A DNA stretch of 64,000 nt, taken from the IMG/VR virus record IMGVR_UViG_3300037067_020960. One strand, given 5' to 3'. A program made the translations under genes and the position numbers. Each line of letters begins with the position of its first letter. Within the stretch, counting starts at the first letter, position 1. The notes below the pieces were generated by a model. It was given only the letters and a program-made list of their open reading frames with translations. It was not told the origin of the DNA and searched no databases. Positions 1 to 64,000 of the stretch are shown here, one piece after another. The DNA comes from an uncultured virus (IMG/VR IMGVR_UViG_3300037067_020960) (taxonomy: Duplodnaviria; Heunggongvirae; Uroviricota; Caudoviricetes).

Positions 1-3000
1 TATAAAGATTATTTGTATAGGTTGGCCAATTAGTTGCTCCATACCAAGTAACAAAATCAAGTGAATAATGATGAACAGCACTTCCAGGATAGCTAACCGA
101 GCCAGAATATCCCTGAGCAATCAAATGATAAATTTCATTTGTTTTAAACATCATATGATCCCAATATTGCATATTTGTAACTGCAGCAAAAAGTGTAAAA
201 TTTCCCCAATTTGCTTCAATATGAGGATCTGCAGAACATTGAGCTAAAACAATTTGATATGTGCTGGAATAATAAGAAGCAATACTTGCTACCCATTTAT
301 TTTCATCAGTATCCCAAATAAAATTGATTGGACCAATTATACCATTTTCAAAATAATTATGCGTTGTTGTGTTAATTATAATAGAAGCCCATCCCCAATT
401 TTCTCCATCAATAGAAAAACTATGAAATACTCTATTAATTTCTTCTGCTTCTGATCGTTGAGCTACATAAAACATGTGATATTCATTATCAGATTTTTTA
501 ATAATTTTCATATCTCTTACCAAATAAGAATCATATCCATAAGAACCATTTGGATCAGTTTCTCCATTAATTGGTCTATGTAACCATCCGACAAGATATA
601 TATTTTGATCATATATGTCTTTAAGATTTTTTGATTTCATCATATATTCCATATAACGATTTTTAGGAGATGTATTGTAATAATTATTATAACTAAACCA
701 AGCATGAATTTCATATTCATCATTTATTTTTTTGATTTGATTTAAATATATTTGTCTATCTGCTGCCCATACAATAGGATTGAAATTTCCGCCAATAATT
801 TCCGCAGTTGAAAGATCATTATAATCATCATATACTAAAATTCCAATTCCATTAGCAAAATTATATTTTTCTGAATAACTTGGAGGAGTAAAAAATTCAA
901 AAATGCTTAAAATTTTATCAGCATATTTTCCATAATCACATCTATATGAATGAATAATAGATGTAATACTATAAGACACATCAGTTTTTCCTTCATAAGA
1001 AATTTTCGAATAATCTCCTAATCGTGTAGGCATTGAAAATGGATATGAAATTAGATTAGGAGGATTTTTATATGTATTATCTTCACTTAAAACAGTTTTT
1101 TCAAATAAATTGAGTCCATCGTCCGTTTGTGCACATACACTATATTTTATGATTCTATCATTATCAGAACCACCAGATGATACTTTGTAAATAAATGTAT
1201 ATTTATATGTAGAATTTTTTGGGTTTTTTATTAATCCAATTGGAGATGCTCCATTTGTATGTATAGAAATATTTACACTATCATCATGAGAAATTATTTC
1301 TTCAGTAGTAGACCAATAATCATAATCACCAAAAAGATCAAAAGATTCACTTCGTTCTATTGAAAAATAATATGGACCAGCACCTAATTGTTTTTGATAT
1401 AAAATAAACCATTTGTCATTTGTTTTTCCAAAACAAAAACCATCTGTGTATAAATGAATATTTACGCCATTATTTGGAACAATCAATCGTGGATTTGTCC
1501 AGATTATTCCGTCAATCGATTCCATTGTAGAAATATTCCATCCTAAATCTCCCGGAGTAGTAGAAGTATTGTTATATGTTGAAATAAAACAAATAAATTT
1601 TTGATATTCTTTTATCCAATAAATTTTTGGAGAATATACATGATAAGGATTTTGCTGATCATTATTATACCAAGTAATTTGAGTTCGAATTTCAGAAGTA
1701 TACATTGTAGAAATTTGATCATAATAATTTATAAAATCTTTTGTTTTTTTAATTTGAATATTATACCATCTATTACTATGTCCATCAACAACCCCAATGT
1801 AATATCTATTCCAGTAAGTTAGAAATTCTCCATCAACGAATGGATTTGGAATAACACATGCACAATAATTTGAATCTTGTTTTGTGTTGTCAGGAATTGA
1901 TTGAATTGTATTTAAATTATTAGTCCAATTTAGTGTTATTGAATTATTGGGATATGATGAAGAATAATTTTGAAGAGTTTTTCCATATCTTGAAGTAATT
2001 ATATTCCCATCAATTTTTAATTGCATATTATCAGGGCAATATGGCCAAAAAAGGTAATCTTTTTCTTCTTCAATTTTTATATTTCCTGTAATTTTTATAG
2101 CAATGTTTCCAGCATCTTTATCTATTTGAATTGGCGTTAATTCTTGAATATTATTTTGATTTGTTAAAGATAGAGAATCTATATTTTTTTCATAAACCGA
2201 TTTACCTTTTTCAATTAATTCTTGAAATTCAAATTCTGTATGAATATCAATTGGATCAACAGTGAGTATTTCAGCTTTTAATTCTGTAAAATGTAATCCT
2301 GTAGCATAATTTGATGAAGGAGATCCTATTGGAGGTTCAATATAATCATGAGATAATACAGCACTTGATGTTATCATATTTGAAATATTTAAATGAATAT
2401 TATTTTGAATTTTTAAAATAGGATTTTCTTCAAGATTTTTTGTATCAATAATAATTGGAATTTTTTCTTCAATTCCAATTTGTGTAGGTGCTAAAGCAAT
2501 TTGTTGATTTTTAAAAATTTTTATTAGTTTTAATTCCATTTTCGAACCTTGAAAATCGGTAGGCATTAAACGAATGTAATTGCAATATTCTTTAATTTTT
2601 ACAATGTCATAATTATTTACATTAGTTTTACCAATTCCAATATAACCATCTTTATTTTTCCAATCGATTCCATTAAATGACGTTTGTATAAAACCATTTG
2701 TTGCATATCCATCCCCTGTATAAGGAAAAATATAAATTTCTTCAATGTAAGTAGTTCCAGGAAAAGAAGTTGTGATTAATGGATTTAAACTAGATACTCC
2801 ATCTGCTATAAAATTATTAATAAAATTTTCTTCTCTTAAACAATGATGTAATGAATGAAGATTCACATCTTCTAACCATGGATTGTAATAAGATGTGGTT
2901 TTAATACCTTCAATTGTAACATGTTGATTTATAGGACTTTGATCAAAAGAATTAGGATCAGATAAAATTAATCTATTGTCAAGTGAAAATTGTGAATATA

Positions 3001-3034
3001 AATCAAATTGTTGTTCTTTTACAGAATTACTCAT
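1..3034 (-). CDS. Large putative virion protein (partial, >1010 aa): N-terminal discoidin/F5-8C-like region, then beta-propeller-like Asp-box repeats
   Basis: Absent from the ORF track because it has no stop in the window. ATG at 3034 (MSNSVKEQQFDLY...). Frame read as open where checked, down to base 2. Motifs IQTSFNGIDW..YIRLMP, and S/T-x-D-G-x-x-W-type motifs (SIDGIIW, SIDGENW, SLDFVTW). Confidence 0.75.
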   Translation of the reverse strand, partial: MSNSVKEQQFDLYSQFSLDNRLILSDPNSFDQSPINQHVTIEGIKTTSYYNPWLEDVNLHSLHHCLREENFINNFIADGVSSLNPLITTSFPGTTYIEEIYIFPYTGDGYATNGFIQTSFNGIDWKNKDGYIGIGKTNVNNYDIVKIKEYCNYIRLMPTDFQGSKMELKLIKIFKNQQIALAPTQIGIEEKIPIIIDTKNLEENPILKIQNNIHLNISNMITSSAVLSHDYIEPPIGSPSSNYATGLHFTELKAEILTVDPIDIHTEFEFQELIEKGKSVYEKNIDSLSLTNQNNIQELTPIQIDKDAGNIAIKITGNIKIEEEKDYLFWPYCPDNMQLKIDGNIITSRYGKTLQNYSSSYPNNSITLNWTNNLNTIQSIPDNTKQDSNYCACVIPNPFVDGEFLTYWNRYYIGVVDGHSNRWYNIQIKKTKDFINYYDQISTMYTSEIRTQITWYNNDQQNPYHVYSPKIYWIKEYQKFICFISTYNNTSTTPGDLGWNISTMESIDGIIWTNPRLIVPNNGVNIHLYTDGFCFGKTNDKWFILYQKQLGAGPYYFSIERSESFDLFGDYDYWSTTEEIISHDDSVNISIHTNGASPIGLIKNPKNSTYKYTFIYKVSSGGSDNDRIIKYSVCAQTDDGLNLFEKTVLSEDNTYKNPPNLISYPFSMPTRLGDYSKISYEGKTDVSYSITSIIHSYRCDYGKYADKILSIFEFFTPPSYSEKYNFANGIGILVYDDYNDLSTAEIIGGNFNPIVWAADRQIYLNQIKKINDEYEIHAWFSYNNYYNTSPKNRYMEYMMKSKNLKDIYDQNIYLVGWLHRPINGETDPNGSYGYDSYLVRDMKIIKKSDNEYHMFYVAQRSEAEEINRVFHSFSIDGENWGWASIIINTTTHNYFENGIIGPINFIWDTDENKWVASIASYYSSTYQIVLAQCSADPHIEANWGNFTLFAAVTNMQYWDHMMFKTNEIYHLIAQGYSGSVSYPGSAVHHYSLDFVTWYGATNWPTYTNNLY

Positions 3035-3047
3035 AAATGAAATTATA
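3035..3047 (-). promoter_or_regulatory. -10 element TATAAT 7 nt before the ATG (leaderless-type promoter)
   Basis: Minus strand reads CAGG-TATAAT-ttcattt-ATG, with no Shine-Dalgarno. Confidence 0.5.
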
Positions 3048-3101
3048 CCTGTTCAGAATTAATCTTGATGAATTTTTATAGTAGATTTTTCTATACACTA
3101 T

Positions 3102-3148
3102 GGTGAAGAGAAGATTTTTGCCCTCGTGGCAAAAATCTTCTCTTCACC
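3102..3148. repeat. Perfect 21-bp inverted repeat with 5-nt loop CTCGT
   Basis: ggtgaagagaagatttttgcc-ctcgt-ggcaaaaatcttctcttcacc. Confidence 0.95.
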
Positions 3149-3510
3149 TCCGCCCTCACGAGCTCGTCTCGTGAAGCGAGGGATCAGATCGGCTTGTCCG
3201 ATCCCCGAGCGGGGGCGGATTGACTTTTTTCTCGCGCGCGTTATAATAATTTATTAATATTTTTCGTTGCTTCGCACGATTATTTTTACTAATTTTACTG
3301 ATTAGAATTTAGCTCACTTCGTTCGCTAGAGAAACACGATGCGGAGCATCGATGTTTCTCGATGTAGTAGTAGTAAGTAGTAGTATTTAATTAATATAAT
3401 ATAATATTAATTAATATTAATATAATACTAATAACGCGTGTGCGTATGCCTGCGTACGCGCGTGCTCACGTATGCTCGCGCATTATGCATCTGCGCGCGC
3501 TACAAGGGGT
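3102..3510. other. Structured non-coding island, candidate replication origin
   Basis: Several GC-rich hairpins, a nearly pure A/T tract (~3385-3433) and a CG/TG alternating tract (~3434-3500), lying between divergent genes at the coding-strand switch. Confidence 0.5.
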
Positions 3511-3606
3511 ATACAGTTCGAAGGAATTGATTTTAAAAATTCAAAAAAATATATATGATTTTAAAAAATTTTTAATTTTATAGAAATATTACGGTATTAT
3601 TTTTTT

Positions 3607-3984
3607 ATGAAATCAAAAATTTTAAAAATTAAAAAACATCCATTTTCAGTATTTTCCACAGTAGATGGATTTAAATTTGTAGAAAATCGTATTATCGATG
3701 TTAATTTTTCAGAAAGAAAAAATCTATTAAAAGTCGTAACAGCATTGAAAAAAGTAATTACATGTTCTGAAGACCATAAAATTCAAACAATTAAATCAGG
3801 ATTGGTACCATTAAAACATATTCTAAAAAAAGCAGAGATGTTTTTTACAACTCCAGATAATTGCAAAATTATTGAAATAGATAAAATAACATCAGTAGAA
3901 AACTTTGGAGAACATGATTCATATGATTTAGTATTAGAAAAAGATCCACATAATTTTTTCTGTAATGGAATTTGTGTGAGTAAT
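3607..3984 (+). mobile_element. Split intein C-fragment (126 aa) lacking block A
   Basis: Block [10 protein letters not shown], block [19 protein letters not shown], block G CVSN followed by Ser+1 at 3985. No Cys/Ser1 block A; in-frame TAA at 3562-3564 upstream. Confidence 0.88.
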
Positions 3985-5049
3985 TCACATGCTATATCAT
4001 ATGGTACAGTATCATATTTGATGATGTATATTAAAACACATTACCCATTATATTTTTATTGTATTCAACTGGAAATATCTAGTGAAGATGAGTATAAAAA
4101 AATAATTGAAGAAGCATTACGAGAGAAGATTAAAATATCTCTTGTTGATATAAATCAATCAAAGGAAAAATTTGTAGTATACGGAAATAGTATAATATGG
4201 AGTATAAGAGGAATCAAGGGGTTGGGACCCGCAGCAGTAAATGGGATAATACGAAATCAGTCATTTAAAACATTAAATGGATTTTTTGAAAAATTAAGTG
4301 AAATGAAGTGTACAAAAACTTCAGTATATGCATTAATACGAGAAAATGCCTTTAAAGAATTTGGAACAAAAAAAGAAATATTAGATGCTTATTTATATTT
4401 TAGAAACGAACTTCCATTTGATTCAGATGAACAAATGGAAAAAGAAATTCAAAAATTTACAGAACAAAAACAAAAAGAAAATAAATGGAATAATACGGCT
4501 CAAAAAAGGGTAAAAATCGTAAGAAGAAAAAATATGGAACATAAGAAAGAATATGAAAAATTACAAAAGGAAATATTAATAGACGGAGAAATTGAAAAAT
4601 TTTATAAATACGCTGAAAAAATTTCAAAATATAAAAACACGAATGAAATACGAAAAAAATCAAAAGAATTAGACGAAATACGAAAAAATTATAATACGAT
4701 TAAATGGAAAATTTCGGATTTATCAGATTTATCAGAAGATATTTATTTACAAAATAAGAATAGAGTTGAATTGATTGCATTTCTAAGAGCTGAAAAAGTT
4801 GAAAGAAGTGCAGAAGATTTAGCTAAAAGGAAAAAACCATATTACAGAATACATACGGAAGATGAGACGGGAAAACTTTTACCAACTCCTACAATGTTTA
4901 CGCAAGAATATGAAAAATATGGAGAACTTATAAAAACTAATACAGAAGATGGAAAACCATTACGAATTATTTTAATAAAAAATGGAAAATGGTTTAATGT
5001 ATCATTAATCACTCCTATAAAAATATTTAAGGAGGTTTATTTTGGTTGA
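3607..5049 (+). CDS. dnaE: DNA polymerase III alpha (DnaE) C-terminal fragment fused to a split-intein C-fragment
   Basis: aa 1-126 are intein. The extein begins [17 protein letters not shown] (DnaE FNK|SHA..Y motif), followed by VDINQS, HhH IRGIKGLG and an OB-like end IHTEDETG. No PHP or palm domain. Confidence 0.9.
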
Positions 5050-6322
5050 TCAATTTGATTTTTTAGATGATATAGATATTTTAGATGCAGATGATTATGA
5101 ACGATATGATTTTGATGTTGATAATACGGAACTTGATCATAAAGATAAGGAACAATCAGAATTAAATGAAGAATATATAGGAAATAATTATTTTCGCGAA
5201 ATTGGAGGAATATCTTTACTTGATAAAAGTGAAGAAGAATTTTATTGTAAAAAAATAAACCAAGAAAAAACAGTTATGATAATGATTGTTATTAGTCTTC
5301 CAAATTTTGTTCAAAAATTATCAAATGATTGCATTCATAGTTTAAACGAAACATTATACATTAATGGTAATGGTGCTAAAAACAAAGAAAATAGAGAACG
5401 AACAAAAACAATTATTGTACGAGTTATTGATCTAATTCAAAAAAATCCCAATAATACAGAATTAATTTTACAACATATGCGGAGTCTTAATTTTAGACAA
5501 ACATTTGTAAATCGAATAGTTGGTGAAGCCAAGAAAAAATACGGATATTTACCAGATATATCAGAAAAAATTGAACAAATTGAAGATTGTGTAAATCGGA
5601 TATATTTTTATAGAAATAAATTTATTGATCCCAATTTACGTCTTGTAGTTTCTATTGCAAAAAAATTTTTGAATAAGGGATTGAGTTTTTTAGATCTTAT
5701 TCAGGAAGGTAATATTGGTTTAATGAAAGCCATAGAAAGATTTGATAGTGAACGAGGATTCAAATTTTCTACTTATGCAACTTATTGGATAAGACAATCA
5801 ATTCTAAAATCTCTCAAAACAAAAGCGAGATTAATTAAATTACCGGTTCATATTATTGAAACTTTAAATAAATATTATTCAAAAATAAATTTATTAGTAG
5901 GTAAATACGGTAGAGCTTTAGGATTTGAAGAAATAGCAAAAGAAATTAAAATCCCTGTTTCTAAAGTTAAAAAAATAATGGATATTAAAAGAATTATTTC
6001 TATTGATACACCAATTAATTCGTCTGATGGAGAAAATACAATAGAAATCTTTTTTTCATCTAATGAAAAAGATCCATCTCAAATTATGTGTGACACAACT
6101 GTGACAGAATTGATTATTAATTCAATGTCGAATCTTATGAATATAGAAGAACAAATTTTGAGAAAACGATTTGGAATTGGAATGATGCAATGTGATGATT
6201 GTGAAATCGCTCAGGAATTAGATATCACGATGAAAATTGTTGAAGATGTTGTTGAAAAATCTATTTCATTTTTAAGAAAACCTCAAGCCATTAAAAAACT
6301 TCAGGAACTTCGCGAGAATTAA
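5042..6322 (+). CDS. RpoD/sigma-70-family RNA polymerase sigma factor
   Basis: Region 1.2 [11 protein letters not shown]; region 2 [43 protein letters not shown]; region 3 [10 protein letters not shown] start with AAGGAGG RBS. Confidence 0.93.
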
Positions 6323-6341
6323 AAAATATTAGGGATATTAA

Positions 6342-7151
6342 ATGAATCGTCAAATTGATGAAAGTTCATTACATGAAGGAATAAAAAAAGGAAAAGCTCC
6401 AAATAAAAAATGGGAGAAGGGAGAAGCTTTTCTTGAATTTAATATCAATGATGAAATATATCATATTAATATTTATGATGAATTAATAATAGATGCTGAA
6501 AATACAAAACGAATGAATGAAATTGCTGCTTTAAGTTGTGCCGATGGAGCATTTTGGTGTGGTATTTCTCGCAAAGTAAAATCTAAATTAGATACATTTG
6601 AACAAATAGAATTAAAAAAATGGAATGCTCACGTATATAAATATGCAAAATATATGTGTCTTGGAGAAAAATCAAAAACTACGGCAGCAGATATAGAAAC
6701 TAAAATCATTAATGCTTTTAGCGAAGATTTGATTTCAGAAGATAAAACAGATATTAAATCATTGAAAAAAAATGTTAAATTTTTTGTTGAATCCGCAATA
6801 AAAGGAATGTTTCTTGAAAGAGATTTTTCAGTATTACCAATAAAAGAAACTGAATTTGATCAATATTTTGGCATGATGTATGCTGATGTATATGATATAA
6901 GAGAAGTTAATTTTGAAATTATTAAAAGAGGTATGATAAAATTAGAAGAAATTAATGATATTTTAGATTGGATTAAAAAAATTATGGCTGAAAAAAGAAT
7001 TACTTTGATTTCTACAATTTCAAATAATTTACGTTCCGAACAAAATTTGTACGGAAGAGAATCAACCGAAGCAATAAAAAATTTCAATAAATCAGTTCTT
7101 GAAGATCCAGAATTCAAGGAAATGTTAAAAAAAATTATAGAAAAACAATAA
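6342..7151 (+). CDS. Hypothetical protein, possibly UvsY-like recombination mediator
   Basis: DELIIDAEN..aromatic W..helical pattern resembles UvsY-type proteins; located just upstream of the SSB and RecA genes. Confidence 0.4.
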   Translation: MNRQIDESSLHEGIKKGKAPNKKWEKGEAFLEFNINDEIYHINIYDELIIDAENTKRMNEIAALSCADGAFWCGISRKVKSKLDTFEQIELKKWNAHVYKYAKYMCLGEKSKTTAADIETKIINAFSEDLISEDKTDIKSLKKNVKFFVESAIKGMFLERDFSVLPIKETEFDQYFGMMYADVYDIREVNFEIIKRGMIKLEEINDILDWIKKIMAEKRITLISTISNNLRSEQNLYGRESTEAIKNFNKSVLEDPEFKEMLKKIIEKQ

Positions 7152-7155
7152 AATT

Positions 7156-7350
7156 ATGATCCATGTTCATTCAATAAAAAATTTATTAGATGCGATTAAA
7201 AAACATTTTTATATAAAATTATCCGCAAATGGAAAAATAGAATTTGAATATGACTCAAAAGCTATAGAAATAACTGAAAAATTTTTTGATCGTTTAAAAG
7301 AAATTGAATTAAAATCAGAAATACGGTATATTAAAATAAATAAACAATAA
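7156..7350 (+). CDS. Small hypothetical protein
   Basis: Fills the operon gap in the same orientation. Confidence 0.55.
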   Translation: MIHVHSIKNLLDAIKKHFYIKLSANGKIEFEYDSKAIEITEKFFDRLKEIELKSEIRYIKINKQ

Positions 7351-7359
7351 GGAGAAAAT

Positions 7360-8493
7360 ATGGGAACAAAAAGAGAAGTTTCACAAGAAATCTATAATGA
7401 AGAAAAAGCTCGTGATCAAAAAAAGAAAAAATATAATCCTTTAATATATGATTTTCTTCCTAAAGAAGATGGAAGAATAGGTCATAATCGATTGTATTTA
7501 GGAATATTTGATACATCTCAAATAAAAACTCTTAAAAGTTTAAAAAAAGCTTCTGGAAGTTGGACTTTTTCTTATGGGATTTTTACTCATTATCAATATG
7601 ATCAAATTCTTAAAACGGGTCATAATATTATTTGTCAAAATCCTGGTAAAAATATGTTTATAAATCCTAAATCTAGATGTCCATTGTGTGCGATTGCTGA
7701 TAAGATTTACGATGTAAGAAAAAAATGGCAAGGTACAAGATCATATGAAGCTGTAAAAGAAGATCCAATTTACAAACAAATATCTGAAAAAGGAAAAAAA
7801 TTTATTGCAGTTAAAAAATTGCCATATGTTTGTTTAGATATTGATAAACTTTTAAACAAAAAACCCTTAAATGAATATGAACAAGAAAAAGGGTTAGCAA
7901 TGCAAGTTGTGGGAATGCCAAATGCAGTTGATAAACAAATTCGTGCTTTATATGAAGGAGGATACAAATTCTACGACATTATTGAAGAAATGGATTCAAA
8001 TAAAAAGAAAATTCAAAAAGTTTGTGTTGTAAATATTACAAGAGATAATACAAAAGGATCAAGAAATGCTGTGTATTCTTGTGTAATCGAAAAAGATCCA
8101 ATTGCTATTCCTACTGATTGGATCGAATGTATTACAAATGACATTCCTGATCCAATTGATATTCTTTTTAAGAGTATTGAAACCGAAGATGATAACATTT
8201 GGTTTAATGATTTATGCGAAAGAATTGCTCCTTCTGATGAAGAAATAAAGGGCTATGTGAATCTTCAACAATCGGATCAAGATTCTATTTCTATTTCTAT
8301 TCCTACTCCTAGTCATCAGAATACACAGTCTGCTGGTGTTGCTGCTCCAAGAAAAAAAATTGATTCAGAATCAATTGATAAAGATTTATCAAACGAAGAT
8401 GAATTAGAACCAAAAAATGAAGCAAAAGAAATACCATCTACTGAATCTCCAAAAAAGAGAAGAAGAATTTTATTTGATGATGAGGGAAAATAA
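7360..8493 (+). CDS. Putative gp32-like single-stranded DNA-binding protein
   Basis: H..C..CPLC Zn-site pattern, long acidic low-complexity C-tail, directly upstream of recA, AGGAG RBS. Confidence 0.65.
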   Translation: MGTKREVSQEIYNEEKARDQKKKKYNPLIYDFLPKEDGRIGHNRLYLGIFDTSQIKTLKSLKKASGSWTFSYGIFTHYQYDQILKTGHNIICQNPGKNMFINPKSRCPLCAIADKIYDVRKKWQGTRSYEAVKEDPIYKQISEKGKKFIAVKKLPYVCLDIDKLLNKKPLNEYEQEKGLAMQVVGMPNAVDKQIRALYEGGYKFYDIIEEMDSNKKKIQKVCVVNITRDNTKGSRNAVYSCVIEKDPIAIPTDWIECITNDIPDPIDILFKSIETEDDNIWFNDLCERIAPSDEEIKGYVNLQQSDQDSISISIPTPSHQNTQSAGVAAPRKKIDSESIDKDLSNEDELEPKNEAKEIPSTESPKKRRRILFDDEGK

Positions 8494-8495
8494 TT

Positions 8496-9755
8496 ATGGT
8501 AGGATCATCCAAAAAATTTACCGAAATTGCCAAGTTAGTTAAGGCTGACGATTTCTTAAAATCTCAAGTGATGATCTATGGCGATGATGAGGGCATTGAA
8601 AAATGCCCTCGCATTCCATTTGGAATTTATTCGCTTGATAAAATATTTGATGGCGGTTTTCCAAAAGGAAGAATCTGCGAATTCTATGGACCGGAATCTG
8701 GTGGAAAAACCACTTTGGCTTTGCATGCAATTGCTGCTGCTCAACGCATGGGTGGTGCATGCTGTTTTATTGATGCGGAAAATTCTTTCGATCCATGGTA
8801 TGCTAATCAAATTAAGGTAAAAGTAGATGAAATCATGTTGGTTCAACCAGACAGCGGAGAAGCTGCATTTGATTGTTGTAATAAAATGATTGAATATGGT
8901 ATTGATTTAGTTGTGGTTGATTCGGTTGCCGCATTAATTCCACAAGAAGAATTGGAAAAAGATTTGACTGATAAAGAAAGAATGGGCGTAATGGGAAAAA
9001 TGATGTCCAGAGGAATGAGAAAACTCATTGGAACATATAACAAATTAAAGAACAAAGAAACTTCTGTGATATTCATTAATCAAATTCGTGATGCAATCGG
9101 TGTAATGTATGGAAATCCAGAAACTACTCCTGGCGGAAGAGCTTTGAAATTTTATTCGTCTGTTCGTGTTGATATAAGAAGACTTTCTGCAAAAAAAGAA
9201 ATTGATGTTAGAGGTCAGAAAGAAGTTATTGCAAAAGTTTCTAGAGTAAAAATTACAAAATCTAAAGTTTGTCGTCCATTTGTTGAAGCAGATTTGTGGT
9301 TAGATTGTTCAGCAAAGCCTGTTGGATTCAGAAAAGATTTTGATGTCATTGAAAATGCTGTAAAAGAACAAGTAATTAGCAACGATGTTTGGGATTTAAA
9401 AACAAAAGAAAAAAGAACCGGAAGAAAATATTTTTTTACAAGAAAAAATAAAGACCGTGTTCAGATAGCTGTTTCGCAAGCCGATTTGGAAAATAAATTG
9501 AATAAATGCAAAGAGTTTTTTAACGAAGTACAAGAAGTAATGTTTTCTGGTGAATTATATGAACCATCAGAAGAAACAAAATACAATCCAATTTTATTTG
9601 AAACAATCTATGGTAAAATTGATGAAGTTAAAACTGTTTCATCAGAAATTGAAGATGATTTTTCTCAAAAGATTGAAGAAAAAGTCGAAAGAAAAGCAAA
9701 AACTAAAGTTGATTTTGATAAAGAAAACGGAGCAACAAAGAAAAATGAAGTTTAA
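8496..9755 (+). CDS. recA: RecA recombinase
   Basis: YGPESGGKTT, FIDAE, VVVDSVAAL, FINQIRD, GNPETTPGGRALKFYSSVR. Confidence 0.97.
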   Translation: MVGSSKKFTEIAKLVKADDFLKSQVMIYGDDEGIEKCPRIPFGIYSLDKIFDGGFPKGRICEFYGPESGGKTTLALHAIAAAQRMGGACCFIDAENSFDPWYANQIKVKVDEIMLVQPDSGEAAFDCCNKMIEYGIDLVVVDSVAALIPQEELEKDLTDKERMGVMGKMMSRGMRKLIGTYNKLKNKETSVIFINQIRDAIGVMYGNPETTPGGRALKFYSSVRVDIRRLSAKKEIDVRGQKEVIAKVSRVKITKSKVCRPFVEADLWLDCSAKPVGFRKDFDVIENAVKEQVISNDVWDLKTKEKRTGRKYFFTRKNKDRVQIAVSQADLENKLNKCKEFFNEVQEVMFSGELYEPSEETKYNPILFETIYGKIDEVKTVSSEIEDDFSQKIEEKVERKAKTKVDFDKENGATKKNEV

Positions 9756-10023
9756 AAAGAATAATAAAATTAGATTTTTTCAAGATTTTAATATGCATGA
9801 AGGAATTCCGGCAGATATTGATTTTTCAATTTATGAGATCATTGATCAAAGAGTGGAATTGATTGCTCGTGGTTTTGAAGAACATGGTGAATATAGAGAT
9901 GGGACAATTTTAGTGAGTTTAACTGAATTTTCAGTAAGAGATAGGGTGCTTATTGAAAAAGAATTTAATGCTTTGAAAAATAATAAACATTGTACATGTT
10001 CTTGTCAAGGTGGTTGTAAGTAA
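9745..10023 (+). CDS. Hypothetical protein (92 aa)
   Basis: Start re-called to ATG 9745, overlapping the recA end, instead of the track's 9550. Confidence 0.55.
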   Translation: MKFKKNNKIRFFQDFNMHEGIPADIDFSIYEIIDQRVELIARGFEEHGEYRDGTILVSLTEFSVRDRVLIEKEFNALKNNKHCTCSCQGGCK

Positions 10024-10053
10024 TAAATACAAAAATTTTTATTATAGGAATTT

Positions 10054-11211
10054 ATGAAAATATTATTTTTTGCAGACACTCAAGCTGATGTGTACCATGA
10101 TGGATTTACCGATATGGAAAATAAGGAAAATACTCGGTTTACTGATTGTTTAGATATTTTCGGAAAAGTCCGTGTGGACGCAGAAAAAAAAGATTGTCAG
10201 TTTGTTATATTTGGTGGTGATCTTCACGAACAAAGAAATCCTAGTCAATTTGTTCGTAATAAAGTAAATGAAGAGATTAAAAATCAAGCAGAATTGAATC
10301 CTAATATTAAATGGATTTTAATTCCAGGAAATCATGACCAAGATTCAAAATCGTCTTTATCAGATGATTCTCTGAGAACTCTTACAATATTTAATTCAGC
10401 TATTCCAAATGTTGAAGTGGTTCATGATTATAAAAAGATGAAATTTTCAGAAGAAAAAATTGCTATGTATTGTTTTGCTTATGGGTGGATGAATAAAGAA
10501 ACTTTTGACAAAGTTGTAGAAAATATTCAAAAAAATCATAAAGATGATACAATTATTCTGATATTTCATGAAAATATTGGTGGGTGTAAATTACAAAATG
10601 GAATGGAATTAAAATCTGCAGAAATTACAATACAAGATTTAGAAAAACTAGCAGAATTAGTTAATCATAAATTAATAGTTCTTGCTGGACATATCCACAA
10701 ACAACAATTTTTATCAAAGAATTTTCTTGGAGGGTATGTCGGATGCCCTTTGCAAATTACAAAAGATGATGAAGGTGAAAATAAAGGTTGGTGGATAATC
10801 GATGTGAAGAATTCAAAACTTGAATGCGTTCCATCTGATTCTCCTATGATTAAAACATTTGAATTTATGGGTATTAGTGAATTAATAGATCATAATTTTG
10901 AAATCGATGAGATCACAGGGAATATTGTCAGGATTTATATTCATGGAGATAGAGAAGAATTCAAAACTTTCGATACTGAAAAATTTAAAGTAAAACTTTA
11001 TAAAAAATATAAAATAAGAGCTTTGAAGATTCAAAGATTGCCTTCATTATTTGAAAAGGAAATAATTGAAATCCCATCTATCATCAAATCTCAATCAATA
11101 TATGATGATATGCAAGGGTATGTATATTCACCTGTAATTCCTAATATTCCAGGAGTATTATCTTCTGATCTTATAGCTGTTGGAAATGAAATAGTTGAGG
11201 AAGCGAAATGA
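10054..11211 (+). CDS. sbcD: SbcD/Mre11 (gp47-like) metallophosphoesterase nuclease
   Basis: FADTQ (DxH motif with H>Q), GGDL, PGNHD, FHE, AGHIH; adjacent to SbcC. Confidence 0.9.
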   Translation: MKILFFADTQADVYHDGFTDMENKENTRFTDCLDIFGKVRVDAEKKDCQFVIFGGDLHEQRNPSQFVRNKVNEEIKNQAELNPNIKWILIPGNHDQDSKSSLSDDSLRTLTIFNSAIPNVEVVHDYKKMKFSEEKIAMYCFAYGWMNKETFDKVVENIQKNHKDDTIILIFHENIGGCKLQNGMELKSAEITIQDLEKLAELVNHKLIVLAGHIHKQQFLSKNFLGGYVGCPLQITKDDEGENKGWWIIDVKNSKLECVPSDSPMIKTFEFMGISELIDHNFEIDEITGNIVRIYIHGDREEFKTFDTEKFKVKLYKKYKIRALKIQRLPSLFEKEIIEIPSIIKSQSIYDDMQGYVYSPVIPNIPGVLSSDLIAVGNEIVEEAK

Positions 11212-11396
11212 AAAAACTAATCGATTTAACAATTTTTATTTTTATAATAATTTTTTTAATTTTGTTTACGATGATTATCAATAATGATGAATTAATTCAG
11301 GAAAAAGGTGTTTGGATCAGTTTGACATCAATATTTATAAGTATTTTAAACATGATTGTGATAAAGTGTAACGTTAAAAATGTGGAATTAAGATGA
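11208..11396 (+). CDS. Small two-TM membrane protein
   Basis: Two hydrophobic stretches; ATGA overlaps with both neighbours. Confidence 0.6.
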   Translation: MKKLIDLTIFIFIIIFLILFTMIINNDELIQEKGVWISLTSIFISILNMIVIKCNVKNVELR

Positions 11397-14173
11397 TTGA
11401 ATTTTTATCTATGACATTTTCAAATATTTTTTCTATGGCAGCAGAAGAACAGACTATTCCCTTAAGAAATCTTGGAATTACAAATATTATTGGATATAAT
11501 GAAGATGAAGGTGGTTCATGTGGAGCTGGTAAATCATCTATTGCATGTGACATTTTAACTACAGTTTTATTTGGAAAGAATAATAGAGATCAATCTGGAG
11601 ATGAACTCATTAATGAGGCCAATCTAGATTTAGGGTGTTTTGCACAAGTAGATTTTAAGGTTGATTCAAGATTATTCCGAATCATGCTTTCTGTTAAACA
11701 TAAAGAATATGGTACAGATCATATTTTGTATGAATATATTGATGGAAAATTCACAGATAAACATCTTCGAGGAGAACGTTCTACAGATACAAGGAAAAAA
11801 GTAGAAGAAATCTTAAATCTTTCTTATAATCAATTTGTTGCCATTTCAATGCTTCAGCAACGCAGAGCAACTACATTCATAGAAGGCGGAAATAAAGAAA
11901 AAATGGATGTGATTTCTGCGATGATTGATGTTGATTATGAAAAACAAGAAAAAATTGCCAAGGCAAAAGTTGATGAATTTGAAAAAATAATAGAAGATTT
12001 AAAATCAAAAACAGAAGTTTATGAATCTCAAAAGAAACAAGAAATTAGTCAACTTTTATCAAAAGATATCGAAACGAATATTTGTTTGAATATTAATAAT
12101 CTTAATAAAAAAATAAAAGAATGCAAAAGATCACAAGAAAAATTAAATAAAATAATTGTTGAAACGAATATATCTTTAGAAAAGAATAATTCCGAGAAAA
12201 CGTTGCTTCAAGTAAAATTTGACAATGCAAATGATAATTTGGATAATCTCGATAAAGAAAAACAAAATGAAAAAGAAAATCATACGAAAGATATTGAAAA
12301 TATAAAAGAAGAACTTGATGAGATAAAAAAGAATATTGAAAAACAAAAAGAATATGAATCACAAATATTAGAAAATAAACGCGAATTTGAAAAACAAAAA
12401 ATAAAATATGACGAAGAAATAACAGAAAAAAAGAAAAGCCTAGAATTAATCAAATCTAAATATGATAAAGAATTAAAAAAAGAAGAAAATTGGCATAAAG
12501 AAGTTAGTAAACTAAAAGAAATTATCAATGAAACTCGTTTAAAATTGCGAGATCATGCCGATAAACAAGAAAAACTTGATGAATCAGATAAAATAGAATC
12601 ATTACTTAATAATACAAAAGTAGAATTGGCAGATTTCGAGAAAAAATTTACAGAAGAAGAAAAAAAATATGTGATTCTCGATGAAATAAAAGAAAAAATA
12701 AAACTTTTGGAACAAGATATAACAAAATCGAAAATGGAAAAAGAACAATTAGAACAAGATGTTGAAAATATAAAAAATAATAAAGAAGCAGAATGTTCTC
12801 ATTGTTTTCAGAAGGTTACTGAAAAACATCTTAAGCAAGTGCTCAAAAATAAACAAAAAGAATTGGCTGAAATAATTGAAAAATTGAATAATGATAAAGA
12901 ATGTCTTGTGAGAATGAATGAAGAAATGGAAAAAGTTATTGATCAAGAATTAATGGATACATATAAAACTAAAATCATTGAGAAACAAACATTGATCAAA
13001 TCTTATGAAGACAAGAAAAAAGAATTCGATCATGATTATGATGCAGATCAGATTGAAGATGAATATGATTTCATTTTAAATGAATTTGAAATAAAAACAA
13101 ATAAATATCCAAAACTTCGTACAGCATTAACTTCACAGAATCCTATTACAGATGCAGATATCGGAACAAAAGATTTTAATACAGAAGAATATAAAAAAGA
13201 ATTAGACGAAATTGAATTAGTCGTTAAAAATTTACTAAATGATTTCGAAAAAATAGAAAAGAAATATAACAATGAATTAATCACATTTGAAGCTTCATTA
13301 AAACATTTAAAAGTCGAAGGTAAATATACTCAGGAAGATATTGAAACAAGAGAAAAGAAATATATAGAAAAAATTGAAAAAATTGAAGCCAAAATTAAAA
13401 AATTTGAAGAAGAAAAAAAGGAAATTGAAACAAGAGCAAATGAGATTGCAGAACAAATTGAAAAATCAAAACATACTCTTGCAGATTGCGATCATAATAT
13501 TAAACAATTAATAGAACAAATTAATTCAGAAATAGAACGATTAAAAGAACATGAAAAATCTATTGAAAAAAATGATGAGAGAAAATTAAGAATTGAAGAA
13601 TTTAAAAAACTCATTGAAAATAACAAGAACGTAATTGCTGAAACTGAATTAAATAGAAAAAAATACAATTTTTGGCAAGTTGCATTCAGTGATAAAGGAA
13701 TTAAGAGCTACAAGTTCGGAGCGATCCTGGGGGAGCTAAATAAAGGGTTGGTGAATGCATCAAAAATTCTTACCGATGGAAGAACTTTGGTTTGGTTTGA
13801 CAATAAAAGAGAATTAAAAAATTCCGGAAGCAAACGAGAGATCGTAATGCACGTCCAGGACTCGTATAAGAAAAAAACAAAACCCAAAGGGTATTCGGGC
13901 GGGGAACAACAAATTATTTCCCTAATGGTTATTTTGGCTCTCTGGCAGGTCACAGCGGTTATATTAGGAAAATCAACTAATTTATTGTCATTAGATGAAA
14001 TATTTGCATCACTTGATGAACTAAGAAGAAGAAGAGTGGTGAAGATGATTGAATCAATGAATCATGAGCAATTGACTATACTTTTTATCACTCATATAAT
14101 AGATGAAGTAAATTCTAATCATAAAATTATAGTTACACGGAAAAATGGTAATACTTTAGTACAAATAATATAA
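11393..14173 (+). CDS. sbcC: SbcC/Rad50 (gp46-like) SMC ATPase
   Basis: Walker A GSCGAGKSS, coiled coils, Zn-hook CSHC, signature YSGGE, Walker B LSLDE, H-loop ITH. Confidence 0.93.
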   Translation: MIEFLSMTFSNIFSMAAEEQTIPLRNLGITNIIGYNEDEGGSCGAGKSSIACDILTTVLFGKNNRDQSGDELINEANLDLGCFAQVDFKVDSRLFRIMLSVKHKEYGTDHILYEYIDGKFTDKHLRGERSTDTRKKVEEILNLSYNQFVAISMLQQRRATTFIEGGNKEKMDVISAMIDVDYEKQEKIAKAKVDEFEKIIEDLKSKTEVYESQKKQEISQLLSKDIETNICLNINNLNKKIKECKRSQEKLNKIIVETNISLEKNNSEKTLLQVKFDNANDNLDNLDKEKQNEKENHTKDIENIKEELDEIKKNIEKQKEYESQILENKREFEKQKIKYDEEITEKKKSLELIKSKYDKELKKEENWHKEVSKLKEIINETRLKLRDHADKQEKLDESDKIESLLNNTKVELADFEKKFTEEEKKYVILDEIKEKIKLLEQDITKSKMEKEQLEQDVENIKNNKEAECSHCFQKVTEKHLKQVLKNKQKELAEIIEKLNNDKECLVRMNEEMEKVIDQELMDTYKTKIIEKQTLIKSYEDKKKEFDHDYDADQIEDEYDFILNEFEIKTNKYPKLRTALTSQNPITDADIGTKDFNTEEYKKELDEIELVVKNLLNDFEKIEKKYNNELITFEASLKHLKVEGKYTQEDIETREKKYIEKIEKIEAKIKKFEEEKKEIETRANEIAEQIEKSKHTLADCDHNIKQLIEQINSEIERLKEHEKSIEKNDERKLRIEEFKKLIENNKNVIAETELNRKKYNFWQVAFSDKGIKSYKFGAILGELNKGLVNASKILTDGRTLVWFDNKRELKNSGSKREIVMHVQDSYKKKTKPKGYSGGEQQIISLMVILALWQVTAVILGKSTNLLSLDEIFASLDELRRRRVVKMIESMNHEQLTILFITHIIDEVNSNHKIIVTRKNGNTLVQII

Positions 14174-14179
14174 AATATT

Positions 14180-14899
14180 ATGACCCTATCTCAACTAATT
14201 AGACACGCCTCAGAATTTCATTCTTTAGAATATTTACTGACACTTCCAGTAATGAGTAAGATTGAAATGACAGGAGAAGATGGAACTAGATTTACTATAA
14301 CTGGAAAAAAAGGATTATATAATTATCAAAATAAAAGAAATCTTACTCTTCAAGAATTAATTCAATTGCTTCCAATTCAAAAATACCAATTCCAAATAGA
14401 ATTTGAATCAGAAGAAAGAGATATATTGAATGAAGCTGGAGTTCTTAGATCGATAATTCAAAGAAAACCAGAATTAAAAGAAAAATTAAAAGAGAAATTA
14501 AAAGAATTAGAATCTGAAATAGCTAAAGATCCTAAATCGACATATTATTATGCTCAAGATGTTATTAAAGGAAGATTTCCATTAGGAGAACCTGCGATAG
14601 CTAAAGATGCTCAATGGGCATATTGGTATGCTGAATATGTTATTAAAGGAAGATTCCCATTAGGAGAACCTGTAATAGTTAAAGATGCTACATGGGCATA
14701 TCAGTATGCTAAAGATATTATTAGAGGAAGATTTGAATTAGGAGAGTCGATAGCTAAAGATGCTGAATGGTCTTATATTTATGCTCAATATGTTATTAAA
14801 GGAAGATTCCCATTAGGAGAACCAGCGATAGCTAAAGATGCTACATGGGAAGATGCGTATACTATAGATATTTTAAAGGAAGGAGAATTATTTCTTTAA
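14180..14899 (+). CDS. 24-aa helical repeat protein, paralog A (about 4 repeats)
   Basis: Repeats of YAxxVIKGRFPLGEPAIAKD; N-terminal domain nearly identical to that of 23116..24342. Confidence 0.85.
   Translation: MTLSQLIRHASEFHSLEYLLTLPVMSKIEMTGEDGTRFTITGKKGLYNYQNKRNLTLQELIQLLPIQKYQFQIEFESEERDILNEAGVLRSIIQRKPELKEKLKEKLKELESEIAKDPKSTYYYAQDVIKGRFPLGEPAIAKDAQWAYWYAEYVIKGRFPLGEPVIVKDATWAYQYAKDIIRGRFELGESIAKDAEWSYIYAQYVIKGRFPLGEPAIAKDATWEDAYTIDILKEGELFL
14225..14421 (+). repeat. 197-bp near-identical direct repeat, copy 1 (copy 2 at 23161..23357)
   Basis: Same length, only a handful of substitutions, no indels. Confidence 0.9.
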
Positions 14900-14938
14900 A
14901 ATATTTCCGGTATTATTAGTAATAAAAGGAAAAAATTC

Positions 14939-15952
14939 ATGTCAAAAATTTACGATCTCATATTAGTTGATGCTCTTGGCTTATTTCATAGAATGAATGG
15001 TGATACCCATTTAGAAGTGTCCACTAAAATTAAAAAGTTGGATGATAAAAATCCAGGAGAATTTATAGAAATTGAAGAAAAAACTTCAGGGATTTATGGA
15101 TTTGTAAGAACACTTGCTTATTTAAGAAGTAATTTTGATTTTATAAATGTTATTATTGTTTGGGATGGCGGAAATCAACGAAGAAAAGCTTTATATCCTT
15201 TATATAAAGCAAATCGTATAAAAGAATATGATACTCTAGAAGAAAAATTAGAAGCAGAAAAATTTTTCACAAATATGAAATGGCAGACGGCTCATTTAAA
15301 TGAATTATTAAAATATTTTGGAATTTGTCAATTACGTACATACGGAGAAGAAGCTGATGATGTAATTGCTGCTATGTGTAAAAAAAATAAGGATTTACAA
15401 ATTGGGATTTTTTCGAATGATAAAGATTTACAACAATTAATTTGTGAGCATGTAGATGTTGTTAAAATTGATCGGAAAAAAGATGAAAAAGGAAATTGGA
15501 AGAGAGAAACAAAAATAATTGATATAGAAACCTTCAAAGAACAAAACGAAGGGTTAAAACCTTCGGATCAAAAATATTTATTAATGTTGACTGGTGATGG
15601 TGCTGATAACGTTCCGGGACTTCGAAAATGCGGAGAAGTCACAGCAAAGCAATTAGTAAAAAATTATGGGTCACCTCGTGGTTTTTTAAATACACTTGAT
15701 AATAAGTTAGTTAAAATACCGAGAATCCCAATTGAAAAACAAGTAGAATTTAAAAAGAAATTAGCAGAAATTATTGATATCAACGATAAGCTCATCCAAT
15801 TGTATCCTGATGTGAAAACATCAGTTGTTTCAACAGATAATGATTTCGATAGAAATAAAGCAATGGATTTATGTCAATATCTTCAATTTAATTCTTTTTT
15901 AAAAGAAGGAAGATTATTTGAAAATCTTGAAAATTTAAGATTTAGAGAGTGA
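14939..15952 (+). CDS. 5'-3' exonuclease / flap endonuclease (PolI N-terminal / T5 FEN / T4 RNase H family)
   Basis: LVDA, VWDGG, YKANR, EADDVIA, SNDKDLQQL, LTGDGADNVPG. Confidence 0.93.
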   Translation: MSKIYDLILVDALGLFHRMNGDTHLEVSTKIKKLDDKNPGEFIEIEEKTSGIYGFVRTLAYLRSNFDFINVIIVWDGGNQRRKALYPLYKANRIKEYDTLEEKLEAEKFFTNMKWQTAHLNELLKYFGICQLRTYGEEADDVIAAMCKKNKDLQIGIFSNDKDLQQLICEHVDVVKIDRKKDEKGNWKRETKIIDIETFKEQNEGLKPSDQKYLLMLTGDGADNVPGLRKCGEVTAKQLVKNYGSPRGFLNTLDNKLVKIPRIPIEKQVEFKKKLAEIIDINDKLIQLYPDVKTSVVSTDNDFDRNKAMDLCQYLQFNSFLKEGRLFENLENLRFRE

Positions 15953-16129
15953 CCCCTCTATCGGGCTTGTTTTGATAATTCATCTTTTTATAATTATTTT
16001 TACAAGACAAGTCTATAGATTTTCTTGTTTGATTATTTTAATTATCTAAAATATTTTCTTAAAATACTTCAAATATAAAGTTAAATTACATAAAGAACTA
16101 GTTAGTAAAACTTTATAGTTGAGATCAAT

Positions 16130-16453
16130 ATGGCTGAAAAAAATTGTTGTGTTTGTAATTGTCAAACAATAATTAAATCCAAGAGAGACGAGGATGGAGA
16201 TGTTTGGAGATATTGCTCTGATGAATGTTTTCAATATAAAACTCCACAAGTAAAAAGATTAGAAAAACTTTTTCAAAAAGATATCACAGAAATTCTTATT
16301 TATGCTTTCAGAATGTTCGAATCAAATGAAGCTCGTCTTGATTTTTTAGGTGTTACAGATCCGACTATGAGAACTTGGGTAAAAAGATTTTTTTTAATGA
16401 ATATGAAACAATTTTTTGAATATGTAAAGAGAGAAAAGAATGAATTCGAATGA
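16130..16453 (+). CDS. Zn-finger + HTH-like putative DNA-binding protein
   Basis: CCVC..YCSDEC followed by LDFLGVTDPTMRTWVKR. Confidence 0.55.
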   Translation: MAEKNCCVCNCQTIIKSKRDEDGDVWRYCSDECFQYKTPQVKRLEKLFQKDITEILIYAFRMFESNEARLDFLGVTDPTMRTWVKRFFLMNMKQFFEYVKREKNEFE

Positions 16454-16709
16454 AATACAATATCAGGCTCAATTTCATGAGAAATTTTGGATGCATAATT
16501 TGACTAATGGTAATTTATCTATATCAGATATGGGCATTTTATTGAAACCCGGAGAACGTATTAAAATTTATTTTGGTCAGGCAGTTAGTAGTGCTGACTT
16601 TTTAATTCATCAAAACAAGAATAGAGTTAAACTTTATAGTGAGGTAAAGCAACCTCGGATAAATAAAGAAGTAAAAGATGTTTTTATTATTAAAAGGAAT
16701 CCAAAATAA
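16440..16709 (+). CDS. Hypothetical protein
   Basis: NLTxxxLSI..GI.LKPGE pattern, similar to the N-terminus of 35817..36374. Confidence 0.6.
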   Translation: MNSNEIQYQAQFHEKFWMHNLTNGNLSISDMGILLKPGERIKIYFGQAVSSADFLIHQNKNRVKLYSEVKQPRINKEVKDVFIIKRNPK

Positions 16710-16730
16710 ATTTTAAGGAGGAAAATTCCA

Positions 16731-17531
16731 ATGAATAATCTCGAGAAGTTAGGGCGTATTGATCCTATTGGTCAGATAACTCTCGACGCAGAATCTTTTG
16801 GAAAAGGATTAATGGATTATAAAAAATCCTCTGCTTACAGAAAAGACCTGAAAAGAGCCAGTCGGATGGAAGAATTAAATGGAAAGAAAATCATATTTAT
16901 AAAATATGCATCTTCTATTGGAATTCCAGATACAGAAGAAATGACAAATTATATCATTGCTTCTTATCCAGGATATAAACCAAATTTTGAATTTGCAGAT
17001 CATGATGATAAAAATCATGTTATCGCAATTGAAATTGAAAAAGATGAACCAAAAATTCCTTTGCAGGATATCGAAGCAATTCCTTCCAATTTTAAATCAA
17101 TTGGAGCTGGTCTTTATAAAGATGCTTCTCCTGAAGAAAATGTTTGGTCTCTTGGAAAAGATGAAAATGGAAATTATTTTCTTTCTCGTAAAGCTGAAGA
17201 AAAACCAATTATGGAAACTTCTAAAACCGATGTTTTTAAAGTTGCTAAGACTTTTAACATTAATGACTCTGTTACCACTCAGATGGGCGAAAGAGGAATA
17301 ATTGTTGGTTTTGATAAATCTGGAAATTGTGTTGTTCAAATGGCAAATGAAGAGAAATTAAAAATAATTTCTTCTGCTTTCCTCTATCAGGAAAAAGCTC
17401 AGCAAGAAATTAGAGATACTTCAGAAGGCGATCTTGATAAGCTTTATCAAGAAATGATTCATAAGAACCATACACCTGATCCGGATCAGGCTAAGTTTTA
17501 TAAAGAATTAATTGCAGATCCTAAAATATAA
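16731..17531 (+). CDS. Hypothetical, probable virion/head protein
   Basis: Strong AAGGAGG RBS; co-transcribed with the next gene up to a terminator. Confidence 0.6.
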   Translation: MNNLEKLGRIDPIGQITLDAESFGKGLMDYKKSSAYRKDLKRASRMEELNGKKIIFIKYASSIGIPDTEEMTNYIIASYPGYKPNFEFADHDDKNHVIAIEIEKDEPKIPLQDIEAIPSNFKSIGAGLYKDASPEENVWSLGKDENGNYFLSRKAEEKPIMETSKTDVFKVAKTFNINDSVTTQMGERGIIVGFDKSGNCVVQMANEEKLKIISSAFLYQEKAQQEIRDTSEGDLDKLYQEMIHKNHTPDPDQAKFYKELIADPKI

Positions 17532-17571
17532 TTTTAGGATTAATTGAACTGTCAATAAGGAGAAATACACA

Positions 17572-18447
17572 ATGAGCCAGGAAATATTAAAAAAGGCTAC
17601 ATTAGATCCTAGTTTTTTTCAGAGAAATACGGCTAAGGAAGCTCTTGGTGGATTCATGGGGTTACATGGAAATAAATTTCTGAAAACAGCTAATACTAAA
17701 GAGAAAAAAGGCATTGAAATCAAAAATAAAATACCTGAATTCAAAAAGGCTAATGTAGATAAATCAAGTTTTTGTTTGTTTCAGAATAATGTGTTTGCAA
17801 AAATCGCTGAATCAATTCATGATAAAATAAAAGATGGTGAATCTGCAAGATTAAAAGTGATTGCTTCTGATCGTTGCGAACAAGATCCTACTGGAAATGT
17901 TACTGTTGGTGATTTGAATGCAATAAGTGGTACATTTCAATTTTTTGGAAAAACTGCTTCGATTCTGAGAAAAGTCACAGAACATGCTGACGATCCAGAA
18001 TCATATCAGGCTCCAAAAAAAGAAGAAGAGATCAGAATGGCTTCTGATAAAAGAGAAAATTTAATTAAAACATATTGTGCTACAACAAATTCAGCTTCTC
18101 ATCCTTATAATAAGGGTATTGCAAATATTGGAGCTGTCGAAGATAAATATGCTCAATATGTAAAAAATAAAATCGCTTCTGGAAAATTTAATTTTGCACC
18201 CGAAATTGGAGTTACTACAGAAGATCTTTCTCTTGATTCTCAGGGGAATATTAAAAATATGAGTTCTACTGCTACAATAAGAATTCCAAAAGATTATGCC
18301 GGAAATGCTACAGTGGTAAGAATTCCATTAATTGTAAAAGAAGGAAGTTTTGAAGAACCAGTTATTATGGCAAACAAAGAAGAAATTGTTCCTTTTGATG
18401 TTATGACTTTGGAAAAAATTTATTGGGCATCATCTATAAATTTGTGA
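17572..18447 (+). CDS. Hypothetical, probable virion/head protein
   Basis: AAGGAG RBS, many K-x-A motifs, followed by an intrinsic terminator. Confidence 0.6.
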   Translation: MSQEILKKATLDPSFFQRNTAKEALGGFMGLHGNKFLKTANTKEKKGIEIKNKIPEFKKANVDKSSFCLFQNNVFAKIAESIHDKIKDGESARLKVIASDRCEQDPTGNVTVGDLNAISGTFQFFGKTASILRKVTEHADDPESYQAPKKEEEIRMASDKRENLIKTYCATTNSASHPYNKGIANIGAVEDKYAQYVKNKIASGKFNFAPEIGVTTEDLSLDSQGNIKNMSSTATIRIPKDYAGNATVVRIPLIVKEGSFEEPVIMANKEEIVPFDVMTLEKIYWASSINL

Positions 18448-18457
18448 GACTTAATCT

Positions 18458-18495
18458 ATACTCCAGATAGTTAATTTCTATCTGGAGTATTTTTT
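18458..18495 (+). terminator. Rho-independent terminator
   Basis: atactccagatag-ttaattt-ctatctggagtat followed by a T-run. Confidence 0.85.
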
Positions 18496-18540
18496 GTATA
18501 AAATAAAATTTACACGAAGTATCTCTTTTAAAGGAGAAAA

Positions 18541-19290
18541 ATGTCTCAATTGAAATTATCAAATATTTCTCGAATCGAAAATCTTGCAGAATCAATTCAA
18601 AAAGAAGTAGTTGTCTATGCTTATTATGATCTCAAAACAAATGCTGAAATAGCAGAAATCTTAAATATTAAATATAAAAAAAAATTATATGATGAAAATG
18701 ATGTTCAATTCTTTCTTCAAAGAAAAATTCCTACTGATATTACAACAAGTGTGGTTTTATTCGATGAATTAAAAAGAGGTGCTTTAATTAACGAAGAAAC
18801 AAATCTTGCCCTGAATAAAGTTACTCAATATAGAGCTCAAACTTTCATTCGATTACATGAAGAAGTCGAAAAAGCTACTAAACATATGAATAATTTTATT
18901 GAAAAATATACCGCTGAACCAGATCCAAATGCTTCTCCAAGTGATAAAACGCCACCAAATTTATACGATCCAAATATTTATAATACCTATTTAAATTCTC
19001 TTTCAGTGTTATCTAGGGTATCAGATAGTTTATTCAAAATGGCTGATCCTACAAAGGTTGTAACAACCGGAATGAAAGCTCTTACGAGAGAATATGCTAT
19101 TGAGATTGGGACTATTATCACAGAATTTGTTAGATTGATTGTCAATGATATTCGCAAAGGAGAAGATCCAGAAGCAGCATGTGTGAAGGCTGTAAGGGAA
19201 ATTGGATCTAAAATGAATGAAGCTACTGAAGGATTTCTTGAAAAAGTTGAATCCATTTCGAAAAATAAATCATTGGGATCTACTTTTTAG
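18541..19290 (+). CDS. Hypothetical protein, possible terminase small subunit (Mu gp27/DUF3486-like)
   Basis: N-terminal SRIENL...TNAEIAEILN HTH-like pattern, then helical region. Confidence 0.35.
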   Translation: MSQLKLSNISRIENLAESIQKEVVVYAYYDLKTNAEIAEILNIKYKKKLYDENDVQFFLQRKIPTDITTSVVLFDELKRGALINEETNLALNKVTQYRAQTFIRLHEEVEKATKHMNNFIEKYTAEPDPNASPSDKTPPNLYDPNIYNTYLNSLSVLSRVSDSLFKMADPTKVVTTGMKALTREYAIEIGTIITEFVRLIVNDIRKGEDPEAACVKAVREIGSKMNEATEGFLEKVESISKNKSLGSTF

Positions 19291-19400
19291 ATTATAGAAA
19301 AGTTCAGTATTTCATTTTTTAATTTATTAAAGGTAACGATTAAAATTAATATGAGTTGATGAATATTTGAATTAAAATTTCTTTTAAAGGATAAAAAAGG

Positions 19401-19679
19401 ATGAAAAATTTTGAAATAGCAATGAAATGGCTCCAAAGGGCTGCTTCTTCCAAAAAAGAAGCTGAATATAAAGGGGACATTGATAGAGTTGAAGTAGGAG
19501 ATATTATTCATTTTCAATCAGCTGTTGGTGGATGGTTATATGGAAAAATAATTGGCATTTATCCTTCTGGTAATTTTCAAGTAGAAGCTAATGAAAGTGG
19601 AGATATTATTACAAAAGTCGTTTTTAGAGATCCGAGATTCAACGTATTTTATGAATACGGCACAATGCCGAAGATCTAA
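19401..19679 (+). CDS. Hypothetical protein (SH3-like beta pattern)
   Basis: VEVGDIIHF..GKIIGI pattern. Confidence 0.55.
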   Translation: MKNFEIAMKWLQRAASSKKEAEYKGDIDRVEVGDIIHFQSAVGGWLYGKIIGIYPSGNFQVEANESGDIITKVVFRDPRFNVFYEYGTMPKI

Positions 19680-20065
19680 ATAAATCTTTTGAAAAGAAAA
19701 TGATTTTTAGGTTTTTCATTTAAAGTTTGAAAAATGGCACTTTTCACGATTTCAATTTGTTCTTCAACAGAAGTTTCTGTAATTAAAATATCATCTTGCT
19801 CAATTTCTTTTTTGCTAGCTATAACTCTAACTACTGTTTTACCATTTCGTTTATATCTTTCCAAACGAGCAAGTTCTTCTTCAAGAAAAGAAAGTACATT
19901 AGCTTTGTATTTCTTTTTCGATTCCACAATTATATCTTTAAAATAAATTGCAATTATTCGTATTACACAATAATGTCCCATCATTGATAAGGGAATCGAA
20001 GAATTATGATTGAATTGCGAACAAATCAATAAAGTAATAATCAAAAATATATCAAATAAGTTCAT
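19676..20065 (-). CDS. Hypothetical membrane protein
   Basis: Start re-called to ATG 20065 (GGTGGGA RBS); hydrophobic N-terminus. Confidence 0.55.
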   Translation of the reverse strand: MNLFDIFLIITLLICSQFNHNSSIPLSMMGHYCVIRIIAIYFKDIIVESKKKYKANVLSFLEEELARLERYKRNGKTVVRVIASKKEIEQDDILITETSVEEQIEIVKSAIFQTLNEKPKNHFLFKRFI

Positions 20066-20440
20066 AAGATTCCCACCGTTTTTCCATTTCTTCAAGTTTT
20101 TCTGAAGGAGTGTTATGAATATTTTTGTATTTTCCTTTCATTTCGATAATCTTTACTTTTACTTCATATTTCTTGGCTAATTCAAAATAGGGAACCATTT
20201 CCCAATATTGAGTAAAGGTATTACAAATTACAACTGATTGTAATCCTTGGCGCAAATGAAATTCAGTGGTATTTATGCAATATCTATGAGCATTACCTAA
20301 TTCAGCTGGGCCAAAAATATATTGGCTTTTTTCATAAACCAATCATCTGCTTCAATTTGAATAAAATTTCTAAGATGCTTTTTGGCGTAAGAGGATTTTC
20401 CCGATCCTGATATCCCACGAATAATTACTAAATATATTAT
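20052..20440 (-). pseudogene. Frameshifted P-loop kinase (AAA_33/N4BP2-like)
   Basis: Walker A IIRGISGSGKSS..EADDWFM in one frame; QYIF..AH..C..VVICNTFTQYWEM..YKNIHNTP in another. Shift at the A6 run (20327-20332); no in-frame ATG. Confidence 0.75.
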
Positions 20441-20535
20441 TTTTTCTCTTTTACTTGTTTTAAAATTGATAATTGTATTTTAATTTATCTTTACATATTA
20501 CATAAAAGATCTATTCTTCTTAAAAAGGAGAATTT

Positions 20536-21291
20536 ATGAAAGAGATAGAAGATCACATAGCATACGAAATATGTCCATTTAGAAAAAGAACAACTTTAGA
20601 AAAGGAAAAAGAAATTGCCCAAAATGGCCAACTTTCTTACCTTTATGCTCTTAGAAGTTTAAGAAAAAGATTTCCTGAAGGTGAATCGGTAATTATAAGA
20701 GATGGTTACTATATTATGTATGCTTCCCATGTTATTAAGGGACGTTGGCCAGAAGCTGAAGCGATAATTAAAACTGCTGAAAATGCTTATTATTATGCAA
20801 AACTTGTTATTAATCTAGAACATACGGGTATAAGATTTCCTGAAGGTGAATTGACAATTTCAAAAAGCGCAAAATATTCTGTTATGTACGCAAAATTGAT
20901 CGAATCTCGTTTTGAACTTGGTGAATTAGCAATAGCAAAATCAAAAAATAAAAAATTAATTCAAGATTATTCTATATTTTTATTACCAGAATCAGAAATT
21001 GCGAAAAATGCGAAATTAAGCTATCAATATGCTCTTTTTGTTTTAAAAGGAAAAAGATTCTTTTTAGGAGAACCAACAATTCAGAAAAATAATACTTGGA
21101 ATTATAATTATGCAAATTATATTATCAAAGGTCGTTGGCCTGAAATAGAATCTATACTTGTTAAAAATGTAGATCATCTCATGCATTATTTTCGTGGTGC
21201 TTTAAAAAGAAAAAAATATCCCTTTATTGAAAATGCTATTTTAAAATATCCTGAATTATATAAAGAATATTTAGAAACGGCACAGAATTAA
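20536..21291 (+). CDS. 24-aa helical repeat protein, divergent paralog B
   Basis: About 6 repeats of YAxxxxKxR(F/W)PE(G/A)E; AAGGAG RBS. Confidence 0.8.
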   Translation: MKEIEDHIAYEICPFRKRTTLEKEKEIAQNGQLSYLYALRSLRKRFPEGESVIIRDGYYIMYASHVIKGRWPEAEAIIKTAENAYYYAKLVINLEHTGIRFPEGELTISKSAKYSVMYAKLIESRFELGELAIAKSKNKKLIQDYSIFLLPESEIAKNAKLSYQYALFVLKGKRFFLGEPTIQKNNTWNYNYANYIIKGRWPEIESILVKNVDHLMHYFRGALKRKKYPFIENAILKYPELYKEYLETAQN

Positions 21292-21333
21292 AATCAGATT
21301 GTTTTTGCGAGTACCGTTTAAAATTTCTTCATA

Positions 21334-23106
21334 ATGATACCAGCACGATCAACTGAACAAATAGAACAAGCGATTAAAGAAGATATTCGCGATAATCGTC
21401 CAGATTTCGACTTAGAATCTGGTCCGATGCACGATGTTGTGGTTACGCCACAAGTTTCTTTAATTAAAAAAGTAGAAGATGATATTGAACATGCAAGTGA
21501 ATTAACTTCATTGAAATATTGGGATCAATTCTCAACTACTGAATTAGATGATTTTGCAGGAACTTATGGGATCACTAGACTTCAAGGACTAAAAGGAAGA
21601 ACAATTATCGCATTTGTAATGTATAACAAACCACAATCAGATATAAATATTCCTGCTGGCACAATTGTAAGTTTGCCTCCTGATCAAAAAATAAATGGTG
21701 AAAGTTTTAATTTTGCTACAATTGATGCTATTTTTTATCATGCAGTAGAATGCGATCAATTTTGCCAAGCTTCTGGAAATATTAAAAAATGGATTTTTAC
21801 TACTCCTGCTCAAGCGGTGAAAGCTGGATCATATTCAAATGGTGTTCAACCAAGAAAATTAACTCATTGCACTTTAGTTACTGGAATTGGTGAAATCTAT
21901 AATACCATTACTACTCGTGGTGGTACTGATATAGAAGATAATGAACATTTTGCCAATAGAATTTTATCTATAATGGGATACAACTCTATATTGACTCCAG
22001 AAGGGCTCAAAAAGTTCATATACGATAGTTTCCCTGATCAGGTTATAGATATCACCGTTGTCAAAGGAAATAAGGTTGCCAGAGCTCCCAATGTAAAGCA
22101 AGCTATTGATATTTATGTGATTGGTGAATATATGAAAAGTAAAGAAGAAACCTTTACATATGATGGATCTAGAAAATATAAAATGATTATGCAACCAGCT
22201 CTAGATATTTCTTCAGTTGTTGGAAATATCAACTACGCTGTTAATACTGACTATCGGTTAAGTAAAGATATTGCTAGTTTTTATCTTCCTGGATTAAATA
22301 ATTTTACACAAGAAGGTGCTGTGTCCGGTTCAATCAAATCAAATGATTCTCTTGTTTGGAATTTAACTACTGGGGGTAATATTCCTACAGTAAGTGAATC
22401 TATTGCAATCAAATATGCTTACAATGCTTTGATTCGTGATATTCAAGAAAAATTACAAGATGAATTAGATTTTATCGCTGTAGATGTTCTTGTAAGAGAA
22501 GGCATTATTGTTCCTATTTATATGGGATTTACTGTGACTTTAAAATCTATTTCTTATGATTCAAATACAGTTTATCAGAACATAGTGACTTCAATCCAAA
22601 AATATATCAATAAGAATAAATTTGGAGATAATTTAGCAACTTTAAACACAGATAAGATGCTGGATACAATTTTAAAAGAAGTTAGTGGAATTAACACAAT
22701 TAATCTTGATTATTTTAATAGAGAAAAGCATTTAGTTGTTACAATATCTGATGAAATAAATTTATCACTTAAAAGAGTTGGAAAAACGATTGAATTAAAA
22801 TGGAATTATGGAATAAGAGCTTCCGAAATTATCAATACTGATTCGGTAGGAATTTATCGTTCAGAAGATAATGGAATTACTTATACATTGATTAATACAG
22901 TGAGTGCTGCGCAATTAACATTTTTTGATGAACCAAATACTACAAATTTAGTTTACAAAATAGTGGTCACTACATCTTCAAAAGTTTTTAATTCAAATTT
23001 AGCAGATACATATTCAAATAAACCAAAAAGGATTGAAGAGATTGTATTGAAAGATGCAGAATATTCTTATACAGATTCAGAATTTATAAATGTGAGATTT
23101 ATATAA
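21334..23106 (+). CDS. Baseplate J-like / wedge protein
   Basis: LDDFAGTYGITR, IPAGTIV, A..AG..SN, GGTDIEDNEHFANR. Confidence 0.85.
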   Translation: MIPARSTEQIEQAIKEDIRDNRPDFDLESGPMHDVVVTPQVSLIKKVEDDIEHASELTSLKYWDQFSTTELDDFAGTYGITRLQGLKGRTIIAFVMYNKPQSDINIPAGTIVSLPPDQKINGESFNFATIDAIFYHAVECDQFCQASGNIKKWIFTTPAQAVKAGSYSNGVQPRKLTHCTLVTGIGEIYNTITTRGGTDIEDNEHFANRILSIMGYNSILTPEGLKKFIYDSFPDQVIDITVVKGNKVARAPNVKQAIDIYVIGEYMKSKEETFTYDGSRKYKMIMQPALDISSVVGNINYAVNTDYRLSKDIASFYLPGLNNFTQEGAVSGSIKSNDSLVWNLTTGGNIPTVSESIAIKYAYNALIRDIQEKLQDELDFIAVDVLVREGIIVPIYMGFTVTLKSISYDSNTVYQNIVTSIQKYINKNKFGDNLATLNTDKMLDTILKEVSGINTINLDYFNREKHLVVTISDEINLSLKRVGKTIELKWNYGIRASEIINTDSVGIYRSEDNGITYTLINTVSAAQLTFFDEPNTTNLVYKIVVTTSSKVFNSNLADTYSNKPKRIEEIVLKDAEYSYTDSEFINVRFI

Positions 23107-23115
23107 AGGAGTATT

Positions 23116-24342
23116 ATGAACTTATCTCAACTAATTAAAATAGCATCTGATTATAAACCATTAGAATATTTACTGACACTTCCAGTAATGAAGAAGATTG
23201 AAATGACAGGAGAAGATGGAACCAAATTTACTACAACAGGAAAAAGAGGATTATATAATTATCAAAATAAAAGAAATCTTACTCTTCAAGAATTAATTCA
23301 ATTGCTTCCGATTCAAAAATACCAATTCCAAATAGAATTTGAATCAGAAGAAAGAGAAGAAAATATATTAGAAGAAACCATGATGTTGTATGATATCATG
23401 AAGGAACATCCAAGACCAAATATTGAAAAGCAAATAAAATTTTTAGAAATTGAGATAGCTAAAGATCCTGAATTATCTTATAAACATTCTCATTTTGGTC
23501 TTCATGATAGGTTCCCATTAGGAGAGCCTGTAATTGCTACAAGTGATAATTGGTCTTATTGGTATGCTTGTGATCATGGAAAATTTCCATTAGGAGAACC
23601 TGTAATGGCAAAAAATGTTAATACTTGTTATTTATATGCTCGAGATGCTCTTCATGATAGGTTTTTATTAGGAGAACCAGTTATAGCTCAAAGTGCTGAA
23701 TATGCTTGTTATTATGCTCGAGATGTTATTAAAGGAAGATTTCCATTAGGAGAATCTGCGATAGCTCAAAGTGCTACATATGCATGTCAGTATGCTAGAA
23801 ATGTTATTAAAGAAAGATTCCCATTAGGAGAACCTGTAATTGCTCAAAGTGCTCATTTGGCATATTATTATGCCAGAGATGTCATTAAAGGAAGATTCCC
23901 ATTAGGAGAACCTGCGATAGCTAAAGATGCTCTATATTCTTATTATTATGCTCGAGATGTTCTTCATGATAGGTTTTCATTAGGGGAACCAGCAATTGCT
24001 AAAAATCCGCCATATTCTGAAGATTTAAGTTTTCTTTTAGACGGAAAAGGAATTACTAAAGATTTAAGTAAAGAATACAGCAAAATATTTTTCAAGACAC
24101 ACGAAATAGATTTTAAATCTAAATCTTTAAATAAATATAATGAATTTAGAGATTTATATATTCACCAATTGAAGATTAAATTCCCTGAATGGATTAAGAT
24201 TCCATTAGAATTTCAAGAAGGATATTTATTATATAGAAGTAATGGAGGGAAAAATTTAAATCCTACTTCAAAAATCCTTGAAAAATGGAAAATAGCAAAA
24301 GAAAAAATTGATAAATTAGAGGGAGGAATACGCGATGAATAA
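23116..24342 (+). CDS. 24-aa helical repeat protein, paralog C (7 repeats)
   Basis: YARDV(IKG/LHD)RFPLGEPxIA repeats; shares the N-domain with 14180. Confidence 0.85.
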   Translation: MNLSQLIKIASDYKPLEYLLTLPVMKKIEMTGEDGTKFTTTGKRGLYNYQNKRNLTLQELIQLLPIQKYQFQIEFESEEREENILEETMMLYDIMKEHPRPNIEKQIKFLEIEIAKDPELSYKHSHFGLHDRFPLGEPVIATSDNWSYWYACDHGKFPLGEPVMAKNVNTCYLYARDALHDRFLLGEPVIAQSAEYACYYARDVIKGRFPLGESAIAQSATYACQYARNVIKERFPLGEPVIAQSAHLAYYYARDVIKGRFPLGEPAIAKDALYSYYYARDVLHDRFSLGEPAIAKNPPYSEDLSFLLDGKGITKDLSKEYSKIFFKTHEIDFKSKSLNKYNEFRDLYIHQLKIKFPEWIKIPLEFQEGYLLYRSNGGKNLNPTSKILEKWKIAKEKIDKLEGGIRDE

Positions 24343-24577
24343 AATCAATTTTGATTTCACTATCACTTTTACGAATTTTACAGGATTCATTATCTTAATG
24401 ATTGCAGTTTATGCTCTATTTGTAAGAGGCATGGAAATTGCTACTCCTTTATTCACAGTAGGAGTAACATTGGTCACTGGCGGGAAAATTGTTAATATGT
24501 TTGAAAAAAATAATGAGAAAAAGTTAGAATTTCAAAACAAAGAGCTCCAGTTAAGATATTCTGATAAAAAAATCTGA
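24335..24577 (+). CDS. Small two-TM protein, holin-like
   Basis: Two hydrophobic segments and a charged C-tail; no endolysin recognised nearby. Confidence 0.4.
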   Translation: MNKINFDFTITFTNFTGFIILMIAVYALFVRGMEIATPLFTVGVTLVTGGKIVNMFEKNNEKKLEFQNKELQLRYSDKKI

Positions 24578-24623
24578 TTTAAACTTTTTACTTTACGGTA
24601 TACTTAATTTAAAAGGAGAGAAT

Positions 24624-24974
24624 ATGAAAAAAAGATCATGGTTTTTAGGATTATTTCTTGCAATCCTTATGATTGCGGGATGCAATTTAACAAGTGGTGA
24701 CCTTGCGACAAAAGTCACGCAAATAAAAGATACTTTTGTAAAGTCTTATGTAGTTGTTGGCCAAACAATTCCAGTTCTTGAAGAAATTGAGAAATTGGAA
24801 TATATCAAACCAGAAATTAAAGACAAAATTGTTTTGGTGATTGATGGATTAAAAGTTGTTTATGAAAAAATTGGATCAATTGCTACATTTTTAGGTATTG
24901 ATGTTTCAGCTTCTAAAGATATAAAAGATTTACAAGCTTCTATAGAAGATCTAAAAATTTGTAAAGTTAATTAA
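24624..24974 (+). CDS. Lipoprotein
   Basis: MKKRSWFLGLFLAILMIAG|C lipobox; AAGGAG RBS. Confidence 0.75.
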   Translation: MKKRSWFLGLFLAILMIAGCNLTSGDLATKVTQIKDTFVKSYVVVGQTIPVLEEIEKLEYIKPEIKDKIVLVIDGLKVVYEKIGSIATFLGIDVSASKDIKDLQASIEDLKICKVN

Positions 24975-25013
24975 TATATGATTTGAAATTTTTATAAAAA
25001 GATATAAAAATCC

Positions 25014-25277
25014 TCATATACAAATCAATTTCGAATTTTGATTCATATACATTTCAAGAAAATTGGTCAGAATTTCTGACCAATTTTCTACTTGGGTAAA
25101 CCATTTACCCATAATTCTTTTAGCAATATTTATTGCTGAATTTAAATCTCTGTCAATTTCTATAAATTTATTCAATCTTACTCTTCTTATACTCAAATCA
25201 GAATTAAATTCTCTCTTTCCTGTTAAACAATTCTCTTGTGAAGTGTAAGCTTCATTTACTTTATAAAAATCTAATAC
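25014..25277 (-). pseudogene. tnpB: TnpB (IS200/IS605) C-terminal remnant
   Basis: KVNEAYTSQENC...LSIR...IDRDLNSAINI (RuvC-III), with an in-frame stop upstream and no start. Confidence 0.85.
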
Positions 25278-25551
25278 TTAAATTTTACATTAGTGATAAA
25301 TTATTTTTATTTTATTATTGAAAAGTAAAGAAAAATTTTTTCTCTTAAAACCAGTTTACCAATTTTCTAAAAGTGTTTGATCTGCTCTCTTACCCTCGTG
25401 TCATAAGGTTATACGATTTTATAAAAATAAAATTTTTTCAGGTATTTATAATCAGGACTTAAAATTAAAAAAGTTAGAAAAAAGTTGAAAAATATGGACC
25501 AAAAATTTTCAAAACTAAATTCAATGTTATTATCTTGGAGGATTATATTTT

Positions 25552-28092
25552 ATGTTTAAGACTCAGTTAGCATATGACAATTGGAAATCAAAATATCGTT
25601 ATGGAAAAGAAGAACCAATTGATACTTGGAAACGAGTAGCAAAATTTCTAGCATCAGTTGAAAAAGATCAAGATTATTGGACAGATAAATTTTTAAATAC
25701 GATAGTAAATTTTGATTCTAATAGAAATCCAATTGGATTAAAATGTACTCCTGGCGGGAGAATTACTGCGAATGCCGGAACCTCTTTTAAAACTGCAACA
25801 TTGGTAAATTGTTATGTCAATGGTCCAGTTACAAATGCTAAGATTTCTTATACGAGAACAAATTATACAAAAGAAGTTTCTTATCCTGTTGAAATAGTAA
25901 CTTCTGAATCTCCTGATAATCTTAATAATATTTTCTTAACGATTTTAGAACAAGCTAAAACTTTGGCATCTGAAGGTGGCTATGGAATCAATTTTAGTTT
26001 TATTCGTCCACGAGGTGCTCTCATTAATGGCGTTGGCATTCGTCATCCTGGAGTTGTTTCGTACATGCAAATTTGGGATGCAGCTTCAGAATGCATTGTC
26101 AAAGGCGATACAGATGGGTATAAAGATAAAATAAAAAATTATTTGTCTAAAGAAAATACTGACACTCTTAAAAAAATTGTGAAACAAATGGCTCGTAAAG
26201 GTGCCATGATGGGCGTTCTAGATATTAGTCATCCGGATATTGAAGAATTTGTGAAAGCAAAACAATCTTCTGGTAAATTAACAAAATTTAATATCTCAGT
26301 GGCTGTAGATGATAAATTTATGATTGCTGTTGAAACAGATGATTTTTATGATTTATCTTTTGGTGGAAAAGTGTTTAAAAAAATCAAAGCTCGTGAACTC
26401 TACAATCTGATCATGGAATCTACTTATAATAGAGCAGAACCAGGAATCATTTTTGTTGATAATGCTCATAAAAATAATCCTGTGAGTTATTTAGGAAAAT
26501 GTAATGCTTCCAACCCTTGCGGCGAAGTAATGGGTCTTGCAGATATCACATCAGTTTGTTTATTAGGGTCTGTTAATCTTACACAATATGTAAAAAAAGA
26601 TAGAACTTTTGATTTTGATCTTTACAAAGAAGATGTGAAGATTTTTACACGTATGTTAGATAATGTGAATGATTTAACATCTAATCCTTTGAGTTCATAT
26701 CAATGGGCTGTTAAGAATCTTCGTCAAATTGGCATGGGATTAAATGGTCTTGGGTCTGCATTAATCATGATGGGATTAAAATATGCATCTCTTGAGGCAA
26801 AAGATTTCATTAAAAAAGTTTGTTCATTAAAAGAAGATCTTACTTGGCAAACTTCTGCCGAATTAGCAGTAGAAAAAGGTGTTGTGTCTGTTTATAATAA
26901 AAAGAAATTCTTAAATACAGAATATTTTAAATCTTCCAGAATTACACAAAAAACAAAAGATTTAATTGAAAAAAACGGCGTAAGGAATTGCAAGACAACT
27001 ACTTACCCACCCAATGGGAATGCTTCGATTCTGAGTGATAATGTTTCAAATGGAATCGAACCAATTTTTAATCTTGAATATGAAAGAATTGTAATTACAT
27101 CTGAATGGCCAGAAGGCATGAATAAAGATAATGTTCAACAATTATTAAAACATAATAAGAAAAAAGATTACGAATATTGGAAAGACGAATACAAAGGAAA
27201 ACTTTATTATTACGAACCACATAATAGAGGTCTTTGCACTGTTTCGATAATTCGTGATTATGGATATCAATGGATTTTGGATAATTTTCCTGCAGAAAAA
27301 GCTGCCGAATATTTATCTACTACGACAAATTTATCAGTTCAAGATCATATAGATGTGCAAGAGATTGTTCAATATTATTGCAATCAATCTGTTTCAAAAA
27401 CTGTAAATCTTCCAAATGATTATTCTTTTGAAGATTTTAAAAATCTTTATATTGATGGATGGAAGAAAGGATTGAATGGATTAACTACGTATCGTGAAGG
27501 TTCTATGGAATCTGTAATTTCTAGCATTAAAAAAGCTGAAAAGTCTCGCGAAATTATGAAAACTGATATAAAACTTCCAGATGTATTTGTAAATGGTCCA
27601 ACGACAATCATTAAAAGAGAAGGCAAAAAGTTTTATATTCATTTTAGTTATTTACCCGAAGATGCGCAAATGAAATTTCCTGTTTGTTTATGGATTTATA
27701 CAAATGCTTCTTCAAAAGGTGCTTTAAAATTATGTAATAAAGCAGCAAAAGAATTGGCGAATCTTGCTCGTGGATTAGGAATTGAAAAATCTATAGTTGA
27801 AGCTGCTACAGAAAAAGCAGAAGATGATGAACCACATAACAAACTTGGGCGAATGATATCACTCAATTTAAGACATAATGTCCCAATTGAAAAAATTTAT
27901 GAGACTCTTTGTCATATTAATGGTGATAATATTTCTTCATTATTAACTGCAATCAGAAAATTTATTGCATCTGGAATGCCTGATGGAACAATAATCAAAG
28001 GGTATAAATGTCCTGACTGCAAAGGAGAAAATGTGATTCTAGAGAGTGGGTGTAAGAAATGCAGAGATTGCGGATTTTCAGGGTGTTCGTGA
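25552..28092 (+). CDS. nrdJ: Class II (adenosylcobalamin-dependent) ribonucleotide reductase
   Basis: PGGRITANAG, NCYV, GGYGINFS, NPCGE, CLLGSVNL, SKTVNLP, TTYREGS, C-terminal CPDC..GC..C..CG.S.C; no nrdB partner seen. Confidence 0.88.
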   Translation: MFKTQLAYDNWKSKYRYGKEEPIDTWKRVAKFLASVEKDQDYWTDKFLNTIVNFDSNRNPIGLKCTPGGRITANAGTSFKTATLVNCYVNGPVTNAKISYTRTNYTKEVSYPVEIVTSESPDNLNNIFLTILEQAKTLASEGGYGINFSFIRPRGALINGVGIRHPGVVSYMQIWDAASECIVKGDTDGYKDKIKNYLSKENTDTLKKIVKQMARKGAMMGVLDISHPDIEEFVKAKQSSGKLTKFNISVAVDDKFMIAVETDDFYDLSFGGKVFKKIKARELYNLIMESTYNRAEPGIIFVDNAHKNNPVSYLGKCNASNPCGEVMGLADITSVCLLGSVNLTQYVKKDRTFDFDLYKEDVKIFTRMLDNVNDLTSNPLSSYQWAVKNLRQIGMGLNGLGSALIMMGLKYASLEAKDFIKKVCSLKEDLTWQTSAELAVEKGVVSVYNKKKFLNTEYFKSSRITQKTKDLIEKNGVRNCKTTTYPPNGNASILSDNVSNGIEPIFNLEYERIVITSEWPEGMNKDNVQQLLKHNKKKDYEYWKDEYKGKLYYYEPHNRGLCTVSIIRDYGYQWILDNFPAEKAAEYLSTTTNLSVQDHIDVQEIVQYYCNQSVSKTVNLPNDYSFEDFKNLYIDGWKKGLNGLTTYREGSMESVISSIKKAEKSREIMKTDIKLPDVFVNGPTTIIKREGKKFYIHFSYLPEDAQMKFPVCLWIYTNASSKGALKLCNKAAKELANLARGLGIEKSIVEAATEKAEDDEPHNKLGRMISLNLRHNVPIEKIYETLCHINGDNISSLLTAIRKFIASGMPDGTIIKGYKCPDCKGENVILESGCKKCRDCGFSGCS

Positions 28093-28124
28093 AATTATTC
28101 TTTTTGTAAAGTAAAATTTTCTTT

Positions 28125-29135
28125 ATGAATGAAAATTATCATTTAATTCAAAAAATCGAAAATAAACCAATCACATTTCTTTATACAGTGCCATCATATG
28201 ATATGGTTGTGGTGAATCCACATAATAATAATATAGATCCGATGATTTCTTTCACATTAATTAAAAAAAACAATTTATATTATGTATTAAATGAATCAGC
28301 TCAATCTTTGAATGAATTCGTAACCAATCATAAAGATATTACGTGGCTGCTCGACTTCGAATTTTATGAAAAAAAAGAATCTTTAATTAATTTAGAAGAT
28401 ATTTTAGATGATGAACGTAAATTACAATCGTTTTTTTCTTTAATGAGAAGAAAACCAAACAAAGAAGTCTTAAAATATTTTTTTGATAATTTTTATAAAT
28501 ACACACAATCAAAATATGTGTATCGAACCATTATTGAATTTTGTTCATATTTTAAAATAAAAATTCCTGAAGAATATGAAAGAAAAATAGAATCTAATGA
28601 TTTAAGGAACTATGCTATCAGCTTAATAAAAAATAATTACGAAGTAACTGATTCATTAATAAAAGAATTGAAAGCTTATCAATGCGTTGAATGCGTGCAT
28701 ATGTATTTAAACCAACAAAAAATGCCCAAACAACAATTTGTGGATAAGATATTTGATGGAACGGACGCTTTGATTTATGATTTTTTTGAAACCTTATTTC
28801 AGGGATCATCGAAAATTACAACAGAAAAATTTTTATATAAATTTTTAACACCGATAATAGCGTTCATCTATGCTTTAGAACATTATAACAGAATGTTTAA
28901 ATTTGTTCCTGAAATTTTTTATGAAAAAATGTCCGTAGATAAAAAATTGGTTTATGAATATTTGATGTGCATCACACATTTAACACACACAGATAGTCAT
29001 CTTGAATTTCCTCTAAGACTTATGGATGTTATTTCTAAAGATCAATTTTACATGAATAAATTAAAAGAAAAAATTCCTCAAGAAAAATTAGAACAAGCAT
29101 TCGGAATGTTTTTATTATTTGGAAAGAAATCGTGA
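28125..29135 (+). CDS. Hypothetical helical protein; N-domain resembles that of the 24-aa repeat proteins
   Basis: KPITFLYTVP..FTL.KK.NLY..N..SL.E..W..DFEF aligns by eye with KPLEYLLTLP..FT..GKRGLY..N..TL.E..Y..QIEF. Confidence 0.6.
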   Translation: MNENYHLIQKIENKPITFLYTVPSYDMVVVNPHNNNIDPMISFTLIKKNNLYYVLNESAQSLNEFVTNHKDITWLLDFEFYEKKESLINLEDILDDERKLQSFFSLMRRKPNKEVLKYFFDNFYKYTQSKYVYRTIIEFCSYFKIKIPEEYERKIESNDLRNYAISLIKNNYEVTDSLIKELKAYQCVECVHMYLNQQKMPKQQFVDKIFDGTDALIYDFFETLFQGSSKITTEKFLYKFLTPIIAFIYALEHYNRMFKFVPEIFYEKMSVDKKLVYEYLMCITHLTHTDSHLEFPLRLMDVISKDQFYMNKLKEKIPQEKLEQAFGMFLLFGKKS

Positions 29136-30988
29136 ACTTATCAACCATTAAAATAAATAAATTTGGCAGTGCTACTCAATTAGATTTGATTACAGAAATT
29201 GTAGAATTCGATCATGGATTGGACACTGTCAAAACAACTGAGCATCATCAATTAGAATTTCCAGAAGTCACACAAGAAGTTGTAGATAATTCTTTAATGT
29301 TCTTTCATTCAGATCTCGATATGACAAAAATTTCTACATCTACGATTTCTCCTTTTTCAGCCAATAATAAATTACGTTTGAATATCATAGATAAAATGGT
29401 TTCATTTTCAAATACAAAAATGAGAGTGATTCGTAAATCAAAAACTCCTACTGTTAGTGCGTATCCTGTTGATAATGCTCAAGGATATAGTTATACATAT
29501 TCATCTGAAATTCCTGCTGATTATCATTGGGATTTAGTAGAGAATGGGATTACATGGAAAACTCATTGGAATTATAAAAAAGTTTATGAAGATACATCGT
29601 ATCATGATGAAAAAAATCAAATTTGGTATCATTGTGTAATCAATAATAATTCTATTAATTACGATATTGCAATAGAACTTATTGCTGACACAGGAATTTA
29701 TAGATCTGATTGGTATAATGTGACTCCTGGAGCAACTCAATATATTCCAATGAAAGATATTCCAATCATAGATGAAAGTATATTGAAAAATTATTATGAT
29801 GTTGGCTCAGCTGGTTTGGTCGTTACATCTTATGAATCAACAAACGATCGATTGAAATTGGTTCTTAGTAGAGATTTTAGTACTAAAACTTGTGGAGCAA
29901 TTATTGAATGTTCTAATGATTTATTTTTAACAACAGGAGAATTCATTCTTTCATCAACTTCAGCTACAACTAATTACATCAATGATTCTGATTGGGTATT
30001 CGATTATACACGAACTTTGAATACATACACATCGGGTGCTGCGATTGATTTTGATATACCAGTAATTTCTTCAGAAACAAGCAATCCGTTCACTGCTTTG
30101 GATATGAGATTAATTTATAAAGATACTGGTGGAGCGGGAGATTCATTTGATTGGAGGTTATCTGGCACGTCGTATACGATCAGTACTTCAGGCACCGCCG
30201 AAGTGGTTAAGGTAGCAGATATTTTGATCTCTGGCGATCCCAATGAAGCTTACACACTCCACATAGAAAATATAATAAATAAGGCAGCGATAGTTGGTGT
30301 AGAAGTAGTGAGAAAACGAGTAGGTTACTATGATTCTATCATAATTCAAGGATATTCTGATACTCAACAAGATTTTGATACTGTATTCGGAATTACACAT
30401 AGTTCAGCTTTTGATCATAGATATGCGTATGACAGAAAATGGTTAAGATCAGAAGAATCATTAATTTCAAGTGCAAATTGGTTGATGAAGCGTTCTTTAC
30501 CTTCGGGACAAAGTTTAACAACTACTGTGACATCTCATGTTGATTTGAATGTTGAATACGTTTTATCATCTGTGACCAATTTTTTTCCAACACCAATCAT
30601 AGAATATACATTTGGTACTAATGATATGACAGCTGTTAATGATTGGTATTTTCGTGAATATCGAGGCGATCAATATAAGGATATTGTTCATGCAAGAAAT
30701 GCTGGTAAGATTGTTTCTGTAATTCAAACTGTAAATCTGGAAAATTCGACAAAATTTCAATTCAAAGGATTAGGAAATTCAGCGGATTCAAAATATTTTT
30801 ATTTACAATCATTTAAAACAACTTATTTGAAATTCACAGATTTTAATCCTGTAGGAAACAAAATAGATTTTTATTCAGTAATTGAACCTACGGGACAAAG
30901 TTTTATATTAGGAAAAGAAAAATTAAAATTTTTGATAAAGAGTGTAGTTGCACAAGATATAAAAAATTCTGATATTTTAGGTGGATAG
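29132..30988 (+). CDS. Putative virion structural protein
   Basis: S/T/Y/D-rich beta-type composition; GTG start overlapping the previous stop. Confidence 0.55.
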   Translation: MNLSTIKINKFGSATQLDLITEIVEFDHGLDTVKTTEHHQLEFPEVTQEVVDNSLMFFHSDLDMTKISTSTISPFSANNKLRLNIIDKMVSFSNTKMRVIRKSKTPTVSAYPVDNAQGYSYTYSSEIPADYHWDLVENGITWKTHWNYKKVYEDTSYHDEKNQIWYHCVINNNSINYDIAIELIADTGIYRSDWYNVTPGATQYIPMKDIPIIDESILKNYYDVGSAGLVVTSYESTNDRLKLVLSRDFSTKTCGAIIECSNDLFLTTGEFILSSTSATTNYINDSDWVFDYTRTLNTYTSGAAIDFDIPVISSETSNPFTALDMRLIYKDTGGAGDSFDWRLSGTSYTISTSGTAEVVKVADILISGDPNEAYTLHIENIINKAAIVGVEVVRKRVGYYDSIIIQGYSDTQQDFDTVFGITHSSAFDHRYAYDRKWLRSEESLISSANWLMKRSLPSGQSLTTTVTSHVDLNVEYVLSSVTNFFPTPIIEYTFGTNDMTAVNDWYFREYRGDQYKDIVHARNAGKIVSVIQTVNLENSTKFQFKGLGNSADSKYFYLQSFKTTYLKFTDFNPVGNKIDFYSVIEPTGQSFILGKEKLKFLIKSVVAQDIKNSDILGG

Positions 30989-31030
30989 AATGACAAATAT
31001 TTCTGAAACATTAAAAGAAAAGAAATCTCA

Positions 31031-31684
31031 ATGGTAAAATTTACTGTCGATTATCTTAAAAATCTTTTTCAACATAACATCATGTGGCAAGATGCTAAAA
31101 AGAATCTGGATTTCTTAGATTCTTATGCCGAAAAAGATCCCAAAGCAATCGAAGAATTTCTTTCCACAATGGAACAAGCATACGATAAAGTTGTTCAGCT
31201 CATTGGAAATGTCCATTTCAAAGAAAAAGATTTACTTGGACGTTTACTAGAATGGAATGATATACCAAGCAATATTCATGATTTCTTTCCAGTCCCTGTG
31301 TATATATCTTCTGGTTCATCTGATGGAGATTCGATTGGAATCATGTTGTTTGAAGATGGTAAAAAAGAATTATTTGAAGGTAATACAGAAGCATCAGATG
31401 AAACTTATAAAATTGTAAATGAATTATTGGGAGTTGCTGATAAATGGGTAAAAATATATGCTCAACATGGAGTAAGGATAATACGACTTATTGAACGCAC
31501 TCAAAAGATTCCTGAAGGTATTTATGTGTCGCCTCGTAGAGATGTTGCTGAAGGATATTGGCATATCACAGAAGAAAAATATTTGTTTTCGTGTGAAATT
31601 CAAGAAAAATATGTCAGAAAAGAATCCGATATTGATTGGAAAATAATTGAAGATTGCAAAATGAGAAATTTTAAGATTCTTTAG
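31031..31684 (+). CDS. Hypothetical protein
   Basis: 217-aa ORF; the true start may be the out-of-frame ATG at 30990. Confidence 0.6.
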   Translation: MVKFTVDYLKNLFQHNIMWQDAKKNLDFLDSYAEKDPKAIEEFLSTMEQAYDKVVQLIGNVHFKEKDLLGRLLEWNDIPSNIHDFFPVPVYISSGSSDGDSIGIMLFEDGKKELFEGNTEASDETYKIVNELLGVADKWVKIYAQHGVRIIRLIERTQKIPEGIYVSPRRDVAEGYWHITEEKYLFSCEIQEKYVRKESDIDWKIIEDCKMRNFKIL

Positions 31685-32297
31685 TGCGATTTTTATATTC
31701 TTCTTGAGATACAATATCATGTGCTTTATTATAGTCATAGCCTTTTGTTTTCATTAACATCATCTCATTATATTCATGTATTAAAGTACCTTGCCATTCA
31801 TGATCTCTAACCATTCCATTTTCCATCCAAATTTCATCTTTTGGCACATAAGCATAAACATATCCATGACCACCTTCATGAAATCCTGAATCATATTTAT
31901 CACGAACAATTCTACCATCAACAAGATATACTTTGATTCCATGAATATTGCTATGCAATTTGATTCTTGGTTCTTCATTTTTCAAGGAGAGTTCATGATT
32001 ATTGCGTATTGGATTTTCTATTTCTTTTCTAACACGATAATAGGCTTCCCAAAAATCCTTTCCAGAACTCATTTCTTCAATTAATTTCATAGCAGCACGC
32101 AATTTAATTTCTTTTTCATATGGGTCTAACAGTTCAGAAAACCAAATTTCATCTTTGGGGATTAACTTCTCGAATTGATATGAAGTTCCGACGAGACAAA
32201 AATCTTGATTGTTAATAGATGATGCTCTAACTTGTGAATCATCTACAGTGTAAAGTCTATAACCTTGATGAGATTTCCAAAATTTTTTATTAAACAT
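31671..32297 (-). CDS. Hypothetical protein with internal duplication and HExxE motif
   Basis: Two copies of Y.VD...VR...IP/VPKDEIW; TLIHEYNE..LM...YxxAH suggests a metal site. Confidence 0.65.
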   Translation of the reverse strand: MFNKKFWKSHQGYRLYTVDDSQVRASSINNQDFCLVGTSYQFEKLIPKDEIWFSELLDPYEKEIKLRAAMKLIEEMSSGKDFWEAYYRVRKEIENPIRNNHELSLKNEEPRIKLHSNIHGIKVYLVDGRIVRDKYDSGFHEGGHGYVYAYVPKDEIWMENGMVRDHEWQGTLIHEYNEMMLMKTKGYDYNKAHDIVSQEEYKNRTKES

Positions 32298-32346
32298 TAA
32301 AAAATTTTAAATCATTTGACGTAAAATTTCTTCATGAGCATCTTTT

Positions 32347-32597
32347 GTTAACTACCCTTTAGGGTTTGAATTTAGTAGAGATCTCACCAATCTTAAAAGA
32401 TTCAAGATTAAAAGCAGGAGACTAGAGTGGCTAAGATCTTAACTGAAGAAAGGAAAGGTCGTTTGAAAGCAATTGAACCAACTAACTATGGTAGGTTAAA
32501 AGATACTAGAGGTGCTTCACTAGCCTCTTCTCCCTCTGTTGGTCAATCTCGAAGTGAGAAATTACCAGTTCTGAAAAGAACTGAGAATGGATCAGTA
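32347..32597 (+). ncRNA. Putative omegaRNA scaffold
   Basis: ~250 nt between the element end and the IsrB start, with hairpins (aatcttaa..ttaagatt; tagaggtgcttcactagcctct). Position matches IscB/IsrB loci. Confidence 0.7.
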
Positions 32598-33592
32598 ATG
32601 GTCCCAGTTTTAGATTTACATGGCAAGGCATTAAAGCCTTGCCATGTTAGAACTGCTCGAAAACTGATTCAAAAAGGATTAGTCAAGAGAAAATGGTTCA
32701 AAGGAATCATGGTGGTTCAAATGTTAAGAGAAACTGATTATGGGATTCAACCAATTGCTGTCGGAATAGATCCTGGTAGCAAAAGAGAAGGATTTACAGT
32801 AAAGAGCAAGAAGCACGTTTATTTGAACGTGTTGTCGGATGCTGTAACATGGGCGAAGGATAGATTAGAAATCAGAAAAAATCAGAGAAGGCATAGAAGA
32901 TTCAAAACACCATGTAGAAAAAATAAATTAAATAAAAATGGAACAAAACTGATCCCATCCATCAAAGCCAGATATCAGATTAAATTGAATGTTTTGAAAT
33001 GGTTTAAAAAATTATACCCCATTCAAGAAATTGTAATTGAGGATATAAAAGCAGAAACTCGTAAAGGAAAAATTAATAGAAGATGGAATATTAATTTTCC
33101 CCCTATTGAAGTCGCTAAGAATTGGTTTTATACAGAAGTGAAAAAAATAGGGAATTTAATTCTTAAAAGTGGATATGATACTTTCAATCATAGGAACCAA
33201 CTGGGATTGAAGAAATCTTCTGATAAGAAAAAAGAATCTTTTGAATCTCACAATGTAGATTCCTATTGTTTAGCTGATATGGTTATTCCAGGAAAACTTG
33301 ATAACAAATCTATTTTTAGAATTATCCCTATGAAATTTCGTAGAAGACAACTTCATGTATTAGAACCAATCAAGGGGAATATTAGGAAATCTTATGGCGG
33401 GACAATGAGCTTAGGAATTAAAAGGGGTCTATAGGAACCCACAATATTTTAGGAATTGGATATATTGGAGGAAATTCTTGGAAGAAAGTAGCCTTTCATG
33501 ATTTAAAAAATGGGGCTAGAATTTCTCAACGGTGTAAATTAAAAGATATTAAAATTTTGACATTCAATAATTGGAAAGTTCATGCTTTATGA
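32598..33592 (+). pseudogene. isrB: IsrB RNA-guided nickase (HNH-less IscB homolog), frameshifted near the C-terminus
   Basis: PLMP-like VLD..GKALKPCH, RuvC-I GIDPGSK, R-rich bridge helix RKNQRRHRR, RuvC-II VIEDI, RuvC-III SHNVDS, no HNH. TAG at 33432-33434, but the -1 frame continues IGTH..GYIGG..TFNNW to TGA at 33590-33592. Confidence 0.85.
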
Positions 33593-35754
33593 TTTTTTAT
33601 GAACGTGCAAATTTACAAAATTCAGATAGACAATATGGTTACATATTTTATGAGAATCATGTTAATTCATGTCAACTAAAATATAATATTTTACAAAAAC
33701 CATTTTGTCCAACAATTCAAAAATCTTACATTAATAATATTGCTTTCAAGCCATTAATAGCTTCTGCAAATTTTAATGAAGTCAAAATTATTTCTGGAAT
33801 GGTAATATATGATATTTTAGCAGAAAATTCTGATCTTGTTAATATGGCAATTAGTCAAAATATTAAAAAACTTTATGTAGCAAGAAATGATTTAGTTTAC
33901 ATTATTGATTTATCAACTATGACTTTAGAATCTACAATTACAATGTCAACAATTAAAATTGCGGCAAAATATCATCAATATGCAATTCTTGGAGAAATCA
34001 ATCACAGATTTTCTTTGGCGACTCTTATATTTCCCGTAAATTATGCAACTACATACACAATAAATGGTGGAACCGCCGATTTATCTAATTCTGATGCAAT
34101 TACAGGATTTACAATAAATCAATATTTGCCTACAAATACAATAGTTAAATTTTTATTTTCATTTGATGAAAAAACTACATGGAAATATTGGGATGGAAAT
34201 AGTTGGGAAACAGTTTTATTAACAGACATTAATACGCATGGAATGACGAAAACTGATATTGATTCCTTAACAGGAATTGCTTTGAATATGATTTTACCAG
34301 CTTTGACAAATAAAAAATTAGATGTGGCAATTTCATTGAATACAAGTGATAATACAAAAACTCCGATTGTATATGGATTTTCAACAAACCATTTATTAAA
34401 ACAAAAATATCAAGCAACAAGAACTACAGAAATAGGATTTATTACATCATATTTTATTGGCAGATGGTTATCATTAGCTGTTGATGAAATAAAACCTATT
34501 GGAACTTCAATCGTATATGAATATTCATATTCAGAAGATGGAGGATCTAATTGGACTTCGTATGATCTTTATGCAAGTGATGATGAATTAAGAATAATTC
34601 CAACTCATGGAAGTAATTCATCTTATGAAGATCAAATGAAAATTCGCATCACATTAAATTCTGATGATGAAGATGTCACACCAGTTATATCTGAACTAAG
34701 GTTGAAATACTATAATTTAGATACAACTCAAGTAGTAAGTTATCCTGGAACAATAATTGAAGGATATGATTCTACAATAGTATTTCAAATTCCTAAATGC
34801 GCCATGATTGAAGGAACTTTAGCATTTAGAATTGCTGTTTCTTATAACTCTGATATGACTACTCCTACATATTATGATTCATGGATAAATGGAACAAATT
34901 ACAATCCGGATATAAAATGGTATTATACAGATTCTTATGATGCAACAAATGATCCTAATGACGAATTATTAACAAATTGGTCTTATTGTGGAAATTTAGA
35001 TCCGCAACAAGAAGGGATTCCTGGAATTAATGGTGCTCCTCCGTCATCTGATGCGCAAACATATTATTTGAAAGTTAAATTGCCAGATACATATATTGGA
35101 ACTTTTTATGTAAAAATATATTCATGGAATGGTCTTACTGATGCTTATATAAATAAAAATTTCAAATATTATGATGAATTTATTTATATCCAAGATTATA
35201 AAAATTTAGGAGATGGAATAAAACCGTATGATTGGAATTTAGAAAATTCTACATTATTAACTTTATTAGATTCAAATATAACAAATTATCAAAAACTTAC
35301 AGCTTCAATTACTACAACTACAAATGATTTAACAATTTTTAATTGTCCATATTTTTATAAATATACGGAGATAGATAATTTTGATATCACTGTTTTGTTT
35401 ACTAATAAAAATTTATATCCGACATCGTATCTTACAGGATTAAAAATTCAAGATAATACGTATAGTGACAATTTGATTAGTATTTCTTCTCCTGATGCAA
35501 CTTGTGTTGTAGAAAGTTATATTGATGGAATTTTAGATATGACAAATTCAGTTAATGGAAATTATTCATATTTAAGAGCATCCCGAAATGGATCTACTTT
35601 TACTTTTTACGGAAAACAAGGAGTAAACGATTCATGGGTTCAAGTAATGATAGTTGAACGTTTAGATATCAGTGATTGTAAGTTAGGTTTATTTTTTAAT
35701 GCTCCCAATGATAGCACAAGAAATTATTTAGTTGAATATCTTAAAGAAATGTGA
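33589..35754 (+). CDS. Putative virion structural (tail/baseplate) protein
   Basis: FSFDEKTTWKYWDG, SEDGGSNW, KIRITL.S...TPVIS motifs. ATG 33589 lies inside the IsrB element end. Confidence 0.7.
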   Translation: MIFYERANLQNSDRQYGYIFYENHVNSCQLKYNILQKPFCPTIQKSYINNIAFKPLIASANFNEVKIISGMVIYDILAENSDLVNMAISQNIKKLYVARNDLVYIIDLSTMTLESTITMSTIKIAAKYHQYAILGEINHRFSLATLIFPVNYATTYTINGGTADLSNSDAITGFTINQYLPTNTIVKFLFSFDEKTTWKYWDGNSWETVLLTDINTHGMTKTDIDSLTGIALNMILPALTNKKLDVAISLNTSDNTKTPIVYGFSTNHLLKQKYQATRTTEIGFITSYFIGRWLSLAVDEIKPIGTSIVYEYSYSEDGGSNWTSYDLYASDDELRIIPTHGSNSSYEDQMKIRITLNSDDEDVTPVISELRLKYYNLDTTQVVSYPGTIIEGYDSTIVFQIPKCAMIEGTLAFRIAVSYNSDMTTPTYYDSWINGTNYNPDIKWYYTDSYDATNDPNDELLTNWSYCGNLDPQQEGIPGINGAPPSSDAQTYYLKVKLPDTYIGTFYVKIYSWNGLTDAYINKNFKYYDEFIYIQDYKNLGDGIKPYDWNLENSTLLTLLDSNITNYQKLTASITTTTNDLTIFNCPYFYKYTEIDNFDITVLFTNKNLYPTSYLTGLKIQDNTYSDNLISISSPDATCVVESYIDGILDMTNSVNGNYSYLRASRNGSTFTFYGKQGVNDSWVQVMIVERLDISDCKLGLFFNAPNDSTRNYLVEYLKEM

Positions 35755-35816
35755 GAATTAAAAATGTAACTTAAAATTTCTTTTTAAGTTAAAATTTTTC
35801 AAATTGGAGAAAAAGT

Positions 35817-36374
35817 ATGGGGCAATATGCAATAATAAAAAATTTGACACAATCAGATATATCAATTAACTTTAAGAGCACACAAGTTGATGATTTTGTT
35901 CTTGGTCCGGGAGAATCACAAAGAGTAGAAGCTTATCCTGAAATACTCCATGAAATAAAATATGGTGAAATAAAATATCATATAGATAAGGGACGTATTT
36001 CTGTTTCTTACACAGAAACAGGAGCTGTCGAAACATTATCCTTGGCAGATTTATCTGATTGCGATGGTTATGGCATAGGACATAATAATGTGGTGCGTGG
36101 TGATGACCCAAGAATTCAGGCAATTGGAAGCATTCCTGTGGAAGATAGTTTCACACTTACTTCAAATCAAATAAATGTTGCAAAATCTGTTATTTTAACT
36201 TTTACACCTTCGGCTGGTTATGAACCTAAATTATTACCCATTGGTGGAATTGAACAACAATATGGAATAGATTATACTGTCACAGGAACCACACTTTTGT
36301 GGGATGGTTTAGGTCTTGATGGTTTTTTAGAAATTGGAGAAATTTTAAAAGTTTCTTATAGGAGAGATGCATAA
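35817..36374 (+). CDS. Putative virion structural protein
   Basis: GGIEQQYGIDYTV.G..L.W...LE.GE.L.V.Y module typical of phage structural proteins. Confidence 0.65.
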   Translation: MGQYAIIKNLTQSDISINFKSTQVDDFVLGPGESQRVEAYPEILHEIKYGEIKYHIDKGRISVSYTETGAVETLSLADLSDCDGYGIGHNNVVRGDDPRIQAIGSIPVEDSFTLTSNQINVAKSVILTFTPSAGYEPKLLPIGGIEQQYGIDYTVTGTTLLWDGLGLDGFLEIGEILKVSYRRDA

Positions 36375-39300
36375 TGGCTACAGTATTAAAAGGTAAATAT
36401 TTAGAAAATAATTCCATCTCAAATGCCAAATTAATTCAAATTACTGCTGCCAACAAGGTGACTGGGTCAGCAATCCAATTGAATGTAATTTCTGGGGCAT
36501 TAGTAAATGTTTCAGGATTAAAAATTGCTGTCGATAATTCTACGATAGTTATTTCTAATGATAAATTGCAAATAGGACCTGATTTATCACAGTTTATAAA
36601 AAATGATGGTTCTATCCCAATGACTGGAAATTTGATTTTAGGTAATCATCGTATATCTGGTGTTCTTTCAGGACATCTTAGTGAGGATGCTGTTACGTAT
36701 GAACAATTAATGAATGCAATTACTCAAATTTCTGGTGCTGGTGCTGAAGCTGGTGCAGGATTATATAAAATAGGTTTTGATTTAAATGTTGGTGCCGGAA
36801 ATGGAATCCAAGTTCTTTCAGATTCTATTGCTATTGCATCGAATGGTATCACAAATGCAATGATTTCAACTGGCACGATTCAGTTTGATAAATTGGCAAG
36901 TGGAGCTCAAATTATTTTGAAAAATGGTTCAAATGGTGGGTTTACTAATACAATTTCAGGTGTTACTCCTACGATCGCTTCTCATTTAGCAACTAAAGGA
37001 TATGTTGATACAAATTTTTATAAAAAAGCTTCAATTGATTTAAATTATGTTGCTTCTAGCGAAATTACCAATTTTATTACATCAGCCCAAATTAGAGTTG
37101 TAAAAGATCCTTCTCCTAAATTATCTGGCAATTTAAATGCCAATTGGAAAATGATTAATAAAATTTCTGCTTTAGGTGTAAATACAAGTTCTCCTTCAGA
37201 TGTATTTCAAGTAAACGATTCTGGAAGCGATGCAGTTGTTATTACATCTACTGGAAGATTTGGTGTTGGAAAAATTAATCCATCATATAAAGCAGATATT
37301 TTAGAAAGTAGAGCTGCTGCTGCTACAGGTAATATTGTGAATACCGCTGCTACTGGTTGGGGATTAATCATTAATCTTCCGAATAATATTTCTTCAGATG
37401 GATATATCTTAGATTTACAATCTGGAGGATTTTCAAAAGCCAGATTTAAACCAAATGGTGATGTGTCTCTAACGGGTAATTTAAAAGTTAGTGCAACTAT
37501 TTCAAGTGTTGGTGCAACAAATAAAATTCGTTTCTATTATAATCAGTTAGCTGATCGTCCTGCTGCTGGTACAAACAATGGTTTAATGGCTTACGTTCAA
37601 ACTACTGATAAAATTTATTTTGCAGGTGGAACTACATGGAGAAGACTTGTTGAATCTGCCGATTTAATAAATTATTTAACTTCAAGTCAAATTGCCGAAA
37701 CTTATGCTACTTTAGGAGATTTAAATACATTTTTAACTTCAGCAGAAATTGAAACAAATTATATTTCTTCTTCTGATTTGAAAAATCTAAATCTTACAGA
37801 TTTAAACAATGTTGTTTGTTCTTCCGCTGTTAATGGTCAAGTATTGAAATTTAATGGATCTCAATGGATTAATTCAACTGTGAGTGGAATTGATTTATCG
37901 AATTATTTGACAAAAGCTCAAATTTCCACTAATTATGTGAGTTCTACGGATTTATTAGCTTATCTTACAGCGACTCAAATTTCTACTAATTATGTTTCTT
38001 CTTCTGATTTGAAGAATCTAAATCTTACAGATTTAAACAATGTTGTTTGTTCAACTGCCACTACAGGACAAGTACTGAAATTTAATGGATCTCAATGGAT
38101 AAATAGTGCTGATGCTGGAGGAAGTGGTGTTTCTGCTCTTGCTAGTTTAACCGATGTTCAAATCAGTTCGCTATTATCTGGTCAAGGATTAAAATACAAT
38201 GGAACTTCATGGGTTAATAGTACTGATACAATTATAACTACCAGATTAGCAAATAATGCAGTCACCTCAACTAAAATAGTTGATGCTGCTATTGTTGCAT
38301 CAAAAATTTCTACCGGAAATATTACTTCGAGTAAATTGGCATCTAGTTCAGTTTTATCAAGTAAAATTGGAACTGGTGCTGTTGTTACAACGAAAATCGC
38401 TAATGATGCAGTTACATCTGATAAATTGGCTGTGGGAGCCATTCTTTCAACAGCAATTGGAACTAATGCTGTTGTTACAGCAAAAATTGCTAATGCTGTT
38501 GTTACTTCTGATAAATTGGCTGCGAATTCTATTACTTCTGGAAAAATAATTACAGGAGCCATTCTTTCAACTAAATTGGCAACTGGTTCAGTTATTTCCT
38601 CGAAAATTGCAAATGATTCTGTTACAACTACAAAAATTCTTGATGATGCAGTTACATCTAATAAATTAGCTGCTGGGGCTGTTCTGTCTGCTGCAGTTGG
38701 AACTAATGCGATTGTTAATTCTAAAATATCTGCAAATGCAATAACTGGTAGTAAAATCAGATTACAGAATGATGAATATTTAAGAGCTAGAAATTCAACT
38801 GATAGTGCTGATATAAATATAATAAAAGTTTCTGGCGATAACACAATTGTTCCAAATTTTGGTTTAAATGAATTAAATAATGTAACATTGAGTAGCGCTA
38901 TAAATGGTCAAATTCTAAAATTTAATGGATCTCAATGGATTAATTCAACTGTGAGTAGTACCGGAGGAGCTTCAGCATTAAATGAATTATCAGATGTAAT
39001 TATATCGTCTGCTGCTACAAATCAAGTTTTAAAATTCGACGGATCTAATTGGATTAATTCTACAATTTCAACTGGTGGAGCTTCAAATTTAGATGGATTA
39101 TCAGATGTATTAATTTCATCACCTGCTTCGGGACAAGTTTTAAAATTCGATGGATCTAATTGGATTAATTCTACTGTTTCTGGCGGAAGTAGTGTTGCGG
39201 CATTATCTGATTTAACTGATGTAGTTATTTCGAATGCTGTAATTTCAAAAGAAACTGGTGAAGGAAATATATTAGTATATAATGGTGGGTCATGGCAAAA

Positions 39301-39712
39301 TAGAGATAATATGTTGTTTGGAAAAGTTTTTTCATTTCATTTACCTGCTAAACCCACAATCGTATCAAGAGCATTATCAGCAATGAATGTTCCTGATGGA
39401 TGGACGATTCTTACAGGATTATCAGATCCATTAATAAATCATCGTTTAGGAACTTATTCAAATGATCTCTTGATTTCTCATAATGTTGGTACTTTTGTCT
39501 ATGATATAAAAATTATAGAAATAGACACAACTGGCCCATTTAATACACGATATGCTAATATGAAAGATTACACAGGAGAAGACGAAATACGGAATAGTTT
39601 ATCAGATGCTGGTTCTGGTGCCGATGGAAAACCTTCTTGTGTAAAAATTATGGATTTAAAAGGAAATTTGCAAGTGGCAAATGAAGCAATAGTAATTGTT
39701 AAATTTTTATAA
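36374..39712 (+). CDS. Tail fibre-like protein
   Basis: HLATKGYVD and DAVTYEQL fibre motifs, repeated L.DL.DV..SSA.NGQVLKFNGSQWINST, and 10-aa (AVT..K[IL]A) repeats. Confidence 0.8.
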   Translation: MATVLKGKYLENNSISNAKLIQITAANKVTGSAIQLNVISGALVNVSGLKIAVDNSTIVISNDKLQIGPDLSQFIKNDGSIPMTGNLILGNHRISGVLSGHLSEDAVTYEQLMNAITQISGAGAEAGAGLYKIGFDLNVGAGNGIQVLSDSIAIASNGITNAMISTGTIQFDKLASGAQIILKNGSNGGFTNTISGVTPTIASHLATKGYVDTNFYKKASIDLNYVASSEITNFITSAQIRVVKDPSPKLSGNLNANWKMINKISALGVNTSSPSDVFQVNDSGSDAVVITSTGRFGVGKINPSYKADILESRAAAATGNIVNTAATGWGLIINLPNNISSDGYILDLQSGGFSKARFKPNGDVSLTGNLKVSATISSVGATNKIRFYYNQLADRPAAGTNNGLMAYVQTTDKIYFAGGTTWRRLVESADLINYLTSSQIAETYATLGDLNTFLTSAEIETNYISSSDLKNLNLTDLNNVVCSSAVNGQVLKFNGSQWINSTVSGIDLSNYLTKAQISTNYVSSTDLLAYLTATQISTNYVSSSDLKNLNLTDLNNVVCSTATTGQVLKFNGSQWINSADAGGSGVSALASLTDVQISSLLSGQGLKYNGTSWVNSTDTIITTRLANNAVTSTKIVDAAIVASKISTGNITSSKLASSSVLSSKIGTGAVVTTKIANDAVTSDKLAVGAILSTAIGTNAVVTAKIANAVVTSDKLAANSITSGKIITGAILSTKLATGSVISSKIANDSVTTTKILDDAVTSNKLAAGAVLSAAVGTNAIVNSKISANAITGSKIRLQNDEYLRARNSTDSADINIIKVSGDNTIVPNFGLNELNNVTLSSAINGQILKFNGSQWINSTVSSTGGASALNELSDVIISSAATNQVLKFDGSNWINSTISTGGASNLDGLSDVLISSPASGQVLKFDGSNWINSTVSGGSSVAALSDLTDVVISNAVISKETGEGNILVYNGGSWQNRDNMLFGKVFSFHLPAKPTIVSRALSAMNVPDGWTILTGLSDPLINHRLGTYSNDLLISHNVGTFVYDIKIIEIDTTGPFNTRYANMKDYTGEDEIRNSLSDAGSGADGKPSCVKIMDLKGNLQVANEAIVIVKFL

Positions 39713-39728
39713 AATTTTAGGATAATAC

Positions 39729-40661
39729 ATGATTCCACAAAAGGTTTATGTTTATAATAATGGTCAACCAATAGTTGTTCATGATACTAATCAATATGAT
39801 TTTTATTTATATTTCCAAACTTCTGCAAAAGCGAATTTTTTACAAGTTGGAGATATAATCGTAGCAGATGATTCTGGAATAAATCATAATTATCGAATAA
39901 TTGATTGGACTAATCATCCAACAGCATTTTCAGATGGAGATTTAGTAACTGTTGAAGCAATTACTACAGGAGATAATGTTGCTCCTGATGAAGATTCTGA
40001 TTTTATATCCGACCTAACTACTCCAACATTAATTGATTACAATCCAATTGTGTCCACTTATGGGACCTGTTCTAATCCATCTATTTATAATGCAGCAAAT
40101 TTCGAATATAATTTATCTGTATCATTAACAGTTACTACGCAAGCTAATAAAGTTGTGGTTGGAGATTTTTTAGCTGATACAAATGCTAGAATTTATAGGA
40201 TTTCACATATAGAACTTATTGGTGGAGTGCCAAATTTTACACAACCAATTCGTGTCGTTGATATAGATCAATTCGGAGAAGTTCCTACAATTGGTGGAAT
40301 TACAGTCTATAGACCTTCTTCAAAACTTAAACTTTCATCTCCTCATGCTCAAAATCTTACTACAGAAATTATAACCAAAATTAGGAATCGTGATAATCAA
40401 GTTGTTGATTATAATCTTTATTCTGATAAAGAAAAAATTATAACTACGTCTACTGATGTAACTAATGGATATGTTGTTTTAACAAGTACTTTAGCAGGGA
40501 TTGCAGATATTAGTGTTCAAACATATTTAAATGGGATAATGATAGATTGGGATGATTATACGATAAGCAATGCTTCAAAAAGATTGATTTTAACAGATCA
40601 ACCTTTTGATGTTGATGATAAAATTTTTGTGTTTTATGAGAGAAGAGTGACGACAATTTAA
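39729..40661 (+). CDS. Putative virion structural protein
   Basis: Within the fibre cluster; C-terminal YLNG..DDYTI...DDKIFVFY module. Confidence 0.6.
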   Translation: MIPQKVYVYNNGQPIVVHDTNQYDFYLYFQTSAKANFLQVGDIIVADDSGINHNYRIIDWTNHPTAFSDGDLVTVEAITTGDNVAPDEDSDFISDLTTPTLIDYNPIVSTYGTCSNPSIYNAANFEYNLSVSLTVTTQANKVVVGDFLADTNARIYRISHIELIGGVPNFTQPIRVVDIDQFGEVPTIGGITVYRPSSKLKLSSPHAQNLTTEIITKIRNRDNQVVDYNLYSDKEKIITTSTDVTNGYVVLTSTLAGIADISVQTYLNGIMIDWDDYTISNASKRLILTDQPFDVDDKIFVFYERRVTTI

Positions 40662-40765
40662 AGTTAGAGTTCTTGAATTAAGGAAAGTTGAAAGTTAGAT
40701 TTTTAATTTTAGTGTTTAAAGACTAAAATTTTAGTAATAAAAATTAAAAAATAAGGAGGTTTACC

Positions 40766-42331
40766 TTGGCTACTTTTATAAGAGGTTCAGTACAGATTAA
40801 AGATGCCTCGATAACTACTGGTAAGCTGGCAAATGGTGTAGTCACTTCCGCAAAACTTGGAACTAATGCTGTTGTTACAGCTAAAATTTCCAATGGCGCT
40901 GTGACTTCTGCTAAATTGGCTAGTGGTTCAGTTATTACGAGTAAAATTGCTGTTGGTGCTGTTACATCAACAGAATTAGCAAGTGATTCTGTTACAACTG
41001 CTAAAATTGTTGATGGAGCAGTGAATAGTGCAGAACTTGCTGATGGTGCAGTCATTTCAGATAAAATTGGAACTGGTGCTGTTGCTACAACAAAAATCGC
41101 TAATGATGCAGTTACATCTGATAAATTGGCTGATGGTGCAATCGTTGCTGGTAAAATTGCTGCTGGTGCAATTACATCAACAGAACTTGCTGATGGTGCA
41201 GTCATTTCAGATAAAATTGGAACTGGTGCTGTTACTACAGCAAAAATTGCTGTTGGCGCTGTTACTTCAGCAGAATTAGCAAATGATTCAGTTACAGCTG
41301 CTAAAATTGTTGATGGCGCAGTGAATAGCGCAGAACTTGCTACAGGTGCTGTAATTGCTGCCAAAATTGGAACTGGTGCAGTTATATCTACAAAATTAGC
41401 GAGTGATTCTGTTATCACAGCAAAAATTGCTAATAATGCAGTTACATCTGATAAAATTGCAGATAATTCAATTCTTTCAGCAACGATTGTTGCTGGTGCT
41501 GTTGTAACTACTAAAATTGCCGATGTCGCAATCACTTCTGCTAAAATTTCCGGAGCTTCTATTACTACAGCAAAAATTGCTGATGGTAATGTAACTGAAG
41601 GAAAATTAGCTGCTGGTGCTGTTACTTCAGCAAAAATTTCTGGTGGAGCGGTTATTACAGCTGCTTTAGCTAATGATGCAGTTACTTCAGATAAATTAGC
41701 TGATAGTGCTGTATTTTCCAGAAATATTAATGATGAATCCATTTTACCAAGACATATTGGTAGAGATGGTGCATGGACATTATATAATGACTTGACAGTT
41801 TCCGGCGATTTAGTTGTTCTTGGTGCCAAAATATCTGCTACAGTTGAATCACTTGTTATTTCCGACAATATCATTGTTGTAAATGCTGGTGCTGCTGTGT
41901 CAGATGGTGGTTTACAAGTTCAAACTGCTTCTGCTTTAAATCCTGCAAGATTATTATATGATGAATCAAGGCAAAAATGGTTTGCAGGTACTTCTTCAGA
42001 TATGAAGAGAGTTCTTGTTTCTGGTGATACAATGGATGTTGTTGCTGGAGTTGATGATCTTACAATCACTTCAACAAATATTGCCAATAATCAAGTTATT
42101 ACCACAAATGCTGCTCTTCCTACAGCTGCTTCTGTTGATACAAACATTGATACTCTTTATAGTACATATAAAGTGATTCTCGGAGTTTATATTAATGGAA
42201 TTCGCCAATTAAAAGCAGATATTGCTTACAAATATTCTGGCGGACAGAAATTGGTGAAATTCAGTTCAGATGTATTGAGTGGTTTGGTAAGCGGAGAAGA
42301 TTTCGCAATTATTGAAGCTGTAGATTATTAA
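40766..42331 (+). CDS. Fibre-like protein with about 30 tandem 10-aa repeats
   Basis: GAVTSAK(I/L)A decamer repeats, then LTVSGDLVVLG..ISDNIIVVN. TTG start with AAGGAGG RBS. Confidence 0.8.
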   Translation: MATFIRGSVQIKDASITTGKLANGVVTSAKLGTNAVVTAKISNGAVTSAKLASGSVITSKIAVGAVTSTELASDSVTTAKIVDGAVNSAELADGAVISDKIGTGAVATTKIANDAVTSDKLADGAIVAGKIAAGAITSTELADGAVISDKIGTGAVTTAKIAVGAVTSAELANDSVTAAKIVDGAVNSAELATGAVIAAKIGTGAVISTKLASDSVITAKIANNAVTSDKIADNSILSATIVAGAVVTTKIADVAITSAKISGASITTAKIADGNVTEGKLAAGAVTSAKISGGAVITAALANDAVTSDKLADSAVFSRNINDESILPRHIGRDGAWTLYNDLTVSGDLVVLGAKISATVESLVISDNIIVVNAGAAVSDGGLQVQTASALNPARLLYDESRQKWFAGTSSDMKRVLVSGDTMDVVAGVDDLTITSTNIANNQVITTNAALPTAASVDTNIDTLYSTYKVILGVYINGIRQLKADIAYKYSGGQKLVKFSSDVLSGLVSGEDFAIIEAVDY

Positions 42332-42356
42332 TACAGTGAAAATAAGTTAGATTATT

Positions 42357-42388
42357 AAACCAGGAGTTGAAAAAACTCCTGGTTTTTT
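42357..42388. terminator. Bidirectional intrinsic terminator
   Basis: aaaccaggagtt-gaaaa-aactcctggttt plus T-run, between convergent genes. Confidence 0.85.
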
Positions 42389-44162
42389 ATTTAAGTTGAA
42401 AAATTAAATTTCCACAATCCCAAATTCTATCGTAGCCATTGAGTTGCATGTTCTCCCATTCGGTGAGTTTGCAATCAAAAATTGGGAAAATCTTAGATAA
42501 TTTATATTTCTGATAAGAAATGCGGGATTCTAAATTAAAATGGTCTTTCATGTAAAAATAATTTGGACCCGAAATATTTGTCAATTTAAAACCATTTTTT
42601 AAGTATACATTTCCTGTTGAAAATCTTCTATCTGCATAAGTCATCAATGATTTAGAATTATATGTTTTGAGAAAATAGGATAAAAGCTTCGAAAAACCTC
42701 CAATTACATTGGTATTTAATTTATTGCAATATCTCAATAATTCATATTCATATTTCTTGTTGTATCTTGGTTTTCCTAATGTCATTAGAGAAATGAGCTC
42801 ATTATTGAGAAATAATCCTAATCTAATTTTAGAATTGATAGATCCTTGAATATGATTTTCATTTAAGAATTTCTCAGAATCTTTATGAGAAATTTCTTTT
42901 ATTTCACATTTTCTAGCAAATATTTTTTCTTTAATTAATCCTAATTTTGCTAATATGATAGATTTTACAATATCTTGTTTTTGATACCATTCATTTCCGA
43001 AAATATGAACTACTTGAATATCTTTATTTAAAAAATATTCTGATTTTTCAAGATGGTAAGCAGGATGTTTTCCTCCACTAATTTCTGAATGGGTATATAA
43101 ATCATTATATTCAATTCCAATATTTTTCAATGGAATCCAGACATCTAATTCATATTTATATTTTTTATTTTCATAAAATCTTTTATTTCTTTCAATCAAG
43201 ATGTATTGTTCTAGCCAATTCTGAATTTCTCGTTCTGTATGAGAAGTGCCATATAAAATTGGATCACATATTAAACATCGAGGGATTAATCCATTTTTTA
43301 CATATCCTTCGAAAACATTAGAACATTTTATGCATTGCCATTTATATTTTTGGATTTTCCCACCAACATATTCTTCTAATGTGAATAATGGTTTAACAAT
43401 TTTAAGATTTAATATATGGTTATTGTAATATTGTTTGGCATTATGGTTTTTAATAGATTTTTGAATTTTTCCAGAACAAAATGGATTTTCGACCCCATAT
43501 TTTTCTAAATTTCTTTTCCTGATTTTTTCTTTAATAATTTCAGAATTAAAAACCCATTCTACACCATATTTTCCTTGATTAGTTTTTTTAATCTTTTCTT
43601 TAATTATATTAGATTTCAAAGGATTATCAACTCCATAAATTTCAATATTAGTTTGTTTAATTTTTTCTCGAATAATTTTAGATTTTAATGGATGACCTTC
43701 GATATAATGATTTTCAAAAGTATTTTTTATTTTCTTTTTTACTTCTTCATTCGCAAAAGGATTTTCACATCCATATTTTTTCAAATTAGTTTGTTTAATT
43801 TGTTCTTTAATTACATCAGATTGAAAATGACATTTAGTTCCATAAATTTCAAGAGTCGTTTGAATTCTTTTTTCTTGAATTTTCCTTTTTTCTTCTTCGC
43901 TTCTATTTGCTATAGTCTGTTTCATCTTTACAGACACTTCTTTGTTCTTCATTGGATTATCACATCCATATTTTTCAATAGCTTTCTGTCTTTTTTGTTC
44001 TTTTACTTTGGGAAGTTGTGATGGATTGGTTACACCATATTTTTTTAGATAATATTCTTTACGACGTTGTAATTCTAGTCGTCTTCCTTTTTCTGATTTA
44101 CGACAATTTGAACTACAAAACAAATTTCTTGTTTCTTTCCCACAAATTAAACAATTATTCAT
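42387..44162 (-). CDS. Hef-like protein: Zn finger, KYGVENP repeats, PD-(D/E)XK/Vsr-like nuclease and C-terminal Mom-like GNAT domain
   Basis: CLICG..FCS..C; about 8 (K/I)YG(V/C)xNP repeats; ELDVW..IGIEYND.YTHS; ELLRYC..GGFSKLL..TYADRRFS.GNVY..GF..IWDCG. Confidence 0.75.
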   Translation of the reverse strand: MNNCLICGKETRNLFCSSNCRKSEKGRRLELQRRKEYYLKKYGVTNPSQLPKVKEQKRQKAIEKYGCDNPMKNKEVSVKMKQTIANRSEEEKRKIQEKRIQTTLEIYGTKCHFQSDVIKEQIKQTNLKKYGCENPFANEEVKKKIKNTFENHYIEGHPLKSKIIREKIKQTNIEIYGVDNPLKSNIIKEKIKKTNQGKYGVEWVFNSEIIKEKIRKRNLEKYGVENPFCSGKIQKSIKNHNAKQYYNNHILNLKIVKPLFTLEEYVGGKIQKYKWQCIKCSNVFEGYVKNGLIPRCLICDPILYGTSHTEREIQNWLEQYILIERNKRFYENKKYKYELDVWIPLKNIGIEYNDLYTHSEISGGKHPAYHLEKSEYFLNKDIQVVHIFGNEWYQKQDIVKSIILAKLGLIKEKIFARKCEIKEISHKDSEKFLNENHIQGSINSKIRLGLFLNNELISLMTLGKPRYNKKYEYELLRYCNKLNTNVIGGFSKLLSYFLKTYNSKSLMTYADRRFSTGNVYLKNGFKLTNISGPNYFYMKDHFNLESRISYQKYKLSKIFPIFDCKLTEWENMQLNGYDRIWDCGNLIFQLK

Positions 44163-44702
44163 TTAAGAATTTCTCCTTTTATGGGAGATACCTCTTTCTA
44201 ATTTTTCTTTTAATTCATCCCAACTTTTAGAAAATTCATGATTAGAAAAAGCTTCACGAAGCCCAGTAGATTGTTTAAGTCTTAGAACTTCATCTTCATC
44301 CATACCTAAATATTTAGAAATATCTGAATCAGACATTCCATTTTTTGAAAGAGTAACAACTATATTTGCATCACCATCGATTTTATGTTTTCCTCTGGCA
44401 CGATTAAATTGAACAGTAGCAGTCATACGTTCATTCATATTATGATTTAAAACAATAACAGGAACAACATTGCTTTTATAATGATCTCTCAATATTATAT
44501 ATCGATGATATCCATCAATAATGACATATTTTTCTTTTATTTTGTCATATATTACAACAATTGGATAACAAAAACCATTTTGATCGATTGAAGTTTTTAA
44601 TAAATCCATATTGACACAAGATACAAAATTAGGATTATAATCATTAGCTTCTACTAATTCTGTTTTTACAAATTGTATATCCATATTAAATTTTAGTGAC
44701 AT
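44163..44702 (-). CDS. ibrB: IbrB-like ParB/Srx N-terminal domain protein
   Basis: ANDYNPN, SI..NGF..PIVV, IIDGYHR, ATVQFNRARGKH, LGMDEDEVLRLKQ. Confidence 0.88.
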   Translation of the reverse strand: MSLKFNMDIQFVKTELVEANDYNPNFVSCVNMDLLKTSIDQNGFCYPIVVIYDKIKEKYVIIDGYHRYIILRDHYKSNVVPVIVLNHNMNERMTATVQFNRARGKHKIDGDANIVVTLSKNGMSDSDISKYLGMDEDEVLRLKQSTGLREAFSNHEFSKSWDELKEKLERGISHKRRNS

Positions 44703-45892
44703 TTAATTCCTCTTTTCAATTTGAGACTATCAAGAAGTTGATACCCTTTTTTAGATTCACCAAAACTGAGACGTTTCATCCAGAAATCATTTTTTTCGAG
44801 GGCACGAGCAATAACTTGCCAAGAGATATATTCTTTTGAATTTGAAACAGTTTTATCAGTAATATCTTGATTATATTTTTTCTTATGATATCTAAGAGTA
44901 ACTTCAATTTTATCTATATACCACAAAGCAATATCTAGATTCCTAAGAGAAATTGATTCTATGAGAAAACAACAATATTGTTCCCAAGTCATATTTTTAG
45001 GTTTATTTGTTTTAAGATGACCAAATAATTTACTTCTTGAATATAAAGCTCCACAATTTACTCCAGAAACTCGATTTATAATTTTTTCCCAAGTTTCTGG
45101 TTCTGTTTTAGCAAATAAATCCAATCCAATTCTTTGTTGAATTCCAAATGGCTGACAAATTCTCATATCGTGTATAGACCAACCACATTTATACATTTGA
45201 TCATATATTTTATTATAGGAAAAATTCATTAATCCAACACATTTCCAAATATCTTTTACATCCCAATCAAACATGGGATAAAATCTATATATTTGTTTGT
45301 TTCCATTTACACTCTCAGCTTGATGAATTGACCAACGATATCCTTTATAAGTTTCATTATAACGATTATTGATTGATATTCTTCGATCATAACTTTCTTT
45401 TGCTCTAATTCCAACACAACAGGCAATATTTTTTCCATTTCTATATTTTTTATAATGCCAATCAGAAAATAAAGCATAGAATTCGAAATCAGCCATACCT
45501 TTTTTGAACCATGAAAAATCATGATTAGATTCATTAATCGAATCAATTGGTATTTCTCGTGTCCAAATGCTTTTTTTATCTTGATCCCACATAATCCATT
45601 GAGGTTCAAAAAATGAACAAGCATTATCTTCTTCGAATGGTAAACAAATATGAAAGAAATGATGTAAATTAGATAAATGTTTTAATTCTTCAATATGAGA
45701 AACAGTGAATTTCGAAATGGCTTCTTGATCTAAAAACATAACATCGAATTTTTTATTTATTTTTTGTGCAACATGATTTGCTAATTGCACCATGACAGAA
45801 CTATCTTTTCCGCCAGATACAGAAAAATAAATATTTTCAAAATCTGAAAAAATGATTTCTAATCTTTTTAAAGTTGCTTCTAAAACATTCAT
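44693..45892 (-). CDS. ibrA: IbrA-like PAPS-reductase-family (PP-loop) protein with DUF3440-like C-terminus
   Basis: SVSGGKDS, GIRAKES..R, FYPMFDW...DIW, MRICQPFG, RVSGVN, KNDFW..RLSF. Start re-called to MNVLEA at 45892. Confidence 0.88.
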   Translation of the reverse strand: MNVLEATLKRLEIIFSDFENIYFSVSGGKDSSVMVQLANHVAQKINKKFDVMFLDQEAISKFTVSHIEELKHLSNLHHFFHICLPFEEDNACSFFEPQWIMWDQDKKSIWTREIPIDSINESNHDFSWFKKGMADFEFYALFSDWHYKKYRNGKNIACCVGIRAKESYDRRISINNRYNETYKGYRWSIHQAESVNGNKQIYRFYPMFDWDVKDIWKCVGLMNFSYNKIYDQMYKCGWSIHDMRICQPFGIQQRIGLDLFAKTEPETWEKIINRVSGVNCGALYSRSKLFGHLKTNKPKNMTWEQYCCFLIESISLRNLDIALWYIDKIEVTLRYHKKKYNQDITDKTVSNSKEYISWQVIARALEKNDFWMKRLSFGESKKGYQLLDSLKLKRGIKCH

Positions 45893-45905
45893 AATATCAG
45901 ATGTT

Positions 45906-46181
45906 CTAATGAGTTCTGGCGCGTGCGTCAATACATGCATCATTATCACAAATTTCTTTTAATGTTCCATCAAGTAAATTTAATTCGTTATGAATGACTC
46001 CTCCGCATTCACAAATTTCTGGAGGAAAATCACAGAAGGAACAATTTTTATCTCCTAAATGATGGAGGGATAAACATTGAGACTTAGGTGATGAATTATA
46101 TTTCGGAACAAAACAATTAGATGACAAATCAGGACCCATTTCATTACAAATGTGAATAATCGCACAATTTTTACAATCCAT
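45906..46181 (-). CDS. Small Cys-rich hypothetical protein
   Basis: Multiple CxxC/CxC motifs. Confidence 0.55.
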   Translation of the reverse strand: MDCKNCAIIHICNEMGPDLSSNCFVPKYNSSPKSQCLSLHHLGDKNCSFCDFPPEICECGGVIHNELNLLDGTLKEICDNDACIDARARTH

Positions 46182-46299
46182 AAAATTTCTCTCTTCTTTT
46201 AAGCGTCTAATACTTCATTACAGAAACTTTCATTTTGATTAAGCCCTTTCCTTTAATATATTTTTAAAGTTAGCCACAGAGAGCATGTGAGCTCGATGC

Positions 46300-46506
46300 T
46301 TACAACCAAGGACCTTGGCTATCTTGTAAAACTTCTTTATTGCATCTGGGACAAATTCCTTTAAAATTAACTCCGTCAAAATCCTGATAGTGTTTTGGAG
46401 CTAAATGCCATCCTAAATGATCACAAAACCATTTTGGTAAATGTTCATTAAATAGCACACAAGCAAATAGTGCTATTATTAAAAATAATATTATATAATA
46501 AAACAT
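46300..46506 (-). CDS. Small membrane-anchored Zn-ribbon protein
   Basis: N-terminal TM, C..LGWH, CPRC; AAGGAGG RBS. Confidence 0.65.
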   Translation of the reverse strand: MFYYIILFLIIALFACVLFNEHLPKWFCDHLGWHLAPKHYQDFDGVNFKGICPRCNKEVLQDSQGPWL

Positions 46507-46528
46507 TTTCGAAATCCTCCTTTTTAAT

Positions 46529-46557
46529 ATAATACCGTAAAAATAGCAAATTGTAAA
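46529..46557 (-). promoter_or_regulatory. Sigma70-type promoter for the IbrAB operon
   Basis: TTTACA-17 nt-TATTAT on the minus strand. Confidence 0.6.
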
Positions 46558-46725
46558 AGAAAAAGTTTGAACACTCCATCAGCACAAGACTGATGGCTTC
46601 AGAGATTGTGTTCTCAATCTGAAAAATTTAGGATTTTTAATCTTCTCTCTATTACTATAATAAAGTTTAAAATATTTTTCAAGAAAGTTAGTTCGAAGGT
46701 ATAAGTTAGAAACAAGGAGAAATTT

Positions 46726-49700
46726 ATGTCAAAAAAAAAGAAAAATAAGAATCATTTAAAATCCATAGAACAAAAATCACAAAATCTCGATTTTATACAA
46801 TATAAAAATATTTCATCAAATAATCCTGAAAGCACTATTTCTTCAGAAATAATTCCTCAACCACTTTTAGAGCCTCAAAAATCAGATAAATTACCATATT
46901 TATTCAGTATATGTATTTCAACATTGGCAAAAGGTGAATTTTTAATTGAATGTTTAGAGTCAATTGAGTCTACAAGAGTATTTGCTTATGAACAATATTG
47001 TGAGCCTCCGTATGAAGTTGTAGTGTTGATTGATGGTAAAGAATATAATCAAAACATTTATAACAAATTAAAAGCACATGCTGTCAAATATCCACATGTT
47101 AAAATTTTAGAACATGATAAATTTGATTCTTTATCGAAAGCATGGAATTATACCATCAAAAATTCCACAGGAAAATTTGTTGTAGTATTAAATGACGATA
47201 CAGTAGTGCATGACAAATGGCTTGATTTGTTTTATCATGGATGGTTTCAAATATCTCGTGATGCAGGAATGCAAGAACAAAAAGTTCTTCCCGGAATTAT
47301 TTTTCCGACTATCTCAAAAGCTCATTTAAAAACTAACGTTCGTGAAGCTCCAGTTGGTGACCAAGGTAAAATCGTGCATCTCACAAGATTTCGCGAATAT
47401 CCTGCAGGAGTGTGTATTTTCACATCAAGAGAAGTTCTTGAAAAAATAAAATATTTTGATGAATCATTCTTGGATTATTCTGCAGAAGATGCTGACCTTT
47501 GTTATAAAATTTGGGATGCAGGAATGGATTTATTTGTTGACGAAAGAATTTGGATCAAACATATTCATAGTGCATCAGTTGAAGATACGGAAGAAAAAAA
47601 GAAAAAAAAGGGTGAAATCTATAAAAGGAATGGCCAACAATTTATTGATAAATGGGCAAAATATTTAAAAAAGACTTTGCCTGCTCCTTCGAAAATTGTT
47701 AAACACATTGATTTTAATGAACTTGTTTCAATTGTAATGCCCGTTAAAGATGGAGCAAGATTTATTCAACATGCTATTGTTTCTATTCAGAAAAATTCTT
47801 ATAAAAATCTTGAAATTCTAGTTTTAGATTGTGGATCAACTGATAATACATCTGCTATAATTTCTAAAATGGCCGAAAGTGATAGTAGAATCCGTTTGAT
47901 CCGTGATCAAGAAATGACTTACGCTCAAGCATTTAGAAAGACATTTGATTTAGCAAAGGGAGAATATATTGCACAATTACAAGTTGATGATACAATACAT
48001 GAAACTTGTATTGAAAAATGTGTTGCTAAATTAAGATTAGAACCAACTGCTTCATTTGTGTATACAAATCAAATTGCATGTGATGGTAAACATGTACCAA
48101 TTGGTCAATCTGAAAGAACTAAAACTATGTATTCACAATTAATGCTTGTTTGTAATTTTATGGTTAGTGATTTCAGAATGTTTAGGAAATCAATTTATGA
48201 CATTATTGCAAAAGATTGGAATATGATTGGTAATTGGATGCCTGATTATGATTTAATCTTAAGGATGTCAGAATTAGATAACCATCCAGTGCTGTTTATT
48301 GATGAATTTCTTCATTGGAAAAAATTTCGTCCTGATGGAATGCATGCAAAATATTGTTTAGAACAACTTTTAGATATGAAACATTGTGCAGAAGCAGCAC
48401 TCAACAGACGAGGATTAACAAGTGAAGGATATTATTTAACACACGAAGCTACGTTGAAATCTAATTTGCATAAAGGGAATTCTGCAACTGCTGCTTGTAA
48501 ACAAAATAGGAATACTCCGGAAGTATGGAGTAAAATCCTTGAATTATGTAAAGAAAAAAAGAGAAGTATGTTCATTCGTCCTGATGGAAGAACTAAAATA
48601 GATGAAATGAAAAAGATGGTAGAAACAATTAATGTTACTGATCGAATATTAGATTTGGGTTGTGGAAATGGAGAATTAATTTTCATGTTGAAAGATAAAG
48701 GAGTTCCTGCCTCTAATCTTTGCGGCATTGATTTTGCGGTTGGTGGGGATGTTCTTAAAAAAGATATACAACAAAAGGATTGGTTTAATGGAAAAGATAA
48801 ACAATTCGATGTTATTTTTCTCACACATGTCATTCAACATTTGGAGAAACCTCAGAAAACAATGATTTATATCACTAATTATCTCAAAGATAATGGGAGA
48901 TTAATTGTTTCAATCCCTTCAGAAATGGATAATAGGTATGATGTTGAAGGTTTGAATATAAATTTCTGGAGAAATGCTGAAGAAGTTGAGGGTTGGTTTA
49001 ATACTTTTGATTTTGATGTGATTAATAAGACAAAAGAATGGGGAGTTGCTGGATCTTTATGTTATGAATTAATTAGGAGACCTCGAAGAAGTTGTAATGT
49101 GGAATATTTACAAAAATGTAAAGAAAATGCAGACATTACTGTGTTTATGCCAATGTATAATAGAGAAAAATTTATACGACAAGCAATTCGAGGAATGCAA
49201 TCTCAAACTTATGAAAATTTCATTTTGAAAGTATATGATGATTTTTCAGAAGATAACGGTTGTGCAATTGTTGAAGAAATGATGAAAACTGATCCTCGTA
49301 TTGAATTAATCAAGATGCCAAAGAAAACTGGAATTACTCCGCTCTATCCAATCATGTATGATACAGCAAACACAAAATATTTTTGTCAAGTTGACAGTGA
49401 TGATTATATTGCTCCTAAAACTTTCGAATTAACAAGAAATTTTTTAGAATCTAAAGAAGAAACTACTGGTGTGGGATTTACCGACTATATTTCAATGGCC
49501 GATAATGAAAAATTATCAGCAGTGGGCGATAGGACGAGAATGTCATTTTCAATGGAAAATATCCTTGAATACTTTATGACATTTCAGTTCAGATTACAAA
49601 GAGTAAGTGCATTTAGAGCAATGTCAAAAATTAATTGGCCAACACCAGGATCAAATGCTGGTCCAGATTATGAATTGAGTGTTAGATTGTCGGAAGTCAC

Positions 49701-49848
49701 GCATTTTGAAAGAGTTCCTTATCCTTGTTATTATTATAGACAACATGGAGGAACGATTAATTCAAATCGGAAAGATGATCAAAGAAAAAGTTCTTATTTG
49801 ATTATTGAAGAAGCAAGAAAAAGAAGAGCTTTAAAGTATAAAGTATAA
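46726..49848 (+). CDS. Multidomain glycosyltransferase: GT2-GT2-SAM methyltransferase-GT2
   Basis: Three GT-A units (FSICIST..LNDD..EDADL; VSIVMPV..LDCGSTD..QVDD; ITVFMPMYN..YDDFSED..VDSDD) and ILDLGCGNG..HVIQHL. Confidence 0.9.
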   Translation: MSKKKKNKNHLKSIEQKSQNLDFIQYKNISSNNPESTISSEIIPQPLLEPQKSDKLPYLFSICISTLAKGEFLIECLESIESTRVFAYEQYCEPPYEVVVLIDGKEYNQNIYNKLKAHAVKYPHVKILEHDKFDSLSKAWNYTIKNSTGKFVVVLNDDTVVHDKWLDLFYHGWFQISRDAGMQEQKVLPGIIFPTISKAHLKTNVREAPVGDQGKIVHLTRFREYPAGVCIFTSREVLEKIKYFDESFLDYSAEDADLCYKIWDAGMDLFVDERIWIKHIHSASVEDTEEKKKKKGEIYKRNGQQFIDKWAKYLKKTLPAPSKIVKHIDFNELVSIVMPVKDGARFIQHAIVSIQKNSYKNLEILVLDCGSTDNTSAIISKMAESDSRIRLIRDQEMTYAQAFRKTFDLAKGEYIAQLQVDDTIHETCIEKCVAKLRLEPTASFVYTNQIACDGKHVPIGQSERTKTMYSQLMLVCNFMVSDFRMFRKSIYDIIAKDWNMIGNWMPDYDLILRMSELDNHPVLFIDEFLHWKKFRPDGMHAKYCLEQLLDMKHCAEAALNRRGLTSEGYYLTHEATLKSNLHKGNSATAACKQNRNTPEVWSKILELCKEKKRSMFIRPDGRTKIDEMKKMVETINVTDRILDLGCGNGELIFMLKDKGVPASNLCGIDFAVGGDVLKKDIQQKDWFNGKDKQFDVIFLTHVIQHLEKPQKTMIYITNYLKDNGRLIVSIPSEMDNRYDVEGLNINFWRNAEEVEGWFNTFDFDVINKTKEWGVAGSLCYELIRRPRRSCNVEYLQKCKENADITVFMPMYNREKFIRQAIRGMQSQTYENFILKVYDDFSEDNGCAIVEEMMKTDPRIELIKMPKKTGITPLYPIMYDTANTKYFCQVDSDDYIAPKTFELTRNFLESKEETTGVGFTDYISMADNEKLSAVGDRTRMSFSMENILEYFMTFQFRLQRVSAFRAMSKINWPTPGSNAGPDYELSVRLSEVTHFERVPYPCYYYRQHGGTINSNRKDDQRKSSYLIIEEARKRRALKYKV

Positions 49849-49876
49849 AGATGTTATAAAATCAAAAAAGGGTAAT

Positions 49877-50284
49877 ATGAAATTAACTGAAAAAATTGAG
49901 GAATTAACAAAAGAATTACAATTATCTTTGAAATTGTTAGACAAATTTTCAGATTTAGAATTTGAAAAAGATCGTTGGAATAGAGTATTTTATTCTAGTA
50001 AATTGGCAAATGAACAGGTGACAAATGCAGATTTTACTCATTCTTGTGGATGTTGTTCGGACGCAGCTTTATTTGTTATGCCATATTTAGTTTACGAAGA
50101 ACAGAAAATATATAGCGAACCATATCAAATTATAATAGGAAGACAGTTTTCAAATGGTGGAGAAATTCCTAATGATGATTATAAATCTACATTGAAAGAA
50201 CATAATATTCCAGATATTATTATCGAACAAGTAAAAACATATTTCGAAGAAAATAAACCACATTTTGAAGAAAATGAGGTTTAA
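49877..50284 (+). CDS. Hypothetical protein (HSCGCC motif)
   Basis: ORF in a same-strand gene run. Confidence 0.65.
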   Translation: MKLTEKIEELTKELQLSLKLLDKFSDLEFEKDRWNRVFYSSKLANEQVTNADFTHSCGCCSDAALFVMPYLVYEEQKIYSEPYQIIIGRQFSNGGEIPNDDYKSTLKEHNIPDIIIEQVKTYFEENKPHFEENEV

Positions 50285-50304
50285 ACTATTAAAAAGGAGA
50301 ATTT

Positions 50305-50806
50305 ATGAGAAAAAATATTATTTTTAATAATTTTGATTATTATTAGTATTTCAGGTTGTAAATCGACTGATCCAAGATTGCACCCTAATTCTACTCCGAA
50401 TGTTATAGATTTTGGTGGAATGCAAGAATTTACTATGAAAGCACCTACTCAAATAGTCACAGAGAATGGAAAAACAACTGAAGGTCCAGTTTTTGAAACT
50501 GTTGTTGTGACTGATCCTGCTACTGGCAAAGTTACTACAACGACAAAGCCAATTCTCGTTAGTTTAAAAATGAAAGATCAAACGATGGTTGCACCGAAAA
50601 CTGGTTATGATATTATGGATAAATTTGTTGGATTCTTACCATTTGCTTGGTTTGGATATCTTGCTTCTGATGTTGCTAAAGTAGGTATTAAAAATGCTTC
50701 AAAAGATCCATTAGTAGTAACTCAAACTAATAAGGAACCAATTATTATTAGTTCTGAAGTAAATAGTACAACTGGAACTTCTAGTACCGGAATAGTTTAT
50801 CCTTAA
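50305..50806 (+). pseudogene. Lipoprotein with a frameshift in its signal peptide
   Basis: AAGGAG + ATG at 50305; removing one A from A6 (50310-50315) gives MRKILFLIILIIISISG|C in frame with the 50333 ORF. Confidence 0.65.
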
Positions 50807-51111
50807 TGTTTATTAGATTAGACAAAAAGTTTGTTAATGCTGGATCTCTTTTTGATATAAGTTTTGAAAACGCTAAGATTGAAAAGAGATCTGGCATCTT
50901 GTCATTTATTGTCAATGATAAAATTGTTGTGCCAATTCTGAATATCATAGATAATTACAAAGAATCTCACATAGATTATTATATTGAATTAAAGAATATT
51001 CTTCCACAAGATTTTGTCATATTCCAAGAAAAATTTGATTTACACGAAGAAGAATCTAAAAATAGTTTGGATAATGTCTCTGTTGTGAAGATGATGTCGA
51101 AAAAGGTATAA
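50806..51111 (+). CDS. Hypothetical protein
   Basis: TAATG stop/start overlap. Confidence 0.6.
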   Translation: MFIRLDKKFVNAGSLFDISFENAKIEKRSGILSFIVNDKIVVPILNIIDNYKESHIDYYIELKNILPQDFVIFQEKFDLHEEESKNSLDNVSVVKMMSKKV

Positions 51112-51144
51112 ATTCTTGTTTTATCGTCAAAAGAAAGGAAGTGT

Positions 51145-51387
51145 ATGAACAATAGAGAACAATTAGCAGATTATGCACATGATGCATGGTCAGGATGGAT
51201 GGAATATTTATTTGAAAAATCAAAAGAAAATTCCGATGGAAGTGTGACGATTCCTACTGAATTAGTCAAACGATGGAAACGTCAGCTTAATACCTCTTAC
51301 AAAGATTTATCTGAAAAAGAAAAAAATTCTGATAGAGATGAAGCTGATAAGATGATAAAGATATTTTTATTAGAAAGAGTTGATTAA
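51145..51387 (+). CDS. Hypothetical phage protein
   Basis: AH..WSGWM.YLF..RWKRQ..T.Y..LSE.EK.SDR.EAD; GGAAG RBS. Confidence 0.7.
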   Translation: MNNREQLADYAHDAWSGWMEYLFEKSKENSDGSVTIPTELVKRWKRQLNTSYKDLSEKEKNSDRDEADKMIKIFLLERVD

Positions 51388-51620
51388 TGTCAACAAAAAT
51401 CAGACGTTCTCAATTAGAAAAAATGCCAAAAGGCATGGCACTTCAATGGATTAAGAAAATGAATAAACTTCAATGTGACGATCCAGAATGGGTGACTGCA
51501 GTTAAAGAGGGTAAAATCATATTGAAGAATAACGAAGCGACAATTACAGCCCGAGAGCAATTGGTGAAATCATTACGAGAAAAAAACAGAGCAATGAAAG
51601 CACTAAAGAAACAAAAATGA
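51387..51620 (+). CDS. Hypothetical basic protein
   Basis: Coupled stop/start. Confidence 0.6.
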   Translation: MSTKIRRSQLEKMPKGMALQWIKKMNKLQCDDPEWVTAVKEGKIILKNNEATITAREQLVKSLREKNRAMKALKKQK

Positions 51621-51952
51621 AATTTCTTCATAAAATAGGAAAATTGATATTTTGTTTCTTAGCAGCATTCAGTAAAAAGAATGAAGATAAAGATTATATT
51701 CAATTTTGGTATTGCTGGCCAAAATGGACTTCAAGAAATAAAAACCCCAACATTTACAGAATACGCATTTGGATATGCGGATTTTTAACAGGGCATGAAC
51801 TCAGCAAAACTGAATGGGGATATGGTGGTGGAAATTTCGTGGATCGCCATTGTAGATGGCGTGATAAAGTAATTCGTGTCCCAAAATGCGAAGATGACGT
51901 TCCTCACAAAGCTATTGATAGAATGGCTAAGAGATTAGGATTTTACGAATGA
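51617..51952 (+). CDS. Hypothetical protein
   Basis: ATGA overlap. Confidence 0.6.
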   Translation: MKFLHKIGKLIFCFLAAFSKKNEDKDYIQFWYCWPKWTSRNKNPNIYRIRIWICGFLTGHELSKTEWGYGGGNFVDRHCRWRDKVIRVPKCEDDVPHKAIDRMAKRLGFYE

Positions 51953-52037
51953 CTATGAACCCTCCTTCACGACAAGCATGAAAAAGAACAAATATCGTAG
52001 CTTCGCACGAATATTGTAGATTTTCTTGCGGAGAATC

Positions 52038-52844
52038 TCATAAAAAATAGTTTGTTTTACATTCTGGGCAAAAATTCTTTGGTATTGTAGTGATAAAAGT
52101 TTTTCGACATTTATGACAACAATATTCCGATCGAATCTTTGTAATTGGATCTGAATGTCCACTTCTTTCAGTCTTTCTAATTCTTTCTTTTCGGGTCAAA
52201 TTTTTGACATAGCCCAACCATATAGGAGAAATACGTTGGGAATATGCTTGATTCGATCTATTACCTGCTTCCATTTTTTTGAAAAAAACTTCTTCTTCAC
52301 CATATTTTAAAAATTTTTTAGCATTATTTCTTAAAATTACTAAAGCATCTTTGCAAATATTTGCTACTGTTGTACATGTACACCCTTCGGCATCAGCCAA
52401 TTCGGTAAAAGATTTTCCTTCTAAAAAATGCAATTTTAAAAGTCTTTGTTGACGATCAGATAAATTTGACATCAATTTATCCATAGTTGCATCATATTCT
52501 ATATTTGAAGGGAGTAAATATTTCTGACGGTCATTTGCAGTCAACAAATTTTCTACAGGAATTTCTTTCGTTTGTTCAATTGAAATCATTTTTTTAGAAT
52601 TGAATCCTGTGAATTCTTCTGGCCATGCTTTTTCAATGTCAAAATAAATTTCTGCTTGTCCAAAAGCATTTTGAATTTTTAACATGAATTCATCTGATGG
52701 TCGTTTTTTTAGATTTATAATGTCCGCAATAGTTCCAATTCTGGCATTGCATCGCCTTGCCAATTCTGTTTGACTCCATCCTGCCCTTTTTAAAGCTCTA
52801 TACATTTCACCATGTTTGAATTTTGTGATGGCCGATATTAACAT
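52038..52844 (-). CDS. Transcriptional regulator: XRE HTH + sigma70 region-4-like HTH + Zn ribbon
   Basis: GWSQTELARR; LSDRQQRLLKLHF.EG.SFTELA; CHKC..FCPEC. Confidence 0.75.
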   Translation of the reverse strand: MLISAITKFKHGEMYRALKRAGWSQTELARRCNARIGTIADIINLKKRPSDEFMLKIQNAFGQAEIYFDIEKAWPEEFTGFNSKKMISIEQTKEIPVENLLTANDRQKYLLPSNIEYDATMDKLMSNLSDRQQRLLKLHFLEGKSFTELADAEGCTCTTVANICKDALVILRNNAKKFLKYGEEEVFFKKMEAGNRSNQAYSQRISPIWLGYVKNLTRKERIRKTERSGHSDPITKIRSEYCCHKCRKTFITTIPKNFCPECKTNYFL

Positions 52845-52900
52845 AATATTTTCTCCTTAAATTTTTATTCTGTTTTGTCTGGATGTACGATAATCAGATC

Positions 52901-53593
52901 TTACACCAGTTGTTTAAAATCTTGAATTGTTAAAAATCCAAAAAATTCATCATATTCTTTATGTTTATATATTCCATCCCATGCTGTTACTTCGTCCCAG
53001 TTTTTGCGAGATACAACATTCCAAATGCCTTGTGCTTTTTTTGTATAAAATTCTAATACTCGATTAAGATCATCATCAAGCACTTGTTGAGTATATAAAT
53101 ACACATTTTCGAATGTTGTTACATAAATTTCTATAAAACAAAAATCAGATATATTGATTGATTCTTTTCTTTTATCTATAGAAAAAGTTCTGGGTGTTAA
53201 TTTTCTGCATTTTTTAGCAAGAGCCGTATATAAAAGTACTTGAGTCGCAGCACTTCGAATTTTCCAGTCATCCAATTCATCTTTATATAAGAATTTATGT
53301 TCAGCGATATATGTATCTCCATCTTCAAAACGGATTCCATCACAACTAAATGAAATATTGAAGTTTTCTTGAATATAAGTAGAACCATATTCCTTATAAT
53401 AATCTCTCAAAATAAAATCAGCTACAGCAGAACACAAATGATAATCAAGCCTCGGTGTATAAGGTTCCGGATTGGCTTGAGTGTAAGCATATTGTTTTGC
53501 TGACATTTTTATGAGTTTAGATGCGAAGAACATCCGATTTCGAACTTCTTTAGATGTATATGGTTTTACAATGTCAATAATGAAATGCTTCAT
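52901..53593 (-). CDS. PD-(D/E)XK nuclease (phage exonuclease/Cas4-like, no Fe-S Cys set)
   Basis: SCDGI...IAEHK...QVLLY. Confidence 0.65.
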   Translation of the reverse strand: MKHFIIDIVKPYTSKEVRNRMFFASKLIKMSAKQYAYTQANPEPYTPRLDYHLCSAVADFILRDYYKEYGSTYIQENFNISFSCDGIRFEDGDTYIAEHKFLYKDELDDWKIRSAATQVLLYTALAKKCRKLTPRTFSIDKRKESINISDFCFIEIYVTTFENVYLYTQQVLDDDLNRVLEFYTKKAQGIWNVVSRKNWDEVTAWDGIYKHKEYDEFFGFLTIQDFKQLV

Positions 53594-53868
53594 GCAAATG
53601 GTCTAGAGTATAAAATATCAAATGTAAAGATAATTCTTTACTTACCAGAGGATAAACTCTATACTGTTCTTTAAAAGGAAATGAATTAGGAGAACGATAT
53701 AGATGTCGTAACGTGTGATAATTTTTTTAAAGGAAAGGGCTTAATGATAAAAGTAAATGAACAGAGAACGTGTTTATTGAAGTTCTTTGAGGGTTGTAAT
53801 TGTAAATGATTTACAAATTAGACAAATTAAGTTTTAGAAGAATAAAATAAGTGGATTTAAAGGAGTTT

Positions 53869-54534
53869 ATGAAAAACAAAATTGAAAAAATTATATTAAT
53901 ATATTGGGAATTACGTAATAATGATGAATTTAAGAAGTTGGTTTCCAAAGGATTAATAAATAAAAAAGAATTTTTTAATGAATATCCTGAATTTAAAAAA
54001 CTATTTTCAATCGTACATAAAGAAGAAGGATTTTTGCCTCAATTCATAGGAGTTCCTAATGATGATCCTAACTATTTTTATTTTTTTGATCCATATATGT
54101 ATTACGAAAAAGACATGATAGTTCCAGTTATTTTTAAAAATGGGATTTTCTTTGTAGGTATTACTTCAGAAGCTACCATGATTATTGAAAAATCTTTTTT
54201 CGAAAAAATAAATGAAAAAAAGATGACTGATGAGGAAGCATGTAAGATGTGTATAGGATTTTTTCTTGGTAGAGCAAAAGGTGAAGATAACAAAACTTTT
54301 TTATACAATTTAGATCGCGAAGAAAATTGTTCTTATCGTATAAAATATGAACGTATTTTTCTTAATGAAATGGGGGAAGGGGATTCTATTATAAGTGATG
54401 ATAGAATAAAAACTGGTGTGGCGTCTATAAATCCGGAGCATATAATTGAGATATTGTATTATGTGTCAGGATTTGAAAAGATTGAGAAGAAAAATTTAAC
54501 ATCTATAATGGCTTGGACTCCAATATTTAAATAA
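53869..54534 (+). CDS. Hypothetical protein
   Basis: AAGGAG RBS before ATG 53869. Confidence 0.65.
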   Translation: MKNKIEKIILIYWELRNNDEFKKLVSKGLINKKEFFNEYPEFKKLFSIVHKEEGFLPQFIGVPNDDPNYFYFFDPYMYYEKDMIVPVIFKNGIFFVGITSEATMIIEKSFFEKINEKKMTDEEACKMCIGFFLGRAKGEDNKTFLYNLDREENCSYRIKYERIFLNEMGEGDSIISDDRIKTGVASINPEHIIEILYYVSGFEKIEKKNLTSIMAWTPIFK

Positions 54535-54536
54535 AT

Positions 54537-55457
54537 ATGAATACAATTAATTTAAATGATTTGAAATATCCTGAAGAAGAATTGTTAAAAGAACAACTTC
54601 ATTTATATTTTCAGAATAAACAAAGATTTTTAAATGAAGAAGATGGTGGAAAAGTTATTTATCCTTTAGCAGACGAATGGATTAAAAAATATTGTATACA
54701 ACATAAATTTGGTTCTACTAAAATGTGTTTTCGGCTTGAACAAGAACGATTTTTCAAACATTTACCTGATAAAAAAACTTATGTATTTGGTCGGGCAACT
54801 TTAGATAAGAAAAAACAAGGTTTAGCAATTAAAACATCTTATGTAAAGTATGCTTCTACTTCAAAAGGAATTATTTATTATGTGTCTTTTAGTTCTTCGG
54901 ATTTTAAAAATAATTTAGCAGCAATTTATTCACATTTTTTTGATAGATTTTCTCAAAGATGTTTCGATTCTGAATTAACTAGAGTAGAAGCTATTAAAAG
55001 TTGGATTACTGAAACTCGTAATGGAACTGCCATGAGAATAAAAGATGATATTAATATTTATTTTATTTGTGAAAAAGGTATTGTTCTTGGAAAAATGATT
55101 TATTTTGATGATAATCTTAATGTTTATTCTTTAAGTGAAAAAAGTCGTAAAAATCAAGAAAATTCTCATTTACATTCATTTACTTCATTTAATACATTTA
55201 TTTCAAATGATATGTTAAAAGGTGATCAATTAGAAATGCGAAAAGAATTTGATAATGAAATAAAATTTAATAATTTTGTTAAGAAGGTATGCAAACATCT
55301 TACCTTACAAAAAGAATTTGAATCATATATATTTAATGGAACTAAAATAAAAAGCAAAATGCTTATTAATTGGTTGGATGAAATTCTTCCAATTGTTAAA
55401 GATAAAAGAGAAATTTTAAACAATTTTCCCGAAAGAATAAAAAATGAAAATTCATGA
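54537..55457 (+). CDS. Hypothetical protein
   Basis: 306-aa ORF, SHFFDRF..R motif. Confidence 0.65.
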   Translation: MNTINLNDLKYPEEELLKEQLHLYFQNKQRFLNEEDGGKVIYPLADEWIKKYCIQHKFGSTKMCFRLEQERFFKHLPDKKTYVFGRATLDKKKQGLAIKTSYVKYASTSKGIIYYVSFSSSDFKNNLAAIYSHFFDRFSQRCFDSELTRVEAIKSWITETRNGTAMRIKDDINIYFICEKGIVLGKMIYFDDNLNVYSLSEKSRKNQENSHLHSFTSFNTFISNDMLKGDQLEMRKEFDNEIKFNNFVKKVCKHLTLQKEFESYIFNGTKIKSKMLINWLDEILPIVKDKREILNNFPERIKNENS

Positions 55458-55785
55458 TTATTTTGTGAAATTAAATCGGATTCGCGAGAGATATAAAGAT
55501 GATTTAAACAATCTAAATAAAGTGTATGGAACAGGACCATCTTTAAAAGAAAAACTAGAATATATATTAAAGAGGGCTATGTCTACAAATGATGTGCAAA
55601 TCAACGAACATCATGATGGATACATTTCGGGATATGTTATCAGTGAATCTTTTGGAAAAGAATCTGACGAAATTAGAATGAAAAGGATCTGGAATCATTT
55701 GAATAATTTTTTGTTCGAAGAAGAAATAAAGAAGATACTGTATTTAACCACATACACAAGGAAAGAATGGAGAGAAGAAAAATGA
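55444..55785 (+). CDS. BolA-like fold protein
   Basis: GYVISESFG.ESD..R.KRIW..L resembles the BolA pattern VVS..F.G.S...R.R.VY..L. Confidence 0.4.
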   Translation: MKIHDYFVKLNRIRERYKDDLNNLNKVYGTGPSLKEKLEYILKRAMSTNDVQINEHHDGYISGYVISESFGKESDEIRMKRIWNHLNNFLFEEEIKKILYLTTYTRKEWREEK

Positions 55786-56022
55786 TAACACTGTTTAATC
55801 GTAAAATTACAAAAAATTATGGTATGGAATTACTTACTTTTCATCAGTTACGTGATTTTAAAGATGGATGCATATTCTTCATATTTGATGTTAATCTCGT
55901 TCTTTATAAGGCTGATCACAATCCACGGTTCAGAGTAATTTTTATTTAACTTTACAATTTTTGAATTTGGAGTCTATAATGTAAATCATGTTAACCAAGA
56001 TCAAGAATTGGATGTAGTATGA
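55782..56022 (+). pseudogene. Probable frameshifted small gene
   Basis: The ATGA-coupled start stops at 55949; another frame (NFTIFEFGVYNV..) runs to a TGA overlapping the next ATG. Confidence 0.45.
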
Positions 56023-56471
56023 AATTATCTAAAAAAATTTATTCATCTGTTGATGAGAGATACGAGGACACAAGCCCCAAAACACACACTTGCTCAGCAT
56101 GCGGTAAAACCGTGACACAATATTATCATGATGTTCCAAGAATGAAAATGATTCATGGAAAAATCTATTGTATAAAATGTGCTGAACTAAGAGAAAAAAT
56201 AATTGAGAAAACTCTAAATGATAATAAAGATCTGATTGCTTATGCAGAAGAACTCTTGAAGAAATATCCTGGTCATTTGATATTGAAAGAATTACTTGAT
56301 AAATTACAATATCATAAAGCATTGAATTATGATGCCAGAAAATTTCACCGTTTAATTGATGATAGTGACACATTTACTCTTGATGAGAAAAATAAATTGT
56401 CAGCATTATTGTTTGAACCATTCAAACAAAAAGATGTGTTATATGTATCCACGAGGAGAAAAAGAAAATGA
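56019..56471 (+). CDS. Zn-finger hypothetical protein
   Basis: CSACG...YCIKC. Confidence 0.65.
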   Translation: MKLSKKIYSSVDERYEDTSPKTHTCSACGKTVTQYYHDVPRMKMIHGKIYCIKCAELREKIIEKTLNDNKDLIAYAEELLKKYPGHLILKELLDKLQYHKALNYDARKFHRLIDDSDTFTLDEKNKLSALLFEPFKQKDVLYVSTRRKRK

Positions 56472-56994
56472 AAAAAGAACTTGATGATAAGCTCTGTGCC
56501 GAGTTTCCCAAGTTATATGGCAAAGGGGTTGGACTTGTGATAAAACTCGCATGTGTGATGGATTCGACTGCGGAGACGGGTGGTATGATCTCATCCATGA
56601 TTTATCTCAACGATTAGAAGAATATAATGATATCCACAAAGAAGAAGATTGGGTTGTTGCGATTCAAGTAAAACAAAAAATGGGTGGTCTTAGATTTTAT
56701 ATTGCTAGTGCTCCTAATCATATTCTTGATCTAATCAGTGAAACTGAAAATAAATCTGAAAAGATTTGTGAAGAATGTGGAAAACCAGGAGAAGTTCAGG
56801 AGTTGAAATATAAATGGCTTACAGTTTTATGTGATGATTGCAATGATAAATATAATAAAGGAAATGGAATGAAAGAAGCAAGATTGCATCATTCTCAACA
56901 AAGACATGTTAATTTAGCTGATGTATGTTTAGATTGTATGGATTTTATTAAAAATTTAAAAATTAAATGTGAAAATTGCCCTATGCAAAATTGA
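56468..56994 (+). pseudogene. Phage hypothetical protein with a 1-nt frameshift near the 5' end
   Basis: The ATGA-coupled MKKELDDKLC..FPKLY frame shifts at ~56519-56528 into (Q)RGW..MCDGFDCGDGWY..QVKQKMGGLRFY..CEECG. Confidence 0.65.
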
Positions 56995-57012
56995 AAGAGA
57001 GATCATCAAAAA

Positions 57013-57852
57013 ATGATAAAAAATAAAATTAAAAAATACATTTATTCAAATCGTCCAGAAATGGGCACTGAATCTGAATGGAATAAATGGAAAAAAGAAG
57101 CGAAGAAAAATAAAATTCGTTGGTTTTTATTTGAAACATTTCCATTATGGTTCAAAGCCACATTCATTTGGTCAGTCGAACGTGTAAAAGACTGGTTTAG
57201 CTATCGTTATATAAAAGATTATAGAATCATCAAAGCTCATTCGCTCAAACCAGGATATTATGATAAAGATACTTTAATTGTTCATGGTATGTTTGATTTA
57301 CTTGTTGATTTCGTTGAAATCGAAAAAGCATGGATGGAGTGGTGTTTTGTGGAACTTGATAAAATGTCTTGGTGGAAAAGAAAAATCACTAGATTCAAAA
57401 AAAGTCGTGAACTTGGGTTCAAACATTTAGATTGGGAAATCAGTTTGATTAATCCGAATAGTGAACATTTTGATAAACAATCATATACTGAAAATTTTTT
57501 AAAACAATATGGAAGTCTTGAAGAATTTAAAAAACATGAAGATTACAAAAAAACTCAATCAGCTATTGCTCAAGAAATTAAAGATTTGTATATTTGGTGG
57601 AAAGATATTTATCAGACAAGACCAGATTCAATTGATGTAAAAGGTGATCTTGGATATAGTTGGAGCGAATATTGTGATATGATGCATAAAAAAAATCCGG
57701 ATGATTTCTTTTTTGAGAATAAAACCGAAGAAGAAAAGAAAATTTGTGATTCTTCTTTAAAAGCAAGTAGAGAAACTGAAGAAAAATATGAAAAAGAAAA
57801 TACTGAAATGCTTATACGATTAATTAAAATCAGAAGGTCATTATGGACGTGA
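57013..57852 (+). CDS. Hypothetical Trp-rich phage protein
   Basis: 279-aa ORF ending MLIRLIKIRRSLWT. Confidence 0.7.
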   Translation: MIKNKIKKYIYSNRPEMGTESEWNKWKKEAKKNKIRWFLFETFPLWFKATFIWSVERVKDWFSYRYIKDYRIIKAHSLKPGYYDKDTLIVHGMFDLLVDFVEIEKAWMEWCFVELDKMSWWKRKITRFKKSRELGFKHLDWEISLINPNSEHFDKQSYTENFLKQYGSLEEFKKHEDYKKTQSAIAQEIKDLYIWWKDIYQTRPDSIDVKGDLGYSWSEYCDMMHKKNPDDFFFENKTEEEKKICDSSLKASRETEEKYEKENTEMLIRLIKIRRSLWT

Positions 57853-58115
57853 AATATGGTTTTTCCGATTTACCGAAAACAGTACGCAAATATATTTGGA
57901 ATAATGCTGCAAAATTAGCTGGTTGGAAAAATTCTTCAGATCCTGGTAAAAATGGTTTAATCATGGATACAGAGTGGACGACATTTGCTTTAACGATTGA
58001 TGGATGGATACTTGCTATTGCTCACGAAGAGCTTCCAATTTCAAGAAAATTATTAAAATCTTTCGGCGAATTAAGACTTTCTCAGGTCAAAAAATATGTT
58101 TTAACAAAAAATTGA
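57843..58115 (+). CDS. Hypothetical protein
   Basis: Overlaps the previous stop. Confidence 0.55.
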   Translation: MDVKYGFSDLPKTVRKYIWNNAAKLAGWKNSSDPGKNGLIMDTEWTTFALTIDGWILAIAHEELPISRKLLKSFGELRLSQVKKYVLTKN

Positions 58116-58135
58116 TGATTTCAAATTAGGAGATT

Positions 58136-58576
58136 ATGCAAACGTTCTTACCGTTTCGGGACTTCAAACAATGTGCAAAAGTTCTTGATAACAAAAGATT
58201 GGGCAAACAGCGTGTTGAATGTCTTCAATTACTTAACAAACTTCTTGGCAAGAATACAGGTAAGGCTTGGGAGCACCATCCAGCATTGTTACAATGGGTA
58301 GAGTATGAAAAGTACCTTGCCTTATATATGTATCGGATGATAGAAGAATGGAAGTCGCGAGGATTTCAAAATACAATGGAAGTTCCTTGTGAAGTTGATT
58401 TGTCGTTATCAGAAAATGATATTCCATGGATTACTGAAGAATTAATGATGTCTCACAAATCTCGATTGTTACAGAAAGATTTAAAATTTTATAGTCAGTA
58501 TGATTGGGATGTTCCAATGAATTTGGAATATGTATGGCCAAAAAGATGGAATAAAGGAAAAGGAGATCTTTTATGA
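58136..58576 (+). CDS. Pyrimidine-dimer DNA glycosylase/endonuclease V family (MSMEG_6728-like)
   Basis: MQTFLP..LDNKRLGKQRVE..Q..W.HHPA..W..EW..RG..NT..SH...L..KD..Y..EYVWP. Confidence 0.85.
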   Translation: MQTFLPFRDFKQCAKVLDNKRLGKQRVECLQLLNKLLGKNTGKAWEHHPALLQWVEYEKYLALYMYRMIEEWKSRGFQNTMEVPCEVDLSLSENDIPWITEELMMSHKSRLLQKDLKFYSQYDWDVPMNLEYVWPKRWNKGKGDLL

Positions 58577-59226
58577 TTTCATTTAAAACTTCTTTGCAAC
58601 GTGTTTCTTTGAAAACGAGAGATATTAAACAAAATAAATTGTTAATTTATTTGAAAGCATTTCGTTATTTTATATGGTCAAATTTTGTATGTTTATTTGG
58701 CGAAATTCAAATTTATCCCAAAGCTCCTCCATTTGTAATTATAGGAAAAATTCAATATAAAGTAAATTGTGACCAAATTCGTGAAATGTTAAAACTTATC
58801 CATCCTGGAGATATATTAATCAGAAGATTTGAATCTTATATTTCTGGTAAAATGATTCCAGGACATTATACACATGTTGCATTATATTGTGGAGATCTTG
58901 ATTCATTAAGACCAGATCGAGTAATTCATGCTATAGGAGAAGGTGTTGTTGAAGAAGATTTTTTAAAATTTTGTCGTACTGATGAAATTGTAATAGTTCG
59001 TCCTGAGAAAACTCGAGATGAAATCAAAATGGCAATTCAAAAAGCGATATCTCATAAAGATGCTCCATACGATTATGATTTTAATTTTTCAAATGATTTA
59101 AGATTTTCTTGCACTGAATTGGTATACGATTGTTATGATCAAAATTTACCTATTATTGTCAAAAAAGTTATTTATCCTGATGCTTTTTTAAAAGCAGGAA
59201 AAATAATATACAAGACTGCGGTATAG
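58573..59226 (+). CDS. Permuted papain-like NlpC/P60 amidase (YiiX/YebB-like)
   Basis: PGDILI, YTHVALY (His), PYDYDF, FSCTELV (Cys), IYPDAF. Confidence 0.85.
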   Translation: MISFKTSLQRVSLKTRDIKQNKLLIYLKAFRYFIWSNFVCLFGEIQIYPKAPPFVIIGKIQYKVNCDQIREMLKLIHPGDILIRRFESYISGKMIPGHYTHVALYCGDLDSLRPDRVIHAIGEGVVEEDFLKFCRTDEIVIVRPEKTRDEIKMAIQKAISHKDAPYDYDFNFSNDLRFSCTELVYDCYDQNLPIIVKKVIYPDAFLKAGKIIYKTAV

Positions 59227-59242
59227 TACTCTAAAGAGGAGT

Positions 59243-59830
59243 ATGAAGATGAATTTATTATCATTAAAAGATGGTAATGCTTTTGGTTATTTTGATTGTG
59301 ATGATGATGATGAACCTATGGTTGCTGTAAAATGTAAAAATTTCCCCGCAGTTTCTGGAGAACTCACAGCACTTCCGTTATTTGGCTATTATGCCATGGG
59401 AAATAACTGTTCAGTATATCCTATTTGTAAAGTCGAAGATTATTCCAATTTAATGGATATTAAATTACAAAAAACTTTATTAAAAGATGTTACTTCTGGA
59501 ACAATTTGTTTTACAGGTAATCAAGTGAATATGGTTCAGAAAATTCTTGTTACTGATGGAATGAATATAAGTGGTAGGATGGTTGCTCCAATAGGAGATC
59601 CATTTTTGTTATCAAATGTGGCAGAAATAGAAGACCTTGGGTATTCAGGAATTTATCTTAATGAGGATGAAATTTTTGATGAAAATAAAATATTTAAAAG
59701 AAATACAAGATTTTGTCCAAACTGCGAAGAATATTCTCTCTATGAAATAGAAGATCCATTAAATGAAATGGATGATGTCATTTGTAAATGCGCAAACTGT
59801 CATTCTGTTGTTAAATTATGTTGGTTCTAG
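59243..59830 (+). CDS. Hypothetical protein with C-terminal Zn ribbon
   Basis: FCPNC...CANC; GAGGAG RBS. Confidence 0.65.
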   Translation: MKMNLLSLKDGNAFGYFDCDDDDEPMVAVKCKNFPAVSGELTALPLFGYYAMGNNCSVYPICKVEDYSNLMDIKLQKTLLKDVTSGTICFTGNQVNMVQKILVTDGMNISGRMVAPIGDPFLLSNVAEIEDLGYSGIYLNEDEIFDENKIFKRNTRFCPNCEEYSLYEIEDPLNEMDDVICKCANCHSVVKLCWF

Positions 59831-59853
59831 AATAATCTATGTTAATGTTGCAT

Positions 59854-59891
59854 GAAGGGTAGCTCTCGCCTGTTGGTTCGAATCAACCTTC
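59854..59891 (+). pseudogene. tRNA-like remnant
   Basis: GAAGG/CCTTC acceptor-like ends, TAGCTC, T-arm GTTGGTTCGAATCAAC; D and anticodon arms missing. Confidence 0.4.
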
Positions 59892-59915
59892 TTTATGCTT
59901 TTTATTTATTTAGTC

Positions 59916-59944
59916 TTTACATATTCTTCAATATTATCTATACT
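59916..59944 (+). promoter_or_regulatory. Sigma70-type promoter
   Basis: TTTACA-17 nt-TATACT. Confidence 0.6.
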
Positions 59945-59974
59945 TTTATGTAGGTGAATAAAAAGGAGAAATTT

Positions 59975-60154
59975 ATGGCTAGACCAAGAAAAACTGATTA
60001 TTTTGTTTGTAAAGATTGCAAGAACGAATTCAGAAAGAAAACGTACACTTCAGAAGTTGTTAGACGTTGTCAGTGTCCTCAGTGTTATACTGAAGAAATA
60101 ACTAAAAAGAATACGGAAGCTGAAAATGAGCATAATTGCAACAATAACAATTAA
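59975..60154 (+). CDS. Small Zn-ribbon protein
   Basis: AAGGAG RBS; CKDC..CPQC. Confidence 0.6.
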   Translation: MARPRKTDYFVCKDCKNEFRKKTYTSEVVRRCQCPQCYTEEITKKNTEAENEHNCNNNN

Positions 60155-60284
60155 GAAACCGAAAGTTCGTAAAGTCTGGGCAATCAAACCAGTTACAAAA
60201 GTGAAGGAATCTAAAAAGATTTACACAAGAAAGAAGAAACCATATGAAACCGAAGATCGTATGGATTATAATACTTGTGATTAA
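60126..60284 (+). CDS. 52-aa basic protein, ArfA-like alternative ribosome-rescue factor candidate
   Basis: Below the ORF-track cutoff; RKVWAIKPVTKVKESKKIYTRKKK. Confidence 0.45.
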   Translation: MSIIATITIKKPKVRKVWAIKPVTKVKESKKIYTRKKKPYETEDRMDYNTCD

Positions 60285-60634
60285 ATAATTTTCATGGAGC
60301 AGAGGAGAAGAGATGTTAATATTTCCGATATGATATCTCTGTCACAAAAAGTCTGCTTTAGTTAGTAGATTTATCATTATTTATGTGAAACTAAATGATT
60401 TACTATATCACCGGAAAGAACTTAGTAAGAATGTAATTGATATGAGATTTATCTATTCATCGTATGTGAAGCTCATAGATTTTTATATATCAAAACGCCA
60501 CCCACATGTAAATATTGCAGAAGAATCTGCAAAAGAATATGAAAATCAAAAGAAAATCAAATTAGAAAAATACAAAGAATTAGAGTGATAGATACTTCTC
60601 TTAAATCTTCGACTCTGCCTTTAAAATTACTTCT

Positions 60635-63600
60635 ATGCCAACTATAAGTCAAAGATTAGCACAATTCGGTTCATTCGATTTACGCCAAGTCGAAGATCCT
60701 TCTTGTCCGCCGCCACCACAACCAACAATGGCAGTCAGTTCTACTGCGTCCGGGATTGTGGCAATTACTTGGAATGCTCCTAATGCTGATACAATTCAAA
60801 TATATCGTTCTCCTGGAAATATTGTATACCAATCACATCCAGAAGTGGGAACTGCTCCGGCAACAGGCACATTCATTGATAAAACTTTAGACCCAAAGAT
60901 ATATTATACATATATCGTAAGGAGTTCAAATACGTGTGGCGAATCATGGTCAAGTGCTGCTACAATAAAACCTACTTGTGCTATACCACAGCCTTGTTCA
61001 TTAAGTATTACAGAAGGTCAAAATACAATTAGTGTAACATTTGATACCAAACCAAATGCTATATTATACAATCTTCATAGAAATGATGGTACAATAATTA
61101 AAATATCTGTTCCATCTGGAGTGCCAAGTTACAATTTTGTTGATACAAATGTTCTTCCAGGAATCACTTACACATATACATTAGAAGCAAATAATGAATG
61201 TGGTTCATCTTGGTCAAATGTTGTTACCGGAACAATCGAATGTGAATTACCGCCAAAAACTGTTCTCGATTTATCTGCTGATTATAAAGATATTACTGTT
61301 GCTTGGAATGAAGTAACTAATGTTACAAAATATAGATTGTATCGCTGGAAAGAATCAGAGCCAAAACTTTTAATTTCAGAATTCATTGCAGGAGATAATA
61401 CTTATTCATATAAAGATGAATCTCTTGATTCTGAAACTCAATATTATTATCAAATAGAATTGGTCAATGATTGTGGTTCAATTTTTTCGGATGCATTTAA
61501 TATTGCTATTAGTTGTGAAAACATTGAACGTCCTGAAATATTTTTAACTAGCGGAAATCAAAGTGCCACAATCGAATGGTTAGAAGTAGATGTAGCTACT
61601 GAATATCAAATTTGGAGAGACAATGAGGATGAATTAATATCAATTACAACAGGTGATACTAAATATATTGTAGATCCTACAGCTGCGCAAATTCGTTATA
61701 AATATATCGATGAGAATCTTGGTCCTGGTGAAACTTATTCGTATCGAGTGATTGCCAAAACTGATTGTAAATCAATTACTTCAAATGCAAAAAGTTTGAG
61801 AATTAAATGTGATACACCGAGTATTCCAGATAGTTTTAAAGCAGTATCATCAGTAGAAAAAGTTGTTTTATTATGGGGTCCAACAGAAAATGCTCTTGGA
61901 TACAAAATTTTTAGAAATGATGAATCAAGACCAATTGCTACAATTGTCAATACAAAATATATTGATACTTCTGTAACTCCGGGGATAGCATATAGTTATC
62001 AAGTAATTGCTTATAATGATTGCGGCGAATCTCAACCTACTGATAAAAAAATAGTTGCTGTAAAATGTGCATGTATGACTCCTCCGGCAAATGTTATGTT
62101 AACAAGAATGGAAAATACATTACGATTAAATTGGGATGTTGAACCTGCTGCTCTTTCATATGAAATTTTTAAAAATGGACTTTTATACAATGAAGTTAAA
62201 GAAGCTGAATTTACAGATTTGTATCTTGAAGGATCTGGGCTTGTATTTTATCAAGTTAGAGCAAAAAATGTATGTGAAATTACAAAATTATCGAAAATTG
62301 TTGAATATGGTGTTAAGTGTACTGAAATGATTGGGCAATTCAATCTTAGAATTGTTGGTAAAACTGATACATCTGCTACTTACGTATGGGATGAAATTCT
62401 TAATGCTACAAAATATATGATTAGAAAATATAACACAACGACTGGCACTTCTGAAGAAATTGAAGTTAAAGAATTAATGCAAACTAATATTTATTCAGAT
62501 TTTGAACTTCAAGAAAATTCTAATTATAAAATTACTGTTTACGCATTTAATGCTTGTGGAGATAAAATCCAATCTGAAGTTGTAGCAATCAGCACAAGTT
62601 GTAATATCCCACAATTTCCAATTGGTATGCAAGCTGTTTCAGTAACTCCTATAAATGTCAAATTGAGTTGGTCAAAATCTGAACGAGCCGAATCGTATAT
62701 TATATATAGAAATGGATATAAATATGATGAAGCTGATGGAACGTTCTTTAATGATAAAGAAGTGGAAGAAGCTCAAAAATATTTTTATGCTATTGCTGCT
62801 AAAAATGCATGTGGAGAAACTTCGAAAACTTCTACCCTTCAAGTATATGTCCCTTGTAATAAAACAAAGAAAACAGAAATTACAGAAATTATAGCAGCAA
62901 GAAATTCTATTTATTTAACTTGGACAGAAGAAACTACAGAAGAATATTGGTTATATAGAAATGGAAAAAGAATTGCTCGTCTCGAATTAAATGAATTTGA
63001 AGATGTTGGACTGCAGTCTGGTACTCAATTTGAATATCGTATTGCTACTGTAAATAAATGCCACGATACAGTATTATCAAAACCTAAAAAATCAATTACT
63101 TGTTATGATATTCAGGTTCCTTTAAATTTCGAAATCAATGAAATTACTCCAATTACAGCAAAATTAGAATTTCAAAGAGCTCATCTTGATGATATAATCG
63201 AAGTTTGGAGAAATGATTCTTTAATTGATACAATTACTACAGATGGGTATATGGATGATTCAGATTTAGTTCCAGGAGAAATTTATACTTATAGACTTGG
63301 AATTAAAAATAGTTGTGAAACAATTTATTCTAGCAATATTACTGTAACACTTCCATCTGGTCCAGAAGGTTCTATCAATTTAGTTGCTAATTATATTGGA
63401 TCTACTTATAATTGTCTTTCGTGGACAACTGAAGATTTAAAATTTGAAGAAGGATATATTGTTGAACGAGCTGAAAAAGATTTAAATACTAATTTTGCCG
63501 AAATAGCTAAAGTTCCTAAAACAACGAATTATTATAAAGATGAAGCGATTGCTGAAAATACTAATTATTTATATAGAGTTGCTCCCATTAATGCTTATGG

Positions 63601-64000
63601 CACAGGAAATTATTCAAATCAATTAAAAGCGAAAACAAAATTTCATACACCAATTGGTTTTTATACCAAATTAAAATCATCTACAGAAACAGAACTCAAT
63701 TGGATTAATTCATCTACTTTATACAAAAAAATTGAAATTCAAAGAAGTGATGGAGATATTGATCACTTTAGAACAATTTCTAACATAGATGGGACTTTGA
63801 TTACATATGTTGATTCAAACAATTTATTGCCTCAATCTAATTATTTTTATAGAATTCGTGGATTTACTGATGGATTAGAAGGTCAAAATATTTCTTATAT
63901 TCCTTATGAAAATACTTCATGTATGAATCAAATCCCAATGGCAACTCCCATTTCAGTTTGCGACACACAAAACACAGGAGATTTAATTGATATTCCTTAT
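60635..64000 (+). CDS. Large fibronectin type III repeat protein (partial, >1120 aa, at least 12 Fn3 domains)
   Basis: Absent from the ORF track (no stop). Repeats of W...Y.IYR...(F/Y).D..L.PG..Y.Y.V.A.NxCG; frame open at the window end. Confidence 0.88.
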   Translation, partial: MPTISQRLAQFGSFDLRQVEDPSCPPPPQPTMAVSSTASGIVAITWNAPNADTIQIYRSPGNIVYQSHPEVGTAPATGTFIDKTLDPKIYYTYIVRSSNTCGESWSSAATIKPTCAIPQPCSLSITEGQNTISVTFDTKPNAILYNLHRNDGTIIKISVPSGVPSYNFVDTNVLPGITYTYTLEANNECGSSWSNVVTGTIECELPPKTVLDLSADYKDITVAWNEVTNVTKYRLYRWKESEPKLLISEFIAGDNTYSYKDESLDSETQYYYQIELVNDCGSIFSDAFNIAISCENIERPEIFLTSGNQSATIEWLEVDVATEYQIWRDNEDELISITTGDTKYIVDPTAAQIRYKYIDENLGPGETYSYRVIAKTDCKSITSNAKSLRIKCDTPSIPDSFKAVSSVEKVVLLWGPTENALGYKIFRNDESRPIATIVNTKYIDTSVTPGIAYSYQVIAYNDCGESQPTDKKIVAVKCACMTPPANVMLTRMENTLRLNWDVEPAALSYEIFKNGLLYNEVKEAEFTDLYLEGSGLVFYQVRAKNVCEITKLSKIVEYGVKCTEMIGQFNLRIVGKTDTSATYVWDEILNATKYMIRKYNTTTGTSEEIEVKELMQTNIYSDFELQENSNYKITVYAFNACGDKIQSEVVAISTSCNIPQFPIGMQAVSVTPINVKLSWSKSERAESYIIYRNGYKYDEADGTFFNDKEVEEAQKYFYAIAAKNACGETSKTSTLQVYVPCNKTKKTEITEIIAARNSIYLTWTEETTEEYWLYRNGKRIARLELNEFEDVGLQSGTQFEYRIATVNKCHDTVLSKPKKSITCYDIQVPLNFEINEITPITAKLEFQRAHLDDIIEVWRNDSLIDTITTDGYMDDSDLVPGEIYTYRLGIKNSCETIYSSNITVTLPSGPEGSINLVANYIGSTYNCLSWTTEDLKFEEGYIVERAEKDLNTNFAEIAKVPKTTNYYKDEAIAENTNYLYRVAPINAYGTGNYSNQLKAKTKFHTPIGFYTKLKSSTETELNWINSSTLYKKIEIQRSDGDIDHFRTISNIDGTLITYVDSNNLLPQSNYFYRIRGFTDGLEGQNISYIPYENTSCMNQIPMATPISVCDTQNTGDLIDIPY

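What the first reader, a model, noticed from the sequence alone, without database searches (positions are those of the whole stretch)
3102..3510. Hairpin / AT-tract / alternating-purine-pyrimidine island at the strand switch: candidate replication origin
Seen: three stems share a near-identical pentaloop (21-bp stem with CTCGT; tcacgag-CTCGT-ctcgtga; gatcgg-CTTGT-ccgatc), the latter two nested in ccgccc/gggcgg. There are also GCGNAGC mini-hairpins (GCGAAGC on minus at 3269-3275; gatgc-GGA-gcatc at ~3338-3351), a ~50-nt A/T tract and a ~65-nt CG/TG alternating tract, all in a very AT-rich genome. Known: d(GCGNAGC) hairpins are exceptionally stable in ssDNA and occur in phage origins and promoters; alternating tracts favour Z-DNA. 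Inference: an origin or packaging/recombination site read as DNA structure, placed at the head of the replication operon.
Basis: partly seen in the sequence, partly recalled or inferred. Interest (0 to 1): 0.7.

Follow-up and report, generated by a model that had tools for sequence, protein, structure and literature searches.

The report
Structured phage intergenic region, possible origin
The longest non-coding gap in this piece of an uncultured phage holds perfect DNA hairpins, a strong promoter, and the easiest and hardest DNA to melt in the whole window side by side, which fits a replication start site fired by transcription but could also be an elaborate gene-control region.

Summary
The gap 3035-3606 lies between a leftward 1011-aa gene and the rightward dnaE-C/sigma/recA operon, and it is the longest non-coding stretch of the window. 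It holds the window's longest perfect hairpin (21 bp, 3102-3148), a three-way hairpin junction (3150-3218), the two highest-GC islands, the longest pure A/T run, the least stable 50-bp duplex (3384-3433), the two most stable ones, and the densest purine/pyrimidine alternation (3434-3500). Three hairpins share the loop CTCGT/CTTGT. All 59 stem pairs are Watson-Crick.

New here is a near-consensus sigma-70 promoter (TTGACT-16-TATAAT, 3220-3247). It fires rightward through about 350 nt with no ORF or ribosome site and across the A/T tract.

The GCGNAGC mini-hairpins are not above chance. The alternating tract folds no better than shuffles. GC skew follows coding strand, so it says nothing about an origin. 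There are no Rfam matches and no usable relatives or RNA data. Identical DNA occurs in runs from other studies, so the island is not an assembly artefact.

Best reading (about 0.35): a transcription-activated origin-like control region, analogous in layout to lactococcal c2 ori and T4 oriF. Chief rival (about 0.3): a plain early promoter with a structured leader. Function is untested.

The parts
3035..3606 (.). Whole non-coding region between the divergent genes: the 1011-aa ORF (2..3034, minus strand) and the dnaE-C ORF (3607..5049, plus strand).
   Evidence: At 572 nt it is the longest gap between called ORFs in the window.
3102..3148 (.). Perfect 21-bp inverted repeat with the 5-nt spacer CTCGT. 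It can form a hairpin or cruciform. The arms are purine-rich and pyrimidine-rich respectively.
   Evidence: ssDNA fold -24.3 kcal/mol, z -11.05. 21 of 21 pairs are Watson-Crick.
3150..3218 (.). Three-way junction. The closing stem is CCGCCC/GGGCGG. Hairpin 3156-3174 has loop CTCGT and hairpin 3187-3203 has loop CTTGT. It contains the 10-bp palindrome ACGAGCTCGT and three GATC sites.
   Evidence: z -3.0 and -3.4. All 24 pairs are Watson-Crick. GATC at 3182, 3187 and 3200.
3220..3247 (+). Sigma-70-type promoter-like site, TTGACT-16 nt-TATAAT. The spacer holds CGCGCGCG. The predicted start is near 3253-3257.
   Evidence: 11 of 12 consensus matches. It is one of 9 such sites on both strands of the window. 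This is a consensus match only; activity is not shown.
3329..3360 (.). 14-bp hairpin with one bulge and the loop GGA. It contains the gatgc-GGA-gcatc core of the finding.
   Evidence: ssDNA fold -13.0 kcal/mol, z -4.55. 14 of 14 pairs are Watson-Crick.
3364..3385 (.). (GTA)7 trinucleotide array.
3384..3433 (.). A/T tract rich in TpA steps and the candidate DNA unwinding element. It holds a 44-nt pure A/T run and a 21-nt unit repeated 2.2 times (3387-3432), and it is quasi-palindromic.
   Evidence: It is the least stable 50-bp duplex of the window: -41.8 kcal/mol against a median of -59.1. Tandem repeat; inverted repeats I1 and I16.
3434..3500 (.). CG/TG alternating purine-pyrimidine tract, Z-DNA-prone by its sequence.
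   Evidence: Window maximum of alternation. The most stable 50-bp duplex of the window is 3450-3499. Its fold is no better than shuffles. A 181-nt contig of run X5 covers 3420-3602 with 2 other letters and 2 gaps.
3532..3581 (.). Second A/T-rich low-stability block next to the dnaE-C start. It includes the weak promoter-like site 3532-3559. A TATTAT hexamer lies further right at 3595-3600, 6 nt before the ATG.
   Evidence: Second least stable 50-bp window. The site scores 9 of 12. There is no Shine-Dalgarno sequence before 3607.

Best explanation
This is a single-copy control region whose signals are read largely as DNA structure. The most likely function is a transcription-activated replication origin at the head of the phage's replication/recombination operon.

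Proposed mechanism, all of it inferred: host RNA polymerase starts at the near-consensus promoter 3220-3247. It transcribes about 350 nt that encode nothing, crossing the easiest-to-melt DNA of the window (3384-3433). That tract is clamped on both sides by the most stable DNA. Negative supercoiling behind the polymerase opens the tract, and the transcript or an R-loop primes or licenses DNA synthesis, as in T4 oriF/oriG and lactococcal phage c2 ori. The strand-symmetric hairpin cluster just upstream (3102-3218) has three different stems carrying the same pentaloop. It would be extruded by the same supercoiling between the divergent transcription units and recognised by a structure-specific protein for loading or regulation.

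Shown: the sequence anatomy and its statistical extremity. Inferred: promoter activity, melting, hairpin extrusion, priming and protein recognition.
For: 1. Location. It is the longest non-coding gap in the window (572 nt). It lies between a leftward gene and a rightward operon that encodes a DnaE C-terminal piece, a sigma factor, RecA, SbcD/SbcC-like proteins and an exonuclease.
2. Promoter. TTGACT-16-TATAAT at 3220-3247 scores 11 of 12. It points into about 350 nt with no ORF >=50 aa and no Shine-Dalgarno sequence, while many of the window's other genes carry AAGGAG-like sites.
3. Duplex stability. The least stable 50-bp duplex of all 64 kb lies 130-180 bp downstream of that promoter. The two most stable 50-bp duplexes flank it at 3190-3239 and 3450-3499. 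The longest pure A/T run is also here.
4. Strand symmetry. All 59 predicted stem pairs are Watson-Crick, so the hairpins form equally on both strands. This is expected for selection at the DNA level and unusual for RNA stems.
5. Shared loops. Three hairpins with unrelated stems share the loop CTCGT/CTTGT. They include the only neighbouring identical-loop pair among 67 such hairpins in the window.
6. Layout analogues.
   - The ori of phage c2 lies in a 611-bp non-coding region between divergent early and late blocks. Promoter EP1 lies about 360 nt upstream of EP2 and makes a non-coding transcript implicated in transcription-mediated initiation (PMC7150918, passages; NC_001706 annotation).
7. 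The DNA is real. Pieces with no differences, covering 3066-3216 and 3247-3397, occur in contigs of run X2, and 3257-3407 in a contig of run X3. Both runs come from studies other than the likely source run.
Against: - There is no functional or comparative evidence at all.
- GC skew gives no support, because it tracks the coding strand. Coding-strand skew is positive for + and - genes alike, and third-position skew of the left gene (0.13) is no higher than that of minus genes elsewhere.
- There are no iterons; only weak two-copy direct repeats were found.
- No recognisable initiator, helicase-loader or primase gene was found in the adjacent operon.
- The promoter is only a consensus match. Nine sites of equal score occur in the window, most of them inside genes. 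The local count of promoter-like sites is not above shuffles: 7 against 6.2 +/- 2.0.
- The c2 non-coding transcript region is not hairpin-rich (fold z -0.17). The analogy is therefore one of layout only, and it does not explain the hairpin cluster or the alternating tract.
- The whole genome is not held. It is unknown whether the element is unique in the genome.
Confidence: 0.35

Rival explanations
1. The region is purely transcriptional. A strong host-type early promoter (3220-3247) drives a long structured 5' leader for the dnaE-C/sigma operon. The leader would serve mRNA stability, RNase III-type processing or translational control. The upstream hairpin cluster would act as an insulator or roadblock, or as part of the leftward gene's leader. 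There is no role in replication.
For: - The operon contains the phage sigma factor, which the host polymerase has to transcribe. A host-type promoter is therefore expected here.
- The + strand RNA of 3250-3610 folds better than the - strand: -95.6 against -78.1 kcal/mol, with z -4.1 and -3.8.
- The dnaE-C start has no Shine-Dalgarno sequence, which would fit unusual translational control.
- Divergent promoter regions are commonly A/T-rich.
Against: - The 21-bp hairpin and the three-way junction lie upstream of the -35 hexamer, so this promoter does not transcribe them.
- 59 of 59 stem pairs are Watson-Crick with no G.U, which is atypical for RNA-selected stems.
- The alternating tract has no specific fold beyond its composition. 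The +/- strand energy difference follows from its TG-versus-CA content.
- No Rfam family reaches its gathering score. With the loose threshold, 17 matches were listed, all far below gathering and mostly generic hairpin families.
- The reading does not explain why the extremes of duplex stability coincide here.
Confidence: 0.3
2. A discrete small non-coding RNA gene lies on the + strand, at about 3053-3230. It would have an A/T-rich single-stranded 5' part that is antisense to the leader of the leftward gene, then the 21-bp hairpin, the three-way junction and a U-run.
For: - A promoter-like site TTTACA-17-AATTAT with an upstream TG lies at 3018-3046 (9 of 12).
- RNA 3095-3235 folds at -71.7 kcal/mol, z -7.58.
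- TTTTTT lies at 3225-3230, after the closing stem.
- GC-rich islands in A/T-rich genomes are often RNA genes (general knowledge).
Against: - The U-run starts 6 nt after the stem, and the terminator scan did not call it.
- The promoter match is weak.
- The stems have no G.U pairs.
- A perfect 21-bp duplex would be an RNase III substrate (general knowledge).
- There is no Rfam match and no tRNA or tmRNA.
- The - strand folds equally well (-75.4 kcal/mol, z -8.41), so nothing marks a strand.
Confidence: 0.12
3. The region is a packaging signal, a genome terminus or a site-specific recombination or resolution site that is recognised as a palindrome.
For: - It is single-copy and palindrome-rich.
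- An imperfect palindrome is centred on ACGCGCGT at 3446-3473, with 17-nt arms 76% complementary (pair I20). By recall only, it resembles CG-centred telomere-resolution sites.
Against: - No terminase, recombinase or protelomerase gene was recognised next to it, and the adjacent left gene has no family match.
- The palindrome around 3460 is imperfect.
- A single 23,999-nt contig of the likely source run reads straight through the region, although contigs cannot show molecule ends.
Confidence: 0.08
4. The region has no present function. It would be foreign GC-rich DNA, or a palindrome formed recently by replication slippage or template switching, sitting in a tolerant intergenic gap.
For: - A perfect 21-bp inverted repeat with no mismatches could be evolutionarily young.
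- The composition (up to 66% GC) is alien to a genome of 29% GC.
- No homologue was found anywhere.
Against: - Several independent extremes (hairpins, shared loops, A/T run, alternating tract, promoter) are packed in order into one gap.
- A slightly different copy of 3420-3602 (2 other letters, 2 gaps, one change in a predicted hairpin loop) exists in a run from a further study.
- By inference, GC-rich sequence should decay quickly under the A/T mutation pressure implied by a third-position GC content of 10-20% in most genes.
Confidence: 0.1

Closest known systems
Origin of replication of Lactococcus Ceduovirus phages (c2, bIL67 and 923 types)
   Same: - A non-coding region of about 600 bp lies between divergently transcribed gene blocks: 611 bp in c2 and 572 bp here.
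- A near-consensus host-type promoter reads into about 350-360 nt with no ORF or ribosome site.
- A second promoter-like site lies just before the first gene.
- In c2 the non-coding transcript is implicated in transcription-mediated initiation.

Sources: PMC7150918 passages; NC_001706 annotation and sequence.
   Different: - There is no sequence similarity, and no phage-database match to the region at all.
- The c2 transcript region is not significantly structured (z -0.17). It has no perfect long palindrome, no pure A/T run of this length and no alternating CG/TG tract.
- c2 is a 22-kb siphovirus. This is a large myovirus-like phage with a baseplate wedge protein and a DnaE-type polymerase.
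- Function here is untested.
Bacteriophage T4 oriF (uvsY) and oriG (34): promoter plus downstream unwinding element, R-loop primed
   Same: A promoter is followed by an A+T-rich, easily unwound element. The mechanism needs no iterons or initiator protein, which matches their absence here (PMC3016281 passages).
   Different: - The minimal T4 origins are about 100 bp with the unwinding element directly downstream of the promoter. Here the A/T tract lies 130-180 bp downstream, behind a hairpin and a (GTA)7 array.
- T4 uses MotA-dependent middle promoters. The site here looks like a plain sigma-70 promoter.
- T4 origins are not described with flanking cruciform or Z-prone tracts in the passages read.
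Iteron/initiator origins (phage lambda ori, theta plasmids)
   Same: An A/T-rich unwinding tract lies next to palindromic DNA near replication genes.
   Different: There are no iteron array and no adjacent initiator gene.
Hairpin-form promoters of phage N4 virion RNA polymerase, and hairpin-recognising ssDNA initiation signals (G4-type, plasmid sso)
   Same: Several short GC-rich hairpins have different stems but a conserved loop, which suggests structure-specific protein recognition of extruded DNA. The comparison is recalled; the anatomy is.
   Different: - N4 hairpins have 3-nt loops and need a giant virion RNA polymerase (recalled). The loops here are 5 nt.
- No such polymerase was seen among the 30 window proteins scanned.
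- The d(GCGNAGC) motif is not enriched.

Membership tests
Transcription-activated phage origin (T4 oriF/oriG, c2 ori type) | A promoter that reads into non-coding DNA | tested here: inconclusive
   TTGACT-16-TATAAT scores 11 of 12 at 3220-3247, followed by about 350 nt with no ORF or Shine-Dalgarno sequence. This is a consensus match only, and 9 equal-scoring sites occur in the window.
Transcription-activated phage origin (T4 oriF/oriG, c2 ori type) | An A+T-rich DNA unwinding element downstream of that promoter | tested here: met
   3384-3433 is the least stable 50-bp duplex of the 64-kb window and holds the longest pure A/T run.
Transcription-activated phage origin (T4 oriF/oriG, c2 ori type) | The fragment supports replication, or a persistent R-loop or transcript primes DNA synthesis | not testable with these tools
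   This needs cloning, infection or R-loop mapping. No RNA or raw-read data were available.
Transcription-activated phage origin (c2 type) | Position between divergent early and late gene blocks | tested here: inconclusive
   The divergent arrangement is shown. The right block is a replication/sigma operon. The left gene is 'late' only by a weak lead: a glycoside-hydrolase-like Atlas score of 0.76, below the level that counts as evidence.
Iteron/initiator-dependent origin | An array of direct repeats (iterons) and an adjacent initiator gene | tested here: not met
   Only weak two-copy direct repeats, the 2.2 copies of the A/T unit and (GTA)7 were found. No initiator-like family was found in the neighbouring ORFs.
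Replication origin in general | A GC-skew inflection that is independent of gene orientation | tested here: inconclusive
   Skew follows the coding strand for + and - genes alike. Only 3 kb lie to the left of the element, and the whole genome is not held.
Curated RNA families (Rfam 15), tRNA/tmRNA | A match at the gathering score, or an ARAGORN call | tested here: not met
   There were 0 matches at gathering in the window. With the loose threshold, 17 matches were listed, all far below gathering. No tRNA or tmRNA was called.
Intrinsic terminator | A GC-rich stem followed within 0-2 nt by a T-run | tested here: not met
   Neither the 21-bp hairpin nor the junction was called. The T-run at 3225-3230 begins 6 nt after the stem. 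The only calls are the 6-bp mini-hairpin 3337-3351, on both strands.
Z-DNA-forming tract | A long alternating purine-pyrimidine run rich in CG/TG | tested here: met
   Runs of 16 and 15 alternating bases, and 86% alternation over 66 nt, the window maximum. Actual B-to-Z transition cannot be tested with these tools.
d(GCGNAGC) stable mini-hairpin elements | Motif present above chance | tested here: not met
   5 found in the window against 2.61 +/- 1.56 expected; 12 of 100 shuffles reach 5. The fold has z -1.35.

The most novel reading that the evidence does not exclude
The island is a supercoil-driven, three-structure DNA switch made of a cruciform, a melted A/T tract and Z-DNA. Extruded hairpins with different stems but one conserved pentaloop (CTCGT/CTTGT) would be recognised by a so far unknown structure-specific phage protein, such as a primase, an initiator or a polymerase. 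That protein would start replication or early transcription. This would be a hairpin-read origin or promoter in a large myovirus-like phage, a lineage unrelated to N4, with no iterons and no known initiator.
Probability: 0.12. Interest if true: 0.7.

Novelty: new variant of a known kind. Interest (0 to 1): 0.4.

Why it matters
Origins of large uncultured phages are almost never defined. If this region is an origin, a one-copy element that can be recognised from simple physical signatures would give a practical rule for finding origins in metagenomic phage genomes. The signatures are the least stable duplex clamped by the most stable ones, a strong promoter, and strand-symmetric hairpins with a shared loop. 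Such an element would also give a compact test bed for how transcription-generated supercoiling drives cruciform, melting and Z-DNA transitions in vivo. If it is only a promoter and leader, it is an unusually ornate but ordinary control region.

Tried and rejected
**Relatives for covariation: none usable.**
- blastn of 2900-3700 against phage records gave no match.
- blastn of 3095-3520 against plasmids gave no match.
- An exact 36-nt pattern was absent from viral contigs.
- Loci for the DnaE-C protein, or for its 3-sequence alignment A1, were not found in viral, metagenome or genome contigs.
- P0001 as query returned only two distant DnaE loci, L001 and L002.
- The sigma-factor query returned two loci, L004 and L005, that are not syntenic.
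- The 377-aa ORF gave nothing.
- The 1011-aa ORF gave no match in phage records.
- Only 2 close homologues of DnaE-C exist among 5 hits. Their contigs could not be fetched.

**Whole genome.** It is not held, so no genome-wide skew could be computed.

**Sequencing runs.**
- No RNA holder was listed.
- Only contigs could be laid, so there is no information on molecule ends, depth gradients or transcripts.
- In run X5, several bins of 2000-5000 outside its 181-nt contig had no cover. That is not evidence of absence.

**Earlier findings of this scan.** None by place or by sequence.

**Shared phage promoter motif.** A k-mer count over 30 upstream regions returned only the Shine-Dalgarno motif.

**Readings rejected.**
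- tRNA-like RNA, tmRNA or any Rfam RNA.
- Intrinsic terminator.
- A restriction-site or GATC cluster as a Dam/SeqA-type signal. GATC is not rare in the window: 207 observed against 169 expected, with only 3 copies in the region.
- Assembly artefact, because identical pieces occur in other studies.

**Intein comparison.** A gut-phage contig (H17) that matches the intein and DnaE part proved to hold a contiguous 832-aa ORF. It is no comparator for the island.

Full report
**Context.** The window has 29.4% G+C. It is a fragment of a large tailed phage. PHROG and Pfam matches include a baseplate wedge protein, tail-fibre proteins, ribonucleotide reductase, RecA, SbcC/SbcD-like proteins, an exonuclease and a sigma factor. 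No whole genome is held for it. A groundwater metagenome run holds the stretch in full and may be its source. Landfill metagenome runs from other studies hold pieces of it.

The finding lies in the gap 3035-3606. On the left is a leftward ORF of 1011 aa (2..3034), which has no family match. On the right is a rightward ORF of 480 aa (3607..5049), which starts the operon dnaE-C, sigma factor, three unknown ORFs, recA, sbcD, sbcC and exonuclease. At 572 nt this is the longest non-coding gap in the window.

- The arms 3102-3122 and 3128-3148 are 21 nt long and 100% complementary around CTCGT. This is the longest perfect hairpin in the window; the next is 15 bp. As single-stranded DNA it folds at -24.3 kcal/mol with z -11.05.
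- Directly after it, 3150-3218 folds into a three-way junction on either strand. The closing stem is CCGCCC/GGGCGG. Inside are tcacgag-CTCGT-ctcgtga and gatcgg-CTTGT-ccgatc. For 3095-3235 the fold z is -7.6 on the + strand and -8.4 on the - strand as RNA, and -9.6 as DNA.
- Of 67 perfect hairpins with a 5-nt loop and a stem of at least 6 bp in the 64 kb, three lie within these 100 nt. They include the only neighbouring pair with identical loops.
- A further 14-bp hairpin lies at 3329-3360 (z -4.55). It is followed by (GTA)7.
- Next comes an A/T tract with the longest pure A/T run of the window (44 nt, 3384-3427) and a 21-nt unit repeated 2.2 times.
- The tract 3434-3500 has the highest purine/pyrimidine alternation in the window: 86% over 66 nt against a median of 45%.
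- All 4 CGCGCG and all 3 GCGCGC of the window, 9 of its 20 CGCG and 7 of its 21 GCGC lie in 3102-3510.
- The two GC islands, 3094-3258 (up to 66%) and 3417-3538 (up to 61%), are the highest in the window.

Two components do not stand up.
- GCGNAGC is not enriched: 5 found against 2.61 expected, and 12 of 100 shuffles reach 5. The GCGAAGC mini-hairpin is not significant (z -1.35).
- The alternating tract folds no better than dinucleotide-preserving shuffles (z -0.16 and +0.62). Its property is the alternation itself, not a particular hairpin.

**Is the DNA real?** Contigs from run X2 match 3066-3216 and 3247-3397 with no differences, and a contig from run X3 matches 3257-3407 with no differences. 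Both runs come from studies other than the likely source. A contig from a further study, run X5, covers 3420-3602 with 2 other letters and 2 gaps. One of the changes, C>T at 3450, falls in a predicted loop. The island is therefore not a chimeric assembly.

1. A near-consensus sigma-70-type promoter, TTGACT-16-TATAAT, lies at 3220-3247 on the + strand (11 of 12). It directly abuts the hairpin cluster and points into the rest of the gap.
   - From a start near 3253 there are about 350 nt without an ORF of 50 aa or more and without a Shine-Dalgarno sequence. Many of the window's other genes have AAGGAG-like sites.
   - Caveat: nine sites of equal score occur in the window, mostly inside genes. 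The local number of promoter-like sites is not above shuffles.
2. A nearest-neighbour stability scan places several extremes in this one gap.
   - The least stable 50-bp duplex of the whole window is 3384-3433 (-41.8 kcal/mol against a median of -59.1).
   - The second least stable is 3532-3581.
   - The two most stable are 3450-3499 and 3190-3239.
3. All 59 pairs of the three significant structures are Watson-Crick, with no G.T. Both strands can therefore form them equally well.

**Tests of the origin idea.**
- GC skew is uninformative. Cumulative skew rises from about 3 kb, but it also turns at about 43, 47, 52 and 53 kb, wherever genes change strand.
- Per gene, coding-strand skew is positive for + genes (mean 0.16) and for all eight - genes (0.04-0.22). 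The left gene's third-position skew (0.13) is not raised as a bidirectional origin would predict.
- There are no iterons. No initiator-like family was found in the operon's unknown ORFs.
- Comparative evidence could not be obtained. All searches for related DNA or syntenic loci failed.
- No Rfam family, tRNA or tmRNA matches.

**Closest analogues.**
- In lactococcal Ceduovirus phages the origin lies in the non-coding region between the divergent early and late blocks. That region is flanked by promoters PE1 and PE2. PE1 makes a non-coding transcript thought to act in transcription-mediated initiation, and the cloned region supports plasmid replication (PMC7150918, passages).
- In the c2 record the region is 611 bp, with EP1 about 360 nt upstream of EP2. 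The geometry here is similar: 572 bp, and about 350 nt from the strong promoter to the gene. A weak promoter-like site (3532-3559, 9 of 12) and a TATTAT hexamer 6 nt before the ATG lie in between.
- The analogy is one of layout only. The c2 transcript region is not significantly structured (z -0.17) and has no long perfect palindrome or alternating tract.

**Verdict.** The anatomy is real, extreme for its window and single-copy within it. It is better explained by selection on DNA physical properties than on an RNA fold.
- Best reading (0.35): a transcription-activated, origin-like control region. The hairpin cluster would be a structure-specific protein site.
- Main rival (0.30): an ornate early promoter and leader with no role in replication.
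- Lesser rivals: a small RNA gene at about 3053-3230 (0.12), a non-functional or foreign remnant (0.10), and a packaging or recombination site (0.08).

The DNA-level reading gains support. The skew test it proposed is confounded, the mini-hairpin argument fails, and the origin function itself remains untested.

**Seen in passing.** The gene just downstream is not a whole polymerase gene.
- Its first 125 or so residues match the C-terminal part of inteins. Profile hits are to Npu DnaE intein chains (E 8.9e-7 and 2.2e-6) and to DnaB inteins (E 2.2e-5 and 1.4e-4). Pfam Intein_splicing scores E 0.0013, below its cut-off.
- These residues run straight into DnaE sequence that aligns to Thermus DnaE from about residue 813.
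- Both homologues start at the same methionine.
- No N-terminal DnaE half was recognised among the proteins of the window that were scanned.
- This looks like a naturally split dnaE with an unusually long C-intein piece. The island therefore sits at the head of a half-gene.

Noticed in passing
window 3607-5049 (+): The 480-aa ORF looks like the C-terminal half of a split dnaE. Residues 1 to about 125 match the C-terminal part of inteins: PDB profile hits to Npu DnaE intein chains (E 8.9e-7 and 2.2e-6) and DnaB inteins, and Pfam Intein_splicing at E 0.0013, below its cut-off. The sequence ...[13 protein letters not shown] then continues as DnaE from about Thermus residue 813. Because the intein piece is long, the N-intein would be very short, an atypical split site by recall. 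No DnaE N-half was recognised among the window proteins scanned. Two homologues (44% and 41% identity) share the same start. A gut-phage contig carries a contiguous 832-aa version.
   Followed up: partly
window 3034 (-) and 3607 (+) start codons: Both genes that flank the island lack a Shine-Dalgarno sequence, although many of the window's genes have AAGGAG-like sites. Each has a -10-like hexamer 6-7 nt before its ATG (ggTATAATttcatttATG and cggTATTATttttttATG). This would fit leaderless mRNAs. The idea is untested, and the -35 hexamers are poor.
   Followed up: partly
window 2-3034 (-): This ORF of 1011 aa, open at the window edge, has no Pfam, PHROG or phage-record match. The protein Atlas gives only a weak lead (0.76) to a cluster carrying glycoside hydrolase 43 and F5/8 type C domains. 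It is possibly a tail-associated depolymerase.
   Followed up: partly
window 3420-3602, run X5: A 181-nt contig from a further study covers the alternating tract and the A/T-rich block before dnaE-C. It differs by only 2 other letters and 2 gaps, including C>T at 3450. This may be a conserved copy in a related genome, but it could not be extended.
   Followed up: no
window 42387-45949 (-): A minus-strand cassette interrupts the plus-strand genes. It has a homing/HNH endonuclease-like gene (591 aa), a ParB-like nuclease-domain gene (179 aa) and a PAPS-reductase-like gene (418 aa). It may be a DNA-modification or mobile module.
   Followed up: no
window 25057-25089 and 18458-18490, 42357-42385: These are the other long perfect hairpins of the window. 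A 15-bp stem lies in the 24974-25552 gap. Stems of 13 bp and 12 bp are followed by T-rich tails and look like ordinary terminators.
   Followed up: no

Follow-up and report, generated by a model that had tools for sequence, protein, structure and literature searches.

The locus described here raises the question of how a selfish nuclease cassette can lie within the opening codons of a tail-region gene of a phage and be tolerated there. In cellular genomes, OMEGA nucleases are taken to assist IS200/IS605 transposons, and little has been described of their persistence without TnpA or of the ways in which their insertions avoid harm. We analysed a 64,000-nucleotide stretch of a T4-like, AT-rich phage contig of 139 kb (hereafter the window). 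On the evidence of its sequence, bases 32347-33598 are assigned to an IsrB/omegaRNA (OMEGA) element of ~1.25 kb, with a probable insertion point that separates bases 13 and 14 of a late tail-region coding sequence. The locus provides a base-exact natural phage example in which guide source, TAM, interrupted start and replacement start can all be read. We assign a probability of about 0.65 to the combined account, in which the anatomy of the element, its arrival, its survival and its decay are taken together, while the anatomy taken alone appears very likely to be correct.

Boundaries of the element and its omegaRNA scaffold

The features of the locus are the following.

32298-32309, minus strand: promoter-like motif TAAAATTTTTTA, immediately next to ATG 32297-32295, the start of a divergent gene of 208 aa
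32322-32333, plus strand: promoter-like motif TAAAATTTCTTC, directly 5' of ATG 32334
32334-32346, plus strand: orphaned host start ATG AGC ATC TTT T (MSIF and one base), now reading MSIFC-stop
32347-32597, plus strand: omegaRNA scaffold, with the model match at 32347-32560 and, from there to the IsrB ATG, a variable 3' hairpin
32355-32364, plus strand: remnant of stem-loop SL1 (CCCT TT AGGG), in which the distal 4 pairs of the relatives are deleted
32598-33434, plus strand: main IsrB frame of 278 codons, with a PLMP-like domain, a split RuvC (D/E/H/D) and then a premature TAG
32619-32646, plus strand: perfect 11-bp hairpin (CATGGCAAGGC ATTAAA GCCTTGCCATG) within the PLMP-coding part, unseen in relatives
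33424-33427, plus strand: run of four G, one base short of the continuous ...KRGS... reading of the relatives
33428-33592, plus strand: C-terminal part of IsrB in frame 2 (SIGTHN...NNWKVHAL), aligning with the C-termini of relatives and serving as tblastn anchor
33589-33598, plus strand: last 10 bases before the TAM, ATG ATT TTT T, substitute start (MIF and one base)
33599-33602, plus strand: ATGA at the TAM position, adjoining the right end and out of frame across host codons 5-6 (T/AT GAA)
33599-35754, plus strand: body of the host gene, a tail-region protein of 721 codons counted from 33589

The left boundary is exact at 32347, where the sequence starts GTTAACTACCC. When the window was aligned with the upstream regions of 51 relatives, conservation began at the column of 32347, with GT[CT]A occurring there in 43 of the 51 relatives and unrelated flanks 5' of it. 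A covariance model (R1), covering positions up to 32560, was built from 24 metagenomic relatives with the window left out; this model and the relatives' alignment set the boundary independently. On the right side, the element end ATGATTTTTT precedes the TAM, and the sequence from 33599 onward starts ATGAACGT. The window contained no second copy of IsrB or of the element, and megablast analysis of 31000-36000 against GenBank phages returned 0 matches.

R1 matched the window once, at 32347-32560 and over the full model length, with a score of 136 bits and an E value of 3.7e-33. Compensatory changes occurred in 27 of the 33 consensus pairs; of the 33 pairs the window retains 28, including a double change of its own from C-G to U-A, and the MFE z-score of the omegaRNA region was -4.55. 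A Rfam search of 31500-34500, with E values up to 10, yielded neither HEARO/omegaRNA nor intron families and only chance-level snoRNA and sRNA matches. As the promoter-like motif and the MSIF codons are stranded 5' of the omegaRNA, any guide must be read from them, and the predicted guide must derive from the left flank 32334-32346. The spacing of the motif suggests a transcription start near the ATG, so that this guide would be only about 13 nt long.

The IsrB gene and its frameshift

IsrB with its omegaRNA was reportedly described by Altae-Tran et al. in 2021 as an OMEGA nickase. The protein encoded in the window matched Pfam RRXRR (PF14239) at residues 2-156 with an E value of 2e-24, and its best solved relative was IsrB in PDB 8DMB (E 4.9e-30, residues 2-274), with which the catalytic residues align. 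IscB chains matched the N-terminal part only (residues 4-113 or 4-155), and no HNH family was detected in IsrB by Pfam at E 0.01, an absence that separates IsrB from IscB. The homologs of IsrB found amounted to 1696. The catalytic columns D115 (GIDPGSK), E205 (IEDIK) and H275/D278 (SHNVDS) were invariant in 19 sequences and are kept in the window, and the N-terminal motif reads ALKPC in the window versus PLMPC in relatives. The Pfam, 8DMB and R1 matches confirmed the original prediction of an IsrB OMEGA element at 32347-33598, and its expectation that the sequence from 32347 onward would fit an omegaRNA covariance model held for R1. The guide, which it had placed in the left flank, and the ATGA, which it had placed after the right end, agree with a scaffold starting at 32347 and with ATGA at 33599-33602.

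The main IsrB frame (32598-33431) ends at TAG 33432-33434, and the 56 C-terminal codons in frame 2 stop at TGA 33590-33592, whereas the relatives' IsrB genes read continuously through the frameshift position. The identical frameshift was present in contigs of two independent studies, X1 (32701-35500) and X2 (33345-33521). The 1-nt shift removes the end of the TAM-interacting domain, and a truncation in this domain of DtIsrB abolished nicking according to the structural study (PMC9581776). The frameshift thus argues against nicking by the predicted main-frame product.

The interrupted gene and its promoter-like motif

In silico excision of 32347-33598 produced an open frame, MSIFYER..., continuous with the ORF 33589-35754. 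A single full-length ortholog was found, P0123 (E 1e-157, 41% identity), with MSIFNE at its start; its N-terminus aligned gapless with the excised frame, whereas the present frame needs a gap of one residue. The predicted original start MSIF was thus borne out by the ortholog. The P0123 start is uninterrupted, but this ortholog is known as protein only, so that the element-free site is shown at the protein level. The reconstructed site provides a concrete substrate for tests of nick-driven homing by an IsrB.

The 721-codon host protein had no match in Pfam or PHROG, and its gene has as neighbours those for a baseplate wedge (21334) and a tail fibre (36374). Scans of viral contigs with the host protein, IsrB and P0123 as queries confirmed nothing. 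When the host protein and P0123 were used in word-index protein searches, only the queries themselves and one match at 12% coverage were returned.

The exact 12-mer TAAAATTTCTTC has two copies in the window, the other of which precedes the baseplate-wedge gene at 21334 by 3 nt. Its relaxed form TAAAATTWCTTY occurred 5 times versus 0.74 expected, a number reached in 0 of 100 shuffles, and all 5 occurrences lie on the plus strand upstream of plus-strand genes. Similar promoter-like motifs abut the genes at 21334, 28125 and 60635 and the divergent gene at 32297, and the intergenic region forms an imperfect palindrome (32295-32314 / 32317-32336).

The right end, the TAM and the substitute start

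Bases 33589-33598 repeat 32334-32346 directly but imperfectly, lacking one codon and carrying one synonymous C>T change. The likeness of the 13-base flank to the 10-base end was equalled at 0.4% of the 983 ATGA sites of the window (p about 0.004). Since the element end copies the stranded start, an in-frame start is restored and the protein begins MIFYER rather than MSIFYER, in agreement with the original proposal that the last bases of the element, with ATG 33589 in frame, act as a substitute start. A selfish insert in a coding sequence would in this way be made tolerable by a route other than an intron or intein. No good Shine-Dalgarno sequence precedes ATG 33589; most genes of the window have one.

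The HEARO paper is said to describe insertion next to ATGA or GTGA. In the relatives, the TAM position is occupied by ATGA in 19 of 29 loci and by ATGG in the other 10, and the TAMs reported for IsrB are NTGA, TTGA and ATGG (PMC9581776). The ATGA at 33599-33602 is a TAM-type motif of this IsrB family, its recognition being putative. At 22 of the 29 loci a downstream ORF of 50 or more codons begins with the ATG of the TAM, compared with 31 of 128 ATGs in other frames, and in several relatives the IsrB stop falls within the TAM. We found no published description of such a family-wide link between the TAM ATG(A/G) and a downstream start codon, and these 22 loci make it worth a systematic survey.

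A right-end double-stem hairpin occurs in most relatives and is absent from the window, in which IsrB ends NNWKVHAL. One relative, L045, carries a perfect 11-nt repeat, GGAGACACAAC, at the end of its left flank (321-331) and before its TAM (1610-1620). Resemblance of the left flank to the right-end tail was rejected as a family rule, L045 being alone among 18 loci, and a right-end tail supplying a Shine-Dalgarno sequence was likewise weak as a rule (7 of 29 loci, with a background of about 10%).

Mobility and probable decay of the element

In line with the original statement that TnpA is absent, no Y1_Tnp was found among the 29 other window ORFs scanned with Pfam. A crude HUH/Y regular expression, too crude to test for TnpA, gave no match in 242 small ORFs from 80 loci. 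Most IsrB loci are described as lacking TnpA in a preprint by Meers et al. 2023 (10.1101/2023.03.14.532601). Both transposon-end hairpins are reduced or missing, SL1 being without its distal 4 pairs and the right-end double stem being absent. ATGA abuts the right end, while the imperfect 10/13-nt direct repeat flanks the element. The expected empty allele did not materialise, as no contig of four runs joined 32346 to 33599; three joints listed in these contigs were taken as spurious because their sides measured only 20-21 letters and their ends were unrelated.

According to the account that we prefer, the element would have arrived by the usual route, either by TnpA-mediated insertion beside ATGA or by being copied out of an occupied allele once an RNA-guided nick had been made, and would have survived because its end supplies a start codon. 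In its present state the IsrB frame breaks off with the TAM-interacting domain incomplete, SL1 is truncated and the other terminal hairpin is lost, and neither TnpA mobilisation nor nicking would be expected from the present sequence. The broken IsrB, the reduced hairpins and the failure to find TnpA or an empty allele make decay likelier than active homing, and we consider it probable that the element is fixed and decaying. Counter to decay, both parts of IsrB are open and the omegaRNA pairs intact, so that the element may have functioned until recently or may still function, for instance by way of -1 slippage on G GGT.

Alternative explanations

The original prediction had gone further and proposed active homing, which the shared frameshift and the loss of the end of the TAM-interacting domain leave unsupported. 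In a full version of this reading IsrB would be made, for instance, by -1 slippage at G GGT, restoring ...KRGS...; with a guide at 32327-32346 it would nick element-free alleles of co-infecting relatives beside ATGA and be copied in, and termination at TGA 33590 would couple translation of the host gene to IsrB. The ATGA coupling stood in part: ATG 33589 does overlap TGA 33590-33592, but this is the stop of the frame-2 part, and since the main frame stops at 33432-33434 the coupling needs a frameshift. The shift required is -1, the tRNA-Gly could re-pair from GGT to GGG, the core pairs of the omegaRNA are intact with their window-specific compensatory pair, and all RuvC catalytic columns are kept with both IsrB segments open. 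Loss of the TnpA hairpins would fit a TnpA-independent life; SL1 of DtIsrB is described as tied to transposition and not needed for nicking (PMC9581776), and 'non-restorative homing' into co-infecting phages is a category discussed in Table 1 of a review (PMC13565253). Against this, the frameshift is fixed in two studies at a site without counterpart in relatives, a canonical slippery heptamer is absent, the contigs of the four runs show no empty allele, and the guide would fall to the short length given above if transcription starts near the ATG. We regard active homing as unlikely. A somewhat better case, although still a doubtful one, can be made for the right end lying at 33588, with 33589-33598 being a target-site-type duplication and not original element sequence: if the site was nicked about 10-13 nt 5' of the TAM and the element copied in without resection, the bases from nick to TAM would be duplicated, and the right copy would later have lost one codon and gained the C>T change. 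The direct-repeat likeness (p about 0.004) and the perfect repeat GGAGACACAAC of L045 point to it, and the IsrB stop would then fall in a host-derived ATGA, like the stops in the TAM of several relatives. However, such a repeat is missing from 16 of the 18 relatives in which both ends are defined (L045 has it and L002 reaches 5/10), and in L045 the tail measures 23 nt from the hairpin motif, as is normal for the family, so that nothing was added there. IS200/IS605 transposition is moreover established to make no duplication, and the T-rich end in the window is like the T-rich tails of family members such as L029 and L035. The duplication would explain only how the tail arose and could go together with insertion, survival and decay as set out above. 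Joining the two ideas gives a phage-adapted, TnpA-independent OMEGA element spread only by RNA-guided nick-and-copy between co-infecting phages, a speculative reading to which we attach little probability. The copying would duplicate the 10-13 bases that separate nick from TAM and thereby automatically provide the gene with a new copy of its translation start, which would be a start codon in the window and a Shine-Dalgarno sequence in L045, with -1 slippage at G GGT and IsrB termination at ATGA driving re-initiation on the host gene; if true, expression of the host gene would be tied to the element.

Two further readings dispense with an interrupted start or with a substitute for it. If the element lay wholly upstream of the gene, the TAM would be the ATGA at 33589, MIFYER would be native and the ATG of the left flank a chance codon; the TGA at 33590 would then fall within the TAM, as the IsrB stop does in several relatives. 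The frequent opening of ORFs by the TAM ATG (22 of 29 loci) is consistent with this arrangement, as are the jumbo-phage relative L082, whose IsrB stop overlaps the ATGG start of the next gene, and the closest protein, P0004, whose ending ...GGGL fits a stop in the TAM (protein only). The reading is nonetheless strongly disfavoured: P0123 starts MSIF, with a Ser encoded by the left flank only, and aligns gapless to the excised frame alone, while ATG 32334 is abutted by a promoter-like motif as three other genes are and would open an ORF of 8 codons. A self-splicing intron, or an intron-borne endonuclease, with the mRNA restored by splicing, is hardly credible. Many phage introns do lie, like this element, in the 5' end of an apparently important gene, but no group I or group II family matched 31500-34500 at E values up to 10, the RNA corresponds over its whole length to the scaffold associated with IsrB, and splicing is unnecessary because a substitute in-frame start is present.

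Comparison with known systems

Phage homing endonuclease genes are free-standing or lie in introns and include nicking HNH enzymes such as I-HmuI. With these genes, whose general features are described in a review (PMC13565253), the inserted, probably decaying element has in common that a selfish nuclease cassette is placed within or next to an important phage gene and that the cost of its insertion is neutralised. Unlike them, the element would recognise its target by RNA and not by protein, and the cost would be removed by a new start codon and the change of one N-terminal residue instead of splicing or intergenic placement.

The closest characterised system is DtIsrB of Desulfovirgula thermocuniculi (PDB 8DMB; Hirano et al. 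2022, PMC9581776). As described there, it has in common with the element a PLMP/RRXRR N-terminus, a split RuvC, no HNH, a C-terminal TAM-interacting (TI) domain, a structured RNA of ~250 nt directly upstream on the same strand with a flank-derived guide, and an NTGA/ATGG-type TAM 3' of the target. Unlike DtIsrB, the element is phage-borne, its frame breaks off before the TI domain is complete, SL1 is down to 4 pairs, the second transposon-end hairpin is absent, and it lies inside a coding sequence whose start codon it replaces.

IscB and TnpB elements of the IS200/IS605 type are reported to move by peel-and-paste with RNA-guided restoration (10.1101/2023.03.14.532601; PMC13565253). According to these sources they share with the element an omegaRNA bounded by the transposon end, the orientation of the upstream promoter, a TnpA that is usually not nearby and a target made of the joined flanks plus TAM. 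In the window, by contrast, the end hairpins are lost and an imperfect 10/13-nt repeat is present where the family makes no duplication, and any spread would be between co-infecting phages and not sister chromosomes.

Finally, IsrB/IscB-like genes were found in deposited phages, namely the uncultured phage LR745208.1, Bacillus phage vB_BspM_AgentSmith and Microcystis phages LMM01/MaMV. They are labelled 'RRXRR domain-containing' or hypothetical, none being annotated as an OMEGA element. Like the element in the window they encode RRXRR proteins, carry an R1-type omegaRNA upstream (E 2.7e-28 for L082 and 1.6e-23 for L081) and adjoin structural or small genes. Their IsrB frames are intact, unlike that of the window, and L082 occupies a gene junction instead of lying inside a coding start.

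The Interrupted Gene and Its Original Start

The interrupted tail-region gene belongs to an AT-rich, phage-like sequence (G+C of about 29%), and the protein databases place the window within a 139,329-bp contig. A search for close relatives of the window in GenBank phages and IMG/VR returned none. Contig pieces identical to it (30500-35500 compared) were recovered from two public metagenome runs of different studies, X1 (groundwater, 2022), which is probably the source sample, and X2 (landfill, 2018); as the pieces showed zero differences, the same phage strain, insertion included, was present in both samples. The features needed below are as follows.

Features of the window (genes annotated with PHROGs)
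21334, baseplate wedge subunit
36374, tail fibre protein
elsewhere in the window, ribonucleotide reductase and SbcC-like nuclease
19373, 21319, 32322, 35772 and 60622, + strand, relaxed motif TAAAATTWCTTY, each 5' of a + strand gene
32334, stranded ATG of the host gene
32347-33598, IsrB/omegaRNA element
33589, present in-frame ATG for the body of the host gene

The bases ATG AGC ATC TTT T adjoin position 32347 on the left and are preceded without a gap by TAAAATTTCTTC, and once 32347-33598 is removed, the long ORF is read in phase from ATG 32334. Word-index protein searches with this ORF found no relative; an exhaustive HMMER search detected a single ortholog over the full length, P0123, a protein of 719 aa with 41% identity (E 1.1e-157; query 2-721 aligned to 3-717), whose N-terminus is MSIFNE.... 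The excised frame, MSIFYE..., aligned with P0123 without gaps, while the present frame, MIFYE..., required a one-residue gap at Ser2. The original prediction that the gene began with MSIF was thus borne out at the protein level by this single ortholog, with the caveat that the element end likewise encodes I and F.

The exact 12-mer TAAAATTTCTTC occurs twice in the window, the second copy lying 3 nt 5' of the baseplate wedge gene, and the relaxed motif matched five times against 0.74 expected, a count reached in 0 of 100 shuffles. Near-copies touch the start codons of gene 28125 and of the divergently oriented gene at 32297. The ATGs touched by the motif (21334, 28125, 32297 on the minus strand, 32334 and 60635) have no strong Shine-Dalgarno sequence, unlike most other window genes, an arrangement that suggests a late promoter of leaderless or nearly leaderless mRNAs. 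A broader form, TAAAATTT(C/T)TT(C/T), is found at 19373, 21319, 28111, 32298 (minus strand), 32322, 35772 and 60622. Moreover, TAAAATTTTGAC at 33550-33561, within the C-terminal coding part of isrB and 27 nt 5' of ATG 33589, agrees with the motif at 9 of 12 positions; it could be an internal promoter of the host gene or a chance occurrence in AT-rich DNA.

The omegaRNA and the IsrB Protein

Eighty metagenomic loci encoding IsrB relatives at 43-56% identity were retrieved, and an alignment was made of the 380 bases 5' of the IsrB start in the window and in 51 loci. The conserved block starts precisely at the column of 32347 (GTTAACTACCC), where 43 of the 51 relatives carry GT[CT]A, and to its left the sequences are unrelated from locus to locus. 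RNAalifold analysis of 25 sequences returned 33 consensus pairs, with compensatory changes in 27. Of these pairs, 28 are retained in the window, which also carries a double substitution specific to it (C-G to U-A, columns 162/240); of the remaining five, one is U-U and four were lost through deletion of the distal half of SL1, the first stem-loop. The covariance model R1, built from 24 relatives with the window excluded, gave a single match in the 64 kb, at 32347-32560 on the + strand and over the full model length (136 bits, E 3.7e-33, R1 E-values being rough). The curated Rfam library had no match to the element, so that the omegaRNA fit refers to a purpose-built rather than a published model. 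Many database "IsrB proteins" of 390-430 residues (e.g., P0004-P0009, P0012, P0014 and P0016) include the translated omegaRNA region as a conserved-looking N-terminal extension, …GRLKT.EPT.RGR…VGQSRREKL; stops in this region in other relatives, together with the RNA covariation, identify it as RNA and not protein.

The isrB ORF (32427-33434) sits between two divergent genes, its conserved part starting from ATG 32598 (MVPVLDLHGKALKPC...). A Pfam search assigned it to RRXRR (PF14239, E 2e-24) and to no HNH family. Among solved structures, the closest relative is IsrB in PDB 8DMB (E 4.9e-30, residues 2-274), with IscB chains aligning to the first ~110-155 residues only, and homologs numbered 1696 among 2103 candidates. 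In an alignment comprising 19 homologs, D (GIDPGSK), E (IEDIK) and H/D (SHNVDS) of RuvC are invariant, and all are retained in the window. The coding sequence contains, 21 nt from its start and spanning the PLMP motif, a perfect hairpin of 11 bp and a 6-nt loop (32619-32646) that the aligned relatives lack; possible roles are to mark the 3' end of the omegaRNA or to act as a brake on IsrB translation.

The main frame stops at TAG 33432-33434, and the last 56 IsrB codons (SIGTHNILGIGYIGG...NNWKVHAL) run on in frame 2 to TGA 33590-33592. Since relatives read uninterrupted through ...KRGS(V/I)... at this site, the window is one base short at the G run 33424-33427. An assembly slip is unlikely, as Logan contigs from the two studies reproduce exactly the same letters (X1, piece 32701-35500; X2, piece 33345-33521). 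Read in the main frame, IsrB lacks the terminal part of its TAM-interacting domain; truncation of a motif of this domain abolished nicking by IsrB of Desulfovirgula thermocuniculi (DtIsrB), according to PMC9581776.

The Right Boundary and the Substitute Start Codon

Downstream of the IsrB C-terminus, most relatives carry a double stem with an SL1-like inner hairpin, then a tail of ~8-11 bases and then an ATG, the latter at a fixed distance of 18-27 bases (usually 21-23) past a GGGTTTCC-like motif. From 57 loci with the C-terminal anchor and 200 downstream bases, the motif filter yielded 29 distinct junctions; the other 28 loci, in which the hairpin was absent or missed by the regular expression, were set aside. 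The four bases past the tail are ATGA (19/29) or ATGG (10/29), in agreement with the IsrB TAMs NTGA, TTGA and ATGG given in PMC9581776. At 22 of the 29 junctions the TAM ATG begins an ORF of 50 codons or more, compared with 31 of 128 nearby ATGs in other frames; elements of this family, as sampled by these junctions, mostly sit directly before start codons.

The right-end hairpin is absent in the window, where NNWK is followed by GTTCATGCTTT ATGATTTTTT ATGAACG, and this leaves two possible boundaries. Placing the end at 33588|33589 would follow the family habit, with the TAM ATG as start codon and the IsrB stop within the TAM. However, the promoter-like motif, the reading frame and Ser2 of P0123 all favour 33598|33599, and we assign a probability of about 0.9 to host sequence resuming there.

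The 10-mer ATGATTTTTT is similar to the left flank of 13 bases, ATGAGCATCTTTT, from which it differs by the lack of one codon and by one synonymous C>T. In a post-hoc test, an equally good alignment of the preceding 10-mer was found at 0.4% of the 983 ATGA sites of the window, and 0.8% reached 7/10 ungapped. Repeats of this kind may stem from duplication at a nick, placed 8-11 nt 5' of the TAM for DtIsrB in PMC9581776, or from later conversion or selection. As a family rule a flank/tail repeat was rejected: of the 18 relatives for which both ends were defined, 16 had no more than 4/10 matches and one had 5/10. The sole perfect case, L045, has an 11-base repeat, GGAGACACAAC, at the end of the left flank (321-331) and just before the TAM ATGG (1610-1620), which carries the Shine-Dalgarno-like GGAG of a downstream 181-codon ORF.

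Present State of the Locus

In the present arrangement the omegaRNA directly follows the promoter-like motif and the 13 initial coding bases, and the stranded start encodes MSIFC-stop. The omegaRNA, broken isrB and host gene might share a single transcript, and the host protein would initiate at 33589 with loss of Ser2; the best purine run 5' of this ATG is GGAAAG, at -15 to -10. The observation that the element occupies the first codons of the host gene and supplies a substitute start was confirmed as a whole. The proposed ATGA coupling would depend on the frame-2 reading of isrB: TGA 33590-33592 overlaps ATG 33589 but closes only frame 2 and not the main frame.

The element shares with IsrB/omegaRNA systems the domain architecture, catalytic residues, lack of HNH, upstream structured RNA and TAM motif, but not the intact frame. 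It differs from a mobilisable IS200/IS605 transposon in having neither end hairpins nor TnpA; a Pfam scan of 29 other window ORFs found no TnpA. The suggested homing nickase cassette, and with it the interpretation as a whole, is supported in part, for the original start and the IsrB/omegaRNA/TAM anatomy but not for activity; the frame is broken, SL1 is truncated and no contig across four runs joined the element flanks into an empty site. SL1 is described as dispensable for nicking and thought to serve transposition in PMC9581776. An active element seems unlikely; the broken TAM-interacting domain, the truncated SL1, the missing second hairpin and the lack of TnpA in the 29 ORFs suggest that it is probably fixed and decaying.

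Full-text literature searches (together with passages of PMC13565253, PMC9581776 and the Meers preprint and a term search of PMC9755519, with the 2009 HEARO paper outside their scope) returned no report of an OMEGA element re-coding a host start or of a link between TAM and start codon. IsrB-like genes are rare in deposited phages (18 of 50,697 records). R1-type omegaRNAs were detected in Bacillus phage AgentSmith (E 1.6e-23) and in an uncultured 485-kb phage (L082, LR745208.1; E 2.7e-28). The latter carries at 2273-3510 an intact IsrB with its omegaRNA and no end hairpin, at a gene junction where the next gene, cold-shock-domain-like, has an ATGGTGA start overlapped by the IsrB stop. The ORF upstream of this element extends into it and thereby acquires an altered C-terminus.
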